Made by a program: the position numbers and the translations under genes
In this document: positions 1 through 64,000 of the stretch, one piece after another
Layout of the letters: the number at the start of each line of letters is the position of its first letter
Numbering within the stretch: the stretch's first letter is position 1
Assembly: GCF_056746865.1 (NCBI RefSeq)
Contig: NZ_JBWKMP010000003.1
DNA from: a plasmid
Direction: 5' to 3' (one strand)
Length of the DNA stretch: 64,000 nucleotides
Notes under the pieces: generated by a model
The model's database searches: none
What the model was told of the DNA's origin: nothing
What the model saw: only the letters and a program-made list of their open reading frames with translations

Positions 1-99
1 AAGATAGAAGCTCAATTACGAAAGGAGCAGCGTCAGTTGGTGGCGATGACTAACCAGCTATGGAACGCCGCTGTGAAAAAACGTGAGGCTTCCCTATGA
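1..99 (+). CDS. 3' end of an upstream ORF truncated by the window start
   Basis: Frame open from base 1 to TGA at 97-99; the stop overlaps the next ATG as ATGA. Sits in the slot P1 uses for lpa, but there is no motif evidence. Confidence 0.3.
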   Translation, partial: KIEAQLRKEQRQLVAMTNQLWNAAVKKREASL

Positions 100-1460
100 C
101 GTTAATTAACTGGGAAGCGCATCGAGCTAAGTTCCTGGAGTTAAGAGAAGAAACCGGGATCACCATAAAAGAATATTGCGAGCAGCATGACCTCAGCTTT
201 AACACCGCCAGAAAGCATCTCAATATGAAAAAAAATGAGGTTAAGGCGAAAGCTAAGGCTACCGGGAAAAGTACAAAACAGCGCGCAAAAAGCAGCGCCA
301 CCGGCTCAAAAAAAGAGCAAAAAAAGGCTAATAAAAGCACAGAATTTACAAAAACTGACAAATCGTTGGCTGGTGGACGGTTCCGCGCCATGCCGCAAAA
401 ACAAAATGCGGATCACAAAGAAAAGCCAAGTAATAACAACAAGATACACAAGGATGTGAAGGGATCATTTTGTGATGAAATGGGAGAAATGATCCCTAAA
501 AGCAGCGATAAAGCCCAACGAAACAAGGGATCATTGCAAATGATCCCTGATTCATCAGCTCAAAGCACCACTTTGCCTGCCACCAACGTCGCCCGTGAGA
601 TGATGAAGAACGGCGCGACTGAACATTTACGACTTGCGATACAGATGGCGCAGGAACGAGCAATTCAGTATCAGGCTATCGTTGACCAGGAAGCGGAGCG
701 ACTACAGGAAGAGATTGACGCCCTCGGTGATACACAGCCAGAGGGGATGCACCCAGGGCAGCGTCTTCTCGGACTGATCAGCGATGCGGCCTACTACATG
801 AATGACTTTATCACCAGGCTGGCAGCCATCTATCAGAACGAGCAGAAGCTACGCCAGGGGGATGAAAAACTTGCGCAGGGCGCGCGTCAGCAGGCATTCA
901 GGGAGGCTGAGGCCAGAGAAAAACTGGCGATTGCCCGCCTACAAGCCGAGCAGCGTGGCAAGGAGATTGAGTATCGCATTGGCGCTGACGCACGCGCCGC
1001 CAGGGTTATCGCCGCCGCTATACGTATGCGTGAGCGCGAGGAGCTGGATGATATAGGTGTTGCTGAATATATCGAGCGGCAGGGCGTCAGTGTCCCGGCT
1101 ATCCTGGCGGCACGAGCGGCAAAAGCGATCTCACTTCTGGAGCCTCCGGTTTCTGACGTTAACGATGTTGATGATGAGCAACTGGATAAAGAGGCGAAGC
1201 AGTTTGCCGAGCAACAAGCTGGACTCCCACAATGGCTTGCACAACGCCGGGCTGAAGTAGCGAAAATCGTTGATAGGCTTGGGATGGGGGATTACGACCG
1301 GAACGGAGAACGTAAAGCCGGTGAATTTGAGGCCAATGATGAAGACCTGAATATAGACCCTTCCGCGACGGCTGATATCTACGGTGATTATGACGCGGGG
1401 GATACCGGTTTTGATGCTGTAGATGACGAGATTGCGATAGACCAGCCGGAGGATGACTAA
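96..1460 (+). CDS. pacA: terminase small subunit (PacA-like)
   Basis: ATG at 96 with GTGAGG Shine-Dalgarno; N-terminal HTH-like segment; stop overlaps the start of the large-subunit gene (TAATG); contains the GATC-rich repeat cluster. Confidence 0.6.
   Translation: MTLINWEAHRAKFLELREETGITIKEYCEQHDLSFNTARKHLNMKKNEVKAKAKATGKSTKQRAKSSATGSKKEQKKANKSTEFTKTDKSLAGGRFRAMPQKQNADHKEKPSNNNKIHKDVKGSFCDEMGEMIPKSSDKAQRNKGSLQMIPDSSAQSTTLPATNVAREMMKNGATEHLRLAIQMAQERAIQYQAIVDQEAERLQEEIDALGDTQPEGMHPGQRLLGLISDAAYYMNDFITRLAAIYQNEQKLRQGDEKLAQGARQQAFREAEAREKLAIARLQAEQRGKEIEYRIGADARAARVIAAAIRMREREELDDIGVAEYIERQGVSVPAILAARAAKAISLLEPPVSDVNDVDDEQLDKEAKQFAEQQAGLPQWLAQRRAEVAKIVDRLGMGDYDRNGERKAGEFEANDEDLNIDPSATADIYGDYDAGDTGFDAVDDEIAIDQPEDD
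461..547. other. candidate pac site: four GATC-containing 9-mers in inverted pairs
   Basis: GGGATCATT at 461-469 and 527-535; AATGATCCC at 488-496 and 539-547; each carries a Dam site; lies in the 5' part of the small-terminase gene, as P1 pac does. Confidence 0.4.
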
Positions 1461-2968
1461 TGGCTGGTGGTCGTAAGATTAAGTGCGTCACCAGTGATCC
1501 ACGTTGGCGCGATATGGTTATCAGGTATCGATACAACTTTACCCAGGCGGTTGTCGATATTTTTGGGATGTTCCCCTCCCACCAGCAGCAGCAGATCATT
1601 CAGTCAGTGCAGGAGACGGGGAGCAGGACGACCGTTACGTCCGGACACGGAACGGGTAAGTCGTCCCTTACCGCGATGTTGCTACTAATTTTTATGATCC
1701 TGTTCCCCGACGCCCGCGTCATTATTGTTGCGAACAAAATAGGCCAGGTAAAAACAGGCGTATTCAAATACGTGAAACAGTTTTGGGCGAATGCTGTTAA
1801 GCGCCACGGCTGGTTACAGACCTATTTTGTCCTGTCTGACACCATGTTTTATGAGCGTTCCCGTAAAGGGATATGGGAAGTGCTCTGTAAAGGTTATCGA
1901 CTCGGTAACGAAGAGGCACTGGCGGGGGAGCACGCGGAGCATTTACTGCTAATCCTTGATGAAGCATCGGGCATATCCGATAAGGCGATTAACGTCATGA
2001 CGGGGGCGTTAACGCAGAAAGATAACCGTATGCTCATGCTTTCCCAGCCTACGCGTCCAAGCGGTTACTTTTATGAATCTCACCATTCAAGGGCAAAGGC
2101 AGAAGGCAATCCGGAAGGTGTCTGGACGGCAATAGTCCTTAACTCTGAAGAATCACCATTCGTTGAACCGAGCTTTATTCGTGAGAAATTGCTGGAGTAC
2201 GGCGGCAGGGATTCGCTGGAGTACATGGTTAAGGTGCTGGGCCAGTTCCCGCGTGCAATTAACGGGTATTTGCTTGGTCGTGATGAGTGCGACCGCGCCG
2301 CACGGCGTAAAGTGTTGCTGGAGAAAGATTGGGGCTGGGTAGCGACCGCTGACGTCGGTAATGGTCGCGATAAATCGGTGCTCAATATATGCAAAGTATC
2401 CGGTTATCGTGAGAAACGACGCGTTGTGAACTTTAAGATACTGGAGATGCCAGGCACTATGGACCCGTTGGCTTTTGCCGACTTTATCTATAACGAATGC
2501 ACTCCTGATAAATACCCGAACATCACCATTGCTGTGGATGCTGATGGCTTTGGTTCAGATACGTGTGCGCAGCTTGTCCGCCGTGGTGCTAATCCCGTTC
2601 GCATCCGTTGGGGTAAGCCTATGTTTGCGCTAAGAGACAGAGAACGCTTTGTCAATCAGCGTGCTTACGCCAATATTATGGCAGGGGATGCCATTAAATC
2701 CGGGCGTATGCGTATCGATAGTGACCCCAAAACCGCAGATCAGGCATCAAAAATCCCGTATATGCTTAACGAAGAAGGGAAGGTAGCGATGATGCGCAAG
2801 GAGCACATGCGGCAGAAGTTAAACATCAAGTCACCGGACAGATGGGATACCTACTGCTTCACTATGCTGGTGGATTACGTGCCTGCTAATGAAGACATTG
2901 GCGCAGAACTCGCAACATTCCGCGATCAGGTGTTGGCAGAAGTGGATATTCCTGATATTGACATTTAA
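1460..2968 (+). CDS. pacB: terminase large subunit (PacB-like)
   Basis: Walker A (TSGHGTGKSS) and Walker B (LLILDEASGI) motifs; 502 aa; translationally coupled to pacA. Confidence 0.75.
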   Translation: MAGGRKIKCVTSDPRWRDMVIRYRYNFTQAVVDIFGMFPSHQQQQIIQSVQETGSRTTVTSGHGTGKSSLTAMLLLIFMILFPDARVIIVANKIGQVKTGVFKYVKQFWANAVKRHGWLQTYFVLSDTMFYERSRKGIWEVLCKGYRLGNEEALAGEHAEHLLLILDEASGISDKAINVMTGALTQKDNRMLMLSQPTRPSGYFYESHHSRAKAEGNPEGVWTAIVLNSEESPFVEPSFIREKLLEYGGRDSLEYMVKVLGQFPRAINGYLLGRDECDRAARRKVLLEKDWGWVATADVGNGRDKSVLNICKVSGYREKRRVVNFKILEMPGTMDPLAFADFIYNECTPDKYPNITIAVDADGFGSDTCAQLVRRGANPVRIRWGKPMFALRDRERFVNQRAYANIMAGDAIKSGRMRIDSDPKTADQASKIPYMLNEEGKVAMMRKEHMRQKLNIKSPDRWDTYCFTMLVDYVPANEDIGAELATFRDQVLAEVDIPDIDI

Positions 2969-2969
2969 A

Positions 2970-2995
2970 AGCCCCGGCGATTCGGGGCTTGTGGG
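2970..2995. terminator. hairpin between convergent pacB and the leftward immunity-slot gene
   Basis: AAGCCCCG-gcgatt-CGGGGCTT stem-loop; a short T-run follows only in the minus-strand reading. Confidence 0.4.
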
Positions 2996-3005
2996 TGGCT
3001 TGCGA

Positions 3006-4043
3006 TTACCAGAGTTTTGCCGCGTACATCGTTTGTGTGAATGTGTACCCATAGCGTTCTTCAACGCTTTTACCGTATTTTTTCCTGGCTTCAGTAAGGC
3101 GGATGCCTGTCAGGTCATCGCCGGAGGCAATCATAACTTCCAGTAGTTCCAGGTCCATTTTATCCAGCCTTGCCATTGCATCTTTAGCCTCTTGAATTTT
3201 CCGGCTAACGATCTGGTGTATGGCTGGATCGGCTTCGGCCAGCATTTTATCTGATTTGTTTTTTAAACTCTGATTGCGGATATCAATGTTTCTCAGGATA
3301 TATGACTTCACGACGTAGCTTGGCTGCTGCTTTTCCAGATCACGAACCCGATAAAGGTCAAATTCGCCGAGAAGTCCGCACGGAAGCGGTTTAATGCCAG
3401 TGTAAATGGTAAGGGTGCGGCGCTCACCAACGTTGTTAACAACGGGAATCTCTGTGTTTGCTTTTTTTGCAAAGATCAGCGCACCGTGCGTACCCACTCT
3501 GAAGCGTGAAAGTCCATTGTTGCCCTCAATATTGGTGGTAATCACCACATCGGTATAACCTTCTTTTCTTGCGCGGTATACCTCGCCCTCACGTTCAGCG
3601 GCGAAGAATCTGCGTTCTTCTTCAAGCGCACCGACAACCTGTGAAAATATCCTGTTTTTCATGCTTTTCTTTATAGTTTTATCGTATTTTTTCAGCAGGT
3701 CTTCGCGCGTAAATGTTCTCGTTGTGGTTGCGCTTTGCATAACGATGTGCGTACTCTGATTAGTATCCTCAACAATGAATGGGATCGGTAAATAAACCGA
3801 CTCAACAATGTTTGAGGCTTTGTCATCATCCTTGCGACACAGATCAACAAAGGCTTTCCATTCGGCTATGCATTTTTCAGCTTCTTCTAATACAGCCGGA
3901 TCATGTGTTAATGCAACATGGCGAAATTCCTCGCCAACATAACTGGTATCATGGAAAACAGAGTTTGCGACCACCAGCTCTTTCCACCTTTCAGCGGTTT
4001 GCAGGAACCGTTTGTACTCATTCTCGATCGACTTCTTACTCAT
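3006..4043 (-). CDS. hypothetical protein in the c1 immunity-repressor slot
   Basis: Start taken at the internal ATG (plus 4041-4043) with AGGAA Shine-Dalgarno; operator-like motifs lie just upstream; position between pacB and rox/dre matches P1 c1; no recognised domain. Confidence 0.5.
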   Translation of the reverse strand: MSKKSIENEYKRFLQTAERWKELVVANSVFHDTSYVGEEFRHVALTHDPAVLEEAEKCIAEWKAFVDLCRKDDDKASNIVESVYLPIPFIVEDTNQSTHIVMQSATTTRTFTREDLLKKYDKTIKKSMKNRIFSQVVGALEEERRFFAAEREGEVYRARKEGYTDVVITTNIEGNNGLSRFRVGTHGALIFAKKANTEIPVVNNVGERRTLTIYTGIKPLPCGLLGEFDLYRVRDLEKQQPSYVVKSYILRNIDIRNQSLKNKSDKMLAEADPAIHQIVSRKIQEAKDAMARLDKMDLELLEVMIASGDDLTGIRLTEARKKYGKSVEERYGYTFTQTMYAAKLW

Positions 4044-4060
4044 TATTCCTACTCGATTTA

Positions 4061-4157
4061 GTTTTCTAACATAAAAGTCCTGTGACAAATTTATGCTGAA
4101 TAACAAGGTGAGTAAAGGATAAAACCGCTTTTTTTTGATTGTTCCTATTAGAAAATG
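4061..4157. promoter_or_regulatory. two operator-like motifs upstream of the immunity-slot gene
   Basis: GTTTTCTAACA at 4061-4071 and ATTAGAAAATG at 4147-4157; same motif family as the palindromes at 24565 and 35913. Confidence 0.4.
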
Positions 4158-4239
4158 TAACCAGGAGCGGCTACCGCATGGCTGACGGATTTGCGAAGTG
4201 ATCTGGTCGGTGTTTTTTTGGGAAAAAAGTTCCGATTTC

Positions 4240-4271
4240 TAACTTTAAATAATTGGCATTATTTAAAGTTA
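4240..4271. other. rox recombination site (Dre target)
   Basis: TAACTTTAAATAAT-TGGC-ATTATTTAAAGTTA: perfect 14-bp inverted arms around a 4-bp asymmetric spacer; its reverse complement matches the rox site as I recall it; 152 bp upstream of dre. Confidence 0.85.
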
Positions 4272-4423
4272 GGCTATAATCTCCAGTAAACAGGCAGTAT
4301 TGACAAGGATGAAAAATCATGCCTCGAATCAAAGGCTTGAATTTTGAAAATTAACTTATAACTACCCTGTCAGTTTTCTATTTTTCACGTAGCGTTATCT
4401 GTATATAGAGGTTTAATAGTTTC

Positions 4424-5452
4424 ATGGGTGAACTAGTTATCTCCGGCGGTTCTGGTGGTTTTCTGCGCGATATTGGCACCGAATACCAGGAAGCTGCAAA
4501 AAACTTTATGCAGTTCATGAACGACCAGGGAGCTTATGCTCCAAATACGCTTCGAGATCTCCGTCTGGTGTTTCATTCCTGGGCGCGGTGGTGTAATTCG
4601 CGCCAGCGCCCCTGGTTCCCGATTACGCCGGAAATGGCCCGCGAGTATCTTCTCCAGTTGCATGAGGCCGATCTGGCCTCGACCACCATTGATAAGCACT
4701 ATGCCATGCTTAACATGCTGCTTTCGCAATGTGGCCTCCCGCCGCTGTCGGACGATAAAAGTGTGTCTCTGGCCATGCGGCGCATCCGGCGCGAAGCGGC
4801 AACGGAAAAAGGCGAGCGAACAGGCCAGGCTATACCGTTGCGGTGGGATGATCTGAAATTGCTCGACGTGTTGCTGTCCCGTTCCGAGCGGCTGGTGGAC
4901 CTGCGCAATCGGGCGTTTCTCTTCGTGGCATACAATACCCTGATGCGTATGTCAGAAATCTCGCGCATCCGCGTCGGAGATCTGGACCAAACAGGTGACA
5001 CTGTAACGCTGCATATTTCACACACGAAGACCATCACGACCGCCGCCGGACTTGATAAGGTGCTTTCTCGTTACACTACCGCCGTACTGAACGACTGGCT
5101 GGAGGTGTCCGGACTTCGAGAACATCCGGACGCGGTGCTATTCCCGCCAATACACCGCAGTAATAAGGCCAGAATCACGACAACGCCCCTTACTGCACCT
5201 GCAATGGAGAAAATATTCAGCGATGCCTGGGGGTTGCTGAACAAACGAGATGCCACGCCGAACAAAGGAAGATACCGGACGTGGACAGGCCATAGTGCGC
5301 GTGTTGGTGCGGCAATTGATATGGCTGAGAAACAGGTGTCAATGGTCGAGATCATGCAGGAAGGTACATGGAAAAAGCCCGAAACACTTATGCGATATTT
5401 GCGCCGTAGCGGGGCATCCGTTGGTGCAAATAGTCGCCTGATGGACTCATAA
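4424..5452 (+). CDS. dre: Cre-family tyrosine recombinase Dre
   Basis: 342 aa, colinear with Cre from the N-terminus; RHR and catalytic-Tyr region present (TGHSARVGAA..LMRYLR); paired with the rox site. Confidence 0.85.
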   Translation: MGELVISGGSGGFLRDIGTEYQEAAKNFMQFMNDQGAYAPNTLRDLRLVFHSWARWCNSRQRPWFPITPEMAREYLLQLHEADLASTTIDKHYAMLNMLLSQCGLPPLSDDKSVSLAMRRIRREAATEKGERTGQAIPLRWDDLKLLDVLLSRSERLVDLRNRAFLFVAYNTLMRMSEISRIRVGDLDQTGDTVTLHISHTKTITTAAGLDKVLSRYTTAVLNDWLEVSGLREHPDAVLFPPIHRSNKARITTTPLTAPAMEKIFSDAWGLLNKRDATPNKGRYRTWTGHSARVGAAIDMAEKQVSMVEIMQEGTWKKPETLMRYLRRSGASVGANSRLMDS

Positions 5453-5498
5453 ATTAATTTTCTAACAACCTTTTTAGACAGTGCATTTTAATGTAAAG

Positions 5499-5527
5499 TA
5501 CCCTCGCCTATTGCGGAGGGTACTTTG
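5499..5527 (+). terminator. intrinsic terminator after dre
   Basis: GTACCCTCGCC-tatt-GCGGAGGGTAC hairpin followed by TTTG. Confidence 0.5.
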
Positions 5528-5629
5528 CACAATCGTATTACGGAATCAAAACGCTTCACTGTTGACGGTTACACCATAACCTTCACTGCGGGCGTTAAGC
5601 GCGACCAGGCGGTCGTGGTGTTCGGTGTT

Positions 5630-5869
5630 ATGACCGGACTTGATGCCGTTCCCGTATTTACCCTCGAAAAAAACTGGCGAAATCTGGAGGAAGCTGAACG
5701 CTACGTCCGGAAAGTAACCGTCATTGCTGCTGAAAAACTCCTGGCCCACTATCAGGAAAATTATCGCGCTATGACCGAGAAAATTAACCATGTTTTCACT
5801 CGCCCCACCAGCGGCTTCATTGCCCCTGATGCGAATGCCGGGCGCTATCCGGCAAGGGGGCGCAAATGA
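5630..5869 (+). CDS. hypothetical protein (start uncertain)
   Basis: The ORF track's TTG start at 5525 overlaps the dre terminator, so the first in-frame ATG at 5630 is used; stop overlaps the next gene. Confidence 0.3.
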   Translation: MTGLDAVPVFTLEKNWRNLEEAERYVRKVTVIAAEKLLAHYQENYRAMTEKINHVFTRPTSGFIAPDANAGRYPARGRK

Positions 5870-6354
5870 AAACTTACTACCCATCCCTGAACTGTTATCC
5901 AACCACTAATCCTGAGCTGTCAGGGAAACTTCTGTCCCTCCTGGCTGATAGTCCTGATGAATGGCATAAGCCTGGTGATATCAACACACAGTTCCCTGAG
6001 TACGGGTGTATCCGCACCCGAAATGAGCTGAAGAACCTCATTGCTCACGGTTTTGTCCGTCACCGTAGCGGGAAAGGCTATCAGTTGGCTATCCCACAAG
6101 GAGAGGCAAGAGAACTCTTTGGCTATCGAGAAAGCCAGACGCAAGCGCGGGTGATCGCAGAAATTATCCGTAATGGCAGCGTCTATGCCCGCAAATTCTG
6201 GCTGTCTGGCGGTGGTGATGCATCACAGTTCTTGCGTGCTGTGCGATCGCTGGAGGAACAAGGTGTTATCGAGAATACCTGCGTCTCCGTTCCGACCGCT
6301 CCGCATATCAAACGCCGGATTTATACATTTACCCGGAGAGCTAAAAAGCAATGA
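5866..6354 (+). CDS. hypothetical protein
   Basis: ATG with AAGGGGG Shine-Dalgarno; stop overlaps the dut ATG (ATGA). Confidence 0.5.
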   Translation: MKTYYPSLNCYPTTNPELSGKLLSLLADSPDEWHKPGDINTQFPEYGCIRTRNELKNLIAHGFVRHRSGKGYQLAIPQGEARELFGYRESQTQARVIAEIIRNGSVYARKFWLSGGGDASQFLRAVRSLEEQGVIENTCVSVPTAPHIKRRIYTFTRRAKKQ

Positions 6355-6845
6355 TTAACGTGAAAGTGAAACGCCTTCATCCGGCGGCAAAACTCCCCGT
6401 TTACGCCACCGCCGGATCGGCGGCGATGGATTTTGTTGCTGTTGAAATAACGCCGGGTATCGATAGCAACGGCGCTATTTCCTCAAGCTGGTGGGTGCAT
6501 ACCGGCCTCGCTATGGCGATCCCTCCTGGCTGGTGTCTGAAACTTTATCCTCGTTCCGGATTGGGCTGCAAAAAGCATACGCGCCTGGCTAACTGCGTAG
6601 GAATTATCGACTCCGATTATCGCGGTGAAATCAAAGCAAAACTGATTACAGATCCCGGTGGTGAAGGCGTTTGCCTCAAGCCAGGAATGGCGGTCATGCA
6701 AGGCATTTTTGAGCGTGTTGAACCGGTATCGCTGGTAGAAGTTGATGAACTCGATGAAACAGAGCGAGGTGCTGGTGGCTTTGGTAGCACATCGGAAGAC
6801 CGCATTGAAATCAAGCGTACACCGCTTCAGTACGCAAAGTTTTAA
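6351..6845 (+). CDS. dut: dUTP diphosphatase
   Basis: Trimeric dUTPase motifs: AGSAAMDF, YPRSGLG, GIIDSDYRGE, RGAGGFGSTS. Confidence 0.85.
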   Translation: MINVKVKRLHPAAKLPVYATAGSAAMDFVAVEITPGIDSNGAISSSWWVHTGLAMAIPPGWCLKLYPRSGLGCKKHTRLANCVGIIDSDYRGEIKAKLITDPGGEGVCLKPGMAVMQGIFERVEPVSLVEVDELDETERGAGGFGSTSEDRIEIKRTPLQYAKF

Positions 6846-6859
6846 GTAGAGGAAAGGCT

Positions 6860-7510
6860 ATGAATAACATGCCAACGAAAGAGCTTTTTAAGTTCCTTCC
6901 CAAATACAAAGCTCACAAAAACGTTAGTGCATCGAAAATTAAAAATGTTGTTATTTTCGGAGTAACTGATGCCCCACTTTGGGGCTGCATCGAACTCGTT
7001 GAACCAAAAGGGGCAACAGTTTGTGTTGACGCAATGTTTTTACAAAAACACCGACCAAAAACTGGCGGGTATCTGATCGTTTATGAAAACGGTTATCTGT
7101 TCTATGCCCCGGAGAAACCATTTGAGGAATGCTATGGCCTGGTTAACGACGCCTCCAAAAATGGAACCACGGTCATCATTACGGATGACAACGGCGTGAT
7201 GATTAATCTTACTGGGAGCGTAACTATTTCTGCTGGTGGCATCACCACCCAGCAAGAAGAAATCGACCTTGAAGCAGCCGACTTCTCTGATGCGCTAATG
7301 TGGTTGAAGGAAGGCAAGAAAGTTGCCCGACGCGAGTGGAAAGGCGAAAAGCAATTCTGCTGGTTAGTTCTCGCTGGAAGCGTCAATTTACACGGCATTC
7401 ACGTTCCTTATGGTGACCATTTTGTATTGAAAGATGCACAAAATATGGACAGCGTTTGGTTGCCGTCTGTGGATGATTTACTGGCCTGTGACTGGTTTGT
7501 TGTGGAGTGA
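6860..7510 (+). CDS. fusion protein: unknown N-terminal domain plus C-terminal DUF2829 (Tad2-like) domain
   Basis: C-terminal ~75 aa (FSDALMWLKEGKKVARREWKG...WLPSVDDLLACDWFVVE) matches the DUF2829 pattern as recalled; GAGGAAAGG Shine-Dalgarno. Confidence 0.55.
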   Translation: MNNMPTKELFKFLPKYKAHKNVSASKIKNVVIFGVTDAPLWGCIELVEPKGATVCVDAMFLQKHRPKTGGYLIVYENGYLFYAPEKPFEECYGLVNDASKNGTTVIITDDNGVMINLTGSVTISAGGITTQQEEIDLEAADFSDALMWLKEGKKVARREWKGEKQFCWLVLAGSVNLHGIHVPYGDHFVLKDAQNMDSVWLPSVDDLLACDWFVVE

Positions 7511-7516
7511 TTTAAC

Positions 7517-8323
7517 GTGGAAAATACCAAGAACATTCAATATCGCTTGCGTAACGGCCTGCTGGTGGATGTAAACGATGATATGTCCCTGCCCTTTGCC
7601 ACCATTGAGCGAACCATCCTTACATACCTGGGCTTAGACGAAGAGTTAGATAGTGAGAATGGCATTGCTATCTGGCGTGACGGAAAAACGGGAGTCAGAC
7701 GTTTTATTACGGCAAGAGGCATTCAGTGCACACAGGAAGAATTGTTTGAACTGGCGCAGTCTTATGGATGCATCGCGTTAGATCCCCTGTATGACCCAGC
7801 CATAGCACAACAACTCATTCGAGAGCTGTCGCTTTCGGTCACGCCAATAATCTTCCGCCAGGGAACCTTAACCGGCACATGGCGTGTAGAACGCATCTCT
7901 AAATATCAGCCATATAATATCCATTTGAACGGCACTATTACTGGTGTGGATCAACCAGTAGCAGGTGAAAACAAAGACCTGGAACTTGCAGTAATGATGG
8001 CAGCTTGTCGCGTGCTTGGCCTGGGCAAGCAGATGTTTATCCATTTCCCAAACGGCGCGGAAGGCGAAGTAGAGCTGATTTCCTGCGACTTTTCCTTAAC
8101 CTGGATGCTTGATGAATTCCTGGACAAAACAGTATTCCGTGCTGAAGAACTGGATATGTATGTCACCTCAAGTATTCCTAATGACGTGAAAGTTGAGGCC
8201 ATCGCTACAGCCAGGGCGAAATGCCGTGCGGCGATTGCAGAACAGGCCAAAGAAGAACAGTCCGATGAAGTCGCGGCAGATGTGGAGGCAGAGGTAGCGG
8301 AGGATGCTGATGCTGACGCCTAA
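7517..8323 (+). CDS. hypothetical protein with acidic C-terminal tail
   Basis: GTG start with GGAG Shine-Dalgarno; 268 aa; ends in an Asp/Glu/Ala-rich tail. Confidence 0.45.
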   Translation: MENTKNIQYRLRNGLLVDVNDDMSLPFATIERTILTYLGLDEELDSENGIAIWRDGKTGVRRFITARGIQCTQEELFELAQSYGCIALDPLYDPAIAQQLIRELSLSVTPIIFRQGTLTGTWRVERISKYQPYNIHLNGTITGVDQPVAGENKDLELAVMMAACRVLGLGKQMFIHFPNGAEGEVELISCDFSLTWMLDEFLDKTVFRAEELDMYVTSSIPNDVKVEAIATARAKCRAAIAEQAKEEQSDEVAADVEAEVAEDADADA

Positions 8324-9410
8324 AAACATCACCGAATTACCAGAGTGGAGAGAGCTGGTAAGCAAATATAGCCATGACTGGGCATTAGCAGCAGAAGAGT
8401 TGATGGGTGTTAAGTTAACCCACCAGCAAAAGCTAATTGTTGAGGCGATTCAACAAAAAGGTTCAGCAGTCAGCGTCACCACTCCTGAAGGGATAGGCCA
8501 AAAGACGGTTATCGCTATAATTAGTATTCTTTATACAATCCTGATGCCTGAGTCTAAAACGGTTATTGTTTCCCCAAAGTTCTATAATTGTCGCAGGCAA
8601 GTTATCCAATACATAAGTACGTATTGGGATAGAGTCAGTAACAGAATCCCATTGCTGGGAGAATATTTTAAAGTCGACGGAAACGGCATCAATCATCGTT
8701 ACCGGGAATATTGGGGCTGCGAAATTAAGCCATATCACCGAAATTATGAGGAAGGTTTCGGTGGATATTATGCTGAACATCTTTTAATCATTGTTACGGA
8801 GGCGGCTCTTGCTGGCGATCGGCTATTCAGCATGTTAAGAGCATCGTTAGTAAGTGACGATTCACGTATACTTTTAATGTCCGCTCCTTCAGAGGAGGAG
8901 CATGGACACTTTTACGATTCCCATCATGGTCGTGCAAAATCAGAAGAAAATCCATGTGGTATTTATACAGCCATCAAGCTGAACGCAGAAGATACCCCCA
9001 TTATTTCACAAGGTTATCTTGATAACATTGCAGAAATATATGGTGGTAAAAACAGCGATTACTACCGTCGCATGATTCTTGGTGAGTTTCCAGGTATTAG
9101 GGAGGCTGTTCTTGAATCAGATATGCCGAAAACAATGCGCTTTTCGATGCCTGATGGTAGTGAATGGATAATGCCATTACGAGTGATAGCCCGGCATCAT
9201 GCACAGCACCACGCCAAAAAACATGGCGTTACAACATTGGAGTGGTTGAAATCGCACACCATTCCACTCTTCACTGCAGATCACAATGCTATCGTTGAGT
9301 GGGCAAAAACAATTCCGTGGGAGAATGTCGCTGAATACGCCCACATGCTAAAACCGCCGAAAGACAGGCAAGAAATTAGCTGGCTGACAGCAGAAAAAAT
9401 CATTGAGTGA
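8304..9410 (+). CDS. terminase-large-subunit ATPase-domain paralog with degenerate Walker motifs
   Basis: Clear similarity to the 1460-2968 ATPase domain (THQQKLIVEAIQ.. vs SHQQQQIIQSVQ..; FYDSHHGRAKSEENP vs FYESHHSRAKAEGNP), but Walker A reads TTPEGIGQKT and Walker B IVTEAA; no nuclease-domain counterpart. Confidence 0.6.
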   Translation: MLMLTPKNITELPEWRELVSKYSHDWALAAEELMGVKLTHQQKLIVEAIQQKGSAVSVTTPEGIGQKTVIAIISILYTILMPESKTVIVSPKFYNCRRQVIQYISTYWDRVSNRIPLLGEYFKVDGNGINHRYREYWGCEIKPYHRNYEEGFGGYYAEHLLIIVTEAALAGDRLFSMLRASLVSDDSRILLMSAPSEEEHGHFYDSHHGRAKSEENPCGIYTAIKLNAEDTPIISQGYLDNIAEIYGGKNSDYYRRMILGEFPGIREAVLESDMPKTMRFSMPDGSEWIMPLRVIARHHAQHHAKKHGVTTLEWLKSHTIPLFTADHNAIVEWAKTIPWENVAEYAHMLKPPKDRQEISWLTAEKIIE

Positions 9411-9416
9411 TAGTAG

Positions 9417-9447
9417 GAAGCCCGCCTGGTTGAGCGGGCTTCTTTTC
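9417..9447 (+). terminator. intrinsic terminator after the rightward dut operon
   Basis: GAAGCCCGC-ctggttga-GCGGGCTTC hairpin followed by TTTTC. Confidence 0.5.
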
Positions 9448-9826
9448 AAATATTGGAACCATATAGTTCACGTAGTTTATCCGCTACTGAAGATACGGGG
9501 ATTTCACCAGTTGCAGCCCCCACCGCAAGTTCCACCAGCACGGGAGAATCATATACCTGTATACCGTTACGGCGTAGAAATAGCAGCGCACTGTTTAGCG
9601 CGGTACGCTTATTGGCATCATTGAATATATGCCCTCTCGCTGTAGCCACCAGGTAGGTGGCGGAGACTTCGAAAAGGTCGGTGATCTCTTCGTAGGCAAC
9701 TCTGGCCTGAACTCTCCCGATAATGGCCTCTGCCCTGCCCGGATCTGACATGCCAGGCAGGCCGCCGTAGCGGCTTATATTCGCATCATGAAGCGCAATA
9801 AGTTCTTCCGGTGATATATGCCTCAT
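9446..9826 (-). CDS. doc: Doc toxin (Fic/Doc family kinase)
   Basis: 126 aa; Fic motif HIFNDANKR; close match to P1 Doc as recalled; overlaps the phd stop. Confidence 0.9.
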
Positions 9827-10047
9827 TATCGGTTAACCAGTTCCTTGTTGGTGGAGTCCAGGGTGTCAAACAGGGATGCAAATTCAGCATCCAGCGCCGC
9901 TTTTTTGTAGGCTTCGAAAGTAGCCTTGCTGACAATTACTGCTGGCTCACGGCCTCTGCGGGTGATTTCAACCTCTTCCCCGGCTTCAACATTGTTGAGC
10001 ACTTCAGAAAGGTTGCCACGCGCGGTACGGAAGTTAATGGATTGCAT
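9826..10047 (-). CDS. phd: Phd antitoxin
   Basis: [32 protein letters not shown]...; start taken at the second ATG of the track ORF. Confidence 0.85.
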
Positions 10048-10119
10048 AAACACCTCGTGTACTCGTTATGTGTACACAATTATAAACTTCACAGGCATAA
10101 AGCACCAGCACTTTGCAGC

Positions 10120-10509
10120 TTAAATAACCGGACAATCATCAAATTCCCCACTTCGGGCATCATTGATGACATGAGTGATCACACCAAAAACAGCATTACT
10201 GCCCGTGTATCCATCGTCATCTACTGGTAACGCCTCTTTCTTCCCGGTGCTTAAGTCCTCCAGGTGCTGGCGCGGATACTTCCTGTATCTCTTTATGCGA
10301 TATTCACCCTCCATAGCGCACACAAGCAGAGAACCATCAACCGGAGTAAGCGAGGAATCAACCACCAGCAAAGCACCCTGCAATATTCCCTCACGGTGAT
10401 GGCTATCAGCTGCCCGCATGAAGTAGGTCGCTGAAGGATGTCTAATTATCTGCTGATCAAGAGAAATTCGGCTTTCAACATAATCCGCCGCAGGAGAAGG
10501 GAAGCCCAT
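10120..10509 (-). CDS. humD: UmuD'-like SOS mutagenesis protein HumD
   Basis: 129 aa; S24-peptidase/UmuD-like core (..RAADSH...LLVVDSS..RIKRY..); same neighbourhood as humD in P1. Confidence 0.75.
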   Translation of the reverse strand: MGFPSPAADYVESRISLDQQIIRHPSATYFMRAADSHHREGILQGALLVVDSSLTPVDGSLLVCAMEGEYRIKRYRKYPRQHLEDLSTGKKEALPVDDDGYTGSNAVFGVITHVINDARSGEFDDCPVI

Positions 10510-10632
10510 AGCGTTTTACCTCAATGATACTGTTTATTCATACAGTATACATTGAAAAGGCATAGTTTGTGAAAGCGGGGTTTGTAGGCGCGCCACGCTG
10601 GGGGCTAATCACATTTCTCCCCCATCTTGCCG

Positions 10633-10884
10633 TTATTTTTTTGGTGCATCCTCGTTCTGATACACCGGATCGCTCCCTTTTGGCAACTGGAGGCTTAACT
10701 GCCGATAGTGCCGTAACCGTTCCATGAAATAGGTGCGCAGATTCTCTGGTTGCTCGCGGGCTACCTGTTCAGCTATGACAGGTATGTTCAATCGCTCTTT
10801 GTACGCCACACCGCTGGCAGCCAGATCAACGTTAACCTTATCCCGTTCTTCCTGACTTTTAGCTGCAATATTCCAGTCGCTCAT
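10633..10884 (-). CDS. hot: DNA polymerase III theta-subunit homolog (Hot)
   Basis: [36 protein letters not shown] closely parallels the HolE theta sequence. Confidence 0.7.
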
Positions 10885-10886
10885 AT

Positions 10887-11153
10887 TTAAGGCTCACATT
10901 TCCAGATGGTATTCTGAACACCCGAACCGGGCGCAAGATTAGGGTTGGCGTTCGCGCTATGCTGATATACTGCTTTAGACTTCCCATATTGCTGACAGGC
11001 TTTATCTGCGGTTTTTTGCAGGCTATCCAGGCCATACCAACCATCTGACTGTATGCTTACCTTTTCACCGTCGTTGTATTGCACCATTGCACACCCAGAT
11101 ATAGCCAGTATCGCACCGACAATAACGCTTTTCCATAAAACTCTATGCAACAT
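10887..11153 (-). CDS. putative lipoprotein
   Basis: Signal peptide with lipobox (LAISGC); GAGGGGA Shine-Dalgarno; start at the ATG rather than the track's TTG. Confidence 0.45.
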
Positions 11154-11198
11154 ATACAAAAATCCCCTCTGTGAATTGAGGGGATTTTAGCATGGTGA

Positions 11199-11834
11199 TC
11201 AGATATCGGCCTTATTCGGAATTTTATCAGCCACCAGCGGCAATAAAGCCTTCGCCATTTCATGAACCAACATGGCATCAATGACGCCTAGCGTATGGCC
11301 CGGTTTAATGTTTAATGCCGCCTCAAGATGACTCCTTTCCAGGCCGCTTTTCTCGGCTTGTTTATGACGATCTGGTGTAATAACTTCGCCCAAAACGCGG
11401 CTAATTTTTTCTCGTAATTGCTGGGTGCCAGCACACTTGATCGCTGTATCGTGGAGACGGTTAACCAGTTCGCGATAAACATGCGGCTTAATGCGGATAC
11501 GTTCACCGGTGACGCCCTTTCCTGGCGCTGGCACCGAACTATCCGGATAGTTGCCAGCCTCGTAAGCTACCCGCAGCCAGTGCATGAATGTTTCAGTGGA
11601 CACACAACCACAGTCCACATCGATTTTTCCGCGTTGCTGTTCCAGCCACTGCTCAAAATTCAATCTACACGTATTACTTTCATGTTGCTCTTTTTGTCTC
11701 AAGGCCAGCATCTGCTGGGCTATTTCCAATACTTCATCTGCCGTATATCCAGCACCGTGACCATACATTTCGATACGGGAAATAATCTCTGATATACGCT
11801 CTTCAGTGATTCTGGTCATTTCTTTTTGCGCCAT
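11199..11834 (-). CDS. hypothetical protein
   Basis: 211 aa; C-terminal segment (HVYRELVNRLHD..GTQQLREK) is shared with the C-terminus of the DUF4406 protein at 23758-24369. Confidence 0.45.
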   Translation of the reverse strand: MAQKEMTRITEERISEIISRIEMYGHGAGYTADEVLEIAQQMLALRQKEQHESNTCRLNFEQWLEQQRGKIDVDCGCVSTETFMHWLRVAYEAGNYPDSSVPAPGKGVTGERIRIKPHVYRELVNRLHDTAIKCAGTQQLREKISRVLGEVITPDRHKQAEKSGLERSHLEAALNIKPGHTLGVIDAMLVHEMAKALLPLVADKIPNKADI

Positions 11835-12187
11835 TTCTTTTCACATTCCTTAGTCCATTTTTCAATGTTCATTTTGGCAATATCAGTCATTCCATCACCT
11901 AAGAAATACTTTTTCCGGTATGTCTTGCACTTAAACCACACTACAACAGCCACCAGCCAGAAAATAAAAGGCCATACAGCAATACCAACGACAGCCGCGA
12001 TAAAGCCCAATAGCCATAAATGAAGCTCTCCAACTTCTGTTTCCGGCAATATTCTTAAAGAATTAAACAGCAGGCTGAACGAATGGTCGTATGCATTGGC
12101 GGTATAAGACATGCAATCCATATAATTAAAGTCATAGCCTGCGGCTGCCGCCCATAATGGGCGGTCAAGAAAATGTTTTAGTGTCAT
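11816..12187 (-). CDS. putative membrane protein
   Basis: Two strongly hydrophobic segments (LWLLGFIAAVVGIAVWPFIFWLVAVVVWF); short overlap with the downstream gene. Confidence 0.4.
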   Translation of the reverse strand: MTLKHFLDRPLWAAAAGYDFNYMDCMSYTANAYDHSFSLLFNSLRILPETEVGELHLWLLGFIAAVVGIAVWPFIFWLVAVVVWFKCKTYRKKYFLGDGMTDIAKMNIEKWTKECEKKWRKKK

Positions 12188-12196
12188 TATATAAAT

Positions 12197-12490
12197 TTAA
12201 GGTTCAGACCAGTTATCTTCAATAGCAATGCTTAATCTTTGTAGCCATTCTGCTAATTTCAGCATTGCTTCTCTTTCGCTTAAACCACGAGGAAAATCAT
12301 CAAGCGAAATTGTTGGCTTGAATCCCCCGCAATTATCCATTTCAACTGTCAGATTTTGTTCCAGCACGGTATTTCTTACGCGGCTATTGTGCCGAAGCAA
12401 ATATACTGAGCGTGATTTATTGGTTTTGTGGTCTAGCTTATATTCGGTAAGTATCATCTGGCTTTTGCCATGATTATTACCTCTCCACAT
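12197..12490 (-). CDS. hypothetical protein
   Basis: Start at the internal ATG with GTGAGG Shine-Dalgarno; the upstream part of the track ORF is the alternate frame of a separate small ORF. Confidence 0.4.
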   Translation of the reverse strand: MWRGNNHGKSQMILTEYKLDHKTNKSRSVYLLRHNSRVRNTVLEQNLTVEMDNCGGFKPTISLDDFPRGLSEREAMLKLAEWLQRLSIAIEDNWSEP

Positions 12491-12497
12491 ACTTACC

Positions 12498-12620
12498 TCA
12501 CTTAATAAAACAACTCCATGCGTAGTTGATGATTTTTTCCCACGTAATATAAATCTGCACTCCGGCAGTAAAACCAAAGCCAACAATTGCTGAAAAAATC
12601 AAAACATTTACTTTTGACAT
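12498..12620 (-). CDS. small hydrophobic peptide (40 aa)
   Basis: MSKVNVLIFSAIVGFGFTAGVQIYITWEKIINYAWSCFIK; ORF found by eye, below the track's size cutoff. Confidence 0.25.
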   Translation of the reverse strand: MSKVNVLIFSAIVGFGFTAGVQIYITWEKIINYAWSCFIK

Positions 12621-12668
12621 TATAAATTTTCTCTCGGTGTCGTAGGTGATAGCACCATAATTGATAAT

Positions 12669-12902
12669 TTAGTGAGTTAGCAGTTCCATTTTTTTGATGA
12701 TTTCCGCATGAGCATCATCGTTATCAACACTTAGCTCGTTTAATGCTTCTCGCACTACATCAACTTCTTCAGGCTGAAAGAAGTCGTCGCGGTAATCACC
12801 AAATAGAACCGAAACCAGCCTGCCACCAGCAACATCAAGATTGGCGCTAACAGGTGGCTCTTTGCCATCCTCAAATTCGACTACAAAAGTTAATTTTCCC
12901 AT
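12669..12902 (-). CDS. hypothetical protein
   Basis: 77-aa acidic ORF in the operon frame chain. Confidence 0.4.
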   Translation of the reverse strand: MGKLTFVVEFEDGKEPPVSANLDVAGGRLVSVLFGDYRDDFFQPEEVDVVREALNELSVDNDDAHAEIIKKMELLTH

Positions 12903-12978
12903 CGTTACCCCCAGAAGATAAAAATAGCGGCAATCGCCATAGCTACGCCTACAATCGCAAATGCTTCAGGCCAGCTTA

Positions 12979-13239
12979 TTACCTCACCTCCAGTCTCCAT
13001 ACCGCCTGACCAATCCGGCTGGCATGGGTATCTTTGGATACTGTTCCATCTTTAGCCAGCTCCATAAGAATTTTGCGCAAATCTGCCGAACGCCATTCTT
13101 CATCAGGAAATTCCTTCTCCATTGCCAACCGCAGATTCCAGGTTGCTATCGTGAATGGATATTCCCCGCCGAGAGCTTTCTCTTGCAGGGCAGCACGGGA
13201 ACGTATCACCTGCAAAACCTTCTCTTTTACATCCATCAT
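12979..13239 (-). CDS. hypothetical protein
   Basis: Start at ATG with AGGAGG Shine-Dalgarno (MMDVKEKV..); overlaps the stop of the upstream gene. Confidence 0.35.
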   Translation of the reverse strand: MMDVKEKVLQVIRSRAALQEKALGGEYPFTIATWNLRLAMEKEFPDEEWRSADLRKILMELAKDGTVSKDTHASRIGQAVWRLEVR

Positions 13240-13934
13240 TTTGCCTCCTGCGGCGGTTCTGGTAGCGGCATCCAGTGTGATGGTATCCACGACGCACCAG
13301 GTATTACCCACCCATCATTAGCGTCAGGATGCCCCGGGATGTAAGTCGCCCATTTCATTCGCCAGTCACCTTTCCTGTCAAACTCCCTGGCAACAAGAAC
13401 GGCTGTTTTGGTATCCGGCATTCGCTCACTACAGCTTATCCAACTATCCGGAATTACCGGATAGTTGCCCGACAGCTTGTTCAACTTGTAAGTCTGGCTT
13501 ACAGGTTTGGCACCATGAAGCATGGCGTCGCTCCGCTCTATGCCATCCAGCGCGATTCGCAGTGCCTGAATTGTGGTAGAGCTATCGTTTGGGGCTATTC
13601 CATATCGCTCGAATACAGCTAAATGGTTGCGCATAATCTCAGGCGTAAGCTCTTTGTAAGCATAAGCAAGAGACTCTGATGCATTATCCGGCACAACCGA
13701 CGCAAGCGCGGCAGCATAAACAGGAATAACGTCCACTTGCTCTTTATTGCTTTCATCCGTTAAAGCCCAGAATAATTTCCCGGCCGGATGTTTGAAAATA
13801 TAAGCAATTGGTTCTGCTTCCAGCGATGCCAGAGCAATTTCATACGACCGTCGCTCAATATTGTCTCGCACGTCCAGGCTGCTGATACGCTCTTTGATTT
13901 CTTTAATCAGTTCTTTGTCGGTTAAAGTGGTCAT
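13236..13934 (-). CDS. DUF551-domain protein
   Basis: C-terminal segment (TAVLVAREFDRKGDW...WIPSHWMPLPEPP) matches the DUF551 signature as recalled. Confidence 0.5.
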   Translation of the reverse strand: MTTLTDKELIKEIKERISSLDVRDNIERRSYEIALASLEAEPIAYIFKHPAGKLFWALTDESNKEQVDVIPVYAAALASVVPDNASESLAYAYKELTPEIMRNHLAVFERYGIAPNDSSTTIQALRIALDGIERSDAMLHGAKPVSQTYKLNKLSGNYPVIPDSWISCSERMPDTKTAVLVAREFDRKGDWRMKWATYIPGHPDANDGWVIPGASWIPSHWMPLPEPPQEAK

Positions 13935-13944
13935 AAATTATGCC

Positions 13945-14181
13945 TCAGTTGTATCCGATTGGATTAACCGCAACAAGAACGCCATCCGCGAACAAATCTT
14001 TAATGAGGTGTTCGCTCGGCTCGCCTTTTTCGTACTCTTCAATAAGGTAAGTGTCTCCATCTTCATTGATATAAACAGGAAGGATGGAGCCGTTGATAAA
14101 GTAGGTTCCGTTGTTATCGAGGATTTTTGCCTCGGCGATTTGTTTTTTGGTAAAACGCTCTTCTTTTGTCAAAGTTGCCAT
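13945..14181 (-). CDS. hypothetical protein
   Basis: Start at the internal ATG (MATLTKEERF..). Confidence 0.35.
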   Translation of the reverse strand: MATLTKEERFTKKQIAEAKILDNNGTYFINGSILPVYINEDGDTYLIEEYEKGEPSEHLIKDLFADGVLVAVNPIGYN

Positions 14182-14182
14182 A

Positions 14183-14401
14183 TCAGCTTTCCTTATATGG
14201 GTTGATTTTGTTGTGCAATGTGTTGAACGACGCCCATACCACGTCGTTATACAATTCAATAACTGGCTCAATTATTTTCCCGATTCCCCATACCAGAATT
14301 AACGGGGATATCGGTATCATCAACACGATAAACAGAATGAGAAACAGAAATTCTGTTATTCGGCTTCTTTGCGGATATTCTTTTCTGAATAATGTTGGCA
14401 C
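14183..14401 (-). CDS. small membrane protein
   Basis: GTG start after AAGGAGAG; hydrophobic core ITEFLFLILFIVLMIPISPLILVWGIG. Confidence 0.35.
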   Translation of the reverse strand: MPTLFRKEYPQRSRITEFLFLILFIVLMIPISPLILVWGIGKIIEPVIELYNDVVWASFNTLHNKINPYKES

Positions 14402-14402
14402 A

Positions 14403-14624
14403 TCACTCTCCTTTGCCCGCAGCTTTCGCCTGCTCTTTAGCAAGTCGCTCCGCTTCTCTGAAATCCCAATCCACTCGATGTGCGATATCAATTGCAGAAC
14501 GCACGGTTCGTTCAATTAGCGTATCCAGGTTATCAATTGTCATTGCCATATCTGGATTTCGAGATAAAATCTCCGCCCTCTGAATCTGCCAGTTGTTACA
14601 GGTTTCAAGTAATGAGTTAGCCAT
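14403..14624 (-). CDS. hypothetical protein
   Basis: ATG preceded by AAGGAGA (MANSLLETCNNWQ..). Confidence 0.4.
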   Translation of the reverse strand: MANSLLETCNNWQIQRAEILSRNPDMAMTIDNLDTLIERTVRSAIDIAHRVDWDFREAERLAKEQAKAAGKGE

Positions 14625-14625
14625 A

Positions 14626-14814
14626 TCACTCTCCTTTAGTGCGCAAGTGGTTTTTCCAGCGGTTTTGCGCCGCGCTGGGCTTTTTGCAAAAACCACAATC
14701 CATCATCCCGTAATATTTCATCAACCCCATCCGTCGGTTGCTGAGTCTCACCCACTGCCAGACGCCAGGAGCGTTTCTACGAACTAACAGAATCTTTGCT
14801 TTACGGTTTTTCAT
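14626..14814 (-). CDS. small basic protein (MKNRKAK family, copy 1)
   Basis: 62 aa, Lys/Arg-rich, with CGFC; start overlaps the stop of copy 2 (ATGA). Confidence 0.4.
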   Translation of the reverse strand: MKNRKAKILLVRRNAPGVWQWVRLSNRRMGLMKYYGMMDCGFCKKPSAAQNRWKNHLRTKGE

Positions 14815-14987
14815 CTTACAGCGTACCCTTTCTTCCGCCTGTTCTGTGACGCAGTAGGCTTACGCTTTGCGGCAAAAGCCACCTGACCAAATGGATGGAG
14901 TACCGCTATCTTATGGTTGCTAATAACCAGCTCCACCACACGCACAGGTCGCTGTAAAAAAAGTCGTTTTGCCTTACGGTTTTTCAT
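14811..14987 (-). CDS. small basic protein (MKNRKAK family, copy 2)
   Basis: 58 aa (MKNRKAKRLFLQRPVRV..); AGGAGAG Shine-Dalgarno; found by eye, below the track cutoff. Confidence 0.35.
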   Translation of the reverse strand: MKNRKAKRLFLQRPVRVVELVISNHKIAVLHPFGQVAFAAKRKPTASQNRRKKGYAVR

Positions 14988-15079
14988 CGCTTTGCTCTCC
15001 TGCGTCTCTTTGCTGCTCGTCGTGCCGCTGCAATACCGGTATGGCGGCGCTTTGGTGCCGGGATGATGTTGTCAGCCAT
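14984..15079 (-). CDS. tiny Arg-rich ORF (31 aa)
   Basis: MADNIIPAPKRRHTGIAAARRAAKRRRRAKR; stop overlaps the next ATG; no clear Shine-Dalgarno. Confidence 0.2.
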   Translation of the reverse strand: MADNIIPAPKRRHTGIAAARRAAKRRRRAKR

Positions 15080-15159
15080 CAGGACATACGGCTTTGCAAT
15101 TAGCGCAGAAGCCCAAAAACGAGTCGGGTACGGTAACAAGCCGATACATGCCACACGCA

Positions 15160-15912
15160 TTACTCACCTCCTTTGATGCGAATGCCTGCGGCGCGGATTG
15201 CAGCGATGACTTCAGAAACTTTGTATGCCATTACCGTTTGGTAATCATCGTGAAAATCTGTTCGATGAAGCATGCTGCTACGTTCCGGGAGCGATATTTC
15301 CCGAGCATCCAGTTCCTTAACGCGTTCCTCCAGTTCGTAGACCCTGCATTGTTCTCTATCATCAATCAGATATACCCCAAGACATTCGCTTTCTACCCAA
15401 CCGCCAAAATCATGATCGTAACGCTCACATGAAAACTCACCGTCACCGTCCTTTGTTGGAATGGTGTAACTATCTAATGGGCCACCATATGTCGGCACAT
15501 TTCCCAATGTTGGATGCTCAATCCACATGAAAAATGCACGTCCGGTTATTGGGCAAATATCTGGCCGCCATTGGTTACGAACAGCCTTGGTTTCGGATAA
15601 TTCTTCAGCGTGTTGTTTTACTTCCTCAAGCTCAACTCTCAGCTTCCCTACCGTTAGCGCAATATCCTCGTTCTCCTGATCGCGGCGTTTTATGTATTGC
15701 TGGTTTCTTTCCCGTTCATCCAGCAGCGCCAGCACGGTTTCTGGTCCGGTCAGAAATTTGAAGGCGTTGAGCGCATCAATATCCACACCGTAATCTTTAA
15801 GTTCCTGTTCACTTAACAAATCATCATCAGCTGGCAACATTAACAGGCGTTCCATTGCTGGAATTGCACGTTCCGCCGCCTCACGCAGTGCCTGGTAATT
15901 AATTTCGCTCAC
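15160..15912 (-). CDS. Ea22-like family protein
   Basis: Contains [35 protein letters not shown] and the C-terminal [10 protein letters not shown] typical of Ea22-like prophage proteins; GTG start overlaps the upstream stop. Confidence 0.6.
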   Translation of the reverse strand: MSEINYQALREAAERAIPAMERLLMLPADDDLLSEQELKDYGVDIDALNAFKFLTGPETVLALLDERERNQQYIKRRDQENEDIALTVGKLRVELEEVKQHAEELSETKAVRNQWRPDICPITGRAFFMWIEHPTLGNVPTYGGPLDSYTIPTKDGDGEFSCERYDHDFGGWVESECLGVYLIDDREQCRVYELEERVKELDAREISLPERSSMLHRTDFHDDYQTVMAYKVSEVIAAIRAAGIRIKGGE

Positions 15913-16571
15913 TGGTTGCCTCCTTTGCGAAGCTGGGCAGCAAAGTCAACTAACCACTCAGTCATTTCAACCTTCCCTACCAGGTCGGAACCAGGGTGCA
16001 TACAGCAATCACTCTGCGCCGCTTTGAAATCCTTACACTCATATTCTTTGGCCACCAGATTTTTTGCAGCTTCTATAGCAGCATCCACCCCCTGCGCCCG
16101 CACTTCAGCCAGAAAAGCATCGGTAGCTGGAGTTTCGCTGTGGTGTAGGGCATCGTTGATAATCATTGCAGCAACACCAGCCTGCCCTGCATCCGTGACC
16201 GACACATGCTCAAGAGTTACGGCCATTGCGTGTTTCAGCCCAGCGTTCTCTGCCACCAGCGCAGCGATATTAGTCTCAAGCTCTGAAATTCGGCACGTGG
16301 CATCAATATTTGTGTCCTCCAAGCACTTAATTTCACCAAGCAGCTCCAGTGCAACCTTTGGGTTGAACGCGGCAACATGACGAGCGTTGTTCTCTGCATT
16401 TTTCTGTCCATCAAAGCCGGTCCATTTGATAACGTCTTCACATCGTTCATCACCGGGCGTGTGCACCGCATAAGTACCAGTATCCGTCGAAATAAATGCG
16501 ACCCATTCGTCTGGTGTTGCCTTTTCTGCCGCCTCACGCAGTACCTGATAGTCAATTGTCATTCTCGCCAT
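15909..16571 (-). CDS. accessory protein, [13 protein letters not shown] / QLRKGGNQ paralog family
   Basis: Shares the TDAFLAE(V/I)RA motif and C-terminal QLRKGGNQ with 21036-21803, 22951-23454 and 17200-17439. Confidence 0.5.
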   Translation of the reverse strand: MARMTIDYQVLREAAEKATPDEWVAFISTDTGTYAVHTPGDERCEDVIKWTGFDGQKNAENNARHVAAFNPKVALELLGEIKCLEDTNIDATCRISELETNIAALVAENAGLKHAMAVTLEHVSVTDAGQAGVAAMIINDALHHSETPATDAFLAEVRAQGVDAAIEAAKNLVAKEYECKDFKAAQSDCCMHPGSDLVGKVEMTEWLVDFAAQLRKGGNQ

Positions 16572-17203
16572 CCTTCACAGTTGTAATCACTACAGCCTTC
16601 AAAATCATATGGGCTGTACTGCCAGGTTATTTTTCCGCAATGCGGACAATTCCAACGCACCTTCCCGCTTCGCGACTTCTTTCTTCTGTTCTGCTCTTTC
16701 AACCAGTCAGGCATGATCAAACCTGCGCCCTGAACCATTGTTCTGCGGTTAAAGTTATTGATATTGAACGTCCGGCGCTTTGCTGCATCAGCAATGGAAA
16801 ATGGCAACCAAACTATTCCTGGTTCGTTTTTGTTGGCGACGCTAAAGATGGTCGCTTTACTGAAGTCATCTGTTGGCAATCCACCGTGTTGAAGCCAGTA
16901 AACATCGTTGCCGTTCCAGCTACCTTTTTTGTAGGCCACATACGCAGTGCAATCTGACTCAATCAGGCTTTCTGTAGGGATGTACTGGCAATCAACGTGC
17001 CACACAGCCATTGCATCCACGCTATCAGCGCAAACAGGCTGATCGATATCTCGCCCACAATTCCAGGCTTTTTGGGCTTCTTCCAGCGTGTAAACATGAG
17101 CGCGATCGATATCAGAGCTATAACCATTGCCGTTATGGCAATGGAATGAGGCGTTATTACCCACAGTTTCACGCAAGCACATCATGTAAAAACGGTTACT
17201 CAC
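16559..17203 (-). CDS. zinc-ribbon protein
   Basis: GTG start overlapping the upstream stop after AAGGAGG; C-terminal CPHCG...CEGW zinc ribbon. Confidence 0.45.
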   Translation of the reverse strand: MSNRFYMMCLRETVGNNASFHCHNGNGYSSDIDRAHVYTLEEAQKAWNCGRDIDQPVCADSVDAMAVWHVDCQYIPTESLIESDCTAYVAYKKGSWNGNDVYWLQHGGLPTDDFSKATIFSVANKNEPGIVWLPFSIADAAKRRTFNINNFNRRTMVQGAGLIMPDWLKEQNRRKKSRSGKVRWNCPHCGKITWQYSPYDFEGCSDYNCEGWRE

Positions 17204-17439
17204 TGGTTGCCTCCTTGGCGGAGTTGCGCTGCGATGCATGAAAAAAAAGACTCCCGAGTGTGACAGTTAAGAGCTGGTGCGAACGCCGCGTTAAGAACGG
17301 CGGCATCACAGCCGTCATCAATATAGAGCGCAATTTTTTTCTCCAGGCGCGCTTTGGCTTCCTGCAACTGCATACCCCGGCACGCACGCGGGATATAATC
17401 AGCAATTTGAGCGATAGCTTTTTCGTTCTGTTTAAACAT
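17200..17439 (-). CDS. small protein with C-terminal AAQLRQGGNQ
   Basis: 79 aa; its conserved C-terminal codons double as the Shine-Dalgarno for the next gene. Confidence 0.45.
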   Translation of the reverse strand: MFKQNEKAIAQIADYIPRACRGMQLQEAKARLEKKIALYIDDGCDAAVLNAAFAPALNCHTRESFFSCIAAQLRQGGNQ

Positions 17440-17635
17440 GCTTCACCTCGATAGGCTTGATGGTGTCTAACAGCAGTCGGCGGCGCGTATTTTCTGCAAA
17501 ATGGCGGCGTCCAGTTTCTTTGTGGTAAAACTCGTTTTTGCCGACGACCCACATCCGCTCTGTTTGGTGCAGTTTTTTTACCTTCGGGCCATCTTTGGTG
17601 ATCACGGTACCGGTATGGGTTTTTACGATTGTCAT
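17432..17635 (-). CDS. hypothetical protein
   Basis: 67-aa basic ORF within the operon chain. Confidence 0.35.
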   Translation of the reverse strand: MTIVKTHTGTVITKDGPKVKKLHQTERMWVVGKNEFYHKETGRRHFAENTRRRLLLDTIKPIEVKHV

Positions 17636-17718
17636 GCCACTACCTATTCGAACAGATGAACGAGACAGGCCGATGCTCGTCCACCTGAAAAACTGACGAT
17701 TTGATGCATACTCACGGT

Positions 17719-18447
17719 TTATTCCTGAATGCGCTTAAACTCGATTACCCACACCCAGGGATTAGCGTTCCAGCTTTCTTCACCATAGATGGATTCCCAC
17801 AGGCGCTGGAACGCAACCTTGGCCATTGCGAAATCCCCCTTGGGAGTAAGGAATGTTCCCGGGTGATCAGGAAGCAAACTTCCAGCAGGCGGAACGCCCT
17901 CAGCCCTTGCATCGCATTCGCTGATATCGTTCAACCGTTCAACGCGCACGTTGGTAATTTCCAACAGAATGCGTGATGCCCATCGCGGCATGTGAATTGA
18001 TGGACGCCACCCACCATCAAACTTTTCATTCACAGTGTGAGGTTTCCAGTCGGCATCATCGGGTATCGACCATAAGCCGTAATCACCAGGTTTTTGCTCG
18101 CAACTGGCCCGATAAATCCTTGCTGCGTTCTTCTCATCGCCACGACAAAGGTTGTCGTTCCAGTCCACACTGCAACCATCCTCATTGCCTAATATCGCCC
18201 ATGTTTCACGAACCCAAATTCGATCGCCGACGATACCAAATGGGCAATTGAAAACACTGCTTACACCATCAGCCCCGTACCACTGAAAACCTGCACCAAT
18301 TTTTCTAACCATCACTGGTGCTTCTGGACCAACTTCCGCAGGCTGATTTTTCATTATCCGCCGCGTCTGCGTTTTCCTTCCTTCGAGGATGGCCCGGACC
18401 ATCTCATCGTTAAAAATCATCCCGCGTTCTTTCATTTTTTGATCCAC
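17719..18447 (-). CDS. ASCH-domain-like protein
   Basis: N-terminal FNDEMVRAILEGRKTQTRR and C-terminal WVWVIEFKRI resemble YqfB-type ASCH proteins. Confidence 0.45.
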   Translation of the reverse strand: MDQKMKERGMIFNDEMVRAILEGRKTQTRRIMKNQPAEVGPEAPVMVRKIGAGFQWYGADGVSSVFNCPFGIVGDRIWVRETWAILGNEDGCSVDWNDNLCRGDEKNAARIYRASCEQKPGDYGLWSIPDDADWKPHTVNEKFDGGWRPSIHMPRWASRILLEITNVRVERLNDISECDARAEGVPPAGSLLPDHPGTFLTPKGDFAMAKVAFQRLWESIYGEESWNANPWVWVIEFKRIQE

Positions 18448-18451
18448 TCCA

Positions 18452-19447
18452 TCAGTTATTGAACGTGATCACTCCGCGCTCGATGGCGAAGTCGAAAAGC
18501 TGGTTGGCGGCTACGTAAAGGCGTATGCCATGTGCTTTTTCCCATGCCCGGACATCGTTTTCTGCGCTTCTGGCGCATTCATCGCAAAGAGGAACGGCCC
18601 AGCGATCGTGTTCGTTTAACGAGCGGGCGCGGTACATGAACGGGTGATTAACTTTGCCTCCGCATCCGATGCACGGACGAGAAATCACAAACCGGAGATA
18701 AGCCGGGCTTTTACCGAGAACCGCTTTTGGTCGGCGCATATACAGCAGGCCGGAATCCTCATCTACAGACAGGTTGACGATCTGCTCTGCGGTTATGTCC
18801 ACCAGCTCACGGGTGCTGTGCTCCCAGGTGATATCCGATTCTTTCAGTGTGCCGGTAGGGATTTCCTGTTTTGGCTGACAAAATGCAATGCGACCGGCTT
18901 CATCTGGCAGCTCGTCTTTCAGATTCCGGCGAATGGCCCAAAAAGTGAGTTCAACCATGCTCAGATCGCGTTCTGGCGGTAGTTTTAACTCGCTCGCAGC
19001 CCAGTTCATAACCCAGTTGGCACGATTCAGGGATAACTGGTCATCCAGCTTGCCGTACCCCTTCATCATGTATTCCGCATCATGCTTCCAGCACAGGCGA
19101 ACGGCAGAGCCGTTATAGAAATGAGTGGTTAGCTGGTGGCTGCAATCGCGCTTATCGTGCGCCTGGCAATCGTGGATATTGGAACTTACCCAATGAACAA
19201 GCGAATCTTCACCGCCTAATGCGTTAAATACGCGCTCGCTTTGAAAAAATGCTTTCAGAGACTGGTTGGCAACCAGCGAATAGTTCAGATCCACTACGCC
19301 ATCTGGCGTGTTTTCAGCCTGTTCGCGCGGAAGTGGAGAGATAATGAAACGGCGACCTGCGCCAATGTAGTTGCTGGTGGGCTTGTCTACCGGAAAGACA
19401 GCCACACCAGCTCCGTTTACGAAATGAGGTGTGATTATTGCACTCAT
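18452..19447 (-). CDS. DUF968-like protein with a C-terminal Ref/HNH-like Cys-His cluster
   Basis: RPCIGCGG..H....VPLCDEC at the C-terminus, similar in pattern to the ref-like gene at 24641. Confidence 0.45.
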   Translation of the reverse strand: MSAIITPHFVNGAGVAVFPVDKPTSNYIGAGRRFIISPLPREQAENTPDGVVDLNYSLVANQSLKAFFQSERVFNALGGEDSLVHWVSSNIHDCQAHDKRDCSHQLTTHFYNGSAVRLCWKHDAEYMMKGYGKLDDQLSLNRANWVMNWAASELKLPPERDLSMVELTFWAIRRNLKDELPDEAGRIAFCQPKQEIPTGTLKESDITWEHSTRELVDITAEQIVNLSVDEDSGLLYMRRPKAVLGKSPAYLRFVISRPCIGCGGKVNHPFMYRARSLNEHDRWAVPLCDECARSAENDVRAWEKAHGIRLYVAANQLFDFAIERGVITFNN

Positions 19448-19490
19448 AATGTATACCGACTCTGTTTTGTTCCGAGCGGTAAAATAATAT

Positions 19491-19520
19491 GTTAGAAAAT
19501 TAAAATCAATATTCTAACAC
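19491..19520. promoter_or_regulatory. operator-like imperfect palindrome (internal promoter region)
   Basis: GTTAGAAAAT..ATTCTAACAC between the phosphatase gene and the DUF968-like gene. Confidence 0.4.
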
Positions 19521-19551
19521 GGTTTTGAGTGCATAAACGATGTGTTCAGGA

Positions 19552-20238
19552 TTACGGCTGGCCTCCCTTCACCTGCTTTAGCGTCAGATTTCCGCAAAAA
19601 ACCGCGCCAGTGTCTATGTAGTGCTGGTTCCAGAAAGATTTCGGGCTGTTTACTGGCGTATGCCCGAAAATAAAGCTATCTGCACCAGTGATCATTCCAC
19701 CAACACCATCAACCGCGTCATAAAATCGCTCACGCCGCCAGGTAACATTGAGATCGCTAACAGGTTTACCAAACTGGTATTCGTTATCAGGATAGTCGGC
19801 ATGGGCTATAACGATAGTTTCATGCCCGGTGTTCAACTCAATGATATAGGGTAAACGTCTTACCAGCTCCACCAGCGCCCTGGCTAATATTTCCCGATCA
19901 GCGTCCAGCATGAAGAACCATTGGCCGCCATTCATTAGCCAGTTATTCACGTTGCCTGCGGGGCTTAACGCATCGATCATTAATCGCTCGTGGTTTCCCA
20001 TAACCGACCGAAACCAGGGCATCTGCAATAGCTCCAAGCATTCAACATTTTCGGTGCCGCGATCGATAAGGTCGCCAACCGATATCAGTAAATCCTGTGT
20101 CGGGTCAAAGTCCACACGATGAAGTTCAGACATCAATCTGGTGTAGCAACCATGCAGATCACCAACAACCCATATGTTTCTGTAGCCTGAACCATCAATA
20201 CGGCCATATAAATTCACTTCATGCAGCGCCTGGGTCAT
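19552..20238 (-). CDS. Ser/Thr protein phosphatase (lambda PP / NinI-like)
   Basis: Metallophosphoesterase motifs GDLHG, GDLIDRG, GNHE; start at the internal ATG. Confidence 0.75.
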
Positions 20239-20546
20239 GCGGCAACCTTCTCCCGCAGCCAGATACAAACCGGGCCATCTTCAGTGTCATGAATAGAGCC
20301 AACAAACCATCCTTCGCCCTCTGGTCGCTCTGGTTCCCAGGCGGCAATATCGGGACCATCTGCGTCCAGATTAAAATGATCTTCATCCATACTGCGAATA
20401 GTCCACTGAAGATTATTATCCTTCATCCAGGCGTCAAATTCCTCAGTGGATATATATTCACGACCTGCGCAAAACTTTTCATATTCCGGATGTGTCCAGC
20501 AGCCATATTCATCACGTTCTACCGGCATTTCTTTAATGATGCTCAC
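20235..20546 (-). CDS. hypothetical protein
   Basis: 103 aa; start and stop overlap the neighbouring genes. Confidence 0.4.
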
Positions 20547-20767
20547 TCTTCATCCTCCAAGTCGGCAACGGCCTCCATCACATCAGAACCGCGAATAACC
20601 TCAAAAGCACGGCAGGCCATTTCAAACACCTGTTGTTCTTGCGGATGCGGTGACTCCCAATACTTAAAACCAGGTCGATGCTCGTAACCCAACATGGAAT
20701 AAAAATCGCCAGCAAGTTCAATCGCTGCATCAACAAGTTCGCGATTTGTCATCGTCTGTTCTGTCAT
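20543..20767 (-). CDS. hypothetical protein
   Basis: 74-aa acidic ORF in the operon chain. Confidence 0.4.
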   Translation of the reverse strand: MTEQTMTNRELVDAAIELAGDFYSMLGYEHRPGFKYWESPHPQEQQVFEMACRAFEVIRGSDVMEAVADLEDEE

Positions 20768-21039
20768 TTTGTTTTCTCCTGTCTGAACATCACTATCATC
20801 AGGTCGCCTTTTGTCGCTATCCTGGCTGTTGTACCTGGTTCAATGCGGCTAAGCTCAAATGCGTCATAGAACGCTTCTAATGCCTTCTGGCGTAGTTCCT
20901 GTTTGCGCCGTTTTTTCCACTGTTTTAGGAAAATGGAACCCAGCCATCGCCATGTACGGGACATGATGTAAAGCCAACCGAGAAGTGCCAGACCGGTATT
21001 TAGGAGCGTATCGATCGTTATTGTCGTGTCGATATTCAC
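20764..21039 (-). CDS. small membrane protein
   Basis: GTG start overlapping the upstream stop after the conserved AAGGAGG; one hydrophobic helix. Confidence 0.4.
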   Translation of the reverse strand: MNIDTTITIDTLLNTGLALLGWLYIMSRTWRWLGSIFLKQWKKRRKQELRQKALEAFYDAFELSRIEPGTTARIATKGDLMIVMFRQEKTK

Positions 21040-21803
21040 TGGCTGCCTCCTTTGCGAAGCTGGTCGGCGAACAAACGTACACTAGACGCTTCACTGCGTA
21101 GAAACTTAACGGCATAATCAAAACCACCTCGTTCTGCGTCGTCTGCTCCGTTGTCGAGGTTATCTGCGTACATCTCTACCCCCTGCGCACGTACTTCAGC
21201 CAGGAAAGCATCGGTGGCTGGGGTATCAACACGGATACTGTCGCGCAAGATGAAAAATGCATTGAGCATTCCAGTCTCTGGCACTTCATCCTGATGCTTC
21301 TCATACGCATCAAGAGCCTTCATCATCTCAGCTCCGAATGGTTGAGGGTGCACAGACTTCAGCTCCGCATTCTCCGCCGCCAGCACCGCGCGTTCGCTCT
21401 CCAGTTCTGTAATGCGCCGTCTTGCAGCATCCAGTTCAATCGACAATTTTCCCAACTGCTCTTTATGCTTCTTGTATTCCTGATATGCGTGCCAAGACTG
21501 ACCTTTGCGCACACTATCCGTGATATCAGTAATCTGTTCTGGTGTTAGCGTGGTCAGTGGCTGTGCTGGGAAAATCAGCACTTTCCCAGCATCCCAATCA
21601 AAACCCACCTGAATTGACTGAACCTCAACTGATGGTGTTGAACCGATGCGACCAGGCGAATGAACAACGATCGTTACATCCATATCGCGACGATGGCTGT
21701 GGTTGTTGGACAAAATACGATTCACCAACTCCGAGAATTTGGAAAATTTCATGCTGATTCCCTTTGCTCTTCCTGGATAATGTTGTTGCAATCTTTCACG
21801 CAC
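21036..21803 (-). CDS. accessory protein, [13 protein letters not shown] / QLRKGGSQ paralog family
   Basis: 255 aa; motif shared with 15909-16571. Confidence 0.5.
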
Positions 21804-22072
21804 TCGTTGCAGATGAAAACGTTGTCCCCGGCAATTAACTTTTTAACGGTGTGCTGGGATTTGTTGCAGAAGCTGCAATAAAGCGTTGGACTGGCTGATA
21901 TGGATGGTGCGCCAGATGTCAGCCGCGCGATGTCGTTCTTGCGACGCAATATCACACGGCTGCACTCGACCAGCATCTCCGGGGATATATCCTCCTCCGT
22001 GGCGAGCGCCTCCAGACGTTCGAGCAAGCGAAATACTTTTTCCTGGGTGATTGCAGAATGCGATGTGGTCAT
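21749..22072 (-). CDS. ClpX N-terminal zinc-binding-domain-like protein
   Basis: [36 protein letters not shown] closely mirrors the ClpX C4 zinc-binding domain; AAGGAGAG Shine-Dalgarno; no AAA+ module. Confidence 0.5.
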
Positions 22073-22073
22073 C

Positions 22074-22724
22074 TCACTCTCCTTTGATGCGAATGCCAGC
22101 GGCACGGGAGTCATTCCATCGCTTTACTTCTTCACGAATTACGTCAATGCATTCTTTCGAATCCATTAGGTAATCTTCATCAAAAAGCCTTTCCTGTTCG
22201 TTTTCTATCGCAACAATGATTGCTTCAACTAACTTTTGTGCCTGAGAACCACTTTCTAACTCTGCAATGCGCTTCTCTGCGGCTTCCAGCTTCTCGCGCA
22301 TATCGTCAACGTACTCGACCAGAGATCCGCCAGCAGGAATTTCGCACTCCTCGACCAGTTGGAAGTAGATATCAGCTGCGGCCCGTGTGTTGCTATGCCT
22401 AGCGTCGCCCATCTCACCTTCACGAAGAGCATCGCGTTCGGCGGTAAGATTGGCTATTTTGCTGTCTTTGCCTTCAAGCTCAACGCGCAGCTTCCCTACC
22501 GTTAGCGCAATATCCTCGTTCTCCTGGTCGCGGCGTTTTATGTATTGCTGGTTTCTTTCCCGTTCATCCAGCAGCGCCAGCACAATGTGTGGCGTTATCA
22601 AGGACTCAAATTCGGCAACAGCTTGCTCACCTCGCTTGTAATTCTTAATCCCACCTAAATCTTTCGCGTTCTGTGCCGCCTCACGCAGCGCCAGTGTGTC
22701 GATGTCGATGTCGATGTTGCTCAT
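22074..22724 (-). CDS. Ea22-like family protein
   Basis: Shares the [35 protein letters not shown] block and C-terminal AAGIRIKGE with 15160-15912. Confidence 0.55.
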
Positions 22725-22954
22725 TGTGCCTCCTCGATTTCGTCCCATTCCACCCAGGCATTCTCTCCATCAGCATCGATTTCACCTTTGTGACCGCATT
22801 TGGAACAAACGGCCTCATCACCCGCCCACAAAGAATCTTTGGTTACCGACCATCCTGTTACCCTGGCTTTGCCGTGCTGGCACCTAGGGCAATCATCAAG
22901 CCATTCGACTTCGACCGTTGAAGGACCAAATCCATGTTCAGTTCGGATGCTCAT
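22721..22954 (-). CDS. zinc-ribbon protein
   Basis: CPRCQHG...CSKCGH; AAGGAG Shine-Dalgarno; overlaps the upstream stop. Confidence 0.45.
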   Translation of the reverse strand: MSIRTEHGFGPSTVEVEWLDDCPRCQHGKARVTGWSVTKDSLWAGDEAVCSKCGHKGEIDADGENAWVEWDEIEEAQ

Positions 22955-23454
22955 GACTGAACTCCTTTGCGAATCTGTTCCGCCCATTCTTCAAGGGATT
23001 TCTCCGCATATTCACCGGACAGGCCATCAATCGGATGCGGTTCATTAGCCAACTCTTCTTTCGCTGACAAAATCATGCGTGTAACGTCGAAAACTTCACG
23101 CAAAGACTTATTGATAAATCCGTGATTGAACGCAGCAGCAAGACGGCTTGCGGTGTAGTTAATCCCCTCGTTGCGTGCCTCCGCACGTATTTCAGCCAGG
23201 AAAGCGTCGGTGGCTGACATATTTCCTGTTGCCTTCATGGCCTTCAAAATAACCAGAACGCCATCTTGCCCAACCAACTCGGAGATAATCTCAGTGTTGT
23301 CGCCAACAACCTCACAGAATGCCTGAACAGCTTTACGAGCAAGTGCATTCTCCGCCGCCAGCGCCGCGCGCTCTTTCTCAAGTCGGGAAATTTCCGTTAC
23401 ATACTCAGCGTTACGCTCTGCCAGTTGTGCGGGCGTTAAACCTTCAGACTTCAT
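22951..23454 (-). CDS. accessory protein, TDAFLAEIRA paralog family
   Basis: 167 aa; motif family as 15909-16571. Confidence 0.45.
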   Translation of the reverse strand: MKSEGLTPAQLAERNAEYVTEISRLEKERAALAAENALARKAVQAFCEVVGDNTEIISELVGQDGVLVILKAMKATGNMSATDAFLAEIRAEARNEGINYTASRLAAAFNHGFINKSLREVFDVTRMILSAKEELANEPHPIDGLSGEYAEKSLEEWAEQIRKGVQS

Positions 23455-23728
23455 GCACTCTCCTTTCGAAATAAACGTACTGATTAATCATGCCCAGGGG
23501 CATTTCGAACTTTTCTGCGATCTCACGGCGGGGAACGCCACACTGATGAAGCTGCCGCGCCAGCTCTATATCGCTCTGCCGGTATTTGGCTGACTGGTGA
23601 AAGTCACCTTTCAGAATCATGCTGATCCGCAATTGCCGCGCTTTAGTCCTGACAGCACCACCGGTACGCCCGATCAGTCTCCCAATACCCTCGACTGTCA
23701 TAGTCCCGGCGCACTGGCGGAGTATCAT
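23444..23728 (-). CDS. putative DNA-binding protein
   Basis: Two helix-turn-helix-like repeats (GRLIGRTGGAVRTKARQL and GVPRREIAEKFEMP). Confidence 0.35.
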   Translation of the reverse strand: MILRQCAGTMTVEGIGRLIGRTGGAVRTKARQLRISMILKGDFHQSAKYRQSDIELARQLHQCGVPRREIAEKFEMPLGMINQYVYFERRVHEV

Positions 23729-23757
23729 GATTTCTGCCCTTCCCCATCCCCGCCAGC

Positions 23758-24369
23758 TCACGCAGAACTCCTTCTAACCAAAAGAACGCCATCTTCAGAA
23801 ACAACGTTGCAGGACTTCAGGTAATTCATTGCCTCTTTCGGTAATGGATTCTTTGGATCGGCGCTTGCCAGGGATTTCGATAACCTCATGATAAATTTGA
23901 TCATTACCTTCTGACGGAGCTTGTGCTCATGGGATGCAGACAGGTAATAGGAAATGGTATGGGCTAAACGCTCACGAAGCTGTTCTGTGCCGTGATATAC
24001 AGCAGCGATATCACGCAGTGCATTGACCAGTTCCCGGTAAATATGCGGAGCAACCTGGCATTCAATGTTGGTTGGTGACTCATAAATTACATTCAGCCCC
24101 AGCTTTTGAGCCAGCTCGTGCTCTGCACGAGCGCCAACTGATTCCTCCCACCCCTTGAGCAAATAGACCGCATTAGCCGAACGCACCATTGCAAGGCAAA
24201 TATCCATGTATTCGCTCTGGCAGAGGCCAGCAGGTAACAGCGCCGGATTCAGAACAATATGCCCTACCTCCATCAGCTCTTTTGCTTTCGAAAAAAACGC
24301 TGTGCGGTTGTAGTCGGGATAACCAGTCATCGGACCCGCGATGTAAATTTTCATAATGCGTTTTGACAT
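23758..24369 (-). CDS. DUF4406 (nucleoside 2-deoxyribosyltransferase-like) protein
   Basis: MKIYIAGPMTGYPDYN N-terminal signature; start at the internal ATG. Confidence 0.55.
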   Translation of the reverse strand: MSKRIMKIYIAGPMTGYPDYNRTAFFSKAKELMEVGHIVLNPALLPAGLCQSEYMDICLAMVRSANAVYLLKGWEESVGARAEHELAQKLGLNVIYESPTNIECQVAPHIYRELVNALRDIAAVYHGTEQLRERLAHTISYYLSASHEHKLRQKVMIKFIMRLSKSLASADPKNPLPKEAMNYLKSCNVVSEDGVLLVRRSSA

Positions 24370-24521
24370 CAAAGTTTCCCCAGGAACGTTACGCAAAAGT
24401 TAATGAGAGCAAAGAGTTCAATGCCCAGCTCAAACAACGCCAGGACAGTGAAAAACAGGGCATATAGCAACCCAATTTCTGTACCGGATTGCTGGTGGAT
24501 TGCACTTATTGCGACAAGCAT
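24369..24521 (-). CDS. small hydrophobic peptide, first gene of the leftward operon
   Basis: 50 aa; GGAGG Shine-Dalgarno; stop overlaps the DUF4406 ATG (TGATG). Confidence 0.3.
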   Translation of the reverse strand: MLVAISAIHQQSGTEIGLLYALFFTVLALFELGIELFALINFCVTFLGKL

Positions 24522-24564
24522 CATGACCTCCTGATATAGCGTCTGAAAAAAGTATCTTCATTTT

Positions 24565-24596
24565 GTGTTAGAAAATCAATTTTGATTTTCTAACAC
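24565..24596. promoter_or_regulatory. palindromic operator in the divergent promoter region
   Basis: GTGTTAGAAAATCAA-tt-TTGATTTTCTAACAC; 15-bp arms, perfect apart from the centre. Confidence 0.55.
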
Positions 24597-24640
24597 TTTT
24601 GATCAACCATAGCGGCGATGTAGACAAACCGGGTATTTCT

Positions 24641-25216
24641 ATGAAGCAAAGCTATTGGGAGAAACAGACACAAAAAGCCCTGCAAAAACTGGCTGATCCG
24701 AAATGGCGGGAGGAACAAAGGGCAAAGCGTCTTCAGCAAGCTCAACGCCAGCAGCAGCGTGCGCGAGAAAAAGCCGCATCGCCTGAATATCGGCAAAAGA
24801 AAATTGAAAAAGCGAAGCAATATGAACAGCGAAGAAAAGAGAAGGCCGCTTCTGCTCCTGTCAAAAAAACTCGCGCGTCACGCGGCCTGAAAGGCAGAAC
24901 ACTCACAGCAGATGAGCGCCGGATACAAACTGCCATCGGTGCTCTCCCCTGCATTGCCTGCCATATGCACGGACAGCATAGCCCTGTGGTATCCCTGCAC
25001 CACATCTTCGGGAGAACAGCAGAAAACGCGCATAAATACGTCCTCCCTTTGTGTAAATGGCACCATCAACACGCAGCGCCAGCAGAGATCCGCGAGCAAT
25101 ACCCCTGGTTGGTTCCTGTTCATGCTGATGGAAAAATAGGCGGCAAAGCAGATTTCAGGCGGCACAATGCTGATGAAATGACGTTGTATCAGATGGTGAC
25201 TGAATTAATAAATTAA
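24641..25216 (+). CDS. ref: Ref-like HNH endonuclease (recombination enhancement function)
   Basis: Highly charged, basic N-terminal region followed by a Cys/His HNH-like core (CIACHMHG...LPLCKWHH); start at ATG 24641, not the track's TTG. Confidence 0.5.
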   Translation: MKQSYWEKQTQKALQKLADPKWREEQRAKRLQQAQRQQQRAREKAASPEYRQKKIEKAKQYEQRRKEKAASAPVKKTRASRGLKGRTLTADERRIQTAIGALPCIACHMHGQHSPVVSLHHIFGRTAENAHKYVLPLCKWHHQHAAPAEIREQYPWLVPVHADGKIGGKADFRRHNADEMTLYQMVTELIN

Positions 25217-25547
25217 TTTTCTAACATTTTAAGTTGAATTGTGAAATTCGCCGTTGTACATTCACAACCGATTGGTACACCGGTCAACTTTTTGAGACAA
25301 ACCGTTTGGTTTTTCGTATGATTGCCGCCGCCATACCAATGGCGGTGCAATATAGGTGGCTGAAAAGCCCCCGTTGACTCACGGTGTTCCAACCTTTATT
25401 GCGCCGCCACCAGACCGTGGAACAGTCGATGGCGGCTCCGAAAGCAAGGAGTCACTACACTATGAACAGCTACTGTCTTTTCCCATCACTCGTTATCCGC
25501 CACTCACGCGATAATCTGCATTCTTTACTCGCGCTGGGGGTGTCAAA

Positions 25548-25715
25548 ATGACCGTTCGCTATCTCAACTTTCAAATCCAGAACATCACTGGCGGTTGCTA
25601 TGACTGGTTTGTCACTCTCGGAAAAGAAGTGATCACCGGGAAGCTGGATGAAGTGAAAGCTAAAGCAATGGCCTACGCCTGCAAGCAAGCCCAAAAGAAG
25701 AAAAGAAAAGCATAA
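25548..25715 (+). CDS. small ORF (55 aa) with Lys-rich tail
   Basis: GGGGGTG Shine-Dalgarno; found by eye. Confidence 0.25.
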   Translation: MTVRYLNFQIQNITGGCYDWFVTLGKEVITGKLDEVKAKAMAYACKQAQKKKRKA

Positions 25716-25818
25716 GAAAACACACAGTTGCGCCCTGGCATTATCGTGGGGTATATTTCTACGGCACCTTAGAAAAACGGGTGCCGGGATTGGAACCCCG
25801 GATAATGTCAAAGGCGAC

Positions 25819-25846
25819 ACAGACGCCGAACGCGTCTTTTTTTGTG
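25819..25846 (+). terminator. hairpin with T-run between target site 1 and the c4-like RNA
   Basis: AGACGC-cgaac-GCGTCT followed by TTTTTTGTG; short stem. Confidence 0.35.
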
Positions 25847-25892
25847 TCATGCCATCGCACAGCCATACTTAGCGTTTAGCTCAGAGATCAAT

Positions 25893-25972
25893 GGTAGTGC
25901 TGGCTGGGCTGCCGAAAGGCAGGCCGGTTCCCTTTGACGCCGGTAGTTCCAACCCAGTCAGTGCTACCGCCA
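25893..25972 (+). ncRNA. c4-like antisense regulatory RNA (immI-type)
   Basis: About 80 nt; acceptor-like stem GGTAGTGC / GTGCTACC followed by G-CCA; internal GNRA hairpin CTGCC-gaaa-GGCAG; single-stranded CCCTTTGAC and GTTCCAACC complementary to sites at 25787-25814 and 25975-26020. Confidence 0.4.
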
Positions 25973-26028
25973 TTGAGATTGGAACCTCACGCGGTAGCTC
26001 CTTAACTTAGTCAAAGGAGGCTGCCAAT

Positions 26029-26244
26029 ATGGCTACTATCCCTACCCCAACTCATTCTGAATTTATCTGGCGTTTCTATTCCTGCCAAAAACACCTTTAT
26101 ATCTGCGTAATGGCTGCTACCGAAGCAGAGGCGCGCTCATACCTTCCCGAAGAACCCTGCATTTTTGCTGCTCGCTTCACTCTTGATGCGATGGAGATCC
26201 TCAATTACTGGAATCTGCCAATGAACTGCGTGGAGGTGCACTGA
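26029..26244 (+). CDS. Icd-like small protein, translationally coupled to ant
   Basis: 71 aa; AAGGAGG Shine-Dalgarno lies inside the predicted antisense target; stop overlaps the ant ATG. Confidence 0.45.
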   Translation: MATIPTPTHSEFIWRFYSCQKHLYICVMAATEAEARSYLPEEPCIFAARFTLDAMEILNYWNLPMNCVEVH

Positions 26245-27185
26245 TGAATCTGTCCATCTCTCAAAAAGCGACAATGACCAGCATTGAGATCGCGGAACTG
26301 GTAGGAAGTCGCCCAGATAGTGTGAAGAGAACTATCGAAACACTGGCTAAAAAGAGTGTGATTCAATTTCCACAATCTGTGGAAATTGAAAATAAACAAT
26401 CAGTTGGCCCTCGTCGATTTTCCAAGGCTTACATCTTTGAAGGCGAACAAGGAAAACGAGACAGCATCATTGTCGTCGCGCAGCTCTCTCCGGAATTTAC
26501 CGCCCGGCTGGTGGACCGCTGGCGCGAACTGGAGAATGCCCGGGTACAGTTAAAATCCAAAGCCGAAATCCTGGCCGAAATGGCGCAAATGCATCTTGAG
26601 CATGAACGCCGGATCAACGCCGTTAATGCCCAGGTAGCCGAAGTATCGGCACAAGTGTCCAGGGTCACCGAAACACTTGAGCAGATCAAGAAAGGCAATA
26701 TTCCAGAAGGCTACATTGGCTATCGCCAGTTGGCGGCAAAATGCGGCCTGACTGAAGCCAAATGCCGCAACCTGGTCAACGCTTACCGGATACCCACTGA
26801 TACGCATGAGTTTTTAACTCCCGACGGTTTGCTTGCGCGACGCTCCATTGTGGCCCTGGCCCCCTTCCGGAAAGCCTTTAAGCAGGTTATGTCGGAGGCA
26901 GAACCACGTAACAAACGCTGGTATCATCCCAGGATGGGGCTATTTCAGGCCATTCACCATCCTGTGCCTGAAAGTCCAAAGGCAAACCTGTCGTTGCATA
27001 CCGCCAGAGAGAAGATTAAAACAGGGTATGCAACCGTATGCCGTCGAGCATCCTGGCCTGAAAGTGTCTGGGTATGGCCCGAAAGAGGCTCACGGAAAAA
27101 CTGGCGCACCATTCGCGACGGCAAGATCTGTGCGATTGATTTACAGCCAGAAGATGTAGCAGCGACCGACTGGATTGTTAGTTAA
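26244..27185 (+). CDS. antirepressor-like protein (Rha-type N-terminal domain)
   Basis: N-terminal TSIEIAELVGSRPDSVKRTIETL resembles the Rha / phage-antirepressor N-domain; occupies the ant position. Confidence 0.55.
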   Translation: MNLSISQKATMTSIEIAELVGSRPDSVKRTIETLAKKSVIQFPQSVEIENKQSVGPRRFSKAYIFEGEQGKRDSIIVVAQLSPEFTARLVDRWRELENARVQLKSKAEILAEMAQMHLEHERRINAVNAQVAEVSAQVSRVTETLEQIKKGNIPEGYIGYRQLAAKCGLTEAKCRNLVNAYRIPTDTHEFLTPDGLLARRSIVALAPFRKAFKQVMSEAEPRNKRWYHPRMGLFQAIHHPVPESPKANLSLHTAREKIKTGYATVCRRASWPESVWVWPERGSRKNWRTIRDGKICAIDLQPEDVAATDWIVS

Positions 27186-27191
27186 TAGATT

Positions 27192-27215
27192 TGCCCCGGT
27201 CATGCCGGGGCTTTA
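27192..27215 (+). terminator. intrinsic terminator after ant
   Basis: GCCCCGG-tcat-GCCGGGGC followed by TTTAAC. Confidence 0.45.
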
Positions 27216-27223
27216 ACTACTAA

Positions 27224-27562
27224 GTGACCGGACACAGCAAAATGTATGCCACGAAAAAAATTGATTTCACTTATTCTTCCGCCACAATTGAGCGGCGCTT
27301 CACCCTCATTAGAGAGTTGGAACTGTCAAAAGTCTGGTATCAAATTCTACTGGATGAAGAGTTCTCACTGATGATAATGGCTGAAAAAGAAGCAATGCCG
27401 AATGACCGGCATAAAGTCATTGCCAGCCTTGACCTGGTGACAAACAGATACTGGGAGACAGAGGAACTGCGTGAAGCGGGAGTAATTCGTGACCTGATGG
27501 AGAGTTCCGTTCCCCGCCGCTATCGTGCGGGAAACGAAATCTCCGTGATTAAAGGGGCTTAA
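27224..27562 (+). CDS. hypothetical protein (start uncertain)
   Basis: 112-aa track ORF; the true start may be the ATG at 27242. Confidence 0.35.
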   Translation: MTGHSKMYATKKIDFTYSSATIERRFTLIRELELSKVWYQILLDEEFSLMIMAEKEAMPNDRHKVIASLDLVTNRYWETEELREAGVIRDLMESSVPRRYRAGNEISVIKGA

Positions 27563-27951
27563 AGCTCACCAGCACGCTGTTTTTCAAGCGTAGATTTAAC
27601 ATTGGGCGCTTTCCCTTTAAAAGAATGGAAAGTGCCACATTTTTCTGTTTTAACCTCGCGCAGAGCTTCGCCATCGGCGTTCTGCCATTGATGAGATAAC
27701 GTCATATCACCGCGAGAAGGAACATCCAGCGAGTACAACGTGTAAGTTCCCCCCATCTCGGCATACTCCTGGAACACATAGCTCATTACGTCAGATTCAG
27801 TTTTCCGGTGCGCGTTATCGACCTTATTCCCATTCAGAAATATGGCGTTCGGATAGATTTTTATATCAAACCTACCGCACTTCACTTGTAAATTCCCGGC
27901 GTGAGCGATCAAAGGGAAAGCTGCCAATAAAGCAATAGCTAATCTTTTCAA
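27559..27951 (-). CDS. secreted protein
   Basis: N-terminal signal peptide MKRLAIALLAAFPLIAHA. Confidence 0.5.
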   Translation of the reverse strand: MKRLAIALLAAFPLIAHAGNLQVKCGRFDIKIYPNAIFLNGNKVDNAHRKTESDVMSYVFQEYAEMGGTYTLYSLDVPSRGDMTLSHQWQNADGEALREVKTEKCGTFHSFKGKAPNVKSTLEKQRAGEL

Positions 27952-27971
27952 TTCTGCCTCCGCTGCGTAAC

Positions 27972-28592
27972 TTATTGCCCGTATTGTTTACACCATTGCT
28001 CTGCCATTTGTGGGGCTAAAGGCCCAGCCACTGCGCTGTATTCTGCTGTTTTGCTTTGCACGCATGAGGCAGATGGTTTTTTATTGCGCTGTTCCTTGAG
28101 TTGTTTTTCATAGGCAACGATGGCATCGAAACCAGCTACATCTTCCTCCCTCATGAACCCTTTCTTGATCAGAAACTGCTGACCTTCCGGCACCAATGCT
28201 AGAGCATACAACGGCTGCAACAGCTCCCCCAATCCTTCCCGGCTATAAACTTGAAACTGCATCCAGCTTTTACTTAACGCTGTCATAGTGTCTTTGGTGG
28301 AATAGCCAGCCTTGCGTATAGCCTTGTCTAATCGATCTGCTGAATACGCAAACAAACAGAAATCGCCCTTTCCTGTAAACCCCGGTTCAACCGGTTGCAA
28401 CGTGATATTTTCTTTTTCGCAAAAGTCTATAAATTCATCAGGTCTATCGGTTTTATAGTCCCGCAATACCTTCAGTCCAGCCTCATACTTTGCAGGTAAC
28501 GCGCCTGCATAGGCAGCATTAAGAGAAACTCCCCCCAATATAACCGCGAGCACTGCTCCCAAAACCCTTAACTTCACAAAACCATCCTTCAT
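27972..28592 (-). CDS. secreted protein
   Basis: Start at the internal ATG; signal peptide MKDGFVKLRVLGAVLAVILGGVSLNAAYA. Confidence 0.5.
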   Translation of the reverse strand: MKDGFVKLRVLGAVLAVILGGVSLNAAYAGALPAKYEAGLKVLRDYKTDRPDEFIDFCEKENITLQPVEPGFTGKGDFCLFAYSADRLDKAIRKAGYSTKDTMTALSKSWMQFQVYSREGLGELLQPLYALALVPEGQQFLIKKGFMREEDVAGFDAIVAYEKQLKEQRNKKPSASCVQSKTAEYSAVAGPLAPQMAEQWCKQYGQ

Positions 28593-28802
28593 GTAAACAA
28601 ACTGAAGTTTTATGTTACAAAAGCAAACATCTACGCCAAAATGACTTAGGCCAAATTCAGCGCGAATAAAAAAATCAAAAAAATTGTTGACACTATTCTG
28701 GAAATCACAATCTGGACAAAATCCATTGCGCAAACGGCTCCCGTTGAAGGTTCTTTTGACGACTAACTTTCAGCCGATGCGCGGTAGGGAGTCATAACGC
28801 CA

Positions 28803-28832
28803 AAGCAGGCCGCCATGTGCGGCCTTTTTTTG
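28803..28832 (+). terminator. intrinsic terminator with no upstream plus-strand ORF
   Basis: AGGCCGC-catgt-GCGGCCT followed by TTTTTTTGTG. Confidence 0.5.
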
Positions 28833-28857
28833 TGCCTGCTATCGTGGAGTAAAAGCC

Positions 28858-29511
28858 ATGCAAAAGATCGCAATATTCAGTCTTTCTACTAACAAGCCGC
28901 TGATGGCTACGGCAGTCCTGAAAGACGGCGCGCTTGTAATTGACAAAGTAAAGCCGCTCCCTGCATCTGCTATTGAACAAAAACGAAAAATTCCACCAGC
29001 AATTGCCGAGCTGCGTAAAAGTGAATTTAAGGTGCTGGTTGACGAAATCACGCCAACCATTTCAGCCGGTACAGGTGCCAGCCAGGTAACATTAAAAACA
29101 CGGCACGCCGACGGCAGAGCAGCGATCATTGTCGGCATGGAGAGATACCGGGAGCTGAAACTACAAAGGCTGCTATCCCTGCCTGACAAGAACAAAGGGG
29201 CATTTGAGATCCCCGACTCTATCGTCGATACCGAATACAACGGCAACGGTGAAGAGGTTTATCGAGTTAACTGGCAAGATATCCGACCAGAGCACATCCT
29301 GATGATTCTGTGCTGCTATGCAACGGTATACCACAATGTTGCCAGCGCGGATTACCTGAAACAAATGACAGGAGCGGTAGAGAAAGAAAACAAAGCAGGG
29401 ATAATGGCCTCGTTCCTGTCCATTATCAGCGATCAAAAAGCTAAAGCAGGAAATACCCAACCAAAATCGCTGGCCGGGCAAGTAATTGATGAAGATACGG
29501 TGATACTTTAA
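28858..29511 (+). CDS. hypothetical protein
   Basis: 217 aa; ATG with upstream GGAG. Confidence 0.5.
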   Translation: MQKIAIFSLSTNKPLMATAVLKDGALVIDKVKPLPASAIEQKRKIPPAIAELRKSEFKVLVDEITPTISAGTGASQVTLKTRHADGRAAIIVGMERYRELKLQRLLSLPDKNKGAFEIPDSIVDTEYNGNGEEVYRVNWQDIRPEHILMILCCYATVYHNVASADYLKQMTGAVEKENKAGIMASFLSIISDQKAKAGNTQPKSLAGQVIDEDTVIL

Positions 29512-29842
29512 TCAACTCAGTAGCTTTGTTAACTCCCTTAATACCAGGTAGAAGAGTAACAAAAATACTAACGCCAGTATTTGCGTGGTCAACGAGGCGT
29601 TCATAAACAGAACAATTAGCTTTAACAATTCGAGAATAACGTCCATGTCATTCACACTATTTAATTTTTAATCTACAGCCAGCAAACAATGAAGCTGGCC
29701 CCCGCATAAAGATTAATGAAAGTCACTTGTCACCAGTGAGGGGATTTATGAACCACATCCCCCTGAACTGGTGGACTGTCTGTTTCTCGCATTTCACACC
29801 CTGCATACAGTTCCCCCCAGGTTATGACTGTGAGGAACTGTT

Positions 29843-30172
29843 ATGAGTTACAGCAGGCTCGACGATCGATGCATTGAAGACGATGTGCTGCGCGCACTAT
29901 TCCATCAGGAGATGATCAAGCGGGTATCGGAGTACCACTCCGATAATTTCCAGTACACGATAAAAATTGATGAGGTTTATCGCTCAGACCTGGCGGCCTA
30001 TCGCGCCTATGGCAACGCTGATTTGCGCTGGGTATTTCGCGTGCTGGTGGGCCATGAGTCAGAAATGGAAGAAATGCCGGTCGGGACAACGTTAACTCTT
30101 CCTGACGCAGCATGGCTAAGAAACAAGATTCGCGATTACGCTGGCTCGGCACCGGAGATAGAAAATGCCTGA
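29843..30172 (+). CDS. hypothetical protein
   Basis: 109 aa; stop overlaps the next ATG. Confidence 0.45.
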   Translation: MSYSRLDDRCIEDDVLRALFHQEMIKRVSEYHSDNFQYTIKIDEVYRSDLAAYRAYGNADLRWVFRVLVGHESEMEEMPVGTTLTLPDAAWLRNKIRDYAGSAPEIENA

Positions 30173-31361
30173 CTTCCTGAAAAATCAGGACGGGCGATAT
30201 ATCACTGACGGCCTGTCCTCTAAGGATTTCACACGCGTATTTGAACTCATCAGGAAAGAGCAAAACCGCAAACGCCGCCAGGCGAACAGGACACTCACGC
30301 CGGGCAGGCTTAGGAATAAATCAGCCGAAGACATTCTTAAGCTGGGGAAAAAGAAAGGCGGCACGTTCTTTACGCGTGACGATCTGAAAGGCTTCGAAAA
30401 GCTGCGAAGCAAAGCACGCGAAAAATATGACAGCAAGACGGCTGGCATTACATACGCACAACTGGTAGCGTCCAGCCAGGCTATCGATATTAAGCGAGCA
30501 AATAACGCCGTAGACGACGGTTCTGGTATCAAAAGAGCTACGCCCGTATCTCTTCGTCACAATGTGATTAATATCCGCGTGGAAGCGTCCGATATATCCG
30601 TTCACCAGCACCACATTGTCCGGGTACGTTTTGAAGAATGGGATCAGATGGTCGATGACATCGCAGAAGACGATAAATCAGCCCTGAAAGTCACAAAATC
30701 ACTGTGTGCCGGGCGAGTGTCTTTCGACTGTGACTGCGGTCGCCATCAATACTGGTATCGCTACATCGCCACTGCGGGTAACTTTGCCCTGGCCCCGCCA
30801 AAAGAATACGCCTATCCAAAAGTTCGCAACCCTAAGCTGCAAGGCGTCGCCTGTAAACATGTGATCCACTCAATGACACGACTACAGTCTGCCAGTTGGC
30901 AGATGAGTATTGCTCGTGCGCTACAAAAGGCTGCAACGCAAATTGCATTTGGTGACGATCGCCGCCGTACAACCAAACACTTCTCAAAAGAAGACGAGAA
31001 GGAGTTTAATCGCAATCGTAGCAGTAAAACGAACGTTGAAGCCGCCAAACGCGAATGGAGGCTCTATCAGAAGCGCCAGGCAGCTTTAAGTACAAAACTG
31101 GCGAAGGACAACGGCAAGATCGACAAGCTACGTGACCAACTGACCAGGGCCAGAAAGTTGTCAGACGCACAGAAAAAACGAGCGGCAGCAAAAGAAGCGG
31201 CCTTGCAACGTGAGAAACAGAAAAACAAGGAGCTTCAGCAACGCCTTGCCGATCAGTTCGCACTGAAGAAGCAGGCGTTCATTGATGCGCTGGTCATGGC
31301 AGGAACGTCACCTGGGCAAGCTGAAAAAATGTTTATGGAGTACGTGAAGAAAGGTTCTTGA
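30165..31361 (+). CDS. SWIM-zinc-finger-like protein with basic coiled-coil C-terminus
   Basis: CDCGRHQYW...CKHVIH fits the CxCx(n)CxH pattern; C-terminal ~120 aa Lys/Arg/Gln-rich. Confidence 0.45.
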   Translation: MPDFLKNQDGRYITDGLSSKDFTRVFELIRKEQNRKRRQANRTLTPGRLRNKSAEDILKLGKKKGGTFFTRDDLKGFEKLRSKAREKYDSKTAGITYAQLVASSQAIDIKRANNAVDDGSGIKRATPVSLRHNVINIRVEASDISVHQHHIVRVRFEEWDQMVDDIAEDDKSALKVTKSLCAGRVSFDCDCGRHQYWYRYIATAGNFALAPPKEYAYPKVRNPKLQGVACKHVIHSMTRLQSASWQMSIARALQKAATQIAFGDDRRRTTKHFSKEDEKEFNRNRSSKTNVEAAKREWRLYQKRQAALSTKLAKDNGKIDKLRDQLTRARKLSDAQKKRAAAKEAALQREKQKNKELQQRLADQFALKKQAFIDALVMAGTSPGQAEKMFMEYVKKGS

Positions 31362-31395
31362 TTGACAACAAAGGCGGTCATACAGACCGCCGAAC

Positions 31396-31776
31396 TCATA
31401 CACCAACCAGGCTTTCAAGAGGAATGCCAAACTGGGAATGTAAACGACGAATCATAGGTAACGTTAAATTTCGTGTTCCATTTAGCACTTCGTAAACACG
31501 ATTTGACTTACCAATCGCCGGTTCCAGATCCTTCACGGTCAGCCCTTGCTGTTCCATACGGAATTTAATGGCCTCAATAGGTGATGGTGGCTCAATTGGG
31601 TAATGTTTTTTCTCGTACTCCTCAATGAGAAGACACATGACCTCAAAGAAATCACCTTCCGGGGTGTTCATTTCCGGTTCGTTATCGAACATCGGTTCGA
31701 CCGCACGCAGTGCGGCCTCATAATCTTGTTCTGTACGGATAGGTTTAATGTTCATTAATTCCAAAGGAAAGCCCAC
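31396..31776 (-). CDS. HigA/YgjM-like HTH protein (extra antitoxin-like regulator)
   Basis: MNIKPIRTEQDYEAALRAVE.. N-domain plus C-terminal HTH (GKSNRVYEVLNGTRNLTL). Confidence 0.5.
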   Translation of the reverse strand: MGFPLELMNIKPIRTEQDYEAALRAVEPMFDNEPEMNTPEGDFFEVMCLLIEEYEKKHYPIEPPSPIEAIKFRMEQQGLTVKDLEPAIGKSNRVYEVLNGTRNLTLPMIRRLHSQFGIPLESLVGV

Positions 31777-31805
31777 TTGTTAAGTGGGCTTTTTGTATGT
31801 GTTTA
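31777..31805. terminator. bidirectional-looking hairpin
   Basis: AAAGCCCACTT-gtta-AAGTGGGCTTTTT. Confidence 0.35.
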
Positions 31806-31811
31806 ACTATA

Positions 31812-32150
31812 TCAGGCTGCTTTTTTATTCAGGTTCCGCTGAGAAATAAATTTTTCAGCAGTATTGATACGACTTAACTCTTCCTGAACGCGCATATCAT
31901 TTTCGACTTCCCACAGGTCTACTGCGGTCTGAAGATTAATCCAAAAATCTACAGAAGTATCGAATGCTTTTGCCAGGCGATATGCCATATCCATCGTTAG
32001 CTTACGATTGTTATTAACAAGAGCACTTACGGTGTTACGATGAACATGAAGTATTTCTGCTAACTCGTTGATCTTAAGCTCTAACGGCTCCAGGTATTCG
32101 TACAGCAGGATATCACCTACAGTCGTCGGTTTTCTGGTTGCCTGTTTCAT
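31812..32150 (-). CDS. higA: HigA antitoxin (HTH_XRE)
   Basis: TVGDILLYEYLEPLELKINELA...DFWINLQTAVDLWEVEN follows the HigA pattern; immediately downstream of higB. Confidence 0.7.
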   Translation of the reverse strand: MKQATRKPTTVGDILLYEYLEPLELKINELAEILHVHRNTVSALVNNNRKLTMDMAYRLAKAFDTSVDFWINLQTAVDLWEVENDMRVQEELSRINTAEKFISQRNLNKKAA

Positions 32151-32221
32151 TTTTTGCCCTTACTAGCGTGCGTATTAAGTGGACTCTGGTCAGTACCTGG
32201 CCCATCCGCCGGGTATTTGTT

Positions 32222-32524
32222 TTAGTATTTGTGAGGGTCGAGATACAAGTCCTCGGCCTTTCCGTTAACCCACTTAAAAATTAACCTGTATTGCTTATTC
32301 ACCCTTATTGATGAATAGCCGTTTAGCTTCCCTGACAATTCCTCATACCGATTACCTGGTGGTGATCTCAAGTCCTTCCAAGTAGTTGCAGCATTGATAA
32401 TATCCAGCTTCCGCAACAATGTAATCTGAATATCAGAAGGTATCTTTTTGTGTGGTATTGAAAATTCAAAAAAATCATCAAGCCACTCATCCCTGAAATT
32501 CTTTATGTTAATCTTTTTGCTCAT
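32222..32524 (-). CDS. higB: HigB toxin (RelE/ParE superfamily)
   Basis: 100 aa; C-terminal RVNKQYRLIFKWVNGKAEDLYLDPHKY matches the HigB pattern. Confidence 0.7.
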   Translation of the reverse strand: MSKKINIKNFRDEWLDDFFEFSIPHKKIPSDIQITLLRKLDIINAATTWKDLRSPPGNRYEELSGKLNGYSSIRVNKQYRLIFKWVNGKAEDLYLDPHKY

Positions 32525-32687
32525 CGATCATTTTATCCTCCATGATTATTAATGAATGTCATAATGATAGCGCACTGTTGCACCGTGCGCAAGTGCATAT
32601 TGTAACAATTCCCCTCCTCCATCCAAAATCACAATCTCCCGAAAATCTTCCTTTCGATACCTGATAAATCGACCTTTGAGGACGCTT

Positions 32688-33482
32688 ATGGGCCGTTTTG
32701 ATGAATGGCTTGCTGATGATGCAAGCCTGATGAGAAAGGGAACAGAACATGACAGCACGCAGAGAGAAGAGACAACGACGGTTGAAGCGAATGAAGGAAG
32801 CACAACGGAAAATGGGAAGGTCAGTACAGGGCCATTCAGTATTCTGGAAGAACACGCTGCCACCGAAGCAGATAGCCGCCATGATAATTGGCCTGATAAT
32901 GCTGGTGACTCTGTTACGGAAGTGATTGAACCTGACATCGCCCCCCTACCGGCATCGCTCGCTAACAGAGAACCAAACCAGCAGCTTAAAACCCGATATA
33001 ACGGACACAAAGCGTTCAACGACCAGATCCGCGCCGATTGGATGCTCATTATTGAATCAAGCCCTGACGCATTCGAGGCGCTTTTATATCGCCCGGCTGA
33101 TGGCACCTATGGCGTCGTAAACGATGAAACAGGTGAAGAGTCATTCACGCAACTGGACAACAACCAGCGTGAGCTTACCTATCTGGAACCGGAAATCGTA
33201 TACGTCCTGGACAACCCGGACGGAAGGGATTCGTTTCATGCCATTGATGCCGATGGAGAACAGGATGGTCTTGCTGATGAAGTGCTAATCCTGCGTATTG
33301 CTGCAAACAACGTACCTGTTGGTTCAATCCTGGAATGGAACGAAGAAATGGCGAATGGCCTCGCCCGCCGCTGGTGGTACGTGCACCGAATCTTCAGCTA
33401 CGGAACACAACACGTCGGCTCCCTTTATTACTGCATCCCGGCCAGGAACTTTGATACCACTCAAAACGGAGTGATCGAATGA
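32688..33482 (+). CDS. hypothetical protein (virion module)
   Basis: Start at ATG 32688 rather than the track's alternative start; first gene of a four-gene overlapping chain. Confidence 0.4.
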   Translation: MGRFDEWLADDASLMRKGTEHDSTQREETTTVEANEGSTTENGKVSTGPFSILEEHAATEADSRHDNWPDNAGDSVTEVIEPDIAPLPASLANREPNQQLKTRYNGHKAFNDQIRADWMLIIESSPDAFEALLYRPADGTYGVVNDETGEESFTQLDNNQRELTYLEPEIVYVLDNPDGRDSFHAIDADGEQDGLADEVLILRIAANNVPVGSILEWNEEMANGLARRWWYVHRIFSYGTQHVGSLYYCIPARNFDTTQNGVIE

Positions 33483-34246
33483 CATCCAACAAAACTCTCC
33501 TGTCCCGCATTGGCGAGTGGCAGACAACGCGTACTGGAAAATTCCAGACAACTGGTCTGGAAAGAGTGGATAACGCTTTTGCTACGCTAATCAGTGACAT
33601 TTTTTCTGACGTAACGCTGGTGGAACCAGCAAAAGAAGAAAGGCGCTTTGCATCATTCCTGAGTCGCCCACCAGCGGAGCGTGTTTATGTTGCCCGTTTT
33701 GATAACGCGGTCGAGTTCCTTAAAGCGGTTCGCCGTGCTAATGCCGGGCAAGGGAGAAAGCCAGAGAATCCGAACATTAATCGCGATGCGCTCCCTCTGA
33801 TTAATATCTCGCGCTCAATGGATATCAGCTATATCAACAATGACCAGCAGATAGACCGCAAAAGCTGTGATCACTTCTGCGAACCTGGCAGCGGTATGCC
33901 TTTAGTAGCCCTGGAATACACCCAGGCAAATCTGACGTATGACGTTACATTAATGGCGACGGATAAGGCGACCATGAGTCTGATGTGTAATTCGCTAGGA
34001 GCACGTCTTCGCTTGATGGCAGGAACGCAGTTTGAAGCAACAACCCCGCTGGTACGAGTACCCGTCCCGCTAATTTGCGCGATTCAGGATGCTAAAGACA
34101 TCAGTTTTACTGATGTTTCAGCCCCAATTGGGGAAGAGCGTATTTATGCTGCACAAACGGCAATTAGTGTTATAGCAGACGTGATCACCGCCTGGGAGCT
34201 GGACGCGAAACGAATTATTACTGAAACCTCTCTGAGAATGGGGTAA
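33479..34246 (+). CDS. hypothetical protein (virion module)
   Basis: ATGA overlap with the upstream stop; 255 aa. Confidence 0.45.
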   Translation: MTSNKTLLSRIGEWQTTRTGKFQTTGLERVDNAFATLISDIFSDVTLVEPAKEERRFASFLSRPPAERVYVARFDNAVEFLKAVRRANAGQGRKPENPNINRDALPLINISRSMDISYINNDQQIDRKSCDHFCEPGSGMPLVALEYTQANLTYDVTLMATDKATMSLMCNSLGARLRLMAGTQFEATTPLVRVPVPLICAIQDAKDISFTDVSAPIGEERIYAAQTAISVIADVITAWELDAKRIITETSLRMG

Positions 34247-34249
34247 GCC

Positions 34250-35230
34250 ATGTCCCAGGAGCTACAGCAATACTTTCTACAGTCCGTTACCATCAACGGA
34301 AACAAAGTACCCAGGGAGTGGATATTCACTGCCGTATATGTGGAAAAGGCAAACCTGCGTGCACCATTGCTGAAACTGGAAATTCACGACATTACCGGCA
34401 CCATAATTGATGACTGGAAAACAAAATACGGCGCAGCACTGGTTGCAGAGATGGGAGATCCACAAGGCAATTCAGGCACGTTTAAAACAACTTTTTTCGT
34501 AACATCTGCGGTGCTGGCTGGTGATGTCATCACGGTCATTGCAGTCAGTGAAGACGTTCGGATATTTAAGATCCCCGCCATACGGGCTAACCTGCATACA
34601 AATAAAACGCCTGATACCATTTTCAAGACGTATACCGGTACACTGAAAATCGCCTCCAGCGCATTGAAACGAAGCTGTACGTACCATCTTTCCGCCGGGG
34701 AAAAACCCTCCAAAATGCTATCTGAAATGGCCCGCGATAAAGGCGCTTTATGCTGGGCCTGCCGTGGTCAGTTTAACTTTTATACATTAGCTGACCTTAT
34801 GAAAGCCAAACCATCATTCACCTATGAAGGGAACAACCCCAGGGCGGAATACACGATTTCAAAAATGAGGCTTATACAGCAAGAGTATGCCGTTACGGCA
34901 AATACTCAGTATCGATTTACCGGCTATTCAATGACTGAAGGCTATGTCGAATATGGCGATAGCTCACTTCCAATACGCTATATATCCGATCCGGATATGG
35001 AAACTCTGCGCAATATGCAATTGTCGCTCGTACCCAAAATGGATATTGAGGTCGCGGGTAATCCCGACATCACGCCGGGAATGGTTATTGAGATCCTCGT
35101 GTATCGTTACGACCAGGAAAATAAGCTGGACGAATCGTTGCCTCGTAAGCTGTTGGTGAAAAACGTAGCCCATTTTGAGGACCGGATCGGCTATACAACA
35201 CGAATGATATTAGGAGTACCCAACCAGTGA
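34250..35230 (+). CDS. hypothetical protein (virion module)
   Basis: 326 aa; tightly packed with its neighbours. Confidence 0.45.
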   Translation: MSQELQQYFLQSVTINGNKVPREWIFTAVYVEKANLRAPLLKLEIHDITGTIIDDWKTKYGAALVAEMGDPQGNSGTFKTTFFVTSAVLAGDVITVIAVSEDVRIFKIPAIRANLHTNKTPDTIFKTYTGTLKIASSALKRSCTYHLSAGEKPSKMLSEMARDKGALCWACRGQFNFYTLADLMKAKPSFTYEGNNPRAEYTISKMRLIQQEYAVTANTQYRFTGYSMTEGYVEYGDSSLPIRYISDPDMETLRNMQLSLVPKMDIEVAGNPDITPGMVIEILVYRYDQENKLDESLPRKLLVKNVAHFEDRIGYTTRMILGVPNQ

Positions 35231-35904
35231 AACGCAGAGCGCAAATCGTAGGGACCAAACACCCTGCCGGACTTATGCGAGCGCAGGTCCGCATACTGCC
35301 TGACTGGAACGGTGTACCGGATGAAGACCTCCCATGGGCAGAGTATCAAATGCCTATCGGTAACGCCTTTACACCTACAGTCAGCGGCGATTTAGTCTGG
35401 GTCGAATTTCCTTATCTGGATGCTAAAGGCAGGATAGACACGCGCCGACCTTTAATCGTTGGCGCGGCGCAGGATGCCCCAGGAGGCGTACCAAATGTGC
35501 CTCCGGAAGCCTCCGGACAAGGAAACGGATGGTCGCCAGAAGAAGTTGATGGTGCTCCTGCCCGCCCCCAGTTTTCGGCGACTGAAGATTTTGTTATTCA
35601 CCGAAACAATATCCTTGAGGTCAGAACGGCTGGCGGTGGCTATGAAATAGCAAACACCGCCGCAGGATCAAGGATAGGGATGAACGAATCCGGCCAGATT
35701 TACATAATCGGCCCGGCGAATATAGTGCTTAATGCTGGAGGTGAGGTTAACGTCAAATCAAGCAGCAAAACCAATGTATCCTCAGATGGAGACGTTAATG
35801 TAAAAGGCAGCAATGTAACCGTCGCCGCTGATGGTGATATAGCCCTGAAAGCTGGTGGCGCGCTAAAAGCAACAGCGAGCAATTTCTCCTTTGTGAAGGG
35901 ATAG
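35227..35904 (+). CDS. putative baseplate spike (gpV-like)
   Basis: GTG start overlapping the upstream stop; C-terminal beta-helix-like repeats (NVKSSSKTNVSSDGDVNVKGSNVTVAADGDIALKAGGALKA). Confidence 0.35.
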   Translation: MKRRAQIVGTKHPAGLMRAQVRILPDWNGVPDEDLPWAEYQMPIGNAFTPTVSGDLVWVEFPYLDAKGRIDTRRPLIVGAAQDAPGGVPNVPPEASGQGNGWSPEEVDGAPARPQFSATEDFVIHRNNILEVRTAGGGYEIANTAAGSRIGMNESGQIYIIGPANIVLNAGGEVNVKSSSKTNVSSDGDVNVKGSNVTVAADGDIALKAGGALKATASNFSFVKG

Positions 35905-35912
35905 CAAAATGC

Positions 35913-35956
35913 AAAACTGTGTTAGATAATTGAGTTTTATTTTCTAACACAGTTTT
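35913..35956. promoter_or_regulatory. palindromic operator upstream of rdgC
   Basis: AAAACTGTGTTAGA ... TCTAACACAGTTTT: perfect 14-bp arms with GTTAGA / TCTAAC cores. Confidence 0.5.
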
Positions 35957-35963
35957 GCGAAAC

Positions 35964-36869
35964 ATGAGATTAGTCGCCTTTAAAAACATATACGTCTATC
36001 GCCTTGCCCGCGAAATTAAACTGGACTCAACCACCGTTAGTGATGCCTTAAGCCAATTCACATTCACTCCATGCGCATCACAAGAAATGGCAAAAGTCGG
36101 ATGGGTGCCGGTTCTGGCTGACAACCTGATCCATGAATACCACGGTTTTCTACTTCTCCAGCAACAGCGAGAAATTAAGCTCCTGCCCTCTCATGTCATT
36201 AAGGAGGAAGTGCAGAAAAAAGTGGAAAAGCTCGAAAATGAGCAATCTCGTAAGCTGAAGAAGTCGGAAAAAAACACCCTGAAGGATGAAGTTCTCCACT
36301 CTTTGTTGCCTCGCGCATTCACTCGCAAATCATTGTCGCGAATCCTTATTGATCGCGACAACTATCTGGTCTTCGTAGAAGCTTCCAGCGCCAGAAAAGC
36401 AGAAGAAATGCTGGCGCTCTTACGTAAATCACTTGGCAGCCTGCCAGTGATTCCATTCACGCCGATAGAACCGCTCGAAATGACTATGACCGAATGGTTC
36501 AAGTCAACATTTCCTCAAGGCTTTAAAGCAGGCGAAGAAGCCATATTGAAATCTCTGTTCGATGACGGCGGCGCAGTTCGTTGCAAGAAAGTAGACCTAC
36601 AGTCAGAGGAAATAATGACTCATATTGAAGCCGGAAAAGTTGCAACAACAGTTGCAATCAACTGGCAGGACCGCGCGACCTTCAGGTTAAACGATGACAT
36701 GAGCATCAAAGCACTGACGTTTTGCGATGATCTCTATGACCAGAACGATGACATCGACCGTGAAGATGTTGCCCAGCGATTTGATGCTGACTTCATTCTG
36801 TTCACAAGCGAATTATCCGCGATGTTTAGCTCGCTGGTGGAGGCCATTGGCGGTGAAGCAGAGCATTAA
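35964..36869 (+). CDS. rdgC: recombination-associated protein RdgC
   Basis: Colinear with E. coli RdgC throughout (KEEVQKKVEKLENEQSRKLKKSEKNTLKDEVLHSLLPRAF...); ATG at 35964. Confidence 0.85.
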   Translation: MRLVAFKNIYVYRLAREIKLDSTTVSDALSQFTFTPCASQEMAKVGWVPVLADNLIHEYHGFLLLQQQREIKLLPSHVIKEEVQKKVEKLENEQSRKLKKSEKNTLKDEVLHSLLPRAFTRKSLSRILIDRDNYLVFVEASSARKAEEMLALLRKSLGSLPVIPFTPIEPLEMTMTEWFKSTFPQGFKAGEEAILKSLFDDGGAVRCKKVDLQSEEIMTHIEAGKVATTVAINWQDRATFRLNDDMSIKALTFCDDLYDQNDDIDREDVAQRFDADFILFTSELSAMFSSLVEAIGGEAEH

Positions 36870-36885
36870 TAACCGACCGCTGGCG

Positions 36886-37533
36886 GTGAGTCTTTGTGAT
36901 TATACAGGGAATATGGTTTCCCCCTGGCTGGAACACGGCATTGATGCAGTCATTGTCGATCCGCAACACCAGGAGTCCGGCAGCCAATTGATGGAGTCAG
37001 GTGCTGTACTCACACGTATCAGCGCAATTATTGACAGTGATGAGGTCTACAATTTCCTTCGGAAAAATTTGCACAGAGTTGTATTTTTAGCCGGTTTCCC
37101 TCCATGTACTGACCTGGCTGTATCTGGCGCACGCTGGTTCGCAGATAAAGCAAAAAAAGATCCGGTTTTCCAGTTCAAAGCAATGCAGGTTGTCTGGCAG
37201 TGTTACGACATTGCAAAGATGATTGGTTGCCCGTACATGATTGAAAACCCGGTCAGCCAAATATCGACATTCTGGCGTAAACCTGATCACATATTCCATC
37301 CTTATCACTTCACTGCATATTGCAAGGAAGACAATTACACCAAAAAAACATGCCTGTGGAGCGGACAAGGATTCATCATGCCAACTCCGCGAATCGACAA
37401 GTCGTTAGGTGATCCAGATAACCGAATACACAAGGCACCGCCAGGGCCTGAAAGAGCGAATTTTCGTAGCGCGACACCTTACGGTTTTGCAAGAGCTGTA
37501 TTTGAAGCAAATAAGGAGGGAATCCGTGGCTGA
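36886..37533 (+). CDS. DNA cytosine-5 methyltransferase-like protein (start uncertain)
   Basis: PC-type motif GFPPC and ENP(V) motif; GTG at 36886 chosen as the first start after the rdgC stop; overlaps the dam start by 8 nt. Confidence 0.45.
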   Translation: MSLCDYTGNMVSPWLEHGIDAVIVDPQHQESGSQLMESGAVLTRISAIIDSDEVYNFLRKNLHRVVFLAGFPPCTDLAVSGARWFADKAKKDPVFQFKAMQVVWQCYDIAKMIGCPYMIENPVSQISTFWRKPDHIFHPYHFTAYCKEDNYTKKTCLWSGQGFIMPTPRIDKSLGDPDNRIHKAPPGPERANFRSATPYGFARAVFEANKEGIRG

Positions 37534-38285
37534 TATTGGTGCTAAATTTATTTCTTATAGCGACAATCATCGTCCTGCGGCGGAAGCCACTATCAGCCAT
37601 ATGCGACGTATTCGCTCGGAGGACGAATTTGATCGCCCAGTCTTTAAGTGGGTCGGCGGCAAATTTTCTGCACTGCCCATTATCTTCGAACACCTGCCCC
37701 ACGGAAAACGGTTGATAGAACCTTTCGTTGGAGGTGGCGCTGTTTTCACTAATGCCGGATTTAAAAGCAACCTGCTGAACGATATCAATAATGACCTGAT
37801 TAACTTCTATCAGACATTGCAGCGTGAAGGGCATTCTCTTATCACACTGGCATATCGTTTTTTTCAGGATTACAACTCTGCTGATGCATTTTTGAATGTT
37901 CGCAATGCATTCAACAATGGTGCTTATGATTCCCTTCACCATGCAGCGGCGTTCCTGTATCTCAATCGTCATTGTTTTAATGGCGTCACTCGCTATAACC
38001 GTAAAGGAGAGTTCAACGTCGGATATGGAAAGCAGAAATCACCCCACTTCCCTCTCGCGGAAATGGAGGCGTTCCTGGCTGACGATATTTCAAAGTATTC
38101 GGAATTTGTGTCCGGCGATTTTGCTGGTGTAATTGAGGCTGCCGGGAATGATGATGTGATTTTCTGCGATCCCCCCTATGAACCATTGCCTGACACTACC
38201 GGATTTACAAATTACTCAGGGCATAGCTTTAGGTTTGAAGATCAACAACGGCTGGTGTCACTGCTGGTGGATGCTGGATTTGCCC

Positions 38286-39191
38286 CTATATTTCCAGACA
38301 CCTGTTATCACTTAACCCATTACTGGCCCGCTGCCGTAGATATTCCCGTGGCGAGCGATAACCCAGTGCACTATGCGGATGCCATTCGTTATAATGCTCG
38401 AACGCCTCTGCAAGGTTCTTTGCTGCCGTTAACCCGTCTGGTTTAGGCATGATACTGATGTAGTCACGCTTTATCGTTTTCACGAAGCTCTCTGCTATGC
38501 CGTTACTCTCCGGACTCCGCACCGCCGTGTTCTTCGGTTCAAGCCCCAACATCCGGGCAAACTGCCGTGTTTCATTAGCCCGGTAGCATGAACCATTATC
38601 CGTCAGCCACTCTACTGGAGACGCCGGAAGCTCGTTGCCGAAGCGGCGTTCCACCGCTCCCAGCATTACGTCCTGTACTGTTTCACTGTCGAAGCCGCCC
38701 GTAGTGACTGCCCAGTGCAGTGCCTCACGGTCACAGCAGTCCAGCGCGAACGTGACTCGCAGTTTTTCTCCGTTATCACAGCGGAACTCGAACCCGTCAG
38801 AGCACCATCGTTGATTGCTTTCTTTCACGGCCACTTTGCCAGTATGTGCCCGTTTCGATGGCGGTACAGCGGTTTTTCGCTCAAGCAACAGCGCATTCTG
38901 GCGCATGATCCGGTAAACACGTTTGGCATTGATCGCAGGCATACCATCAAGTTCGGCCTGTCTGCGAAGCAGCGCCCATACCCGACGATAACCATACGTG
39001 GGCAGCTCTCCGATAACATGGTGTATACGGAGAAGCACATCCGTATCATCTGAGTGACGGCTGCGGCGACCATCTTTCCAGTCATCGGTTCGTCTGAGAA
39101 TGACGTGCAACTGCGCACGCGACACCCGGAGACAACGGCTGACTAAGCTTACTCCCCATCCCCGGGCAATAAGGGCGCGTGCGCTATCCAC
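38286..39191 (-). CDS. insD: IS2 transposase InsD (orfB)
   Basis: 301 aa, very close to IS2 InsD as recalled ([38 protein letters not shown]..). Confidence 0.9.
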
Positions 39192-39514
39192 TTTTTTGCA
39201 CGCCCGTATTCAACGGCTTCTTTAAGGAGTTCATTTTCCATCGTTTTTTTGCCGAGCAGGCGCTGGAGTTCTTTAATCTGCTTCATGGCAGCAGCAAGTT
39301 CAGAGGCAGGAACGACCTGCTCTCCTGCGGCCACAGCAGTAAGACTTCCCTCCTGGTATTGCTTGCGCCAGAGAAATAACTGGCTGGCTGCCACACCGTG
39401 TTGCCGGGCAACAAGGGAGACCGTCATTCCCGGTTCAAAACTCTGCTGAACAATAGCGATCTTTTCCTGTGTAGTACGCCGTCTGCGTTTCTCCGGTCCT
39501 AAGACATCAATCAT
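39149..39514 (-). CDS. insC: IS2 InsC (orfA)
   Basis: [26 protein letters not shown]..; start at the internal ATG of the track ORF. Confidence 0.85.
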
Positions 39515-39780
39515 CTGCTCTCCAATGACTAGTCTAAAAACTAGTATTAAGACTATCACTTATTTAAGTGATATTGGTTGTCTGGAGATTCAGGGGGCCA
39601 GTCTAGATGCCCACAGACGCGGAGCGAAAATTGTGATAACAAACAGTGGTGCGCCTAACATTCGCGAACTTTACGTTGGCAATGGCTTCAAGGTGTATCC
39701 TATGCCATCCCGTCGCTCTGTATCCTGTAAAGCATCAACGCGAATGATAGCTAACGACATTATAGCCACACTTAATTAAG

Positions 39781-39808
39781 AAAAGCCCCATATGGGGCTT
39801 TTATAACA
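39781..39808 (+). terminator. intrinsic terminator after the dam 3' fragment
   Basis: AAAAGCCCCA-tat-GGGGCTTTT. Confidence 0.5.
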
Positions 39809-39836
39809 TCAAACAAGCACCGTTACGGTACACTAA

Positions 39837-39903
39837 CAACACCATTCTGGTACTAAAAAGGAATCAAAGTAGCCTCAAAATAACACATGGACCCAAAACG
39901 GTG
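39837..39903. repeat. repeat block flanking the ParA/ParG-like operon (left copy)
   Basis: CAACACCATTCTGGTACTAAAAAG and AGCCTCAAA..CAAAACGGTG recur at 40993-41055. Confidence 0.45.
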
Positions 39904-39914
39904 TCATTCCGGCG

Positions 39915-40202
39915 TCATTTTGTATCCTCAGACTCTGCAAGCATGAGGATAGCATGGCGGATCATATTCAATTTGCTGCGATTATGCTTTTTGCTTAACG
40001 CATCAAGTACCTGGTACTCGTATTCATTGAAGCCAACACGAATGGATTTAAAATCACGTGGGGCGTCCTTATCGAGCACTTTGTTGTCTTCTGGTTGCTC
40101 ACCCGGCACCAAATCAGCTTTGCTGGCAAAAGCCTCAATTCGGCGTTCAAGATCGAGGTCTTTTACTTCGGGGGCTTTTACCGATTTACGAGGCTTAATC
40201 AC
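39915..40202 (-). CDS. ParG-like small partition protein
   Basis: 95 aa, directly downstream of and overlapping the ParA-like ATPase gene. Confidence 0.45.
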   Translation of the reverse strand: MIKPRKSVKAPEVKDLDLERRIEAFASKADLVPGEQPEDNKVLDKDAPRDFKSIRVGFNEYEYQVLDALSKKHNRSKLNMIRHAILMLAESEDTK

Positions 40203-40836
40203 TTAATAACTCCTTAACCAACATCTGGATTTCACCTTTAGCTTTCCCGTTGTCCATCTCAACAACGCCCTTCCCTTCAGCCATACAATCGCGGTAAACC
40301 TTGCGATCGCGAATGATGGTTTTCAGCAACTTCAGTTGCGGATATTCAGCCAGGTACTCTTTGGCCTCATTGGCTTCATTCACAACCGGATTGGATGGGG
40401 CCATTGTTAAAACTGCGCACGCCTTAATGCTAGGATTAGGCATCAGATCCAAAGCCTCTTCAAAGACTTCAACAAAATGCGCCAGCGTGTCTAAATCTGG
40501 CTGAGATGGCCTGAATGGAACAAGCAAAACATCCGCCGCAGTAATACCGGTGCGCATCTCTTTGCTATCACGACCAGCGGTATCAACAACCACAAATTCA
40601 TAACGCTTGTCCAGATCAAGAAGTGTTTCACGAATATTCCCAAACTTCTGGACGCAATGAATTACTGGAGAAACCTCTGCCGCATTACGGTCCGATGCCC
40701 AACGGGCAGATGTTCCTTGCTTATCTGCATCAAGTAGAACTACGTCCTTATTTGCGCGGGCAAGCTCCGCACAAATGTTTACGCTGGTGGTTGATTTGCC
40801 ACAGCCACCTTTTTGGCTGGCTACCAATATAATCAT
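40195..40836 (-). CDS. ParA/ParF-type partition ATPase
   Basis: Deviant Walker A SQKGGCGKSTT; 213 aa, small-ParA size. Confidence 0.7.
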   Translation of the reverse strand: MIILVASQKGGCGKSTTSVNICAELARANKDVVLLDADKQGTSARWASDRNAAEVSPVIHCVQKFGNIRETLLDLDKRYEFVVVDTAGRDSKEMRTGITAADVLLVPFRPSQPDLDTLAHFVEVFEEALDLMPNPSIKACAVLTMAPSNPVVNEANEAKEYLAEYPQLKLLKTIIRDRKVYRDCMAEGKGVVEMDNGKAKGEIQMLVKELLSD

Positions 40837-40992
40837 ATCCGTCCCTCGGTGTTATTTTGGTATCAAAATGGCTCCAAACAGAAGCCTTATTGATGCGGTT
40901 TTGGCTCTATAGTGGAGTCACTATGCTTTGCAAAAGTATAACACTAAACACTCGAAATTTGCCCTCTGTTGCATCCTGTTTAACACGAAGTC

Positions 40993-41055
40993 AGCCTCAA
41001 AGTGGAACCAGACACAAAACAGCACCACAACAACACCGTTTTGGTACTAAAAGAG
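40993..41055. repeat. repeat block flanking the ParA/ParG-like operon (right copy)
   Basis: AGCCTCAAAGTGGAACCAGACACAAAACAGCACC and CAACACCGTTTTGGTACTAAAAG; related to 39837-39903. Confidence 0.45.
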
Positions 41056-41121
41056 CACCAAATTAGAACCATAACAGTATAAAAAAGGCTGCAAATTGCA
41101 GCCTTTGAAGATGTAGATTTG

Positions 41122-41487
41122 TTAATCAGGGAGTGAGTTTGCCAAATTCTGTGCAGAGCGGCTTTTCGAAACGCCAGGTTTTTTAACATCCGCTGAGGCT
41201 GAGGGGTTTCCTTCAGGGTTTTCCCGAACTTCAGGCGAAATTTCAAGAAATGAAACCAGCATTTTTCTGATCACTTCAGGGCTATTATCACCGGATAAAA
41301 GCGATGCCAACATGGGAGGTAATCTGCTATCAACCTCGCCAAGAGCGATACCTGCAAGCATCGCTGTGCGCGCCATATCATTGCGATCTCTTAATGGATG
41401 GCCCTCAAGTTTTGCATCAGCATATTGCTCACTGGCGTTAAGACCAGGACGAAGATAAAACAATACTTTTCGACGTTCCTGAGACAT
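41122..41487 (-). CDS. parR: ParR-like centromere-binding protein
   Basis: RRKVLFYLRP...RNDMARTAMLAGIAL parallels R1 ParR; immediately downstream of parM. Confidence 0.6.
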   Translation of the reverse strand: MSQERRKVLFYLRPGLNASEQYADAKLEGHPLRDRNDMARTAMLAGIALGEVDSRLPPMLASLLSGDNSPEVIRKMLVSFLEISPEVRENPEGNPSASADVKKPGVSKSRSAQNLANSLPD

Positions 41488-41497
41488 GGCAACCTCA

Positions 41498-42454
41498 TCA
41501 ACCGATAGATTTTAGACCATAGACAAGAGCAAGTTGTGGATCATCAGCAACGAAAAACCTATCGTCACGAATGTTTACCTGCTCACGGATAGCATCAGCA
41601 ACAAGCGGCGCGCCGCCACCAATGACCATAACATGCGTGTATCCTTTGAAATCACTGATCACATCCAGTACGCGTGTACGGAGTCGTTCTATGCTTGACG
41701 AAATGGCTTTCTTAACATCATCAATAGCAGACGGATCGTTAATATTGTCGGTCAAATAATCCTCATCATCACGATTAATGATTAATTGATCGACATTATA
41801 ATTAGAGGTTTCGGTATTCGCTTTTGCAAGTGCCTGTCTGACCTCTTTAGTTACCAGCGAAACGCCGAGATTAGAATCGCCAAATACGCGAGAAACGGCG
41901 GTCATTTGCCCGGCGACCATCGACACATCCAGAGTAGTCCCACCAAGATCAACAATAAGCACAGAATGCGCTGGCACAAGGCTGTCGCACAGACCGATCC
42001 CTGCGGGTATTGACTCCGGGCGCACAGTCACTTTTTTGATAGTAAAAACCTGACCTTTGTTAAGGGTGACTGGTCGCATCAGGCTGGCCTTTTTCCGCTC
42101 AATATTTTTCATGTTGTATTGTGCGTCGTCGTCATAAAACTCTGCCAGTGGCAACGTGACAACTATTTCCACTTCTTGAGGCTCAATGCCACTTGTAAGC
42201 AGGGCATGATGAACAGCAAGCACATTAAGCGGGCTGTATTGCCATTCAACGTTATTCGTCGGCAGCACATCCGGCGAGATCAAGTCATATGAATATTTTT
42301 CGTCATCAATGATGTAGTTAAACGGCTTTCCTGCGCCAAATGTGGCGGACCATCCACGTTTAAAACTGTTCGGACAGATATGGGTTCGAGTTTCCCCGTC
42401 TTGTTCCCACAGCATTTTGATATTGGTAGAACCATCGTCGATAAAAATGCGCAT
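41498..42454 (-). CDS. parM: ParM (StbA) actin-like partition ATPase
   Basis: MRIFIDDGSTNIK..HICPNSFKR..AVHHALLTSG..IVDLGGTTLD..YTHVMVIGGGA is colinear with R1 ParM; start at the second ATG. Confidence 0.85.
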   Translation of the reverse strand: MRIFIDDGSTNIKMLWEQDGETRTHICPNSFKRGWSATFGAGKPFNYIIDDEKYSYDLISPDVLPTNNVEWQYSPLNVLAVHHALLTSGIEPQEVEIVVTLPLAEFYDDDAQYNMKNIERKKASLMRPVTLNKGQVFTIKKVTVRPESIPAGIGLCDSLVPAHSVLIVDLGGTTLDVSMVAGQMTAVSRVFGDSNLGVSLVTKEVRQALAKANTETSNYNVDQLIINRDDEDYLTDNINDPSAIDDVKKAISSSIERLRTRVLDVISDFKGYTHVMVIGGGAPLVADAIREQVNIRDDRFFVADDPQLALVYGLKSIG

Positions 42455-42555
42455 CATATTGCTCCACTTCTGAGACACATTTGAGAAAGAATTGAATTTT
42501 ATATGAGAAAACAAAATAAGACCAGAAGTTAGATAGCGTAAAAAGCATCAAACAA

Positions 42556-42644
42556 GAGACGTAAGAGAGACGCAAAAGAGACTTAGATGATACATGATGT
42601 ACCCACGATACCCGTTTGAGACAAATCAGAGACAAATGTGAGAA
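42556..42644. repeat. parC-like centromere iterons
   Basis: GAGAC / GAGAA cores at 42556, 42567, 42578 and 42618, 42629, 42640 with 11-bp phasing; two triplets flank a ~35-bp core upstream of parM. Confidence 0.5.
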
Positions 42645-42706
42645 GTAAGAAATCTGAAGAGTGAAAATCACAAAGTGGAGAAGATTTAAGAAAAAGGAGG
42701 TGTTAG

Positions 42707-42991
42707 ATGAGTGCAATAGCGACCAGTGACACAGTTTGTTCTGGTCATGGAGGATTCCCTCCGCGACCTGTAGCAGAAACAGTTTCCTGGTTTACCGTAA
42801 ATGGAAAGCCAGTGGTTGTAGATGGGGGAGCGTTCCCCAGCCATACAGACGGAAATAGCGCGCACCCCGGATCAGCCGTATCGACGCGCTCATGGTTTGC
42901 AATAGGCGGGAAAGGAGTTGTTTGTGTGGGAGATCCCCTTTCTTGTGGCTCAGTCATCGCCAATGGTGAGGCAATTTTTCAGGTGTCATAA
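42707..42991 (+). CDS. PAAR-domain spike-tip protein
   Basis: 94 aa; PAAR-like pattern (CSGHGGFPP...VNGKPVVVDG...GDPLSCGS); strong AAAAAGGAGG Shine-Dalgarno. Confidence 0.55.
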   Translation: MSAIATSDTVCSGHGGFPPRPVAETVSWFTVNGKPVVVDGGAFPSHTDGNSAHPGSAVSTRSWFAIGGKGVVCVGDPLSCGSVIANGEAIFQVS

Positions 42992-43785
42992 TGCTTGATT
43001 CAATCGCTGAAGTTAATGCATTCAAAATTCTAAATGCATCAGGCACAACTACGCCTGCATCTATCACGCTAAGTAAAACAGCGTCATCCAATGCCAGTTC
43101 TCTGGAAGAGAATATCCAGGCTCTTATCCTGAAGGATAAAGCATACCCGGCGTCGGTGGTTTCATGGGTCAATCAGCTTTCTGTCTTTTCAGAACAACTG
43201 AAAACTGTCAGTGCAGAAGCAACCAATTTAGCCGACTCGCTGTCTCCGTATACTTCGCCAACTGAATTACTTCAGATGAAAATTGGCTGGGAATGTTACG
43301 TCAAAGGTAATGAGTTATCTCCTGCGCCAGAATTTGCTCTCGTAACAGTTATGGGAGATACCCTGCATCCGCAATCGCTTATTGACGCGTTGGCAGCATT
43401 TGAACTGGTGCCAATCACTTCAGCCATGACCGCTATAAATGCAAAAGTTCAGGCGTCAAGCGGGGAGGCTTCAGGCAACGGAAGTTCCACCGGAACAACA
43501 CAGCAACCAGCACTAACAGAAGAAGAGATCAAAGCACTAAAAGACGCTGTGGAAGCAGCAACAGAACAAATAAATGCAATAAACAACACGAGCAGTAGTC
43601 TCTCAACACTTGTACAGCAAGTTAAGGACTCTACCGGAAAAGCCAAACAGGGACTGGAGAATGCTGTAGCTATTACGTTAACCGGTTCTCTACTGGGCGA
43701 TGAAGTAATGAGTCCGGCAATCAGTTTGATCATGCCACAAGGTGTGATCGATGCGCTCCAAAACAACACTAAAAAGGAACCATAA
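42991..43785 (+). CDS. hypothetical protein
   Basis: 264 aa; ATG overlaps the PAAR stop. Confidence 0.45.
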   Translation: MLDSIAEVNAFKILNASGTTTPASITLSKTASSNASSLEENIQALILKDKAYPASVVSWVNQLSVFSEQLKTVSAEATNLADSLSPYTSPTELLQMKIGWECYVKGNELSPAPEFALVTVMGDTLHPQSLIDALAAFELVPITSAMTAINAKVQASSGEASGNGSSTGTTQQPALTEEEIKALKDAVEAATEQINAINNTSSSLSTLVQQVKDSTGKAKQGLENAVAITLTGSLLGDEVMSPAISLIMPQGVIDALQNNTKKEP

Positions 43786-43855
43786 CCACACCATTTAAGC
43801 CCATAAATGGTTACAAATTGGTACACATATCACACCAACAAAAAATCTGAAGAGG

Positions 43856-44314
43856 ATGGTTTTGAAAAAGATAATTTTGATAGTAGTTGCGCTTTTAGCC
43901 ATTTATGGAATTTACCGTACTACGGCGGCAGTTATCGATCACATCAGGTATATCCGTTCCCTGGAAGACTCAAAATCACAACTTGAAAGCGAGAACAACA
44001 CGCTTTCTACCGCATTGCAGTTAAGTGAAAAATCGCGATCTGCCATGATGGCTGAAAACGAAAGAATTAAAACACTGGAGAAGGAGTACCAGCGCAAAAC
44101 AGCAGAACTGAATACCAGCCTGATCAAACAACGGGAGGAAAGCCAGAATGAAATCAATCGTCTTGAAACTGCGTTACGCAATGCCGGGGTTAATGATGTG
44201 CGTGTGCCTGATGACGTTATCAGGATGCAGCGGGAACGGGCAAAAGAAATCAATCAGCGTGCCAATGCAAATTACCGTAGAAGCCACCAGCAAACCGCAG
44301 GGAAATCTGATTGA
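43856..44314 (+). CDS. Rz-like inner-membrane spanin candidate
   Basis: N-terminal transmembrane helix followed by coiled-coil-rich sequence. Confidence 0.45.
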   Translation: MVLKKIILIVVALLAIYGIYRTTAAVIDHIRYIRSLEDSKSQLESENNTLSTALQLSEKSRSAMMAENERIKTLEKEYQRKTAELNTSLIKQREESQNEINRLETALRNAGVNDVRVPDDVIRMQRERAKEINQRANANYRRSHQQTAGKSD

Positions 44315-44528
44315 TTATACCCCTTGCATAGTGCCAGAGGACACGCCTGTGCTGTTAAACAAGTATCCGGCATACACTGAACAGTTATTCAGCACTATCG
44401 ATGAATGCAACCAACGAAACGCACTGAATAACCAAAGGAATAGGGAGATTTGGGAAGGGAAGGGGGTTAAGGCTCCTGAAGCCAGATGTCCTGGCTGTCA
44501 GCTTCTTCGAAACCGTGACAGACGTTAA
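44148..44528 (+). CDS. Rz1-like outer-membrane lipoprotein spanin candidate
   Basis: Starts inside the Rz-like gene in another frame; lipobox LSGC. Caveat: its 3' end overlaps a convergent ORF by about 60 bp. Confidence 0.35.
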   Translation: MKSIVLKLRYAMPGLMMCVCLMTLSGCSGNGQKKSISVPMQITVEATSKPQGNLIDYTPCIVPEDTPVLLNKYPAYTEQLFSTIDECNQRNALNNQRNREIWEGKGVKAPEARCPGCQLLRNRDRR

Positions 44529-44949
44529 AGTCACTCAAGCGATACTGGCGCTGACGGCCTCTATTTCGCTCATGCCAATGCATATATCCACCAGCAAATG
44601 CCAGCGGACAATCGCTATAGTCGATGTAGCCAATACCATTACCCAAACGCGCTTCGCGCGCCCCGGCTTTCCAGGACAGCAGAAAAGAGTCACGATCTGC
44701 CAGCATGACTACAAAATCATCCAGATCGCCTATGCAGTGAAGAATGCCTGCCTTGCATAACTGTTTGAGTGCCTTGGACTGACTCAGGATGTCTTCACCG
44801 TAATACTGAAAACAATCATCAACAATAGCGGGATAGCCAGCGGGTGGATTCAGGCTGGTTGGTATAGCTGACGCGATAGCCAGCATTAAACGATATTGTG
44901 TTTTCGATGGGTTCGCGTGACTCATGTTTCCTCTACTCACTGTCTCCAT
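44467..44949 (-). CDS. hypothetical protein
   Basis: 160-aa ORF, second gene of a leftward pair. Confidence 0.4.
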   Translation of the reverse strand: METVSRGNMSHANPSKTQYRLMLAIASAIPTSLNPPAGYPAIVDDCFQYYGEDILSQSKALKQLCKAGILHCIGDLDDFVVMLADRDSFLLSWKAGAREARLGNGIGYIDYSDCPLAFAGGYMHWHERNRGRQRQYRLSDFNVCHGFEEADSQDIWLQEP

Positions 44950-45329
44950 GCATTTTTCAGCTCCGGAATATCAGCCATTTCAACCAGCTTCCGAAGCCCC
45001 GCGCTGACCTTCCCATTACCAACCGCAGCAAGCCAATCCCTTACTGACTTCGGCATATAAAGAGTGGTCGTTACAGGATCTTCCACTCTTACAGGCGTGC
45101 CAATTTGAGGCCACTTAACAGATGCCAAAACGTCAGAAGGCGGGGTAAGCGCGGGAACATTAAGAATAGCCTTTCCTGAATGGAGAATCACGATTCGTTC
45201 AGCCAGGGAAAGAATGTCTCTTTCAGTAAGGATTGATGACAGTTGAGCTTCTACAAGGCATCTGCTGCTTGTATTCAGAGAATGGCTTTTAGCACCATTT
45301 TTGTATGAAACGAAGATCTTGTACGCCAT
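44937..45329 (-). CDS. hypothetical protein
   Basis: 130 aa; ATG at plus 45327-45329; operator-like motifs lie immediately upstream. Confidence 0.45.
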   Translation of the reverse strand: MAYKIFVSYKNGAKSHSLNTSSRCLVEAQLSSILTERDILSLAERIVILHSGKAILNVPALTPPSDVLASVKWPQIGTPVRVEDPVTTTLYMPKSVRDWLAAVGNGKVSAGLRKLVEMADIPELKNAWRQ

Positions 45330-45330
45330 T

Positions 45331-45411
45331 TGTTCTAATGTTTTATGTTAGAAAATTAAGATTAAACCATACTAACACAAGATTGTTAACGAAAATTATT
45401 TTTCTAATGCT
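45331..45411. promoter_or_regulatory. divergent control region with three operator-like motifs
   Basis: TGTTCTAATG (45331), GTTAGAAAATT (45347), TTTTCTAATGC (45401); TTGACT -35-like hexamer at 45412. Confidence 0.4.
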
Positions 45412-45488
45412 ATTGACTAAATAACAAAGTGAGTATTGTCACCTCGTCAAAAGAATCTTCACGCCGCGCCCGAATTTAGGGTTTAACC

Positions 45489-47186
45489 GTGAACAAGAAC
45501 ATTGAGCCAGCTCGTAAGCGCGAGCGCGAGATTATGAATCGGGCGGCAAGCGTCATGGCTATGACCGTCGATCCAACCACTGATGCTGCCGGTAACATGA
45601 TTACCGACAACGAAGTGATGATGGCTAACCTGGAAAAAGCTATCCAGAAAGAGCCAATGTTTGAAGGCGTTGGACCAGAAGCAGCTCGCCAGATCATTGG
45701 TAGCTGGGCCATGTCTATTCATGAATACAAACGCCAGCATGGGCATTATCCGGCAAGCGATGTATTAGCCAACGCCCATGTAGCACTTGAGCGCCTGATG
45801 ATGGAGTCCGCTAAAGAGACGCATGAAGGCGCTGGCAAAGCCATGTTTGAATCAGTAGCCAAGGACATGCGCACCTCCGATGGTGTAATGAAGGTTGCAC
45901 AATATGCCGCACTGATCCTGCCTGCTTCTCTCGGCGCAGCCACCAGCGACGCATGTACGTTTATCCCTTGTGATCGTGATGAAACCAATATTTACGAGCT
46001 GACCAACGTTGCTGGTACAAAATTCGGTACATTCGAGCAGGGCGATGAACTGAACATGCAGTCTGCTGGCGTGTATTCGCAGATGAAACGCCTGTACATC
46101 CTGACCGAAAAAGGCGATGGCAGCAAAACCACCTTCCAGTTTGATATCCAGAACTTCGAAGGCCAGGCCTGCCCGCTGCGCCAGGGCTACAACAAACTGC
46201 TGATTAACCGCAAACCGTCCAAAGTAGATGATGGTGACGGCAACCTGTATTTCAACGACAAAGACGTCAACGGCAACTCTTTCTCTGCTACAGCAAAAGT
46301 TAAATACGATACCGGCGTTATCGATATCACCTTTAATGAAGCACCAGCAGAAGGCACAGAAATCGCTGTTCAGGTTGAAATCAACATTGAACGCAATCCG
46401 AGCCTGATACCAGTCATTAACCAGTCCATGCGCAATTACGCCCTGCGCCCGTCGCAGTACGTGATCGCATCCGAACATACGGTTATGACAGCATCTGACC
46501 TGAGCCGTGAACACGGACTCGAACTGGCAGCATTGCAATTCTCCGCAATGCGCAACTGGATTTCCCACGAAATCGATATGATGCGCCTGCGCACTCTGGT
46601 ATTCCACACAGTTTACGGTCGTGAATTTGATGTGGCACTGCCAGAAGCGCAGAACTACGAATCGTGGGTTGGTTTAATTCGCCATGTAGTGAACGCGCTG
46701 TCACAGGACATGGCTGACCGCACCCTGACTACCGGTATCCGTGGTGGCTTTGCTGGTGGCGATGCTGCTAACTTCCTGCGTTCCTTACCGCCGCAGCACT
46801 TCCAGTTGGCACCGGGCTATGTACAGTCGCCGTACATTCAATACATCGGCACCCTGTTTGGTTCCATTCGTATCTACGAAGTGCCGAAGCCTATCTGCAA
46901 ACAATTCCAGGAACATGGCTACGACTTTGGCCTGGACGACATCTACTTCTATGGTCGTGGCGAAGGCATTGGTAAAGCTGGCCTGGTCGCTGGTGATGCT
47001 GTGCCTGCTATTCCGTATGTCCACGAAACAAATCCAGCCCTGGTAAACCGCACCACTCTTTGGGGTACAGCAATCAACGATGTGCATCCGCGCAACGGTG
47101 AGAACTATTTCACTCGCCTTCGCCTGACACGTTCGAAAGAAGGTGCGATTGACATGTTGAGCGGGCAAATCAACGAAAAAAAGTAG
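45489..47186 (+). CDS. putative major head protein
   Basis: 565 aa; GTG start; first gene of the late structural block. Size and position fit P1 gp23, but no motif evidence. Confidence 0.4.
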   Translation: MNKNIEPARKREREIMNRAASVMAMTVDPTTDAAGNMITDNEVMMANLEKAIQKEPMFEGVGPEAARQIIGSWAMSIHEYKRQHGHYPASDVLANAHVALERLMMESAKETHEGAGKAMFESVAKDMRTSDGVMKVAQYAALILPASLGAATSDACTFIPCDRDETNIYELTNVAGTKFGTFEQGDELNMQSAGVYSQMKRLYILTEKGDGSKTTFQFDIQNFEGQACPLRQGYNKLLINRKPSKVDDGDGNLYFNDKDVNGNSFSATAKVKYDTGVIDITFNEAPAEGTEIAVQVEINIERNPSLIPVINQSMRNYALRPSQYVIASEHTVMTASDLSREHGLELAALQFSAMRNWISHEIDMMRLRTLVFHTVYGREFDVALPEAQNYESWVGLIRHVVNALSQDMADRTLTTGIRGGFAGGDAANFLRSLPPQHFQLAPGYVQSPYIQYIGTLFGSIRIYEVPKPICKQFQEHGYDFGLDDIYFYGRGEGIGKAGLVAGDAVPAIPYVHETNPALVNRTTLWGTAINDVHPRNGENYFTRLRLTRSKEGAIDMLSGQINEKK

Positions 47187-47315
47187 CAGTGGCGAACGTG
47201 TCAGTTTCACCAACGGCAATTGAAGTAAACGAAGGTGAAACTATCGCCGCAAGCACTTCAAAGACACGAAAAACACCCAAAAAGAAGTAAGACAAGCCCC
47301 TGAATAGGGGGCTAT

Positions 47316-47606
47316 ATGGAGGAAAAAATGGCTGATATTCAGGTAACTATTACCCCACCAAATGCGACAGATAAAACTTTCACTGTCGAATCCGATCATC
47401 CGGAAATTGTGAGTGTTGATGGAACCACATGCACCGCAGTATCTGCTGGTACTGCGGTACTAACCATCAAAACTACAGATGGAAATAAAACCGCAACATG
47501 CACTGTAACGGTTAATGAAGCCGCAGTAAGTGTCAACTCTGTCAGCGTTGATCCGTCAACCAAAGAAGTGACGGTAGGTGACAGCTTCACGGTCGGCGAA
47601 GCCTGA
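47316..47606 (+). CDS. Big_2 (bacterial Ig-like) domain protein
   Basis: TFTVESDHPEIVSVDGTTCTAVSAGTAVLTIKTTDGNKTATCTVTV matches the Big_2 pattern. Confidence 0.55.
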   Translation: MEEKMADIQVTITPPNATDKTFTVESDHPEIVSVDGTTCTAVSAGTAVLTIKTTDGNKTATCTVTVNEAAVSVNSVSVDPSTKEVTVGDSFTVGEA

Positions 47607-47609
47607 TAA

Positions 47610-47640
47610 AAGCCTCCCCATGCAAATGGGGAGGCTTCTC
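47610..47640 (+). terminator. hairpin after the Big_2 gene
   Basis: AGCCTCCCCA-tgcaaa-TGGGGAGGCTT followed by CTCTC. Confidence 0.4.
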
Positions 47641-47671
47641 TCATCCGCTCGATAAAGAGGAAAAGAGCAGC

Positions 47672-49327
47672 ATGAATAAAATTGGTTTTTCTGTTGGTCA
47701 GGCGGCGGGCGTTGCGGTAGCGGACGTAAATGCCGATGCTATTCTGTCCAACACATCTGGCGGTGCTTCCGTCTTTGCCGGGCTGGTGATTTCCCGCAGA
47801 GGAGCACCAGGCAAGGTTTTGCAGGTTACAGCAGCCAACTATCAGAGCGTGTTAGGTTCACCTCTTCACCCGCGCACCGGGGCCGCATTTGAACCATATC
47901 GCCACGTTGAACGCGCAGTAAAAGGCGGCACCGGTTATGTGGTTCGCGTATGCGCAAAAGACATGAAAGTACCGGGCATTGCCGTTTCTGTTCAGGCCAG
48001 GTCGAAAAGCACCAAGTCAGCAAAAACTCTGCAAATTGCTCCGACCGAAGCAACGGTAAATATCGGCGATACACTGACCGTTCGTGCCGTTTCTGGAGCC
48101 ACTTCTCCGGTAACTTTCGCTGCAAGCGAAACACCTGAAATTTCCGGCAGTGAACTGGCTATTTTCTACATAAAGGACGGTGATGCTTCGACAAACCGCA
48201 CGTTATCACTGACCCGTGAGGACGAAGAAAATGACCTGTTCACTCTGGAACTGAAAGAGACACAGACCGATGGTTCTGTAGAAACTTTGGAAAGCTACCA
48301 GGTTTCTTTCGATCCGGATGCAACGAACGATATGGGCCAGCCAGCATGGATTCCTGCGTTGTTAGAAAGTCAGTCCTCCAGGCTTGGAGCTGTACTGGCT
48401 GATGGTGCCGAAGACTCCGCTCACTTGCTGACTTTCGAAGATGTAGCGTTTGAAGGCGGTACAGATGGCGATCTGTCCTCAATTGACGCTGATGATTATC
48501 TGAAAGCGTTAGAGGTTCTCGAAGCGTCAGAAGTTAATTATACCGCACTGCTTTCTATGGGCTGCTACGACGCATCCGTGCTGGCAAAAATTAATTCGCT
48601 GGCAGAAGACGTTCGCGTGGATATGTTCTACGACCTGAAATGTGCTCAGACTGGTGATAACGCTATCGCGGAAGCTAAATCACATGGTTTCGGCAAATCC
48701 CACCAGGCTGCACGTTATCACTTCCCGTACTCATGCCGTGACACTTTCAGCGGTATGAATGTGGTTTACGGAATCAGTTGTGATGCGTTCGTGGCAAAAG
48801 CGAAAGGCGTTGCGCTTGTGTCTGATGTAGGCGGCTGGCATTACGCCCCGGCTGGTCTGTCTCGCGCAATCATTGATCGCCAGAACATCACCAGACTCTC
48901 CGGAATTGGCACAATCGATCGTGAAGCGTATGTGACCGCTCGTATTAACCCTGTAAGCGTTGCAGCGGATGGTTCTGTCTACATCGACGACTCCCTGACG
49001 ACATACAGCAAAAATAACTATCTGCGATTCCAGCACGTTTCATCACTGATGAATGCAATTGCCCGCAATTTCTATGAAGTTGCTCAGGCAATCAAGCATG
49101 AACCTGATGGCGTTACGCAGGAAAGTCTGACTAACGCACTGACAGATCTTCTGGACCGTTTTTATGCGGCTGGTGCGCTGGTTACACCACGCGATGAATC
49201 TCAAGGTTCTGACCCTTATGTGGTCAAGGTAACTCAAAAAGACATCGACTTGTGGGAAGTGGAATGGTCCGTGTGCCCAACAGGCACTGCCCGTCGAATC
49301 CTCGGCAAACCAATCCTGATGCGTTGA
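47672..49327 (+). CDS. putative contractile tail sheath protein
   Basis: 551 aa; N-terminal region has sheath-like character; sits beside tube candidates. Confidence 0.45.
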   Translation: MNKIGFSVGQAAGVAVADVNADAILSNTSGGASVFAGLVISRRGAPGKVLQVTAANYQSVLGSPLHPRTGAAFEPYRHVERAVKGGTGYVVRVCAKDMKVPGIAVSVQARSKSTKSAKTLQIAPTEATVNIGDTLTVRAVSGATSPVTFAASETPEISGSELAIFYIKDGDASTNRTLSLTREDEENDLFTLELKETQTDGSVETLESYQVSFDPDATNDMGQPAWIPALLESQSSRLGAVLADGAEDSAHLLTFEDVAFEGGTDGDLSSIDADDYLKALEVLEASEVNYTALLSMGCYDASVLAKINSLAEDVRVDMFYDLKCAQTGDNAIAEAKSHGFGKSHQAARYHFPYSCRDTFSGMNVVYGISCDAFVAKAKGVALVSDVGGWHYAPAGLSRAIIDRQNITRLSGIGTIDREAYVTARINPVSVAADGSVYIDDSLTTYSKNNYLRFQHVSSLMNAIARNFYEVAQAIKHEPDGVTQESLTNALTDLLDRFYAAGALVTPRDESQGSDPYVVKVTQKDIDLWEVEWSVCPTGTARRILGKPILMR

Positions 49328-49370
49328 TTTATCTTCCCCGCTGAAACGCGGGGATGAATGAGGTTTCCTA

Positions 49371-50117
49371 ATGAAAAACTATTCTGTTGTTGATCCATTC
49401 ATGCGCGCGCTATTTGCAGGCAAAACAGCCGATAACGCAGATACAGCCATACTGGAAAGCGCCAAAGATTCTGGTTGTTTTGAAAGTGGCGATAACGCCA
49501 TCCTGGAAAGTGCCAAGAATGGAACCGATGGCGCGGATATCGAAGCCGCAATGATGGAAGCGGTGGAATCCCGTGCACAAAGTGACATCCGCAGTCTGGC
49601 AGCTTCAATGCTGGCGAGCTGGGTAGAAGATGGCGACCCTGAAGCGGATTCATTTGATGCGCTGGCAATCACAATGGCTGGCCTGGCCGACATTGACGAA
49701 GACACAGAACTGACCGACGAACAGGTTGACGCATATAACGACGCACTCGCGGCGTTGGCTAACGCGGCTGTGGCCCTGGGCGCTGATCAGGACGACGTCA
49801 CCGAGATGATCGATGACGAAGATGACGCGGCAGCAGAACGCGTATTTGACGCACTGTCAGAAAGCGATAGCGAAATGATGGAAGAAGCCATTGCGATTTA
49901 CACCGTTGCTGGTGGCAATGCCGCAATGCTCGAAGCTGTCAGCAAAAAAGTCGTTCGTGATGGCAAGGTTACTATCATCCGCAAACGCCCGCGCCCGCGT
50001 CGCATGACGTCCTTACAAAAGCAGGCGCTGAAAAAAGCTCGCCTTAAGGCGCATACGTCGATAGCTAACACTCGCCGCCGCAAGTCTATCCGCATTCGCA
50101 AAAAACGCGGTCTGTAA
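49371..50117 (+). CDS. acidic protein with basic C-terminal tail
   Basis: Asp/Glu/Ala-rich body ending in RKRPRPRR..RRRKSIRIRKKRGL. Confidence 0.4.
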   Translation: MKNYSVVDPFMRALFAGKTADNADTAILESAKDSGCFESGDNAILESAKNGTDGADIEAAMMEAVESRAQSDIRSLAASMLASWVEDGDPEADSFDALAITMAGLADIDEDTELTDEQVDAYNDALAALANAAVALGADQDDVTEMIDDEDDAAAERVFDALSESDSEMMEEAIAIYTVAGGNAAMLEAVSKKVVRDGKVTIIRKRPRPRRMTSLQKQALKKARLKAHTSIANTRRRKSIRIRKKRGL

Positions 50118-50135
50118 TGATGTAAGCCACCTGTA

Positions 50136-50753
50136 ATGGTGGCCTGTTTGGGAGAAATAGCAGTGATTTGCGGCGCTAACGTTGCGGACGGAATCAGTCC
50201 GCTAATGAAAGCATACATCATATCAAGCGAGGATATGGTCATCGGATATATCGGCGAAGGTTCCTCTGCCGAATTAACGTCTCTGTGGCAGTCGCCATTT
50301 GAAGATAAAGCGATGGGCAGCATGTTAGGCGCTATTAGCGAGGCGGCATCATCTCTTGCAGGCATCGTGCAGACATCATCAGGGTACACGAGTAAAAGCC
50401 GGTTCAACTCCACCCTCGTGTGGGAAGGGCAACAACCGCCGGAATTTACCCTTGTACTGGATTTTTTAGCGATGTCCAACGCCAAAACGGAAGTGAATGA
50501 CGCCATCACGACGTTGCTGAAAATGGCATCGCCAGAACTAAACGACATTACGCCTTTTGGTCGAGTCCCGGAGGCCGTAACGATAAATATCGGCAGGAAC
50601 GTGATGTTAACGAACGTTGTGATCAAAAGCGTCAGCTATCAGCTTGACGCCCCGCGCACATCGGAAGGCTATTTCACCCACAACACGGTCACTCTGCAAT
50701 GCAGTGGTAACACATCTATTAACCGCAGCAATATCTCATCTGTTTTTGTTTAG
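50136..50753 (+). CDS. putative tail tube protein (start uncertain)
   Basis: About 200 aa; a GTG at 50163 with GGAGA Shine-Dalgarno is an alternative start. Confidence 0.3.
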   Translation: MVACLGEIAVICGANVADGISPLMKAYIISSEDMVIGYIGEGSSAELTSLWQSPFEDKAMGSMLGAISEAASSLAGIVQTSSGYTSKSRFNSTLVWEGQQPPEFTLVLDFLAMSNAKTEVNDAITTLLKMASPELNDITPFGRVPEAVTINIGRNVMLTNVVIKSVSYQLDAPRTSEGYFTHNTVTLQCSGNTSINRSNISSVFV

Positions 50754-50761
50754 GAGTAATT

Positions 50762-51253
50762 ATGGCCGGTTTTTCAAACACAAAAGCCGATCTCGCCTTC
50801 CTGAAAGCCAGATTCAACAAGAACCTGGCAGCAGGCGAAAAATTAATTGGCACTGAATATTGGATGACCATTAAGGGATACGAAAATCTGTCAGTGCTGA
50901 TCCGCACCGCGCAGTTACCGGAAATGACGCGTGAAGACGTAGAAGATTACGCTCCAGGCGGTATGAAGTTCAACCAACACGGCCCGCTGCGTAACTCAGG
51001 TGAATTTCAGGTTACCTGTGCGGAGACGATTGAAGGTGTTGTACTCGCTGCCGTCAAAGAGATGGTTTATCAGAAGAAATATCTGGATATCTCTTTCCAG
51101 GCTGCCGCTGAATCTAACAGCGGTGACAGCAAAGGTCTGTCACGTACTTACTCACACTGCAAAGTGTATTCCGATGCCGTTGATTTCTCATCAGAAGATG
51201 TAACGGCGGTTGTCAGACCGACCCTGCGTATTGTGTACAACTGGGTTGAGTAA
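50762..51253 (+). CDS. hypothetical structural protein
   Basis: 163 aa; AGGAG-like Shine-Dalgarno. Confidence 0.4.
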   Translation: MAGFSNTKADLAFLKARFNKNLAAGEKLIGTEYWMTIKGYENLSVLIRTAQLPEMTREDVEDYAPGGMKFNQHGPLRNSGEFQVTCAETIEGVVLAAVKEMVYQKKYLDISFQAAAESNSGDSKGLSRTYSHCKVYSDAVDFSSEDVTAVVRPTLRIVYNWVE

Positions 51254-51304
51254 TACCGATCCCGCTCAAAAGAGCGGGATTATCCCCCTCCGTCCGGAGT
51301 ATTT

Positions 51305-51856
51305 ATGACACCTTCTGAACTATTAGAAAGCGTTAAAGCGCGATTCAATCCTCTTCTTGTACGGGAAGAGGAAACACTGAAAGCATTCCTGCTCAAAGCG
51401 TTGACTACTTACCAGGACAGGGCAGGCGTAGTTAAGGCGTTAAAGCTGGAGAAATCAGACGGCACGGCGATCCCTGTTCCGGATGATTATCTGTCTCTGG
51501 TCCACGTCACTGACCACAACGGGCTTCTGGTTTACGCCGACGAGATTGCCGGTTTTGTCGAACTTGAGCTTACCGGTTCTGAACGCTGGCCTTTCAAGAT
51601 GCAATACCTTGTAAATCTCCGCGATCGCAACCTGGATGAGTGGCAAGTGCCACCTGCGATTATCGGAATGCTTGAGGAATATCTTGAAGCACTTATCAAT
51701 GTCCGCAACGTTGCCCGCCAGCGAAGGGCGTCAATTGATGGCAAGTTTGATTACTCCGATCTTCCTGATGAGGCGACGCTCTACGCGCGTGTTCAGGAGA
51801 TAGAAGAAAAAATGGCAGCCAACCGGGCCATTATCCCTGGTGCTACCATTTTTTAA
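51305..51856 (+). CDS. hypothetical structural protein
   Basis: 183-aa ORF in the structural block. Confidence 0.4.
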   Translation: MTPSELLESVKARFNPLLVREEETLKAFLLKALTTYQDRAGVVKALKLEKSDGTAIPVPDDYLSLVHVTDHNGLLVYADEIAGFVELELTGSERWPFKMQYLVNLRDRNLDEWQVPPAIIGMLEEYLEALINVRNVARQRRASIDGKFDYSDLPDEATLYARVQEIEEKMAANRAIIPGATIF

Positions 51857-51869
51857 CACGGAGGGCTAC

Positions 51870-52577
51870 GTGAGTATTTTTAGTGCTACAACGCAAACGC
51901 TAGCCAGTGCGGTATCGTTTAGCGCGAAATCGTTCACCAGCAACCTTATCAGCGACATTCTGGATAGAGCGGTGTCTGGCAGTGGCGTTAGTGGGAGCTA
52001 CGGCAATGACATCGCTTACGGAAAGAACGTAGTTGCTACGGCTATGCGTATCCGCTATGCCCAGGGCTGGCAGTGGACGGTAGACGTAGACGGATTAAGC
52101 GGCTTTGATATGTTCGTTAAGGACATCACTTACAGTAGCGGGAATATTGAAACAGAAAGCAAAATCATTGGTAGCGTCGAGTTCAATAAGCCAACGCACG
52201 TAACCGCCGGGCCGGTAACAATGACGGTCAGAGACACAGAAGACGGCAAAATAATGAATTGGTTCAAAGAGCGCCGCGCTCGTGTAACCAATAGCGATGG
52301 TACGCTAAACCTGCCGCCAGATTATCTCATGAATATCAGGCTATACCGCGTTACACAGGAAGGCGGGAAAGAGCTGGAAGAGGAAATGCGTGTATTTCCG
52401 ACTCAGATAGGAGAGATCAGCCGCTCACGTGATCAGGTGTCCGAATTCTTGTCCTATCCGATCACGTTCCAGCGATACACATCTGCCGGTTCCGGCCTGT
52501 CCGCATTAGTCAATGGAGCTGCTGGTTTAGCAACAAGCGCACTTAAAAGCGCCGCCAGCAACGTGATCAAGTTTTGA
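51870..52577 (+). CDS. hypothetical structural protein
   Basis: GTG start after GGAGGG. Confidence 0.35.
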   Translation: MSIFSATTQTLASAVSFSAKSFTSNLISDILDRAVSGSGVSGSYGNDIAYGKNVVATAMRIRYAQGWQWTVDVDGLSGFDMFVKDITYSSGNIETESKIIGSVEFNKPTHVTAGPVTMTVRDTEDGKIMNWFKERRARVTNSDGTLNLPPDYLMNIRLYRVTQEGGKELEEEMRVFPTQIGEISRSRDQVSEFLSYPITFQRYTSAGSGLSALVNGAAGLATSALKSAASNVIKF

Positions 52578-52619
52578 AATGCAATATTAAAGTGCGAGAA
52601 GGTGGGGAAGGGGCAAACT

Positions 52620-52910
52620 TGAGGGCAATATCTACACCTGCTGTTTACGTCAATGATGGCATTTTTTACACATCACAACAAAATCAACGCGTTACAACCA
52701 TAAAACATTCAACAGTAGTGCGATAAAAATAGCTATAGCATACGATGCCATCTGAGGGTGATTTTTACACATTCCTTATTAATCAATAAATTACAAATAA
52801 TGTTAGCCGTTAAAGATCCAACCAACTAACTAATGATGTAAGAATTGCCCTCAATCTCCCATCTTTAAGGGCAAATCCTACACCTACAGAGAGGTGTAGA
52901 AATTGCCCTT
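52620..52910. repeat. incA-like iteron cluster downstream of repA
   Basis: About five ~21-bp copies in both orientations, for example TTGAGGGCAATATCTACACCT (52620) and TAAGGGCAAATCCTACACCT (52868). Confidence 0.5.
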
Positions 52911-53664
52911 AAGACTGCTGATAGGTGAATTTTATTTTTGTAACTCTGCCACCTTCTGTAACCTCTGAGAAAACTATTTTCATTTTTGTGTTTTTTTCGA
53001 TTTCAGCTACAGCTTTTGCCAGAAAGCTTCTCTTAAATTCGGCGTACCGTTGATAGCTTTTGGGAAGACCATAACGCTCCCGCATCCATTCAACGCCAAG
53101 TATAGCGAAGCCGCTCCCATCATCCTTTCTATACTGGCATAAGGACTCATAAAGCCGCATAGAATAAGGGTTTGTCAGGCGAGACACTTCAGTAAAATTC
53201 AGCCTCGTGAACCTCTTATCAAGCAGAGTAAAAAACGGCATGAGATATGGATTCAGATGAATAATGTAAGTCCCCCGGCGTGGTGAGTAAGCCTCCTTAA
53301 TCATCCAGGGATAAGACTCATAACTGTCTTCTGATTCGGTTGATTCATCAGGGTTATATATCGTGACTTTCTTCTCACTAAGTCCGGAGATAGCTTTACG
53401 AATATCCTTGCTGGCTTCAGCAGAGGGCAAATTATACATCTCTGCATATTCGTTGACCGTCAACTCACAGGCACCTGAACCAAGAACGCCATCCTTAGAA
53501 GCATAGCGAAGTCTTCCCACCACAATAAACAACAGTCGCTTTTGGTCGCGTGTCAGGTGATAAGCCGCCTCTGTGATCTCATTGGCCTGCGCCAAGCTAC
53601 GGCTAATTGGTGTCGCTGATTCAATCAGACTGACGGCTTTTGCCGTTAATTCCGCTCTGTTCAT
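52909..53664 (-). CDS. repA: RepA-type plasmid replication initiator (start uncertain)
   Basis: Call is contextual: no sequence motif was checked; sits between two iteron clusters with a DnaA box and AT-rich tract upstream. About 250 aa from ATG 53664. Confidence 0.55.
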   Translation of the reverse strand: MNRAELTAKAVSLIESATPISRSLAQANEITEAAYHLTRDQKRLLFIVVGRLRYASKDGVLGSGACELTVNEYAEMYNLPSAEASKDIRKAISGLSEKKVTIYNPDESTESEDSYESYPWMIKEAYSPRRGTYIIHLNPYLMPFFTLLDKRFTRLNFTEVSRLTNPYSMRLYESLCQYRKDDGSGFAILGVEWMRERYGLPKSYQRYAEFKRSFLAKAVAEIEKNTKMKIVFSEVTEGGRVTKIKFTYQQS

Positions 53665-53688
53665 AACCCTGTGTGATCCTTCAAATGG

Positions 53689-53807
53689 TGAGGGCAATTT
53701 TTACATCACTTTGAGGGCAATTACTACACCTTTTGAGGGCAAATCTTACACCTGCTGAGGGCAAATCTTACACCTCAATAGCTTAATTGAGGGCAAATCT
53801 TACACCT
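53689..53807. repeat. origin iterons (incC-like): five direct ~21-bp repeats
   Basis: TGAGGGCAA(A/T)T(C/T)TTACACCT at about 53689, 53711, 53733, 53755 and 53787. Confidence 0.55.
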
Positions 53808-53839
53808 TGGTCCTCTACAAGCCCCGCCACCCCTGGCCT

Positions 53840-53960
53840 CCGCGATGCCTAAAAAGGATCTAAAAAGGATTAAAAAGAGAAAAAGGTTTATAAAAATACT
53901 CTGTGGATATGTGAATTGCGTCACTTAAGGTGTAAAAATCACCCTCAATAGTTGCTGTTC
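53840..53960. other. AT-rich region with DnaA-box-like site and one inverted iteron
   Basis: AAAAAGGAT repeats; TGTGGATAT at 53902-53910 (reverse complement ATATCCACA); inverted iteron near 53929; GATC sites. Confidence 0.4.
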
Positions 53961-54050
53961 GATCGACAAAGATCCTTATTCAATACTCCCACAAATCACA
54001 CACTCCCTATCCTCTGAAAAACTAACTGAACCTAGCTTTCGGAGGAATCC

Positions 54051-54875
54051 TTGAACATTCCCAAATTCCCATTGCCTTCACAGCCTGAAATAGAAATTCA
54101 GTTTCATGCACCTACTGTGAAAGATGCCCTGAAATATTCAGACATCAATCCGGCAGAAGACGAGGCAACCACAACAGAATACCTCAATGCTATGCAAGAC
54201 GGCGAAATTAACGACAGCTCAAACTGGACAGTTCAGGATCGCAGAACCGCGCTTTGGTGGATCTTTGTTAATTCCAGGCCTGATGCCGTCATGACTTACT
54301 CATACGAGTGTGGTCACTGTGGAAACGTTCATCACGCAGATATTAACCTTTCAGACCTTGCCGAAACGGTAGAAATCCTGACTGTCCCGCCGTTTATTAA
54401 AACTATGGTCCCTATAAACGGAGTACCAACCGAGTGGACGCTTAAACCACTAACAGGGAAAGGAGCTGAATTGCTTGAGCGTATGCGCGCCACTTTGCCT
54501 GATATGAAAACTCCAGAGTACAGTGCTGAGGTTGCTCGTCTCCGCATAGCTGAGTTGGCCTTGTGTACATCTCTGAACGACGATCCAGAAGACTTCACAC
54601 AAGCTGCAAACAGACGATTCGATATCATTGAAAACATGGCTCTGGAAACCGAGTTTACCCCTCTGGTAGCTCGCATTCAGCTCATGCAGAAAGACCTTCG
54701 CCACGGCTTAAAAATGGCTATTGAACGAGGCACAAGCCGCCTGATCCTACCGCCACAACGCTGCAAAAACGCTAAGGAGGGTGCAGACGTGACTACCACG
54801 CTGTACGCCCCATTTCTCAATAGAGAGTTTATCCCATCAATTAGATCTGAATGGATGGCTAACCATTATCAATAA
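54051..54875 (+). CDS. hypothetical protein
   Basis: 274 aa; TTG start after GGAGG; contains CGHCG. Confidence 0.35.
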   Translation: MNIPKFPLPSQPEIEIQFHAPTVKDALKYSDINPAEDEATTTEYLNAMQDGEINDSSNWTVQDRRTALWWIFVNSRPDAVMTYSYECGHCGNVHHADINLSDLAETVEILTVPPFIKTMVPINGVPTEWTLKPLTGKGAELLERMRATLPDMKTPEYSAEVARLRIAELALCTSLNDDPEDFTQAANRRFDIIENMALETEFTPLVARIQLMQKDLRHGLKMAIERGTSRLILPPQRCKNAKEGADVTTTLYAPFLNREFIPSIRSEWMANHYQ

Positions 54876-54926
54876 CCTGACGTTATACGGCTACCAGCCA
54901 GTTAGTGACGTTGAACAATTACCGCA

Positions 54927-57900
54927 GTGGCGGGCACTCCATATGGAAAAAGCACTGGAAGAGAAATACAAAGCCCACGCCAAAAAAACAGGGTGATCAC
55001 CGCCGATGTAAGTGAGGTTATTTTGAACGATAAAAAAGACCGAATAGCGATAATCGACGCAATACAAACGGCAAACGCGAAAGAGCTAGCTGCGCTTTCA
55101 GAAATAAAAAAAGCACTTGAGTCTTACGGACGCAATCCTGATACCAGCGACGCACCACAAGGACGCGTAAGTCGTCGCCTGGCCCGAACAGGGAAAGCAG
55201 GGGCGCAACGCAACAGTTTCACACAGGGGCCGTATAAAGACCGGCTCCCTACCAGGAAACAGAGATTACGTATAAACAACACTAGCGAGATAGATAATCC
55301 GCAAAAAGCAGCAGCAGATCACCGCACCGCTCATTCGGAATCAAAAACAGCACCGCTGGCTGAAGGCAAAGCCACGAAGTCATCACCTGAGCGCATTCAA
55401 TCGCTCACTCCTGACATTCAGCCTGCAAGGCAAGAACAACCAGTTAGAGAAAACCAGAGCATCGCTGGTGCACCGTTACGGGATAGCAACGGACGATTTG
55501 CCTCTCAGAAAAAAAACGAGGATCTCGCACGCCAGAATGAGCTACGCGCACAGGCAAAACTACAGGTTGGGTTCCTGCGAAAACTCGGTTCCATTATGGG
55601 GGTTGATGGTTCAGGGAAAGCCGACGATGGAGCTGTAACCGATGCTGCCGGGGTAGGGGCTGGTGGTCCACTATGGATGGCAGCACGGGGCGTATTTGAT
55701 ATCAGCCGCGAGATTACTGGTAAGGCTAAATCATTGAAAGAATGGATAGATAATGGCAACGACAAGGCGGCTGGCGCACCGGTGGTCGCAAAAGCCCCCG
55801 CCATTACTTACCCGGCACCTGACAATGAAAGGAAGACTCCAGATAACGCGCCCGGTTCAGCAAAGGCATTTACTGAAGCCGTTAAAGAAAAATCTGTGCG
55901 TGCGATCGAAGAACAAACGAAAGTTCTTCAACGCAACGACAGCCAGATAATTGATGAGCTGGAAACTGTATCCGAAGAGATCCGGAAGCTAAGAAAGTCC
56001 CAGGAGAGTGGGCTAAAACTGAGCGACCTCCTCGGCGGTGGCAGATTACGCACCAAAATATCCCCTACACGCGGTCGTAGCAGTGCACGTGGTGGCAACA
56101 CGGGCCGCACTGGAGACAGTAAAGAAAACAAGGGCAAGAAGGGAAAAAACACCAGCAAACCTACTGAGACGGGCAGGAGTCAGGAAGGCAAAGAGGGGAA
56201 AAAAAATCAGCCAGGCAAAAACAACAGTGCGGGCGAGGAAAAAAATCGGACAAAAAATGCTGGTGGGAACGAGGGTAGTACCTCACCAAAATCATCGGGT
56301 GATAAATCTTCAGTTAAAACCAGAGCAGGTAAGGTCACTGAAGAAAGTGTAGCCAAAACGGCGACTGGTGGAGCGGCAGGGAAAGACGCTGGTAAAGCGG
56401 CAACTTCCGCTGGGGAAAGCCTTACCAGGAAAGAGGCGGGTAAGGTTGCCGTTGCCACTGGTGAAAACATCGCGAAAAAAGAAGCTGGAAAAGTGGCTCT
56501 CAAAGCTGCCGGAGGTGTTGCCGCAAGGGCCGGATTCAGGGCGATTCCAGTCATCGGCCAGGTGGCTATGGTTGGTTATGATGCCGTAGACGGCTACAGC
56601 GACACAGAAGCGCAGAGGGCGACTTATAACCTGAAGGAAGGGCAGGACGTTACAACACAGCAAAAGAGCGCCTACGCCGCTGCTAACGTCCTGGATATGG
56701 GCGGTCTGGTGACGGGAGCGGCTAACCTCATTGGCGAGGGGATGTCCGCGCTAGGCTTTGAAGGTGTCGGACAAAAACTTCAGAGTCTTGATACCAGCAA
56801 TATCGCTCGCGGCATAAATAGTTCTATCGACGCGTCGAAGAACGCATTCAGCAGCCTAAAAGAATCGTTCTCATCAAGCAGCGAAGGCACTGCGCAGGTT
56901 AAGAAAGCCGTTGAAGATGGCACCAAGCAAACGGTAGCCGCAATTAATGATCTGGCCCGACAGCTACAGGGCGGGCGCAGAGGTGAGGATGGCGTGGGTG
57001 AACACGGCTACAAATCGCCAGACGAATTTAAAGCGCCTGAAAAAAATACAATAACGGCTGATCTGAATATAGGCGGAAGCAACGCCAAGAACAGGAATTA
57101 CCGGAATAACAACCTGGGGAACCTGGTTTTTGCAAATCAGGAGGGGGCGGTACTGGAAGCGCCGAACGCGAAAGGCGAACAGCGTTTTGCGCGGTTTAAT
57201 ACGCCCGAAGAAGGGATTCGGGCATTGGCAAACCAGGTATCGAGTTATTACAACGGTACAAGTGCTGCCGCCGGGTATCAGAAGCTGCAAACAGTATCCA
57301 GCATCATTTCAAAATGGGCACCACCAACAGAGAACAACACCAATCAGTACATTGAAAACGTCAGCAAATATCTCGGGGTATCCCCCAACGATAAAATAGA
57401 CGTTAGCAACCCTGAAGTTATGACGCACCTTGTTCGCGCCATTGCGACGAAGGAGGGGGGTAACCCGGCGGTTAACAACAATTTCATCAAAACAGCTCTT
57501 GGTTCATTCAACGCTAAAACTGGGCGTTGGGAAGGGCAATTCAATGATGAAACGCTGGAACACATTAATAAAATCCAGAAGGAAAAGGGCGGTCCTCTAA
57601 TCGCTCGCAACTCCCAATATAGTGTCGGTAGCAAAGTCAAATACGCCAACGGCTCATCTTCTGCTATTCCTGCGTCAAGCGTAGCCCAGGCTGTAATGCC
57701 TAGCCCTACTGACGTGGTTCAACACGCACAGGCAGCTAAAAAACCGAAGGCAGCTCAACAGGAAAATGCCCAAGCGATCAGCCACGCGAAAGCTAGTGGC
57801 AATTCTTCCGCCGCAGCCGGATTGACGGAGCGGTTAATGAGTGCAGACGGTGTTGGGGGCGTCATCGCCGGGATAGTTGGGGGAGATCCCAATATGGGGC

Positions 57901-58790
57901 TAAATCTCGGCCCTGTCAGTTCTCCGGAAGAGATGTCCTCGTTAGCAGCAAAAGCCAAGCAATTGGATAAGTTTCTTGTTGAAAAAATATCCAGAGCAAC
58001 GGGCAAAAACTTTAGTTTCCAGAAGGCGGAACAGATCGCCGATATCACTACGGCTATACAGCAAAAGCGCAACGTTAACCGCGATACAGAAACCATTGGC
58101 CTGCTTCCGGAGAGTCCGGCAACCATCAGCGAGAAGCGTGCCACATCGACACCGGCGGGTGTGCAGATGTACGACAACGGCTACAAGGTGGTTGAAGGTG
58201 AGGACAGGGGCTTCTTTGGCTCGCTATTTGATTCAACTGTGTCAGGGCTTAACCAGGTAGGCTCCGCCGTCCTCCCCGCCGTTGGAGATAACCTCTCGCG
58301 ACTTGTGGGCGGTATTGATAGCACCGGAATGTTAAATGACTTTGTATTGCAGTCCTCTGGACAGAATACCGATGTTGCTCGCGCTATTAGTCCGTTAACA
58401 AGGAGTGTTGGCGGTTGGCTGAATGGTGGCATACAGAAAACGGCGGATACGATCAGGGACACAACTGGCGCAATCAATCAAAGCCTGTTTGCTTCGGGCG
58501 TGGCTGCTAAAGAACCGTTCCTTGCAATGCCTCCGCAGCTACCAATCGTCACGGACCTCGCACGAAGCGGAATAAGGCAGATGCTAACAACAGATACCGC
58601 AAATAACGATCCGGCTATGTTGAAAGCACTGGAGAACGTTTATTCCGTTCTTAAAGAGATTCTTGGCGTAAGCAAAGACAACCGCAAAGGCGATCAGGAC
58701 AAAGTTGTGAACACATCACAACCACAACCTCGTCAGCGTGCCAGCACGACTATCAATGACCCATCTCTTGACAAATTACTGGAGGATTAA
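54927..58790 (+). CDS. large virion-associated protein (tape-measure or injected-protein candidate; start uncertain)
   Basis: 1287 aa; central Gly/Lys-rich low-complexity tract; conserved-looking block NLGNLVFANQEGAVLEAPNAKGEQRFARFNTPEEGIRALANQV; no in-frame ATG near the 5' end. Confidence 0.45.
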   Translation: MAGTPYGKSTGREIQSPRQKNRVITADVSEVILNDKKDRIAIIDAIQTANAKELAALSEIKKALESYGRNPDTSDAPQGRVSRRLARTGKAGAQRNSFTQGPYKDRLPTRKQRLRINNTSEIDNPQKAAADHRTAHSESKTAPLAEGKATKSSPERIQSLTPDIQPARQEQPVRENQSIAGAPLRDSNGRFASQKKNEDLARQNELRAQAKLQVGFLRKLGSIMGVDGSGKADDGAVTDAAGVGAGGPLWMAARGVFDISREITGKAKSLKEWIDNGNDKAAGAPVVAKAPAITYPAPDNERKTPDNAPGSAKAFTEAVKEKSVRAIEEQTKVLQRNDSQIIDELETVSEEIRKLRKSQESGLKLSDLLGGGRLRTKISPTRGRSSARGGNTGRTGDSKENKGKKGKNTSKPTETGRSQEGKEGKKNQPGKNNSAGEEKNRTKNAGGNEGSTSPKSSGDKSSVKTRAGKVTEESVAKTATGGAAGKDAGKAATSAGESLTRKEAGKVAVATGENIAKKEAGKVALKAAGGVAARAGFRAIPVIGQVAMVGYDAVDGYSDTEAQRATYNLKEGQDVTTQQKSAYAAANVLDMGGLVTGAANLIGEGMSALGFEGVGQKLQSLDTSNIARGINSSIDASKNAFSSLKESFSSSSEGTAQVKKAVEDGTKQTVAAINDLARQLQGGRRGEDGVGEHGYKSPDEFKAPEKNTITADLNIGGSNAKNRNYRNNNLGNLVFANQEGAVLEAPNAKGEQRFARFNTPEEGIRALANQVSSYYNGTSAAAGYQKLQTVSSIISKWAPPTENNTNQYIENVSKYLGVSPNDKIDVSNPEVMTHLVRAIATKEGGNPAVNNNFIKTALGSFNAKTGRWEGQFNDETLEHINKIQKEKGGPLIARNSQYSVGSKVKYANGSSSAIPASSVAQAVMPSPTDVVQHAQAAKKPKAAQQENAQAISHAKASGNSSAAAGLTERLMSADGVGGVIAGIVGGDPNMGLNLGPVSSPEEMSSLAAKAKQLDKFLVEKISRATGKNFSFQKAEQIADITTAIQQKRNVNRDTETIGLLPESPATISEKRATSTPAGVQMYDNGYKVVEGEDRGFFGSLFDSTVSGLNQVGSAVLPAVGDNLSRLVGGIDSTGMLNDFVLQSSGQNTDVARAISPLTRSVGGWLNGGIQKTADTIRDTTGAINQSLFASGVAAKEPFLAMPPQLPIVTDLARSGIRQMLTTDTANNDPAMLKALENVYSVLKEILGVSKDNRKGDQDKVVNTSQPQPRQRASTTINDPSLDKLLED

Positions 58791-58795
58791 GACCG

Positions 58796-59170
58796 ATGCT
58801 TTATGAGATTGATGCCCGCCTTCAGACAAACGAGAGCGGGGTGGTGATCGCTGAAGGCGACACAAACGCCTGGATAGCCCGACTCGATGAATGGCTACGG
58901 ACACCAAATGGCAGCGTTTACGGATTTCCGTCATGGGGGAATCCGATGGAGGAGTTCAAACACGAACCCTTCGGTTCTGATACGTCACACATTGTTGAAG
59001 TGGCGATTGAAGCGCGAATGATGACGAAGCTACAGCAGGACTTACCAGGGCTTGGACTCCAGGCGATCCGCTGCGCGACTGTCTCTGAAGACCAGTTACT
59101 AATTAGCTTCCAGGCAAAAGGAGGCACCGTGAATGTTGTTATGCAGAAAGATAGCGGAGATACAGCGTGA
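58796..59170 (+). CDS. putative baseplate protein (gpW/gp25-like by position)
   Basis: 124 aa; stop overlaps the next gene. Confidence 0.3.
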   Translation: MLYEIDARLQTNESGVVIAEGDTNAWIARLDEWLRTPNGSVYGFPSWGNPMEEFKHEPFGSDTSHIVEVAIEARMMTKLQQDLPGLGLQAIRCATVSEDQLLISFQAKGGTVNVVMQKDSGDTA

Positions 59171-60597
59171 GTATTACCGAATTACTGGACAAGTTTAATG
59201 CCAAGCTGAACGAAAACCCCTGGTGGGCGCGATTTGTAAACAGCCAGTTTATTCAAATGCAGTCCGTTTTGGGCGCGCAGATTGTTTATATTGCGCGTAC
59301 ATTTGCAAGCCGTGCACTTACAGAAGGATTCATTTCCACCGCGACGCGTAGAGCAAGTATTCTCGCGGCAGCGGAAGACCGTGGCTATGTCGGTCGTTTG
59401 GTCGATGCGTCATACGGCACTGTTTCCATCACCAACAAAACCGACAGGGATATTACTCTACCCGGAGGGGCTGAATTACTGACAAGTGACCAGACACCAA
59501 TTGCAACCAGCAGTAGTGTTGTTATCCCTGCTGGTGAAACAGTACCCGGCATAGAAGTAAAACAGCATGAAGCAGTCAGCGTAACGTTCGACGTGGTGCA
59601 AGAAACACCATTCTTGACGCTGTTACTTTCCCGTGAGTTAACAGCAGAAGTCGCCAGCCTGGAAGTTGTCGTGATAACTAATGGTGTCGAGGAAAAATGG
59701 ACACATAACCCCCTGTTCCGCATGTCCAGGGATAACAGTAAACATTATGTGTTGGTTTATAAGCCGACAGAACAGATCGGCGTGCGCTTCGGTGATGGAT
59801 CAATGGGGATGATGCCAGCGGCAGGGAGTCAGGTACGCATTGATATTATGGCAAGCCTCGGTGATTACACGCTGGCTGAAGGCCAGAAACTTGAACCAGC
59901 AGGGAACATCTCCGGGTATGTCGAATCACTGGAAGTAAAAACCGATTCGATCATTTCTGGCGGTGGTGGCATGGAAACTACCGAGGAAACCCGAAACAGG
60001 GCGCAGTATTATGTGGCCTACGATGAGCAGGTTGTTTGGGGCGGTGATTACCGCCAGTTCATTCAGAACGTGGTCAGTGGCACGTCATGGCTTAACGTGT
60101 GGGGGGAGGCGCTACAGGAGAAAATCACGGGCTTTGATGTGCGTAATATCAACAAAATTTTCTTTTGTGGGCACAAGCCCGGCGTAACACAGGAAGCTCT
60201 GAAAACAGAGATATTATCAGCCCTTGAGAGTATCCCTAATGAGCTGAATAAGAAGTTCGAATACGTCGCCACCAATGAACAGCCGTTCAACATCAAATTT
60301 ACCGGTATCGTAAAAAAGAGTGTGCTGGTGGATGACGCGCTAACTGCAATTAAAGCGGCACTGGAGGAGAACTTCGGTAAAGACTCCATGTCATTTAGCC
60401 AGCTATTGCAGAGTGATGACGATTCACAGCAATGTTATGCACAGGTCAAAGTAAAAGATATCTGGCGAGTAATCGAATCGCTGGATATGTTCCTGTCTTA
60501 TGACGTGGCTACGCAGAACATGAAAGAAGCTGTGTACTTTAATGATTTTGTTTATCTGGACGTGGAATCATCAACGTTCAGCATAACCTATCCGTAA
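59167..60597 (+). CDS. putative baseplate J-like protein
   Basis: 476 aa; GTG start overlapping the upstream stop; placement between W-like and tail-fibre genes. Confidence 0.35.
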   Translation: MSITELLDKFNAKLNENPWWARFVNSQFIQMQSVLGAQIVYIARTFASRALTEGFISTATRRASILAAAEDRGYVGRLVDASYGTVSITNKTDRDITLPGGAELLTSDQTPIATSSSVVIPAGETVPGIEVKQHEAVSVTFDVVQETPFLTLLLSRELTAEVASLEVVVITNGVEEKWTHNPLFRMSRDNSKHYVLVYKPTEQIGVRFGDGSMGMMPAAGSQVRIDIMASLGDYTLAEGQKLEPAGNISGYVESLEVKTDSIISGGGGMETTEETRNRAQYYVAYDEQVVWGGDYRQFIQNVVSGTSWLNVWGEALQEKITGFDVRNINKIFFCGHKPGVTQEALKTEILSALESIPNELNKKFEYVATNEQPFNIKFTGIVKKSVLVDDALTAIKAALEENFGKDSMSFSQLLQSDDDSQQCYAQVKVKDIWRVIESLDMFLSYDVATQNMKEAVYFNDFVYLDVESSTFSITYP

Positions 60598-60606
60598 GAG
60601 GTCACA

Positions 60607-61449
60607 ATGCAGAATAACTGGCTAAAAGAGCGTCTGACGCAATTTAAACAGGATTCTAAATTGTGGGCCGCCTTTGTTGATACGATTCAGGACGTGTGGA
60701 ATGAATCGGTTGAACCTATTCTCACGCGAATAAGCAACCGTAAATCGTTTTTCACAATGGCAAGGGAGGATATGGACACTCGCATTGCTGAATATGGTCG
60801 TTTCTTTGTTATCACAGAAACGGACAAAACACGCAGGCCAATGCTATTAGCTCAACGACTGGATGAGGTGCACTTCAAAGGAACAGTAAGGCCGATAGAG
60901 CAAACGTTCTGGCGTGAATTTGGCACAATCCCCGTCTCATGGGAACCTTTGTATGCGCCTGTCGATACAGAAAAACATCCCTATGGTTCATTCTTCGCGA
61001 CCGCAAATGAAATACCGACCGCTCAGGCACAATATGGTGAGTTTTTCCTGACATCCAGAGGGCTGGTTGTCGTCAACCAAAATAAGCTGTATCGAGCTTA
61101 TGATAGCGATGACCGAGACGTTGCTGTACAGAAGCTACTTGCTGATTTTGATACGGTTATAGCGCCGCTATTGCCATTGCATATCGTGTTTGATGGTGTT
61201 TCTTTCCAGTTAAGCGCAACATTGCCGGAAATGGCGGAGATCCTGAATTGCTTATCTGCGGAAGTGTCCTTTATTGAGGGGGTGTACACGACGCAAGAGA
61301 TGGTCGATGAGCTATCTATTAGCGATACGATCATTCAAATAGGCGGCATCCAGTTCGCAGGAAGGCCAGACCGGACGACGGAAAGAGTGCTTCATCTCGA
61401 TGAACTCCCGCTCGACGCCTGGGCGCTGGATTATAATTTTGCACCTTAG
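60607..61449 (+). CDS. putative tail protein
   Basis: 280-aa ORF. Confidence 0.35.
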   Translation: MQNNWLKERLTQFKQDSKLWAAFVDTIQDVWNESVEPILTRISNRKSFFTMAREDMDTRIAEYGRFFVITETDKTRRPMLLAQRLDEVHFKGTVRPIEQTFWREFGTIPVSWEPLYAPVDTEKHPYGSFFATANEIPTAQAQYGEFFLTSRGLVVVNQNKLYRAYDSDDRDVAVQKLLADFDTVIAPLLPLHIVFDGVSFQLSATLPEMAEILNCLSAEVSFIEGVYTTQEMVDELSISDTIIQIGGIQFAGRPDRTTERVLHLDELPLDAWALDYNFAP

Positions 61450-61565
61450 CAAACCAGGCCCCGCCAACCTGGGTGGGGCCATTTCTCAAAACAAAAGACC
61501 ACTGGAAATCACAAACTGAACATACTGCCCTTCGATTTATTGCTTGTTAAAGGGGCTATGTTCGT

Positions 61566-62012
61566 ATGGCTGAAACTTTAAAATCCCAAAGCGATTCCAG
61601 TATTTACAAGGCGCAACTCCTTTCTTACTACTACTCTCGCCGTGCAGAGTCTGCAATCGGCAGAGGTGAGCGTTTTGTTATGACAAAGGCTTATTGGTGC
61701 AAGTCCGATCTTGTGACGGTAAATAGTGCTGGTGGCTGGACTATTTCTGATATTCCGCTCGACTTCAAGTTAAGTGATGCACAGCATTTTGCTGAATCCA
61801 ATCTCATTCTTTCCAGCCTCGATGGTGTCATTACGATTAATGCCGCTTTTCCACAAGAAACGATGCCGGACGATACACCTTACGATTTCAATACGCTGGT
61901 TCTCGTAGATGCAGAGGATCAGGCTTTTGGGGTTGTTTGTACTCAACAGGACACCTTATTCAAAGGTAAGCGATACAGCTTGCTCATGACCATTGAACAG
62001 GTCGAGGGATAA
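61566..62012 (+). CDS. hypothetical protein
   Basis: 148-aa ORF immediately before the tail-fibre gene. Confidence 0.4.
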   Translation: MAETLKSQSDSSIYKAQLLSYYYSRRAESAIGRGERFVMTKAYWCKSDLVTVNSAGGWTISDIPLDFKLSDAQHFAESNLILSSLDGVITINAAFPQETMPDDTPYDFNTLVLVDAEDQAFGVVCTQQDTLFKGKRYSLLMTIEQVEG

Positions 62013-62014
62013 TT

Positions 62015-64000
62015 ATGTGCGCAGATAAAGTAAAGAACATTGTCACCTTATCTTCGGACATTTCCGCTCCACTAATTGCAGACATGCAATACTTTGAGCT
62101 GTATAGCACCGAAGCTCTAAACAGGAAGATGAAAAATATCGTTCTGCCCGGTGTGTACTGTGGGTTTGAACCGGTGCCAGGGGATGGCCTGTTTGTGCGG
62201 ATTACATCCGAGAAAACAGAGGGAAGAGGGGCGGCTTCAGTTGACGTGGGTAAATGTCAGATATCCGTGCAGCAAGTCAGTGATGTTGTTGTTCCTGTAG
62301 AAGCAGGTGTAACGACAATCATCGTTCTTGAAGCTAATTACGAACATGGAGTGAAAACCAGCCAGGTAGATAGTTCATCGGATATTAGCGCAGCGAGAAT
62401 TATAGCTCTCGTTGATGAGGGCATAGCATCTAACCAGATTGAGCTATGCCGAGTGATCGTGCCTGACAATGCTCAAGCCGTTACCGCAGATATGATTAGC
62501 ACTAAATATCGCGCTAATCGTGCTGTAGGTGTTGAGTTCTCCAGTGCTTTGGATAGTGACGAAGAATATAAAGCTGCAACCCCCCTTGCTATCAGCACGT
62601 TAAATAAACTTAAAGCTCCGGTTGATAGCCCGGAATTTATAGGTATCCCTACATCTCCAACTCCGGAACAAGGTACAAACAGTACACAAATCGCAAACGC
62701 TGCCTTTGTTCAGGCCGCTATAACCGCACTTATTGATGGTTCTCCTTCAGCGTTGGATACGCTGAAAAAAATTGCAGATGCAATAAACAATGATCCCCAG
62801 TTTAGCCAGACGATTAATGATGCTTTAGCTCTTAAAGCGCCGTTATTAAGCCCGGCATTTACGGGGGTTCCAACAGCTCCTACGGCGTCACAAGGTACGA
62901 ACAACACTCAGATTGCAACAACCGCTTATGTTCGTGCCGCTATTTCTGCATTGGTCGGCTCATCACCAGAAGCTCTTGATACTCTTAATGAGCTTGCTGC
63001 GGCGCTGGGCAATGACCCGAACTTTGCGACTACAATGACAAATGCCCTGGCAGGTAAGCAGCCTCTCGACGCAACCTTAACCGCGCTCGCTGGCCTGGCG
63101 ACGGGGGCAAATAAATTACCGTACTTTACCGGAACAGACACTGTAGCCCAGACTGATTTAACGTCAGTCGGTCGCGATATTCTTGCTAAAACAAGCACAC
63201 TGGCTGTTATCCAATACCTTGGTTTAAGAGAACTCGGAACCAGCGGAGAAAAGCTCCCCCTGTTGAGCACAGCTAATACCTGGAGTGCACGCCAGACTTT
63301 CAGCGCGGGGATCACTGGTACGCTGACCGGGAACGCCGATACTGCGACGAAATTAAAAACAGCCAGAAAGATTAACGGTGTGGCATTTGATGGGTCGGCA
63401 GATATTACTCTGACCCCTGAAGATCTTGGCTTAACGGATATTGCTTCTCAAGCTGGTAACGCAGTTCAGCGTTCTGGCGACACAATGGGGGGGCAGCTAA
63501 AAATTGGCACAATAAATGCCCTTCGAATATTTAACCAGGACTTTGGCCTTATCTTCAGGAGATCCGAGGAATATCTTCATCTTATCCCGACAAATGAAGG
63601 GGAGGGTGAAAATGGTGACATCGGGCCATTAAGACCATTTTCTATAAACTTAAGAACTGGGTTGGTGTCCATCGGTAACGGCGTAAAAGTTGGCGGTGGT
63701 ATTACTGGTAATTTGACGGGAAACGCAGATACTGCCACAAAGCTCAAGACAGCTCGAACGATCGGCGGAGTGTCATTTGATGGCAGCGCCAATATCGACC
63801 TGCCTGGCGTGAATAAAACAGGTAATCAGAGCACTACCGGCAATGCTGCAACCGCAACGAAACTTCAGACGGCACGCACAATCGGCGGAGTGTCATTTGA
63901 TGGCAGCGCCAATATCGACCTGCCTGGCGTGAATAAAACAGGTAATCAGAGCACTACCGGCAATGCTGCAACCGCAACGAAACTTCAGACGGCACGCACA
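62015..64000 (+). CDS. tail fibre protein (3'-truncated by window end)
   Basis: ATG with GAGGG Shine-Dalgarno; open for 662 codons to the window edge; repeated tail-fibre motifs (SPxFTGxPTAPTAxQGTNNTQIA, GxLTGNADTATKLKTAR..GVxFDGSA). Confidence 0.7.
   Translation, partial: MCADKVKNIVTLSSDISAPLIADMQYFELYSTEALNRKMKNIVLPGVYCGFEPVPGDGLFVRITSEKTEGRGAASVDVGKCQISVQQVSDVVVPVEAGVTTIIVLEANYEHGVKTSQVDSSSDISAARIIALVDEGIASNQIELCRVIVPDNAQAVTADMISTKYRANRAVGVEFSSALDSDEEYKAATPLAISTLNKLKAPVDSPEFIGIPTSPTPEQGTNSTQIANAAFVQAAITALIDGSPSALDTLKKIADAINNDPQFSQTINDALALKAPLLSPAFTGVPTAPTASQGTNNTQIATTAYVRAAISALVGSSPEALDTLNELAAALGNDPNFATTMTNALAGKQPLDATLTALAGLATGANKLPYFTGTDTVAQTDLTSVGRDILAKTSTLAVIQYLGLRELGTSGEKLPLLSTANTWSARQTFSAGITGTLTGNADTATKLKTARKINGVAFDGSADITLTPEDLGLTDIASQAGNAVQRSGDTMGGQLKIGTINALRIFNQDFGLIFRRSEEYLHLIPTNEGEGENGDIGPLRPFSINLRTGLVSIGNGVKVGGGITGNLTGNADTATKLKTARTIGGVSFDGSANIDLPGVNKTGNQSTTGNAATATKLQTARTIGGVSFDGSANIDLPGVNKTGNQSTTGNAATATKLQTART
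63761..64000 (+). repeat. 120-bp tandem repeat within the tail-fibre gene
   Basis: 63761-63880 is repeated identically at 63881-64000 (ATCGGCGGAGTGTCATTTGATGGCAGCGCC...), encoding a 40-aa unit. Confidence 0.8.

Follow-up and report, generated by a model that had tools for sequence, protein, structure and literature searches.

Degenerate hexamer arrays around a type Ib parA operon as probable partition sites of a D6-like phage-plasmid

The type Ib centromeres that have been studied (omega, ParG) carry repeat units at 7–8-bp spacing, and the boxes of TP228 are tetramers with 4-bp spacers. Type Ib centromeres are usually described as lying upstream of parA, where they double as operators (PMC3074162, PMC5016525), while TP228 has a parH centromere and separate OF operator repeats between the centromere and the genes (PMC5016525). 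A layout with arrays on both sides of the type Ib operon is known from pB171 par2 (parC1 and parC2), pSM19035, and pESBL (PMC7602700, PMC4270457). The ParB protein of pESBL binds its repeat arrays in EMSA (PMC7602700), and functional pB171 par2 constructs retain both parC1 and parC2 (PMC4270457). In type II ParMR systems of R1 type, parC is made up of two clusters of 11-bp iterons, one on each side of the promoter (PMC5016525).

D6-like (p0111-type) phage-plasmids are frequently found in E. coli, Salmonella, and Shigella, with ~120 complete records in PLSDB. The GenBank record of D6 lists a 'possible ParA partitioning function' and a 'hypothetical protein' with no cis site annotated, and no description of a centromere for the D6-like ParA cassette was found in the literature. 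The DNA analysed here, a 64-kb stretch referred to as the window, is a D6-like phage-plasmid of E. coli (p0111-type, rep_cluster_1704). Its positions 39606-41200 share 99.8% identity with 92–94-kb non-mobilizable E. coli and E. marmotae plasmids bearing tail and baseplate genes, and 88% identity with phage D6. A preliminary description reported related repeat blocks on both sides of the parA operon of the window and read them as either centromere sites or scars of cassette insertion. The former reading is favoured here. Judged from sequence, the repeats are cis-acting sites of a type Ib plasmid-partition cassette with a probability of roughly 0.8, and are most likely binding sites, both centromere and operator, for the small DNA-binding protein encoded by the parA operon.

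The partition region and its described relatives

On the minus strand the region reads parM, a StbB/ParR gene, a strong terminator, 285 bp of non-coding DNA, parA, an overlapping 95-codon gene, and 112 bp of non-coding DNA with a GC-rich hairpin at its end, followed by the 3' end of the convergent dam gene (Table 1). A type II parMR operon is followed by a type Ib parA and a candidate RHH gene for a 95-aa protein. The parMR terminator divides parMR from the type Ib cassette. At the other end, the hairpin lies where the dam and parA-RHH transcription units converge and probably acts as a bidirectional terminator and as the outer boundary of the cassette on the dam side. An equivalent hairpin is found 3' of the downstream array in two related loci (L003 and L004), and that of the window is absent from the output of the terminator scan. 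No parA promoter was found by a consensus promoter scan, which requires a good -35. A candidate extended -10 is instead suggested by the conserved TGnTATACT, which is invariant across five diverged D6-like sequences while its flanks vary.

Table 1. Features of the partition region, in window coordinates; array units are written on the gene strand
Feature	Position	Strand	Remarks
parM	41498-42514 (ORF)	-	annotated homologue spans 41498-42454
StbB/ParR gene	41122-41487	-	
parMR intrinsic terminator (AAAGGCTGCAATTTGCAGCCTTT and T-run)	41084-41106	-	from terminator scan; 10-pair stem; invariant in D6-like relatives
Distal array, 8 units	40993-41070	-	directly after the parMR terminator; holds block 40993-41055; GGTTCT, GGTGCT, AGTACC, GGTGTT, GGTGCT, GTGTCT, GGTTCC, GAGGCT
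Candidate extended -10 of parA (TGTTATACT on gene strand)	40935-40943	-	between the two upstream arrays
Proximal array, 7 units	40848-40919	-	from ~15 bp below the -10 to the parA ribosome-binding site; GACTCC, AGAGCC, CGCATC, GGCTTC, GGAGCC, GATACC, AACACC
Type Ib parA, 213 aa	40195-40836	-	Walker ATPase; deviant Walker A KGGCGKST
Gene of 95-aa centromere-binding protein candidate	39915-40202	-	ORF; overlaps the parA stop by 8 nt
Downstream array, 10 units	39805-39905	-	between the stop of the 95-aa gene and the hairpin; holds block 39837-39903; GACACC, GGGTCC, GTGTTA, GAGGCT, GATTCC, AGTACC, GGTGTT, TGTACC, GGTGCT, GATGTT
GC-rich palindromic hairpin (AAAAGCCCCAT/ATGGGGCTTTT)	39781-39802	.	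perfect 11+11 inverted repeat

The ParA of the window is a type Ib protein, a small Walker-type ParA within the range of about 200–230 aa and without an N-terminal DNA-binding domain. Its Pfam matches are AAA_31, MipZ, CbiA, and VirC1. Iterated short repeats lie 5' of the gene, in the form of the distal and proximal arrays around the conserved -10. The best solved-structure match is ParF of TP228 (4dzz), which aligns over the full length with an E-value of 3e-18.

The pB171 par2 system, with the locus of identical type on pMAR7 (L008:43166-44443) as its representative, resembles the window in several respects. The ParA proteins are homologous (43% identity, E 4e-58), and in both loci parA is followed by an overlapping gene for a protein of ~91–95 aa, whose N-terminus is basic (MVKK in pMAR7, MIKPRK in the window) and whose C-terminus holds an RHH-like segment. 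Short-repeat arrays lie on either side of the operon in both cases (PMC7602700, PMC4270457), and a type II parMR is co-resident, forming a double par locus. However, the adaptor of pMAR7 has no detectable sequence similarity to that of the window (BLASTP E 2.1), and its repeats are of [AT]TCA[CT]A type whereas those of the window are of GGTACC type at 11-bp spacing. The operons are also arranged differently, with parMR and parAB of pMAR7 divergent around a shared parC1, while those of the window are in tandem with a terminator between them. Membership of the pB171 par2 family in the strict sense was rejected on the adaptor and repeat differences, leaving ParA homology and the two-sided architecture in common.

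Likenesses to TP228 extend beyond ParF. ParG is the best structural match of the 95-aa model, and both proteins have a flexible N-terminal tail and an RHH, the latter predicted in the 95-aa protein. Both centromere regions are built of short direct and inverted boxes with A/T-rich spacers, although the window has hexamers with 5-bp spacers and TP228 tetramers with 4-bp spacers. The parH and OF repeats correspond to the distal and proximal arrays of the window, respectively, as seen from the description of TP228 (PMC5016525); the sources consulted describe no downstream array for TP228. The locus was not assigned to the TP228 ParFGH family in the strict sense, given that the 95-aa protein falls in no Pfam family and the hexamers have an 11-bp period. 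The type Ib ParAB system of pESBL (IncI) has arrays of a parS octamer, GATAACAA, that is unlike the hexamer of the window.

The geometry of the upstream region is that of R1-type parC, with an 11-bp period and two arrays around a -10. The neighbouring parMR of the window itself has an R1-type iteron layout at 42554-42643. The type Ib cassette differs from R1-type systems in having a Walker ATPase rather than an actin-like motor, a different unit sequence, and an extra downstream array. On sequence grounds the locus is an uncharacterised type Ib partition cassette whose adaptor belongs to a sequence family unlike those of pB171 and TP228.

Three hexamer arrays in 11-bp register

Setting the non-coding DNA in rows of 11 nt revealed a G-rich hexamer every 11 bp. 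A map of the units gives three arrays, all composed of degenerate hexamers with the palindromic consensus GGTACC, spaced at 11 bp by A/T-rich 5-mers, with units in both half-site orientations (GGTxxx or xxxACC). The 11-bp register is perfect in the proximal array, exact in seven of the nine steps of the downstream array, and interrupted by one 6-bp step in the distal array. The positions of the proximal units are kept across D6-like variants though the unit sequences drift, and no GGT[AG]C pentamer occurs in this array (40848-40919). By analogy with described systems, the distal array is proposed as the main upstream centromere, equivalent to parC1 or parH, and the downstream array as a second centromere site equivalent to parC2. 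The proximal array is proposed as an autorepression operator, and is possibly part of the centromere too.

The periodicity stands out from the rest of the window. Self-identity at a lag of 11 was scored in every 100-bp segment of the 64 kb, with a background of 0.25 ± 0.05. The top non-overlapping segments start at 42544 (0.57), 40999 (0.48), 39820 (0.46), 277 (0.45), and 40847 (0.44), so that parA operon flanks account for three of the five best. The distal array thus ranks second (0.48), the downstream array third (0.46), and the proximal array is within the top five (0.44–0.46). The highest score belongs to the iterons that precede the neighbouring parM.

Related loci point to the same places. 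A weight matrix of 11 columns was obtained by expectation-maximisation, trained solely on the flanks of eight loci (L003-L006 and L010-L013) whose adaptor proteins are 42–89% identical to the 95-aa protein of the window. The learned consensus is GGTACCATTTT, with an information content of ~5 bits. When the window was scanned, the densest 110-bp segment (40984, 15 sites of at least 5 bits) coincided with the distal array and the second densest (39786, 12 such sites) with the downstream array. All remaining segments have at most 8 sites, and the proximal array is one of two that reach this number. In the flanks of homologues other than the window, GGTACC exceeds background 115-fold.

The units are very degenerate, and with a matrix of ~5 bits single units are not callable with confidence. 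The same degeneracy explains why Tandem Repeats Finder (min_score 40) detects none of the three arrays. Several simpler measures were discarded. A scan for GGTACC with up to two mismatches, chained at 11 bp, was too strict and ranked only the downstream array first; a per-locus count of GGTACC sites with up to one mismatch gave no discrimination; and a table of shared pentamers was weakly informative, and class-specific pentamer counts were used in its place.

The two composite motifs first noticed fall within these arrays. Motif 1, CAACACCNTTNTGGTACTAAAA, has exactly two copies in the 64 kb. Both are + strand copies, at 39837-39858 and 41031-41052, and no match arose in 100 dinucleotide shuffles. 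The downstream copy has five A's ahead of the G, against four in the upstream copy and in the pattern as first noted. Motif 2, AGCCTCAAA-N(8-20)-CAAAACNG, also has exactly two copies, at 39871-39901 and 40993-41022, and none in 100 dinucleotide shuffles. Their order is swapped between the two sides of the operon, as had been reported. The claimed similarity of the two non-coding regions also holds on alignment, where the best ungapped direct match covers 38 nt (39835-39872 vs 41029-41066, 31/38 identical) and scores 20.5 against 8.3 ± 1.0 for shuffles, a score reached by none of 500 dinucleotide shuffles. An exact 12-nt inverted match (CCAAAACGGTGT) is equalled by one shuffle in 500.

The preliminary description had therefore placed the two blocks correctly but not their extent, as both belong to the longer 11-bp-periodic arrays, and it lacked the third array beside the parA start. 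Motif 1 comprises two neighbouring units (AACACC and GGTACT on the + strand), and motif 2 comprises one unit (AGCCTC) and the edge of another. A swapped order of two composite motifs does not amount to a rearrangement, but is a by-product of degenerate, partly palindromic units that occur in either orientation.

The candidate adaptor and its homologues

The 95-aa protein starts with a basic tail (MIKPRK), followed by a conserved helix at residues 16–29 and a C-terminal predicted RHH made up of a β-strand (KSIRVGF) and helices at residues 60–73 and 77–94. It has no Pfam match (E <= 0.01) and no sequence match in the PDB. An AlphaFold2 model from a 12-sequence alignment gives a confident β-α-α arrangement for residues 50–94, with an extended segment at 50–58 and pLDDT of 91–95 at residues 61–90. 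The best Foldseek match of this model is ParG (1p94, E 0.12, probability 0.89), with Arc, CopG, TacA, AmrZ, and ParD among the next, and nearly all of the top 25 matches are RHH proteins, with E-values of at least 0.12. Pfam RHH_1 has weak matches in five of the 12 homologues (E 2e-3 at best) and none in the protein of the window, while the family profile aligns to CopG in register with an E-value of 0.42. We regard an RHH fold as probable. The protein had been called ParG-like, which fits its architecture of flexible N-terminal tail and C-terminal RHH; as a statement of sequence family the term does not apply, since a protein without any Pfam match does not match a ParG family.

In the N-terminal motif M-[IV]-K-x-R, R5 is invariant and K3 near-invariant, and in helix 16–29 F25 and A29 are invariant and E23 near-invariant. 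By comparison with the tail of ParG (PMC5016525), the motif and helix are candidates for the part that contacts ParA and stimulates its ATPase.

Distant homologues were sought by tblastn of the 95-aa protein against PLSDB, which returned 210 plasmids. Those with at least 60% identity, 118 plasmids, are D6-like elements, and the matching parMR is present on 120 plasmids. The other hosts are Serratia, Chimaeribacter, Aeromonas, Arsenophonus, Moraxella, Acinetobacter, Desulfobaculum, and others. A word-indexed protein search retrieved close D6-like relatives only, and a scan of viral contigs gave 19 D6-like loci and one distant locus. In all fetched loci the small gene comes after that of a ParA of 209–214 aa, and none of the non-D6 loci has parMR as a neighbour.

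Two-sided arrays of GGTACC-type units at 11 bp are present in D6 itself and in L002, L003, L004, and L005. In D6, L002, and L005 the downstream neighbour is glnS rather than dam, and the arrays are still found on both sides. Two-sided GGTACC-type arrays also occur in Serratia (L006), Chimaeribacter (L010), Kacie_13 (L011), and Desulfobaculum (L016), the last being the most striking with seven GGT[AG]C sites upstream and nine downstream. The best lag is 11 or 22 in most homologue flanks, with the short arrays of L010 and L011 as exceptions. The two-sided layout is not universal, as the Aeromonas locus (L012) has an upstream array only, with a Tn3 adjoining the downstream side, and the Arsenophonus locus (L013) has few units.

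Alignment of all loci of GGTACC type reveals a shared C-terminal motif, [RK]-x-[FY]-K-[SA]-[IL]-R-V-x-F-N-E-[YF]-E-[YF]...R-S-K-L-N-x-I-R-x-A. Loci with the K-[SA]-[IL]-R-V β-strand have GGT[AG]C in their flanks. The Moraxella and Acinetobacter homologues have a β-strand of the form ...-H-T-I-x-M-N-E-..., no GGT[AG]C in their flanks, and repeats of TAGTT/AGTTCT type on both sides. In the pB171-type locus of pMAR7 the [AT]TCA[CT]A repeats number nine sites upstream and six downstream. When the family is aligned to CopG, residues S/A51, R53, and G/P55 fall on R4, T6, and T8 of CopG, which we take to be the base-contacting residues in the CopG-DNA structure. The R-to-T and G/P-to-Q changes are thereby placed at predicted DNA-reading positions. 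Repeat type and adaptor sequence thus covary across the three specificity classes and about 14 loci compared.

Alternative explanations and proposed function

Insertion scars were the other reading offered at the outset, according to which the related blocks would be traces of the recombination event by which the parA cassette was inserted, for example att-like sites, terminal repeats, or a target duplication. The cassette does behave as a discrete insertion or deletion. In a D6-like plasmid of Enterobacter hormaechei (L017) that lacks it, the dam stop, a single hairpin, and the parR stop together occupy 26 bp, indicating that arrays, genes, and one extra terminator form a discrete module. The parA cassette shares ~94% identity with the majority D6-like type, against ~80% for parMR, which shows mosaic exchange, and the 38-nt direct repeat brackets the parA operon. 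However, the empty site retains neither an array remnant nor the gene pair, no recombinase or transposase ORF is present in 39781-41106, and no exact terminal repeats, terminal inverted repeats, or target duplications surround the cassette, the 31/38 direct and 12-nt inverted matches lying inside the arrays. The blocks are also periodic at 11 bp internally, one array lies within the 5' leader of the operon, the same hexamer arrays lie on either side of homologous gene pairs that occupy unrelated sites in unrelated replicons, and the arrays change where the β-strand of the protein changes. Given the cassette-free relative and the lack of transposition hallmarks, the scar reading is rejected as extremely improbable. 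Only marginally more credible, and still very unlikely, is that the arrays serve another protein or function, as additional ParR (StbB) sites, replication iterons, or phased A-tract curvature that needs no binder. The distal array directly follows the parMR operon, ParR iterons likewise have an 11-bp period, and A/T-tract spacers phased at 11 bp would be expected to bend DNA. Against this, the ParR-type iterons upstream of parM are built of another unit (GTCTCT), the 22-bp iterons of replication type at 53689-53775 bear no relation to the arrays, and GGTACC arrays accompany the parA/RHH pair in plasmids without parMR.

A purely regulatory role deserves more weight but is also unlikely. The RHH protein sites would then control transcription alone, by autorepression upstream and as a roadblock or insulation downstream, with partition effected from elsewhere or by parMR only. 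This would fit the position of the proximal array between the -10 and the ribosome-binding site, that of the downstream array in the 3' untranslated region ahead of the terminator hairpin, and the presence on the plasmid of a complete parMR system with its own iterons. Yet a type Ib ParA depends on an adaptor bound to DNA, and the 64 kb contain no further array of the GGTACC-type hexamer to serve one. Operator and centromere of type Ib systems are the same or adjacent repeats (PMC3074162, PMC5016525), and the retention of parC1 and parC2 in pB171 par2 constructs and the in vitro binding of such arrays by pESBL ParB (PMC4270457, PMC7602700) argue in the same direction. The downstream array also has no obvious regulatory target and is nevertheless kept in most relatives. 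The centromere reading is in turn well supported at sequence level by periodicity, co-occurrence with the RHH gene in unrelated replicons, covariation, and published precedents.

If the arrays are centromere and operator, dimers of the 95-aa RHH protein would insert paired β-strands into hexamers of GGTACC consensus. As the hexamers recur every 11 bp, or about one helical turn, successive dimers would lie on one face of the DNA, and may bind cooperatively to degenerate units of either orientation. All three arrays would be loaded, the distal and downstream ones as partition complexes that bracket the operon, while the proximal one would double as an operator at which the protein represses transcription of the operon that encodes it. 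Once the protein is bound, its basic N-terminal tail, with the invariant R5, may stimulate the ATPase of nucleoid-bound ParA, which would position and separate the prophage-plasmid copies. Protein binding, cooperativity, repression, ATPase stimulation, and centromere activity are all steps that we infer.

With an 11-bp same-face spacing, and with the upstream arrays split around the promoter, the locus has the geometry of type II parC sites rather than the 7–8-bp spacing of the studied type Ib centromeres. This allows the speculative, rather unlikely extension that the adaptor builds a ParR-like one-sided or superhelical filament, and that by pairing the upstream with the downstream arrays in cis it loops out and silences its operon. 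If so, occupancy of such a looped centromere would couple the assembly of the partition complex to gene dosage, and the ~210 PLSDB plasmids, from Enterobacterales to Desulfovibrionales, would represent a structurally distinct class of type Ib segrosome.

The arrays of the D6-like phage-plasmids leave the understanding of partition as such unchanged, and the locus adds a further case to the two-sided centromere layout known from pB171, pSM19035, and pESBL. For the D6-like module, so far annotated without a cis site, they provide a likely centromere and operator. The pairing of hexamer and β-strand specificity may also be usable to predict incompatibility among co-resident phage-plasmids or plasmids that carry related cassettes.

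Iterons upstream of parM

The 11-bp periodicity of the window is strongest upstream of parM, the first gene of the type II partition operon, where self-identity at lag 11 reaches 0.57, the highest value of the whole window. The iterons there fall into two clusters (see table), an arrangement that matches the two-cluster layout of R1 parC. They are very probably the parC centromere/operator of a type II ParMR system.

Other repeats in the window

Two further sets of short repeats lie close together between a pair of divergent ORFs and look like the replication-initiator iterons of a plasmid replicon. The 120-bp tandem repeat at the window end is probably within a coding region. A short-period repetitive stretch near the start of the window is also among the highest-scoring regions, with self-identity of 0.44–0.49 at lags 10, 11, and 12.

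Repeats and dam-associated features of the window
Feature	Coordinates	Description	Position
11-bp iterons	42530-42680 (TRF rows 42554-42582 and 42617-42643)	Core GTCTCT (parM strand), in two clusters	Upstream of parM
22-bp repeat	53689-53775	3.9 copies of TGAGGGCAAATCTTACACCTTT; 84% matches	Between ORFs 52909-53697 (minus) and 54051-54875 (plus)
11-bp repeat	53849-53877		Near the 22-bp repeats, between the same ORFs
120-bp tandem repeat	63747-64000	2.1 copies; 97% identical	Continues past the window end
Short-period stretch	240-420		
Insertion in dam	about 38270-39605	1336 bp	
dam 3' end	39606 (restart) to 39779 (stop)		

Surroundings of the parA cassette

Comparison with the near-identical plasmid NZ_LR890273 reveals that the dam methyltransferase gene is broken by an insertion close to the downstream hexamer array of the cassette, at a distance of just about 200 bp. 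By eye its ORFs look like InsC and InsD of IS2, which we take as its candidate identity, and its length is what IS2 together with a target duplication of 5 bp would give. In many D6-like elements, among them L002, L005, and D6 itself (L009), a complete glnS, encoding glutaminyl-tRNA synthetase, lies downstream of the RHH gene and separates the partition cassette from dam; it is absent from the window and its closest relatives.

Variation and family of the adaptor

Two D6-like plasmids, L003 and L004, encode an identical ParA (WP_052930745.1) but different adaptors, which share 88% and 76% identity, respectively, with that of the window (tblastn). Unlike adaptors beside the same ParA suggest that, within the cassette, the adaptor and its sites have recombined or diverged faster. 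The adaptor homologue of a Moraxella bovis plasmid (L014) is annotated as DUF1548 and matches Pfam PF07579 (DUF1548) with an E-value of 1e-4. Hence DUF1548 (a domain of unknown function) may correspond to a partition adaptor of the RHH type.

Follow-up and report, generated by a model that had tools for sequence, protein, structure and literature searches.

In plasmid R1, the parC region spans 159 bp and consists of 11-bp iterons in two sets, five on each side of a 39-bp promoter core; each iteron takes approximately one ParR dimer, and parC serves both as centromere and as operator (PMC2241845). The parC region of R100 (NC_002134) displays CA-rich 11-bp units, present in 4.9 and 3.3 copies according to Tandem Repeats Finder, on either side of a TTGATT-16-TAAACT element, and these units stop just before the ribosome-binding site of parM.

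The stretch of plasmid DNA analyzed in this work (64,000 nucleotides, hereafter the window) contains upstream of its parM gene an array of short phased repeats which, with a probability that we estimate at about 0.8, acts as both centromere, of the parC type, and operator for a type II ParMRC system (R1/StbAB) on a D6-like, P1-related phage-plasmid. Such an array is an ordinary and expected feature that will not surprise the specialist. The centromere proposed here would belong to a homologous ParMRC system carried by a phage-plasmid, with an iteron sequence of its own and a tripartite layout. Nothing was annotated in the intergenic region in the database records of the locus that we examined, and the literature surveyed on D6-like elements named only the genes cop, parA, and stbB along with parM (PMC6799933).

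Carrier element and parM-parR operon

The carrier is a D6-like, P1-related phage-plasmid of E. coli of around 90 kb. Positions 41000-43000 of the window differed from the E. coli plasmid NZ_LR890273 by a single mismatch in 2,001 bp, and the D6 locus showed the same gene order and the same neighbors (upfC/upfB-like genes and a ParA-like module). The operon comprises the following features:

41498..42457, minus strand: parM, actin-like segregation ATPase (Pfam StbA_N, 2.1e-69; ParM_N, 8.8e-56)
42462..42465, minus strand: ribosome-binding site of parM, GGAG, read directly from the sequence
41122..41487, minus strand: parR (stbB), ribbon-helix-helix ParR family (Pfam Plasmid_stab_B, 3.1e-14)
41084..41106, minus strand: intrinsic-terminator-like hairpin located 16 bp past the parR stop codon, with a stem of 10 pairs and a T run

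RefSeq records start parM at the second ATG (42454). The amino acid sequence of ParM was 53% identical to ParM of R100/R1 and 94% identical to StbA of D6; at the DNA level, parM was around 80% identical to the gene named 'StbA' in phage D6, and it is annotated as parM in NZ_LR890273. The start of parR lies 10 bp past the parM stop codon, and its product was 32% identical to ParR of R100 and matched the ParR/StbB structure of pB171 (PDB 2JD3) over residues 3-78 (E 3.9e-7). The predicted gene content is therefore that of a ParMRC system, with a gene for an actin-like ParM ATPase and, next in the operon, a gene for a small ParR adaptor. The sequence-only reading of this DNA had situated the array upstream of parM, and the operon that directly adjoins it is indeed a true parM-parR operon belonging to the R1/StbAB family.

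Some observations were made on the surroundings of the operon. Relative to NZ_LR890273, otherwise 99.9% identical, the window presented a 1,331-bp insertion (38275-39605, with a 5-bp overlap at the junctions) that disrupts a Dam-family methyltransferase gene; the ORF at 39149-39559 within this insertion presumably resembles orfA of the IS3 family (IS2-like). A further ORF was found upstream of the array:

42707-42991, plus strand: PAAR-motif ORF of 94 aa (Pfam, 6e-07), homologous to D6 orf57 and P1 upfC

In P1, UpfC has been placed at the tip of the baseplate needle (2025 preprint). The PAAR ORF was unannotated in the 8 RefSeq records of this allele that were fetched (8/8), and one Shigella record names its counterpart 'alanine racemase'. 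No sigma-70-like promoter directed toward this ORF was found by PSSM scanning (best score 4.5). A small palindrome, GTGAAAATCAC (42661-42671), precedes the upfC-like start by 36 bp; sequences of the window type and pGF60-C, a divergent relative described below, keep it, but D6 does not. For the late promoters of P1, a 9-bp inverted repeat to which Lpa binds is reported (PMC10695390).

Directly downstream of parR and 1.6 kb from the array there is a second partition-like module (39915-40836, minus strand), composed of a gene for a 213-aa ATPase of the ParA/MinD type (Pfam AAA_31, MipZ, CbiA) and an overlapping gene for a 95-aa protein for which no Pfam match was obtained. Upstream of the ATPase gene, at 40840-41075, direct and inverted repeats of the form TTTGGT(G/A)C / GGTACCAAA were present. 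Since this module adjoins parR and has its own, different repeats, two partition systems seem to lie next to each other on the element.

Repeat array upstream of parM

Direct reading and scripts located GAGAC cores starting at 42556, 42567, 42578, 42618, and 42629 and a GAGAA core at 42640, that is, two triplets with an exact start-to-start distance of 11 bp, just as the sequence-only reading had it. The separation of around 35 bp given there for the triplets was also right, going from the end of the third core (42582) to the start of the fourth (42618), which amounts to 40 bp from start to start. On the plus strand the units are AAGAGACGTAA GAGAGACGCAA AAGAGACTTAG from position 42554 and TTGAGACAAAT CAGAGACAAAT GTGAGAAGTAA from position 42616. 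Tandem Repeats Finder reported two arrays of period 11 (42554-42582 and 42617-42643), and a repeat-family search grouped the same units. The number of cores had, however, been under-counted, as the array becomes 4+4 once the degenerate GATAC cores at 42589 and 42607 are included. A third set lies closer to parM. The complete set of features is as follows:

42618..42644, minus strand: distal iteron set B, GAGAC at 42618, GAGAC at 42629, and GAGAA at 42640, with 11-bp spacing
42607..42611, minus strand: first core belonging to set B, a degenerate GATAC in the phase of this set, constant in eight window-type sequences
42594..42606, no strand: centre of the gap between the distal sets, with no iteron and no convincing promoter
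42589..42593, minus strand: fourth core belonging to set A, a degenerate GATAC in the phase of this set, constant in eight window-type sequences
42556..42582, minus strand: distal iteron set A, three GAGAC on the plus strand, equivalent to GTCTC on the parM-sense strand
42472..42509, minus strand: proximal iteron set C, GAGAC at 42472, GAGAA at 42483, degenerate GAATT at 42494, and GAGAA at 42505

All cores of set C share a single 11-bp phase, and 7 bp separate the end of this set from the Shine-Dalgarno sequence of parM. Cores with exact 11-bp spacing within sets lie between 15 and 190 bp upstream of the parM ATG, of which six are perfect, two are degenerate, and a further three to four form the proximal set; sets A and B occupy the part located 100-190 bp upstream of the parM-parR operon. 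The phase slips by 7 bp across the gap (18 bp from 42589 to 42607), and a slip of the same size occurs between set C and set A (51-bp step).

The motif GAGAC-N6-GAGAC was found three times in the 64-kb window, always in this array (0.04 expected), and the five occurrences of GAGAM-N6-GAGAM in the window were all within the intergenic region upstream of parM (0.25 expected). In the 252-bp intergenic stretch, 9 GAG pairs were counted at lags of 11, 22, and 33 bp vs. 1.2 ± 1.2 in dinucleotide-preserving shuffles (n = 1000), none of which reached 9 (0/1000); shuffling was confined to this stretch because the region is purine-rich. Chance and low complexity are thus excluded as the origin of the repeats. 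The iteron core is short (4-5 bp). No palindromic half-site, as occurs in some ribbon-helix-helix operators, was visible at the cores, and no Rfam family was matched in 41000-43100 at E ≤ 1. An ORF of 118 aa that runs across the array (42360..42716, minus strand) was discarded as a gene; it overlaps the start of parM out of frame and was without annotation in 11/11 annotated records of the locus fetched.

Position of the promoter

A scan with the sigma-70 consensus returned no promoter site in 41000-43000, and for this reason a PSSM scan was written. As positive control, the promoter region located between the iteron sets of R100 was the top match in its own sequence (11.1). On the parM strand of the window, the top match was:

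42496..42524, minus strand: predicted parMR promoter, -35 TGGTCT at 42524..42519, 17-bp spacer, -10 TAAAAT at 42501..42496

This TGGTCT-17-TAAAAT site had a modest score of 9.2, a value that ranks within the top 7% when the window is divided into 281-bp segments. The transcription start inferred from it would be at around 42489, and the predicted leader would measure about 32-35 nt, as compared to the inferred 70 nt, approximately, in R100. The aligned site ranked first in the plasmids of D6, S. dysenteriae, and RL465 (TGGATT-17-TAAAAT, 9.6) and third in pGF60-C. The place of the candidate promoter, between the distal and the proximal sets, is kept in four alleles, those of D6, S. dysenteriae, and RL465 among them, and the parM 5' leader, the promoter spacer, and the predicted -10 element are all overlapped by set C. 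Scanning of E. hormaechei, Proteus, Pantoea, and R100 likewise put the best site between a distal iteron group and the iterons adjacent to the ribosome-binding site. From these comparisons we lean slightly toward an order of iterons, promoter, and iterons resembling that of R1, in which the two triplets would jointly represent the distal group and set C the proximal operator group.

Variation of the array among relatives

At an identity of at least 95%, the window allele was present in 16 complete E. coli genomes and 2 E. marmotae plasmids. Among 5,426 complete E. coli genomes, 16 were of the window type and one, harboring pGF60-C, was divergent; in PLSDB the window allele was rare (7 of about 120 records). 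Alignment of eight window-type sequences over 42554-42650 gave 13 variable columns, of which 1 fell in the 40 positions of the cores and 12 in the 57 positions of the spacers (Fisher one-sided P = 0.0066). This distribution indicates that selection acts on the iteron cores. Set B cores were constant in all close relatives, and those of set A in 7 of 8, the exception being an E. marmotae plasmid with GCGAC at 42578-82; the spacers between set A cores varied.

The layout of pGF60-C (NZ_CP172188, positions ~1545-1625 of excerpt L004), known from this single record, was that of six contiguous 11-bp units without any gap between triplets: TTGAGACAAAC CAGAGACAAAC CAGAGACAAAC TAGAGACACAC TAGAGACAAGT ATGAGAAACAA. 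The stretch equivalent to 42583-42615 is missing from it, including the GATAC core corresponding to 42589..42593, and parM and parR are intact. Its proteins were 84% (ParR) and 99% (ParM) identical to those of the window.

In D6-type plasmids (S. dysenteriae, S. enterica, and E. coli RL465) the spacers could not be aligned with those of the window, and the TGAG(A) cores were kept with their 11-bp period. D6 itself displayed three cores, a 40-bp jump, and two to three further cores, with a proximal pair at -32 and -21. The window and D6 thus have in common a 40-bp jump that separates their perfect cores, the intervening sequence of D6 being unrelated. A visual comparison of the gap between the triplets in the window and D6, aimed at a common motif or a site resembling that of IHF, gave just a loose likeness of GTGGGT and CATCAT elements, which occur in a different order. 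The set C cores at 42472 and 42483 were kept in six D6-type sequences, in the window type, and in pGF60-C. RL465 (NZ_LT906557, positions 401-460 of excerpt L017) presented one extra exact 11-bp unit, TGAGACACATT, in the set adjacent to the ribosome-binding site; this exact tandem duplication indicates that the array changes by whole units. Tandem Repeats Finder reported nothing in the intergenic region of D6, although phased TGAGA cores are evident there by hand and script reading, so that the thresholds of this program miss iterons with short cores.

Phased GAGA/CTCA cores also occur upstream of parM in an E. hormaechei phage-plasmid and in plasmids of Proteus and Pantoea, whose ParR proteins (43% for Proteus and 31% for Pantoea) are distant from that of the window; an Arsenophonus plasmid carries R1-like AAACCC units at this place. 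When the GAG lag spectra of eight alleles (window, pGF60-C, D6, S. dysenteriae, RL465, E. hormaechei, Proteus, and Pantoea) were summed, the only peaks were at 11 (35 pairs), 22 (21 pairs), and 33 bp (12 pairs), with at most 6 pairs at any other lag. Local shuffles never matched the observed values in each of the six D6-like alleles tested (0/1000).

Two records showed peculiarities of their own. In the Pantoea ananatis plasmid (positions ~610-720 of excerpt L014), distal TTTGAG(N) and proximal (G/A/T)TCTC(A) units are oppositely oriented, so the iteron groups stand in an inverted, not direct, arrangement around a TATTAT element resembling a -10 box. In NZ_CP069647 (positions 498-1458 of excerpt L008), parM is annotated as two overlapping CDS of 693 and 297 nt, which suggests that the gene is frameshifted; this plasmid still holds the centromere array and parR.

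Joint divergence of the array and ParR

In relatives, the intergenic region was the most diverged stretch of the locus, with identities of 55-77% between alleles as compared to 84-98% for the flanking coding DNA of parM and the upfC-like gene. In spite of this, the 11/22/33-bp phasing of the GAG(A) cores was retained by all eight alleles. Within the D6-like group, ParM proteins were 94-99% identical and ParR proteins 63-84%. In PLSDB, the array was present in 7 records and ParR (at least 95% identity) also in 7; a search spanning the array and parR lists the same seven, from which we infer that the records bearing one and the other coincide. Sequence comparison indicates that ParR and the array change together, whereas ParM stays constant. 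A simple code linking residues of the ParR beta-strand to the iteron core was considered and rejected, since the ParR of Arsenophonus has a strand of the YL type and yet its iterons are R1-like (ACCC).

Megablast similarity of the window to about 110 D6-type plasmids ends at 41429, within parR (around codon 20), and at 42509, which is 50 bp upstream of parM. Given that similarity ends at these boundaries, recombination with breakpoints close to 41429 and 42509 may have exchanged the divergent segment. This segment is not continuous, a conserved parM being flanked by the parC array on one side and by most of parR on the other.

Discussion

The sequence-only reading had assigned to this locus the layout of R1 parC, with the promoter between the two triplets. 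The 11-bp period and the position relative to parM hold, and the triplets as flanks of a promoter are not supported. It is unlikely that the parMR promoter lies in the 35-bp gap (42583-42617) with the triplets as flanking halves of operator and centromere, even though R1 parC has this very design, with its 39-bp promoter core between sets of five iterons (PMC2241845), D6 conserves the 40-bp jump between perfect cores, and a TATCAT hexamer is found inside the gap. The best candidates in it require spacers of 19 bp, and their scores (7.1 and 5.8) are close to the median of the background (6.1), whereas the 42524-42496 candidate scores higher and is conserved in position. Moreover, the window and D6 types differ in the sequence of the gap, which is not conserved, and pGF60-C is devoid of the gap and nevertheless retains intact parM and parR; since its ParR is 84% identical, this absence is not a recent deletion from a copy of the window type. 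The probable place of the promoter is thereby corrected to the region between set A and set C.

The repeats would act only as an operator, governing parMR autoregulation or the divergent upfC-like gene and leaving the centromere elsewhere, in a reading that we regard as very improbable. The overlap of the proximal set with the predicted promoter and the fact that ribbon-helix-helix proteins are commonly repressors speak in its favor. In the cited characterized ParMRC systems, however, operator and centromere are the same repeats (PMC2241845), and the distal units, at least eight in number and located 30-130 bp upstream of the -35 element, exceed what repression needs; GAGAM-N6-GAGAM is absent from the rest of the 64-kb window, and the upfC-like ORF at 42707 has no sigma-70-like promoter directed toward it (best 4.5). 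Still harder to believe is that the array represents iterons of a Rep initiator or the centromere of the ParA-like/95-aa module (40836..39915). Phage-plasmids do carry Rep iterons, repB with iterons being present in D6-like elements (PMC6799933), and the second module is only 1.6 kb away; but no rep gene is adjacent, the array follows the allele changes of ParR, the ParA-like gene has its own repeats of the TTTGGTnC type directly upstream (40840-41075), and phased GAGA/CTCA cores precede parM in Proteus and Pantoea plasmids, where contexts are unrelated.

For the parC-type centromere and operator that we favor, the behavior of R1 and pB171 offers a model. By analogy with both, the GAGA(C/A) cores would be occupied by ParR dimers in a cooperative manner, with roughly one dimer for each 11-bp unit, and because the units recur approximately once per helical turn, the bound dimers could stack on one face of the DNA as a curved or helical scaffold. 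As in those systems, such a scaffold would capture the growing ends of ParM filaments and sister copies of the plasmid-prophage would be pushed apart. The centromere function would most likely be performed by the distal sets (42556-42593 and 42607-42644). Considering that set C overlaps the promoter candidate and the parM leader, ParR bound at this proximal set would be expected to repress parMR transcription, in a form of autoregulation. The R1 model offers no account of the 7-bp phase slips, either from A to B (18 bp) or from C to A (51 bp).

D6-like phage-plasmids (around 90 kb), which are widespread in E. coli, Salmonella, and Shigella, gain in this way a concrete candidate centromere. No part of the locus evolves faster than the pair of centromere and adaptor, and the 11-bp GAGA phasing is the invariant. 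This is relevant to partition incompatibility and hence to the question of which phage-plasmids are able to coexist; for ParMRC families of Clostridium perfringens, this principle has already been demonstrated (PMC9426499). The hypervariable centromere-adaptor module, the gain and loss of whole iteron units, and the contiguous variant are a modest addition, for which the known ParMRC incompatibility families (PMC9426499) offer a parallel. Tentatively, and as a doubtful proposal, the parC/ParR pair might be a fast-diversifying specificity module that escapes partition incompatibility while its neighbors remain nearly invariant. Were this true, the spacers, the number of iterons, the continuity of the array, and the DNA-binding N-terminus of ParR would turn over under selection, related phage-plasmids could co-reside or replace one another, and the conserved jump of 40 bp (3x11+7) would mark a segrosome geometry different from the U-shape of R1.

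Comparison with known systems

The closest solved structure by sequence is ParR of pB171 par1 (PDB 2JD3), with low protein identity; judged by the match, the N-terminal ribbon-helix-helix DNA-binding domain would be common to both proteins. The parH/ParG system of TP228 (type Ib) is useful as an analogy only. There, a ribbon-helix-helix protein recognizes an array of 4-bp boxes with variable spacers (PMC3130281); it differs in its ParA-type motor ParF, in the protein family, and in the spacing.

StbA/StbB of D6 shares with the window identical proximal iterons (-32 and -21) and the same promoter candidate. D6 nevertheless represents another allele of centromere and ParR, with 63% identity in ParR and around 55% in the distal intergenic part, and a C is fixed after GAGA in the window type but not in the D6 type.

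With parC of R1/R100 the window has in common 11-bp direct repeats in separated clusters immediately upstream of parM-parR. The iterons themselves are unlike those of R1, GAGAC on the plus strand of the window (GTCTC/TCTCA in the sense of parM) contrasting with CA-rich units of the AAACCC type. The counts differ as well (3+3 perfect, 2 degenerate, and 3-4 proximal cores vs. 5+5 in R1), and, unlike in R1, a gap without a convincing promoter divides the distal array in two. Moreover, the carrier is a tailed phage-plasmid and not, as for R1/R100, a conjugative IncF plasmid. An R1 parC in the strict sense, with 5+5 iterons of the R1 type around a 39-bp promoter core, was therefore discarded for this locus. 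Since sequence, number, and partitioning of the iterons all differ, we regard it as a homologous system with a different centromere and not as a copy of R1 parC.

Follow-up and report, generated by a model that had tools for sequence, protein, structure and literature searches.

The closest described counterparts of the gene considered here are UpfC of phage P1, orf57 of phage D6 and gp5.4 of phage T4. P1 UpfC was linked to T4 gp5.4 by HHpred, its deletion had no effect on plaquing, and the protein was undetected by LC-MS/MS (PMC9024508), presumably owing to its single copy in each virion. In two cryo-EM studies, the trimeric gp5 needle of P1 is capped by a UpfC monomer (bioRxiv 10.1101/2025.07.21.665459; PMC12810830), with UpfB forming three trimeric 'tripods' anchored to the spike tip (PMC12810830), and both upfC and upfB were found by CRISPRi to be non-essential (PMC10695390). 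T4 gp5.4 is a monomer that caps the trimeric gp5 beta-helix and is dispensable for plaques. It has a 3-His/1-Cys metal site, and its H14A mutant fails to bind gp5 (PMC12407873). The same T4 spike-tip paper points out that a tip gene need not come after the spike gene, and proposes the lack of His-x-His near the C-terminus as the criterion by which to recognise spikes that depend on a separate tip protein (PMC12407873). Phage D6, a myovirus related to P1, has a plasmid prophage; its orf57 (YP_009914734.1) is annotated 'similar to P1 gene upfC' and its orf56 'similar to P1 gene upfB', and StbA/StbB partition genes adjoin them.

The window analysed here is a stretch of 64,000 nucleotides of a plasmid (contig NZ_JBWKMP010000003.1 of RefSeq assembly GCF_056746865.1). 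At 42707-42991 it encodes a member of this group, next to a parC-like plasmid centromere. We consider it very probable that the gene provides the virion spike tip of a D6-like phage-plasmid and that its parC neighbour is incidental. The locus is made up of the following features.

40195-40836, minus strand: ParA-like Walker ATPase, a second, type Ib-like partition gene (Pfam AAA_31 / MipZ / CbiA; D6 orf60)
41122-41487, minus strand: ParR / StbB centromere-binding adaptor (Pfam Plasmid_stab_B, 3.1e-14; PHROG_8671)
41498-42457, minus strand: ParM actin-like partition ATPase (Pfam StbA_N, 2.1e-69; ParM C-terminal, 8.9e-56)
42458-42706, unstranded: parC-like centromere and divergent control region, 249 bp, with 11-bp GAGA iteron clusters at 42472-42515, 42556-42588 and 42618-42650
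42694-42701, plus strand: Shine-Dalgarno sequence AAGGAGGT, perfect, with a 5-nt spacer to the PAAR ATG (read from the sequence)
42707-42991, plus strand: PAAR protein of 94 aa, predicted spike tip; orthologue of P1 UpfC and D6 orf57, homologue of T4 gp5.4 (Pfam, PHROG, PDB, AF2, Foldseek)
42991-43785, plus strand: UpfB homologue, 264 aa (tblastn, 59% to D6 orf56 and 32% to P1 UpfB; PHROG_1559, 3e-101)
43856-44314, plus strand: Rz-like i-spanin, 152 aa, P1 ppfA counterpart by position and function (PHROG_214 / 89)
44181-44528, plus strand: overlapping o-spanin candidate with lipobox LSGC, P1 mlp counterpart, exact start uncertain (ORF translation; tblastn)

The initial annotation had taken the ORF at 42707 for a PAAR spike-tip gene, and its PAAR identity is fully supported by profile, by homology to solved structures and by fold, so that the refuting outcome named there, a lack of the PAAR fold, did not occur. 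The protein matches Pfam PF05488 (PAAR_motif; 30.0 bits, E 6.2e-07, gathering cut-off 27) and PHROG_281 'PAAR motif' (E 1.7e-28). Its best match among PDB sequences is P1 UpfC (9vyi chain A; E 6.2e-36, residues 1-94 on 1-94, 57% identity), followed by T4 gp5.4 (5iv5, 4ku0; E about 1e-6) and the T6SS PAAR protein VCA0105 (4jiv_D; 1.6e-4). An AlphaFold2 model built from an alignment of 40 homologues (mean pLDDT 95, pTM 0.85) predicts the PAAR fold, a cone of three beta-hairpins with pseudo-threefold symmetry. In a Foldseek search of the PDB with this model, PAAR tips alone occupied the top matches: P1 9vyi (TM 0.96, rmsd 0.8 A), Klebsiella phage baseplate 9f4b (0.93) and T4 gp5.4 4ku0_D (0.93), with VCA0105 4jiv_D (0.88), c1882 4jiw_D (0.86) and phiKZ gp163.1 (0.62) lower down. 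Seven residues (G13, H14, H46, H53, D76, C80 and G81) are invariant in the 40-homologue alignment, which includes P1 UpfC and T4 gp5.4. Judging from this alignment, H14, H46, H53 and C80 are the likely equivalents of the tetrahedral 3-His/1-Cys metal site of T4 gp5.4, and a metal ion held by them would pin the apex of the three-hairpin cone.

PHROG_281 has the category label 'moron, auxiliary metabolic gene and host takeover', a homologue goes by the name 'Zn-binding protein involved in type VI secretion' in one JGI source, and the fold resembles that of VCA0105 and c1882 (4jiv, 4jiw; TM 0.86-0.88), to which the protein is likened in its PAAR cone, metal-stabilised apex and VgrG / gp5-type beta-helix binding. 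On these grounds the gene could be a moron that supplies a T6SS-type PAAR cap to the type VI secretion system of the host, a reading that we regard as almost certainly wrong. VCA0105 and c1882 belong to a bacterial secretion system and not to a virion, and T6SS PAARs often carry effector domains, whereas the protein encoded here is a bare 94-aa PAAR without effector extension. By far its closest solved relative is the virion-borne P1 UpfC; its gene is translationally coupled to that of the tail protein UpfB, a phage spike gp5 is present, and the whole D6 annotation holds no T6SS genes. Around the gene, VgrG, Hcp and sheath context of the T6SS kind was absent, the neighbours being phage and plasmid genes.

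Placement in the P1 UpfC orthologous group follows from equal length (94 aa each), similarity over the full length, a upfB homologue directly downstream and a P1-like genome. As in P1, a spanin pair comes after upfB, gp5 is encoded elsewhere and the host element is a plasmid prophage. The flanks differ: P1 has a divergent uhr-hrdC-dmt group upstream and a plasmid module (type Ia) downstream of upfA, whereas the window has type II ParMR/parC upstream, and repA, downstream of upfA in P1, lies inside the tail block of the window (52909-53697). D6 orf57 encodes an 88% identical protein, and D6 shares both the order parR-parM-parC-PAAR-upfB-spanin-...-gene 23 and membership in a family of phage-plasmids of about 90 kb in E. 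coli and Salmonella; its parC spacer and UpfB (59%) are considerably diverged, and glnS, upstream of par in D6, is absent from the window element. T4 gp5.4 is alike in size, fold (TM 0.93) and 3-His/1-Cys site, and the protein of the window, known from sequence and model, is likened to it at about 30% identity. T4 gp5 has a lysozyme domain, in contrast to P1-type gp5; the T4 tip carries no UpfB-like tripod, and in T4 gene 5 and the tip gene are near neighbours.

By these likenesses, the protein would sit, as a PAAR-repeat monomer, at the tip of the central spike in the contractile tail of a myovirus that is D6-like (P1-related) and lives as a plasmid prophage. It would cap the blunt end of the trimeric gp5 beta-helix, sharpening the membrane-piercing tip, and would carry the UpfB 'tripod' encoded by the coupled next gene; the virion location, the contacts with gp5 and UpfB, the timing of expression and the dispensability of the protein are what we infer here. 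The translation of the gp5 homologue shows no HxH motif near its C-terminus. PAAR and UpfB stay paired in all eight loci compared (8/8), and the UpfB homologues align end to end. No meaningful match to the UpfB homologue was found among PDB sequences, consistent with P1 UpfB being unbuilt in deposited models (PMC12810830). The UpfB homologue diverges much faster than PAAR (59% vs. 88% identity to D6, 32% vs. 57% to P1) and is most variable in a central Gly/Ser-rich stretch; its surface may be under host-range selection.

In tblastn searches of the window, P1 PpfA gave no match and P1 Mlp a weak one (E 2.7e-5, 44190-44450). The o-spanin candidate begins inside the i-spanin gene, in another frame. 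The spanin pair holds the ppfA/mlp place of P1, away from holin genes, which in D6 are elsewhere (lydA/lydB). PAAR, UpfB and the spanins are probably expressed as a small operon, and the PAAR protein is likely to be dispensable for laboratory plaque formation, as in P1 and T4.

The PAAR ORF is intact, running from an ATG to a TAA stop over 94 codons of sense. The strong Shine-Dalgarno sequence claimed for it is there, a perfect AAGGAGGT placed 5 nt before the ATG. The TAA stop overlaps the ATG of the upfB homologue (TAATG at 42989-42993), and the two genes are therefore translationally coupled. Relative to its D6 orthologue, the ORF has 7, 5 and 45 nucleotide differences at codon positions 1, 2 and 3, and is therefore coding and under purifying selection. 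RefSeq leaves it unannotated in both of the near-identical plasmids checked (NZ_LR890273.1, 75953-76488, and NZ_CP085065.1), where a gap of 536 bp, corresponding to window 42458-42991, separates parM from the upfB homologue. The missing CDS, together with a truncated homologue in a sibling element (P0037), had prompted the idea of a pseudogene, which was rejected, the ORF being intact and identical in both plasmids and under purifying selection. More broadly, a decaying or non-functional remnant might be suspected from the missing CDS, from the frameshifted (P0037) and internally deleted (P0019) variants among the homologues and from the non-essentiality of P1 upfC. We hold this to be exceedingly unlikely, given that both plasmids encode the identical protein from an intact ORF, that the third-position bias relative to D6 is strong, that the Shine-Dalgarno sequence is perfect, and that all four putative metal ligands are invariant in a protein modelled at pLDDT 95.

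The P0037 variant (94,156-bp contig) is a 65-aa frameshifted version broken at a G5 homopolymer that corresponds to window 42833-42837, and P0019, from another element, is a 69-aa version with an in-frame internal deletion; these are either sequencing errors or cases of occasional loss of a dispensable tip gene. A collection of 5.8 billion protein clusters contained no exact copy of the PAAR protein (best match 90%), probably because RefSeq leaves the gene unannotated. Several GenBank, nr and UniRef records name the family 'alanine racemase' (homologues P0002, P0023, P0029, P0033 and P0035; plasmids CP057742.1 and CP058021.1), which looks like a propagated annotation error.

The remaining structural genes of the window fall into blocks, which are listed with the individual genes discussed here and the replication initiator.

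29.8-31.4 kb: block gp26-gp25
32.7-35.9 kb: block gp7-24-6-5
34250-35227, plus strand: gp6 baseplate hub homologue (83% to D6 gp6)
35227-35904, plus strand: gp5 central spike, predicted docking partner of the PAAR tip (78% to D6 gp5; PDB 9vzk_q P1 Gp5, E 1.3e-53)
42.7-43.8 kb: block PAAR-UpfB
45.5-52.6 kb: block capsid-sheath-21-pmgG-tube-pmgC-tub
45489-47186, plus strand: major capsid protein, P1 gene 23 homologue, the start of the capsid-sheath-tube block (PHROG_1014, 1.6e-215; D6 annotation)
52909-53697, minus strand: plasmid replication initiator repA (98% to D6 orf42)
54.0-62.0 kb: block pmgB-sit-pmgA-bplA-16-R
58796-61449, plus strand: baseplate wedge genes pmgA, bplA and gp16 (76-83% to the D6 homologues; D6 annotation)

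P1/D6 homologues were identified in the window for gp5, 6, 7, 16, 24, 25, 26, pmgA and bplA, and genes 22 and 23 through D6-syntenic annotation and the ORF map. Pfam gave nothing above threshold for gp5, gp6, pmgA and gp16, so that their identity rests on D6/P1 homology and PDB 9vzk. The baseplate candidates that the initial annotation had placed at 58.8-61.4 kb are real, being the pmgA, bplA and gp16 homologues. Its suggestion of a split or rearranged structural cluster holds in its first half: baseplate genes lie in at least four blocks. The second half does not stand. The block layout is that of D6, and P1 likewise scatters its baseplate genes; since P1-like phages normally scatter tail and baseplate genes, the split is a trait of the family and not a local rearrangement, and PAAR has not moved. 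Lying 2.5 kb upstream of the capsid-sheath-tube block, the PAAR gene is therefore not isolated from structural genes. The repA gene, with four iterons of roughly 20 bp (TGAGGGCAAATCTTACACCT) just upstream of it (window 52909-53810), lies within the tail-gene block, flanked by tub and pmgB and well removed from the partition genes.

In plasmid R1, parC consists of 11-bp iterons upstream of parM, arranged in two blocks of five, and also holds the par promoter. The window resembles R1 parMRC in having a ParM ATPase and a ParR adaptor, encoded in one operon, with clustered and phased 11-bp iterons upstream of parM. It differs in iteron sequence (GAGA core), in iteron number and in showing three clusters instead of two blocks of five. 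The 249-bp spacer between parM and PAAR contains 11 GAGA cores where 0.77 would be expected from the density in the window, in three clusters that each keep an 11-bp register (42472/42483/42505, 42556/42567/42578 and 42618/42629/42640), and its lag-11 autocorrelation is 0.41, compared with 0.30 +/- 0.03 in shuffles (p = 0.001). The D6 spacer has a GAGA / 11-bp pattern as well. On sequence grounds, the interval 42458-42706 has the architecture of a type II parC centromere.

A second partition-like pair stands beside ParMR (window 39915-41121), in which a 95-aa ORF without Pfam match (39915-40202, minus strand) overlaps the ParA-like gene. The 286-bp spacer between the ParA-like gene and parR contains three copies of a 24-nt repeat, TTTTGGTAYnAAAAnnGCnCCAAA, which may be the centromere or operator of this pair. 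The pair is missing from one relative with ParMR (locus L009 below), and in another (L008) a toxin-antitoxin pair is found instead.

Synteny was compared with relatives at several distances. Across the 4.5 kb around PAAR, identity is 99.9% with E. coli plasmid NZ_LR890273.1 and 98-99.6% with six further plasmids (about 90-94 kb; E. coli or E. marmotae), and about 84% with phage D6 and with over 100 D6-like plasmids found in E. coli, Salmonella and Shigella. Of 5426 complete E. coli genomes, 100 carry the parC-PAAR segment, on plasmids every time, and the parM-parC-PAAR layout of the window is common to D6 and about 120 plasmids. What precedes PAAR in the window, in the named phages and in five further loci (L007 to L011) is as follows.

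Window and D6: ParA-like gene and small ORF, then ParR-ParM, PAAR
L008: toxin-antitoxin pair, then ParR-ParM, PAAR (the contig ends before the upstream genes, so that the ParMR-to-capsid stretch alone is visible)
L009: ParR-ParM between methyltransferase and PAAR
L007 (76% identical PAAR, 88-kb contig): gp7-24-6-5, RdgC and two methyltransferases, PAAR 62 nt on, without par genes
L010: RdgC / methyltransferase, then PAAR, without par genes
L011: RdgC and one further, unassigned ORF, then PAAR, without par genes
P1: divergent uhr-hrdC-dmt with C1 operator upstream of upfC; oriR-repA-parA-parB-parS downstream of upfA, before gene 23

In all relatives examined, PAAR follows gp5...hrdC-dmt and precedes the capsid gene (in L008, for the ParMR-to-capsid part only), and is thus in its family position. 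The ParMR/parC cassette is present in the window, D6, L008 and L009, and absent in L007, L010 and L011. With the place of PAAR-UpfB fixed and the par cassette absent in three relatives, the partition cassette is therefore the variable piece. Together with the ParA-like pair, it would form a variable module at the hrdC-dmt / upfC junction of the D6-like lineage. Maintenance modules unrelated to one another occur on either flank or on neither, and the adjacency of PAAR and centromere is thus best read as incidental. In L007, the UpfB homologue is closely followed by an inserted IS605-type OrfB / TnpB (Cas12f-like) gene (7303-8388), which likewise indicates that insertions are tolerated on the flanks of the small operon.

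A sigma-70 scan of 42300-44700 detected nothing resembling a promoter, and its terminator-like sites were as frequent as chance predicts. As a candidate P1-type late promoter, the 9-bp -22 box AAGTNACTT, taken from annotated LP23, gave nothing convincing upstream of PAAR; its sole exact match in the window lies upstream of gene 26 (29720), and its counts are at chance (21 vs. 23.8 expected). Copies of the derived motifs ACAAAGTG and AAGTGNNNATTGTNAC precede PAAR, gene 23 or gene 7, yet without enrichment, and these motifs are no more than a lead. In the window, D6, L008 and L009, a box AAAT[AC]ACAAA stands between the iterons and the Shine-Dalgarno sequence, at a distance of about 35 nt from the ATG. 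Boxes of this type show no statistical enrichment within the window; the box may be a lineage-specific late-promoter element. Sites of the form AAAT[AC]ACAAAGTG are found in the window at 42667-42679 (PAAR) and 45419-45431 (capsid gene 23) and in the D6 locus (L001) at 7218-7232, and a near-identical AAATAACAAAGTG lies upstream of gene 23.

The proximity of the two units invites the question of whether they are coupled. The initial annotation had put the ORF some 60 bp beyond the parC iterons, in good agreement with the 56 nt that separate the end of the last clear iteron (42650) from the start codon. It is conceivable that the ParR-parC complex acts beyond its autorepression of the parMR promoter, silencing or insulating the divergent PAAR-UpfB-spanin operon in lysogeny, or else supplying the promoter of that operon. 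The distance of just 56 nt is in keeping with such coupling, as is the lack of an independent sigma-70-like promoter in the scan; moreover, the head-to-head arrangement of parM and PAAR is kept in every par-positive relative seen (D6, L008, L009 and about 120 plasmids), and a leaky spanin operon would harm. As no promoter of the PAAR operon was found, ParR at parC could still influence it. However, relatives without any par cassette hold PAAR-UpfB in the same place, and in P1 the site is taken by a C1 operator and the dmt promoter, which argues against any requirement for ParR. The AAAT[AC]ACAAA box in the par-positive loci suggests that the operon has a signal of its own, and common descent of a recent lineage explains the conserved adjacency equally well. 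We therefore hold such coupling to be improbable, and its narrower form, in which the parC-ParR complex would also serve during lysogeny to silence or insulate the divergent operon, to be very improbable. If true, the plasmid segregation machinery of D6-like phage-plasmids would be physically coupled to control of the tail-tip/lysis operon.

A spike-tip gene with an incidental parC neighbour accordingly remains the preferred reading. What is new here is confined to minor annotation points, the rest being known biology, and the practical value lies in annotation, with little for new biology: the missing CDS and the 'alanine racemase' misnaming could mislead automated classification of D6-like elements. 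For the family, the analysis confirms that D6-like phage-plasmids have the PAAR tip and UpfB tripod module recently visualised on the P1 spike, and that the borders of the small operon host different maintenance modules, ParMR being placed upstream in D6-like elements and oriR-repA-parAB downstream in P1, with three metagenomic relatives lacking any such module.

Follow-up and report, generated by a model that had tools for sequence, protein, structure and literature searches.

The segment at 52620-53960 of the 64,000-nucleotide plasmid sequence analysed here (contig NZ_JBWKMP010000003.1; hereafter the window) is a genuine but ordinary replicon of an already known kind. It is very probably a theta-type, low-copy plasmid-prophage replicon of a D6-like phage-plasmid, and a sister lineage of the F ori2/RepE (RepFIA) replicon. 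On sequence grounds F ori2, with its incB-repE-incC arrangement, is a closer reference than P1 oriR, because the initiator is homologous to RepE, no P1-type iteron is present, and the origin aligns with F ori2. An earlier note on this DNA had matched the region to P1 oriR and its incC-repA-incA order: the general layout agrees with that description, but the family does not, initiator, iterons and origin all being nearer to those of F.

The note had also proposed a RepA-type initiator, and a profile search bears this out: the repA product matches Pfam Rep3_N (E 1.6e-28) and Rep3_C (E 6.4e-15). Its top matches among solved structures are those of F RepE (1rep, 2z9o and 7uxy; E ~1e-73), to which it is 50% identical over 228 residues by BLASTP (E 2e-86), and it shares 98.4% identity with the annotated initiator of D6. 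Against the NCBIfam RepE equivalog model NF010305, RepA scores 281.4 bits and so falls under the curated cutoff of 342: chaperone dependence, autorepression by dimers and other such traits of F RepE are thus not simply transferable. Initiators in PLSDB likewise show a gap between the window clade (at least 95% identity) and IncFIA RepE (~51%). With P1 RepA, BLASTP yields no significant match, the top alignment spanning 44 residues at E 0.056. P1 RepA is itself a marginal Rep_3 member by profile search (Rep3_N E 7.5e-5), and on that weak membership the two proteins are distantly homologous. The repA reading frame is intact and is at least 95% identical in 108 plasmids. A promoter-tool scan of the minus strand found no sigma-70 promoter for repA; a relaxed scan returned nothing but TGTAAAAAT in the proximal iteron, a sequence similar to an extended -10.

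Upstream of repA lie five direct 20-bp iterons (consensus TGAGGGCAAATCTTACACCT; spacing 23, 22, 22 and 32 bp), at exactly the coordinates, 53689-53807, where the earlier note had placed five repeats of ~21 bp. A weight matrix was trained on these five only and was then used to find independent sites. Eight more sites score at least 18.7, all within 52620-53947, bringing the total to 13: five upstream, six downstream, one intragenic and one beyond the DnaA box. The real 64-kb window contains 14 sites scoring at least 18, with 13 of them in the 1.3-kb replicon, and only 11 of 300 whole-window shuffles contain any site at that score. Searches with the exact consensus (up to three mismatches) gave six matches against an expectation of none. 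A lone iteron-like site at 19427-19446 (score 18.5) was set aside as a probable chance match, given that 11/300 shuffles reach a score of 18. The site falls in a stretch 95% identical to D6, so that conservation there is uninformative.

Table 1. Features of the replicon and its flanking genes (positions in the window; scores from the five-iteron weight matrix).
Feature	Position	Strand	Remarks
tub, tail tube	51840-52577		
Downstream iteron 6, farthest from repA: TGAGGGCAATATCTACACCT	52620-52639	+	score 25.7
Downstream iteron 5, degenerate: TGATGGCATTTTTTACACAT	52654-52673	+	score 18.7
Second AT-rich stretch, beside downstream iteron 4	52750-52824		24-26% GC
Downstream iteron 4, GGGTGA variant: TGAGGGTGATTTTTACACAT	52753-52772	+	score 18.8; position conserved
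Downstream iteron 3, inverted relative to upstream array	52834-52853	-	score 29.6; conserved
Downstream iteron 2, left arm of convergent pair	52866-52885	+	score 27.5
Downstream iteron 1, right arm of convergent pair, overlaps repA stop codon	52892-52911	-	score 25.7
repA	52909-53664	minus	251-aa Rep_3 (WH1+WH2) initiator, RepE-like clade
Intragenic iteron-like site AGAGGGCAAATTATACATCT, coding strand ATGTATAATTTGCCCTC	53422-53441	+	score 22.0
Upstream iteron 1	53689-53708	+	24 nt from ATG; carries TGTAAAAAT on repA strand, extended -10-like
Upstream iteron 2	53712-53731	+	consensus search and weight matrix
Upstream iteron 3	53734-53753	+	exact consensus match
Upstream iteron 4	53756-53775	+	exact consensus match
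Upstream iteron 5	53788-53807	+	exact consensus match; 32 bp from iteron 4
GC-rich spacer, 42 bp, iterons to AT-rich tract	53808-53849	.	66% GC at 53800-53849
AT-rich tract, 51 bp, presumed DNA unwinding element	53850-53900	.	20% GC at 53850-53899
DnaA box ATATCCACA	53902-53910	-	one mismatch from TTATCCACA
Outer iteron beyond DnaA box, GGGTGA variant, inverted relative to five-iteron array	53928-53947	-	score 23.2
pmgB	54051-54875		
sit, tail injection transglycosylase	54927-58790		

Behind repA, where about five iterons in mixed orientation had been reported, there are six (52620-52911), three of them degenerate. The two nearest the gene form a convergent pair, a 90% complementary inverted repeat with arms of 21 nt and a spacer of 6 nt; an iteron at or adjoining the rep stop codon is found also in F and in the relatives L011, L013, L015, L017 and L019. 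Position is retained farther out as well: D6 and four other plasmids each have a site as far from the repA stop as iteron 6 is, and the position of iteron 5 is kept in all six D6-like loci despite diverged surroundings. Between the window and D6 the downstream sites are 88% identical, against 54% outside the sites in the diverged spacer (p 7e-11). The intragenic site is conserved at 16 of 17 nucleotides across five lineages whose pairwise nucleotide identity is 60-78%, and conservation at third codon positions of repA is highest there. The outer iteron is 95% complementary to downstream iteron 4 (53928 and 52753, respectively); it is identical in D6 and four other plasmids, while L013 carries three sites at the equivalent place. 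Two other candidates in the downstream region were rejected. A 50-aa ORF in the spacer (52574-52726) was not taken as a gene, its sequence being unconserved in D6, and searches for RNA families gave sub-threshold matches only, among them a eukaryotic miRNA model on the hairpin of the convergent pair (28 bits, the gathering score being 84).

The AT-rich tract and DnaA-like box described in the earlier note are both present beyond the upstream iterons. On the repA strand, 10-11-mers of the CCTTTTTA type are repeated in tandem about four times along the tract, which also includes a single Dam site (GATC, 53857-53860); the TTTTTAGATCC of the tract aligns with the TTTTTAGATCT 13-mer region of F ori2, and the tract is conserved in relatives. 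Relatives also have an equivalent of the GC-rich spacer, F and P1 having a less GC-rich stretch there. DnaA boxes with one mismatch number 12 in the window against 14 expected, and a single box is thus not above chance on its own. The position of the box is nevertheless conserved: D6, F ori2 and six more distant relatives all have one there, and in every relative examined a box is found at -238 to -263 relative to the ATG. The syntax is unchanged in relatives whose RepA is 55-78% identical; the variable iteron half has a form of its own in each (GGTGTAAG, TATGTAGA, GTGTATAA or TATGTACT), as would be expected of binding sites evolving together with the protein.

The replicon sits, as had been stated, between tail genes and a gene for a large virion protein, with tub on one side and pmgB/sit on the other, and runs antisense within this string of late morphogenesis genes. 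The window belongs to a D6-like phage-plasmid and shares 99.9% identity with the E. coli plasmid pMUB-MIN14-1 (MOB-suite type rep_cluster_1704). A near-identical sequence is present in 111 circular plasmids of PLSDB, ~78-95 kb in size, 108 of which are non-mobilizable. Phage D6 is a plasmid prophage whose record annotates the gene as putative plasmid replication initiation. The note had read the sequence as confirming a plasmid lifestyle; that lifestyle is upheld by these database matches (the circular plasmids and the D6 prophage), but the sequence alone does not confirm it. In the six D6-like records examined, rep_cluster_1704 is the only replicon typed. D6-like elements also carry the lytic replicon repL, so the RepA replicon is not their only origin. 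No partition operon lies behind repA; partition genes map to about 39.9-42.5 kb of the window, some 10 kb distant. Assignment to the PlasmidFinder type p0111 was rejected: in the literature that name denotes an alternative repA of P1-like elements, and the database does not include the D6 rep gene. Absence of the D6-like replication gene from common plasmid-typing databases is described in a 2025 preprint (10.1101/2025.09.12.675607), and association of D6-like rep genes with "iteron sequences" has already been reported in the literature.

From these features we infer that the replicon replicates autonomously, that RepA binds the sites, that initiation depends on DnaA and that each iteron cluster has its own role. 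RepA monomers would bind the five phased iterons at 53689-53807 and host DnaA the box at 53902-53910, and the two would jointly melt the adjacent AT-rich element (53850-53900), where the host replisome would be loaded. Low copy number would be maintained by the six downstream iterons (52620-52911), which would titrate RepA and to which origins would be looped or handcuffed; they correspond to incC of F and incA of P1. RepA would in addition repress its own promoter; with just 24 nt from the proximal iteron to the ATG, and with no inverted-repeat operator of the F type, this promoter would have to overlap with the iterons.

Could the element instead carry a P1 oriR-type replicon, with a RepA and iterons of the P1 (IncY) family? 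The similar layout (five iterons, a GC-rich spacer, GATC in the AT-rich tract, a mixed downstream cluster), the P1-related nature of the host element and the distant homology of P1 RepA, a weak Rep_3 member, all speak for it. Yet RepA aligns with P1 RepA over just 44 residues at E 0.056 and with F RepE at E 2e-86, there is no P1-type iteron in the window, the tract has one GATC rather than five, no parAB operon follows the gene and the genome position is different. The reading is barely credible, and sequence comparison already refutes membership of the P1 family. A decaying or secondary replicon, its repeats mere relics in an element that replicates from another origin, would fit the lack of a recognisable strong promoter, the three degenerate downstream sites and the presence of repL. 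Such decay is nevertheless very unlikely given an intact reading frame at least 95% identical in 108 plasmids, the fixed positions of 13/13 sites in divergent plasmids, the selective conservation of sites over spacer, and a replicon that is the only one typed in the six D6-like plasmid records examined.

The antisense placement from tub to pmgB raises another alternative, namely that the replicon or its downstream cluster serves mainly phage development, with RepA-bound iterons or the convergent palindrome insulating or terminating late tail transcription, or with the origin firing lytically. The palindrome, with its 21-nt arms, is indeed located at the 3' end of repA, where transcripts from tub would enter. 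No T-run follows it, however, and no intrinsic terminator is predicted there; its arms are full iterons like those of the origin, for which copy control is a simpler account; and in relatives the module is located elsewhere in the genome, away from tail genes. A P1-type late promoter is also wanting at the pmgB side: with the -22 boxes of annotated P1 late promoters (AAGTGACTT type) as query, positions 53918 (+) and 53926 (-) match at 7/9 with no usable -10, and the one strict match in the whole window is at 29728. A developmental role thus appears most improbable, and we retain the plasmid-prophage replicon related to F as the preferred reading.

It is possible, if doubtful, that the D6 clade represents a distinct operator-less subtype of RepE replicon with control features undescribed for F or P1, among them an intragenic RepA-binding iteron selected at the DNA level and a convergent pair straddling the stop codon. 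Given the antisense placement of the whole module among tail genes in this element, late transcription might then shut down replication in the plasmid mode, or read-through in lysogens might be stopped by iterons with RepA bound. The occurrence in relatives (though not in the window) of P1-type iterons beside RepE-type ones is a hint of cross-talk or incompatibility among phage-plasmids that share a cell. These results matter mainly for annotation and typing, D6-like phage-plasmids being widespread in E. coli, Shigella and Salmonella, and leave the present view of plasmid replication unchanged. The minimal replicon fragment would be ~52580-53960, with DnaA and probably the DnaK chaperones as expected host needs. 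The likely incompatibility determinants of the replicon, a sister of F RepFIA with an iteron specificity of its own, are the two iteron clusters.

P1 oriR and the replicon described here are both plasmid replicons of P1-group phage-plasmids, and both are ordered as DnaA box, AT-rich tract, spacer, five iterons, rep gene and downstream iterons in mixed orientation; in both, the iterons reach almost to the rep start, and a GATC lies in the AT-rich core. The components nonetheless differ. The P1 iterons are of the 19-bp GATGTGTGCTGGAGGGAAA type (from the annotated record) and are unrelated to those of the window, in which the P1-type iteron ATGTGTGCTGGAGGGAAA is found nowhere at up to three mismatches. 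Five GATC sites, in heptamers, occupy the AT-rich tract of P1, against one in the window; the P1 core has tandem DnaA boxes rather than one imperfect box, and P1 repA is followed by nine downstream iterons rather than six. Unlike P1 oriR, the present replicon has neither DnaA boxes in the leader nor an adjacent parAB-parS, and it occupies a different genomic position.

In D6 the gene (orf42, 'replication initiation protein', NC_050154) likewise lies between tub and pmgB. The 13-site iteron map recurs at identical offsets there and in four other plasmids, and the DnaA box, AT-rich tract and outer iteron of D6 are identical to those of the window. The distal downstream cluster (window 52500-52830) is too diverged from D6 for megablast alignment, and D6 has a 48-bp segment with an inverted pair of P1-type iterons that the window clade lacks. 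R6K pi and pPS10 RepA belong to the same Pfam superfamily and follow the same general iteron logic as RepA, but are far more distant in sequence (weak matches to pi 2nra, E 4e-6, and to pPS10 RepA 1hkq, E 4.5e-4).

The oriS architecture of F has been described (PMC13028717). F RepE and the window RepA are homologous proteins of the same WH1+WH2 fold family, both of 251 aa, and the window has the F-type layout of ~22-bp phased direct iterons, a distal AT-rich 13-mer element and a DnaA box. The origin core and F ori2 can be aligned base for base, the shared order being DnaA box, TATTTTTATAA, TTTTTAGATC, a GC-containing spacer and iterons with TTGCCCTCA. This 9-bp half is all that the two iterons have in common, in the same orientation relative to the gene; the other half is GGTGTAAG in the window and TGTGACAA, one base further away, in F, and the window matrix gives no match scoring at least 14 on the F and P1 loci. 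The full F iteron sequence, which would imply IncFIA specificity, is not shared. F has four origin iterons and two DnaA boxes, against five iterons and one imperfect box in the window. F also has an inverted-repeat operator for repression by RepE dimers, which shares the 8-bp half TGTGACAA with its iterons. The F-type operator/promoter segment (~70 bp) is missing between the window iterons and the ATG, the F operator falling in an alignment gap; none of the clade members examined has the operator, which the F-type relative L021 does possess. The window also differs from F in its intragenic iteron-like site and in having no adjoining sopABC operon. As in the window, the F iteron cluster after the gene starts at the stop codon, although all five of its iterons are inverted, whereas those of the window are in mixed orientation.

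On sequence grounds, the region is very likely best explained as an iteron-controlled theta replicon that would keep the prophage as a low-copy plasmid. Its initiator, RepA, contains the domains Rep3_N (E 1.6e-28) and Rep3_C (E 6.4e-15), and the solved structures closest to it are all F-plasmid RepE (1rep, 2z9o, 7uxy; E about 1e-73), those of R6K pi and pPS10 RepA being far weaker matches. E. coli plasmid pMUB-MIN14-1 and two more plasmids match the 1.55-kb replicon region at 99.9% identity, and phage D6 matches it at ~90% over 52831-54048. PLSDB holds 111 matching plasmids, 108 of them non-mobilizable, with sizes of ~78-95 kb among those listed; in six plasmids examined the sole replicon type is rep_cluster_1704. 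The earlier note's claim of an iteron replicon with a plasmid lifestyle holds.

Features of the repA replicon
Feature	Position	Strand	Details
repA ORF	52909-53664	minus	251 codons, ATG at 53664
Upstream iterons 1-5 (starts)	53689, 53712, 53734, 53756, 53788		direct repeats; spacing 23/22/22/32 bp; consensus TGAGGGCAAATCTTACACCT
Downstream-of-repA sites (n=6)	52620, 52654, 52753, 52834, 52866, 52892	+, +, +, -, +, -	matrix scan
Intragenic site	53422	+	matrix scan
Site past DnaA box	53928	-	matrix scan
AT-rich tract	53850-53900		20% GC; CCTTTTTA-type 10-11-mers; one GATC
DnaA box	53902-53910	repA strand	ATATCCACA

The five direct iterons reported earlier were recovered directly 5' of repA, and a weight matrix was built from these only, so that all remaining sites constitute an independent test. 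The scan returned eight further sites scoring at least 18.7, all confined to 52620-53947; at a score of 18 or more there are 14 sites in the real window, 13 of them inside the 1.3-kb replicon; shuffling the 64-kb window 300 times gave any such site in only 11 cases. Downstream of repA the mixed orientation described by the earlier note stands (four sites oriented as origin iterons, two inverted), while its count of about five becomes six, with two extra sites, one intragenic and one outer. A lone iteron-like TGAGTGCAATAATCACACCT at 19427-19446 (minus strand; score 18.5), in the region equivalent to the D6 ppp-pdcB junction, is probably due to chance, given the score reached in shuffles and a D6 copy within locally 95% identical sequence. 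Two full iterons, 52866+ and 52892-, converge across the repA stop codon, with arms of 21 nt and a spacer of 6 nt. The resulting palindrome (52866-52911) is near-perfect; a canonical terminator is ruled out here by the lack of a T-run 3' of it, and the Rfam miRNA match that it yields is sub-threshold and spurious (28 bits vs a gathering score of 84).

Moving outward past the five iterons, a 66% GC spacer is followed by the AT-rich tract and DnaA box, both of which had been anticipated. The box alone is not above chance (12 found vs 14 expected in the window), though its position is conserved. Neither an inverted-repeat operator nor a promoter segment is present 5' of repA, the F operator corresponding to a gap in the F ori2 alignment, and iteron 1 lies only 24 nt from the ATG: the repA promoter must therefore, on this layout, overlap the iterons. 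A scan of the upstream region did not locate the promoter, save for an extended -10-like TGTAAAAAT within iteron 1. By homology, RepA monomers would occupy the five phased iterons and, jointly with DnaA at its box, open the AT-rich element; the cluster downstream of repA, perhaps together with the intragenic and outer sites, would limit initiation via titration and looping, a mode demonstrated for F incC (PMC13028717); and RepA on the proximal iterons would repress its own promoter. We infer all of these functional steps by homology.

Conservation extends beyond the window. The 13 sites occur at equal offsets from the repA stop in D6 and four further plasmids (E. coli, E. marmotae, Salmonella), and in the diverged downstream spacer the six sites are 88% identical between the window and D6 vs 54% for the remainder (Fisher p 7e-11). 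Six metagenomic and genomic relatives with RepA identities of 55-78% (L011, L013, L015, L017, L019, L020) share this syntax: the DnaA box lies between -238 and -263 relative to the ATG, the AT-rich tract has 2.5-22% GC, ACCTTTTTAGG is followed by a GC-rich spacer, and the array comprises four to six iterons, of which four or five are phased at 22 bp, and stops just short of the start codon. An iteron lies at or adjoining the stop codon in five of the six (none in L020), and the variable iteron half has a separate version in each. The single 52% relative examined, L021, carries iterons and an operator of the F type, which places the subtype boundary between about 55% and 52% RepA identity.

The intragenic site (53422-53441) reads ATG TAT AAT TTG CCC TC (M-Y-N-L-P-S) on the coding strand. 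Across five lineages (window/D6, L013, L015, L017, L019) with pairwise nucleotide identities of 60-78%, all but one of its 17 nt are invariant, and third-codon-position conservation within repA peaks here (0.69 vs a mean of 0.37); the site is not present in L011, L020, L021 or F. Near-invariant nucleotides and this third-position peak suggest selection at the DNA level, and hence a functional intragenic RepA site.

D6 has the gene annotated as orf42 ('replication initiation protein ... putative plasmid replication initiation'), flanked by tub (tail tube) and pmgB/sit; PHROGs independently names the proteins flanking the window's replicon as tail tube protein, PmgB-like and tail injection transglycosylase, in agreement with the proposed location between tail genes and a large virion protein. 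The replicon is already known, being annotated in D6 and over 100 plasmid records; a literature search that did not include the D6 genome paper found no report of a D6 mini-replicon. Possible novelties are the clade's operator-less architecture, the conserved intragenic iteron and, in relatives only, P1-type iterons beside RepE-type ones. In L011 (78% RepA identity; an 87-kb P1-like contig), 179-bp tandem repeats 3' of the rep gene (4857-5286) each hold a P1-type iteron TTTCCCTCCAGCACACAC directly abutting a RepE-type iteron TGAGGGCAAAAATTACAT, and P1-iteron-like GCTGGCGGG/GCTGGAGGG motifs lie past the DnaA box (about 3670-3740). Just past the tub stop codon, D6 (5708-5756) and the D6-like plasmids L007, L008 and L009 carry a 48-bp segment, TTATGTGTGCTGGAGGGTTGCTCATTTCCCGTCAGCACCCACG, in which two P1-RepA-type (IncY) iterons stand in inverted orientation to each other where the RepE-type downstream cluster ends. 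Most D6-like plasmids have it; the window (about 52598) and its clade members L002 and L010 do not. The segment may act to titrate P1 RepA, or may be left over from a replicon swap.

The same module occurs outside the tub-pmgB interval in L011, L012, L013 and L020 (55-78% RepA identity), for example with higB/HTH genes and a darB-like gene as neighbours, or immediately 5' of ddrB; the replicon module has therefore moved between genome positions. At least three of these contigs (L011, L012, L020) are P1-like, with ddrB-ParB or darB-like helicase genes near the module. In P1 (50000-53500) the morphogenesis gene string is also broken by an opposite-orientation replicon, there the lytic one (kilA-repL/oriL-rlfA-rlfB), at a different junction adjoining pmgF/bplB; D6 repL sits elsewhere (record 21331-22293).

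The earlier note's interpretation, which matched the replicon to the P1 oriR layout, was right in kind and wrong as to the closest relative. RepA aligns with F RepE over 228 residues (50% identity, E 2e-86) and with P1 RepA over only 44 at best (E 0.056); the window contains no iteron of the P1 type, and membership in the P1 RepA/oriR family is rejected. P1 RepA itself matches Rep3_N marginally (E 7.5e-5), so that the two initiators share a superfamily yet are not close. Nor is the window's RepA a RepE equivalog by the NCBIfam model (281 bits; cutoff 342), and PLSDB identities show a gap between the window's clade (at least 95%, 108 records) and IncFIA RepE (~51%).

Aligned in the gene sense, the window origin and F ori2 have in common CAC(A/T)TATCCAC, TATTTTTATAA, TTTTTAGATC(C/T), a GC-containing spacer and iterons ending TTGCCCTCA, in agreement with the DnaA boxes, AT-rich region with 13-mer and four iterons of F oriS (PMC13028717). 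The iterons share, in identical orientation, the 9-bp half TTGCCCTCA (F: TGTGACAAATTGCCCTCA); the window's other half, GGTGTAAG, is unlike that of F and sits one base further away, which is why no F iteron scores with the window matrix. The AT-rich tract has one GATC in F, as in the window, vs five in P1. Downstream iterons number five in F, all inverted, and nine in P1 (split 6 + 3), compared with the 4 + 2 of the window, and P1 PrepA is annotated as overlapping iterons, the placement argued here for the repA promoter. In F and P1 the partition operon comes straight after the rep gene; in the window the partition genes (homologues of D6 StbA/ParM-like orf58-59 and ParA-like orf60-61, at about 39.9-42.5 kb) lie ~10 kb from the replicon. 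By family, the replicon is sister to F RepE/ori2.
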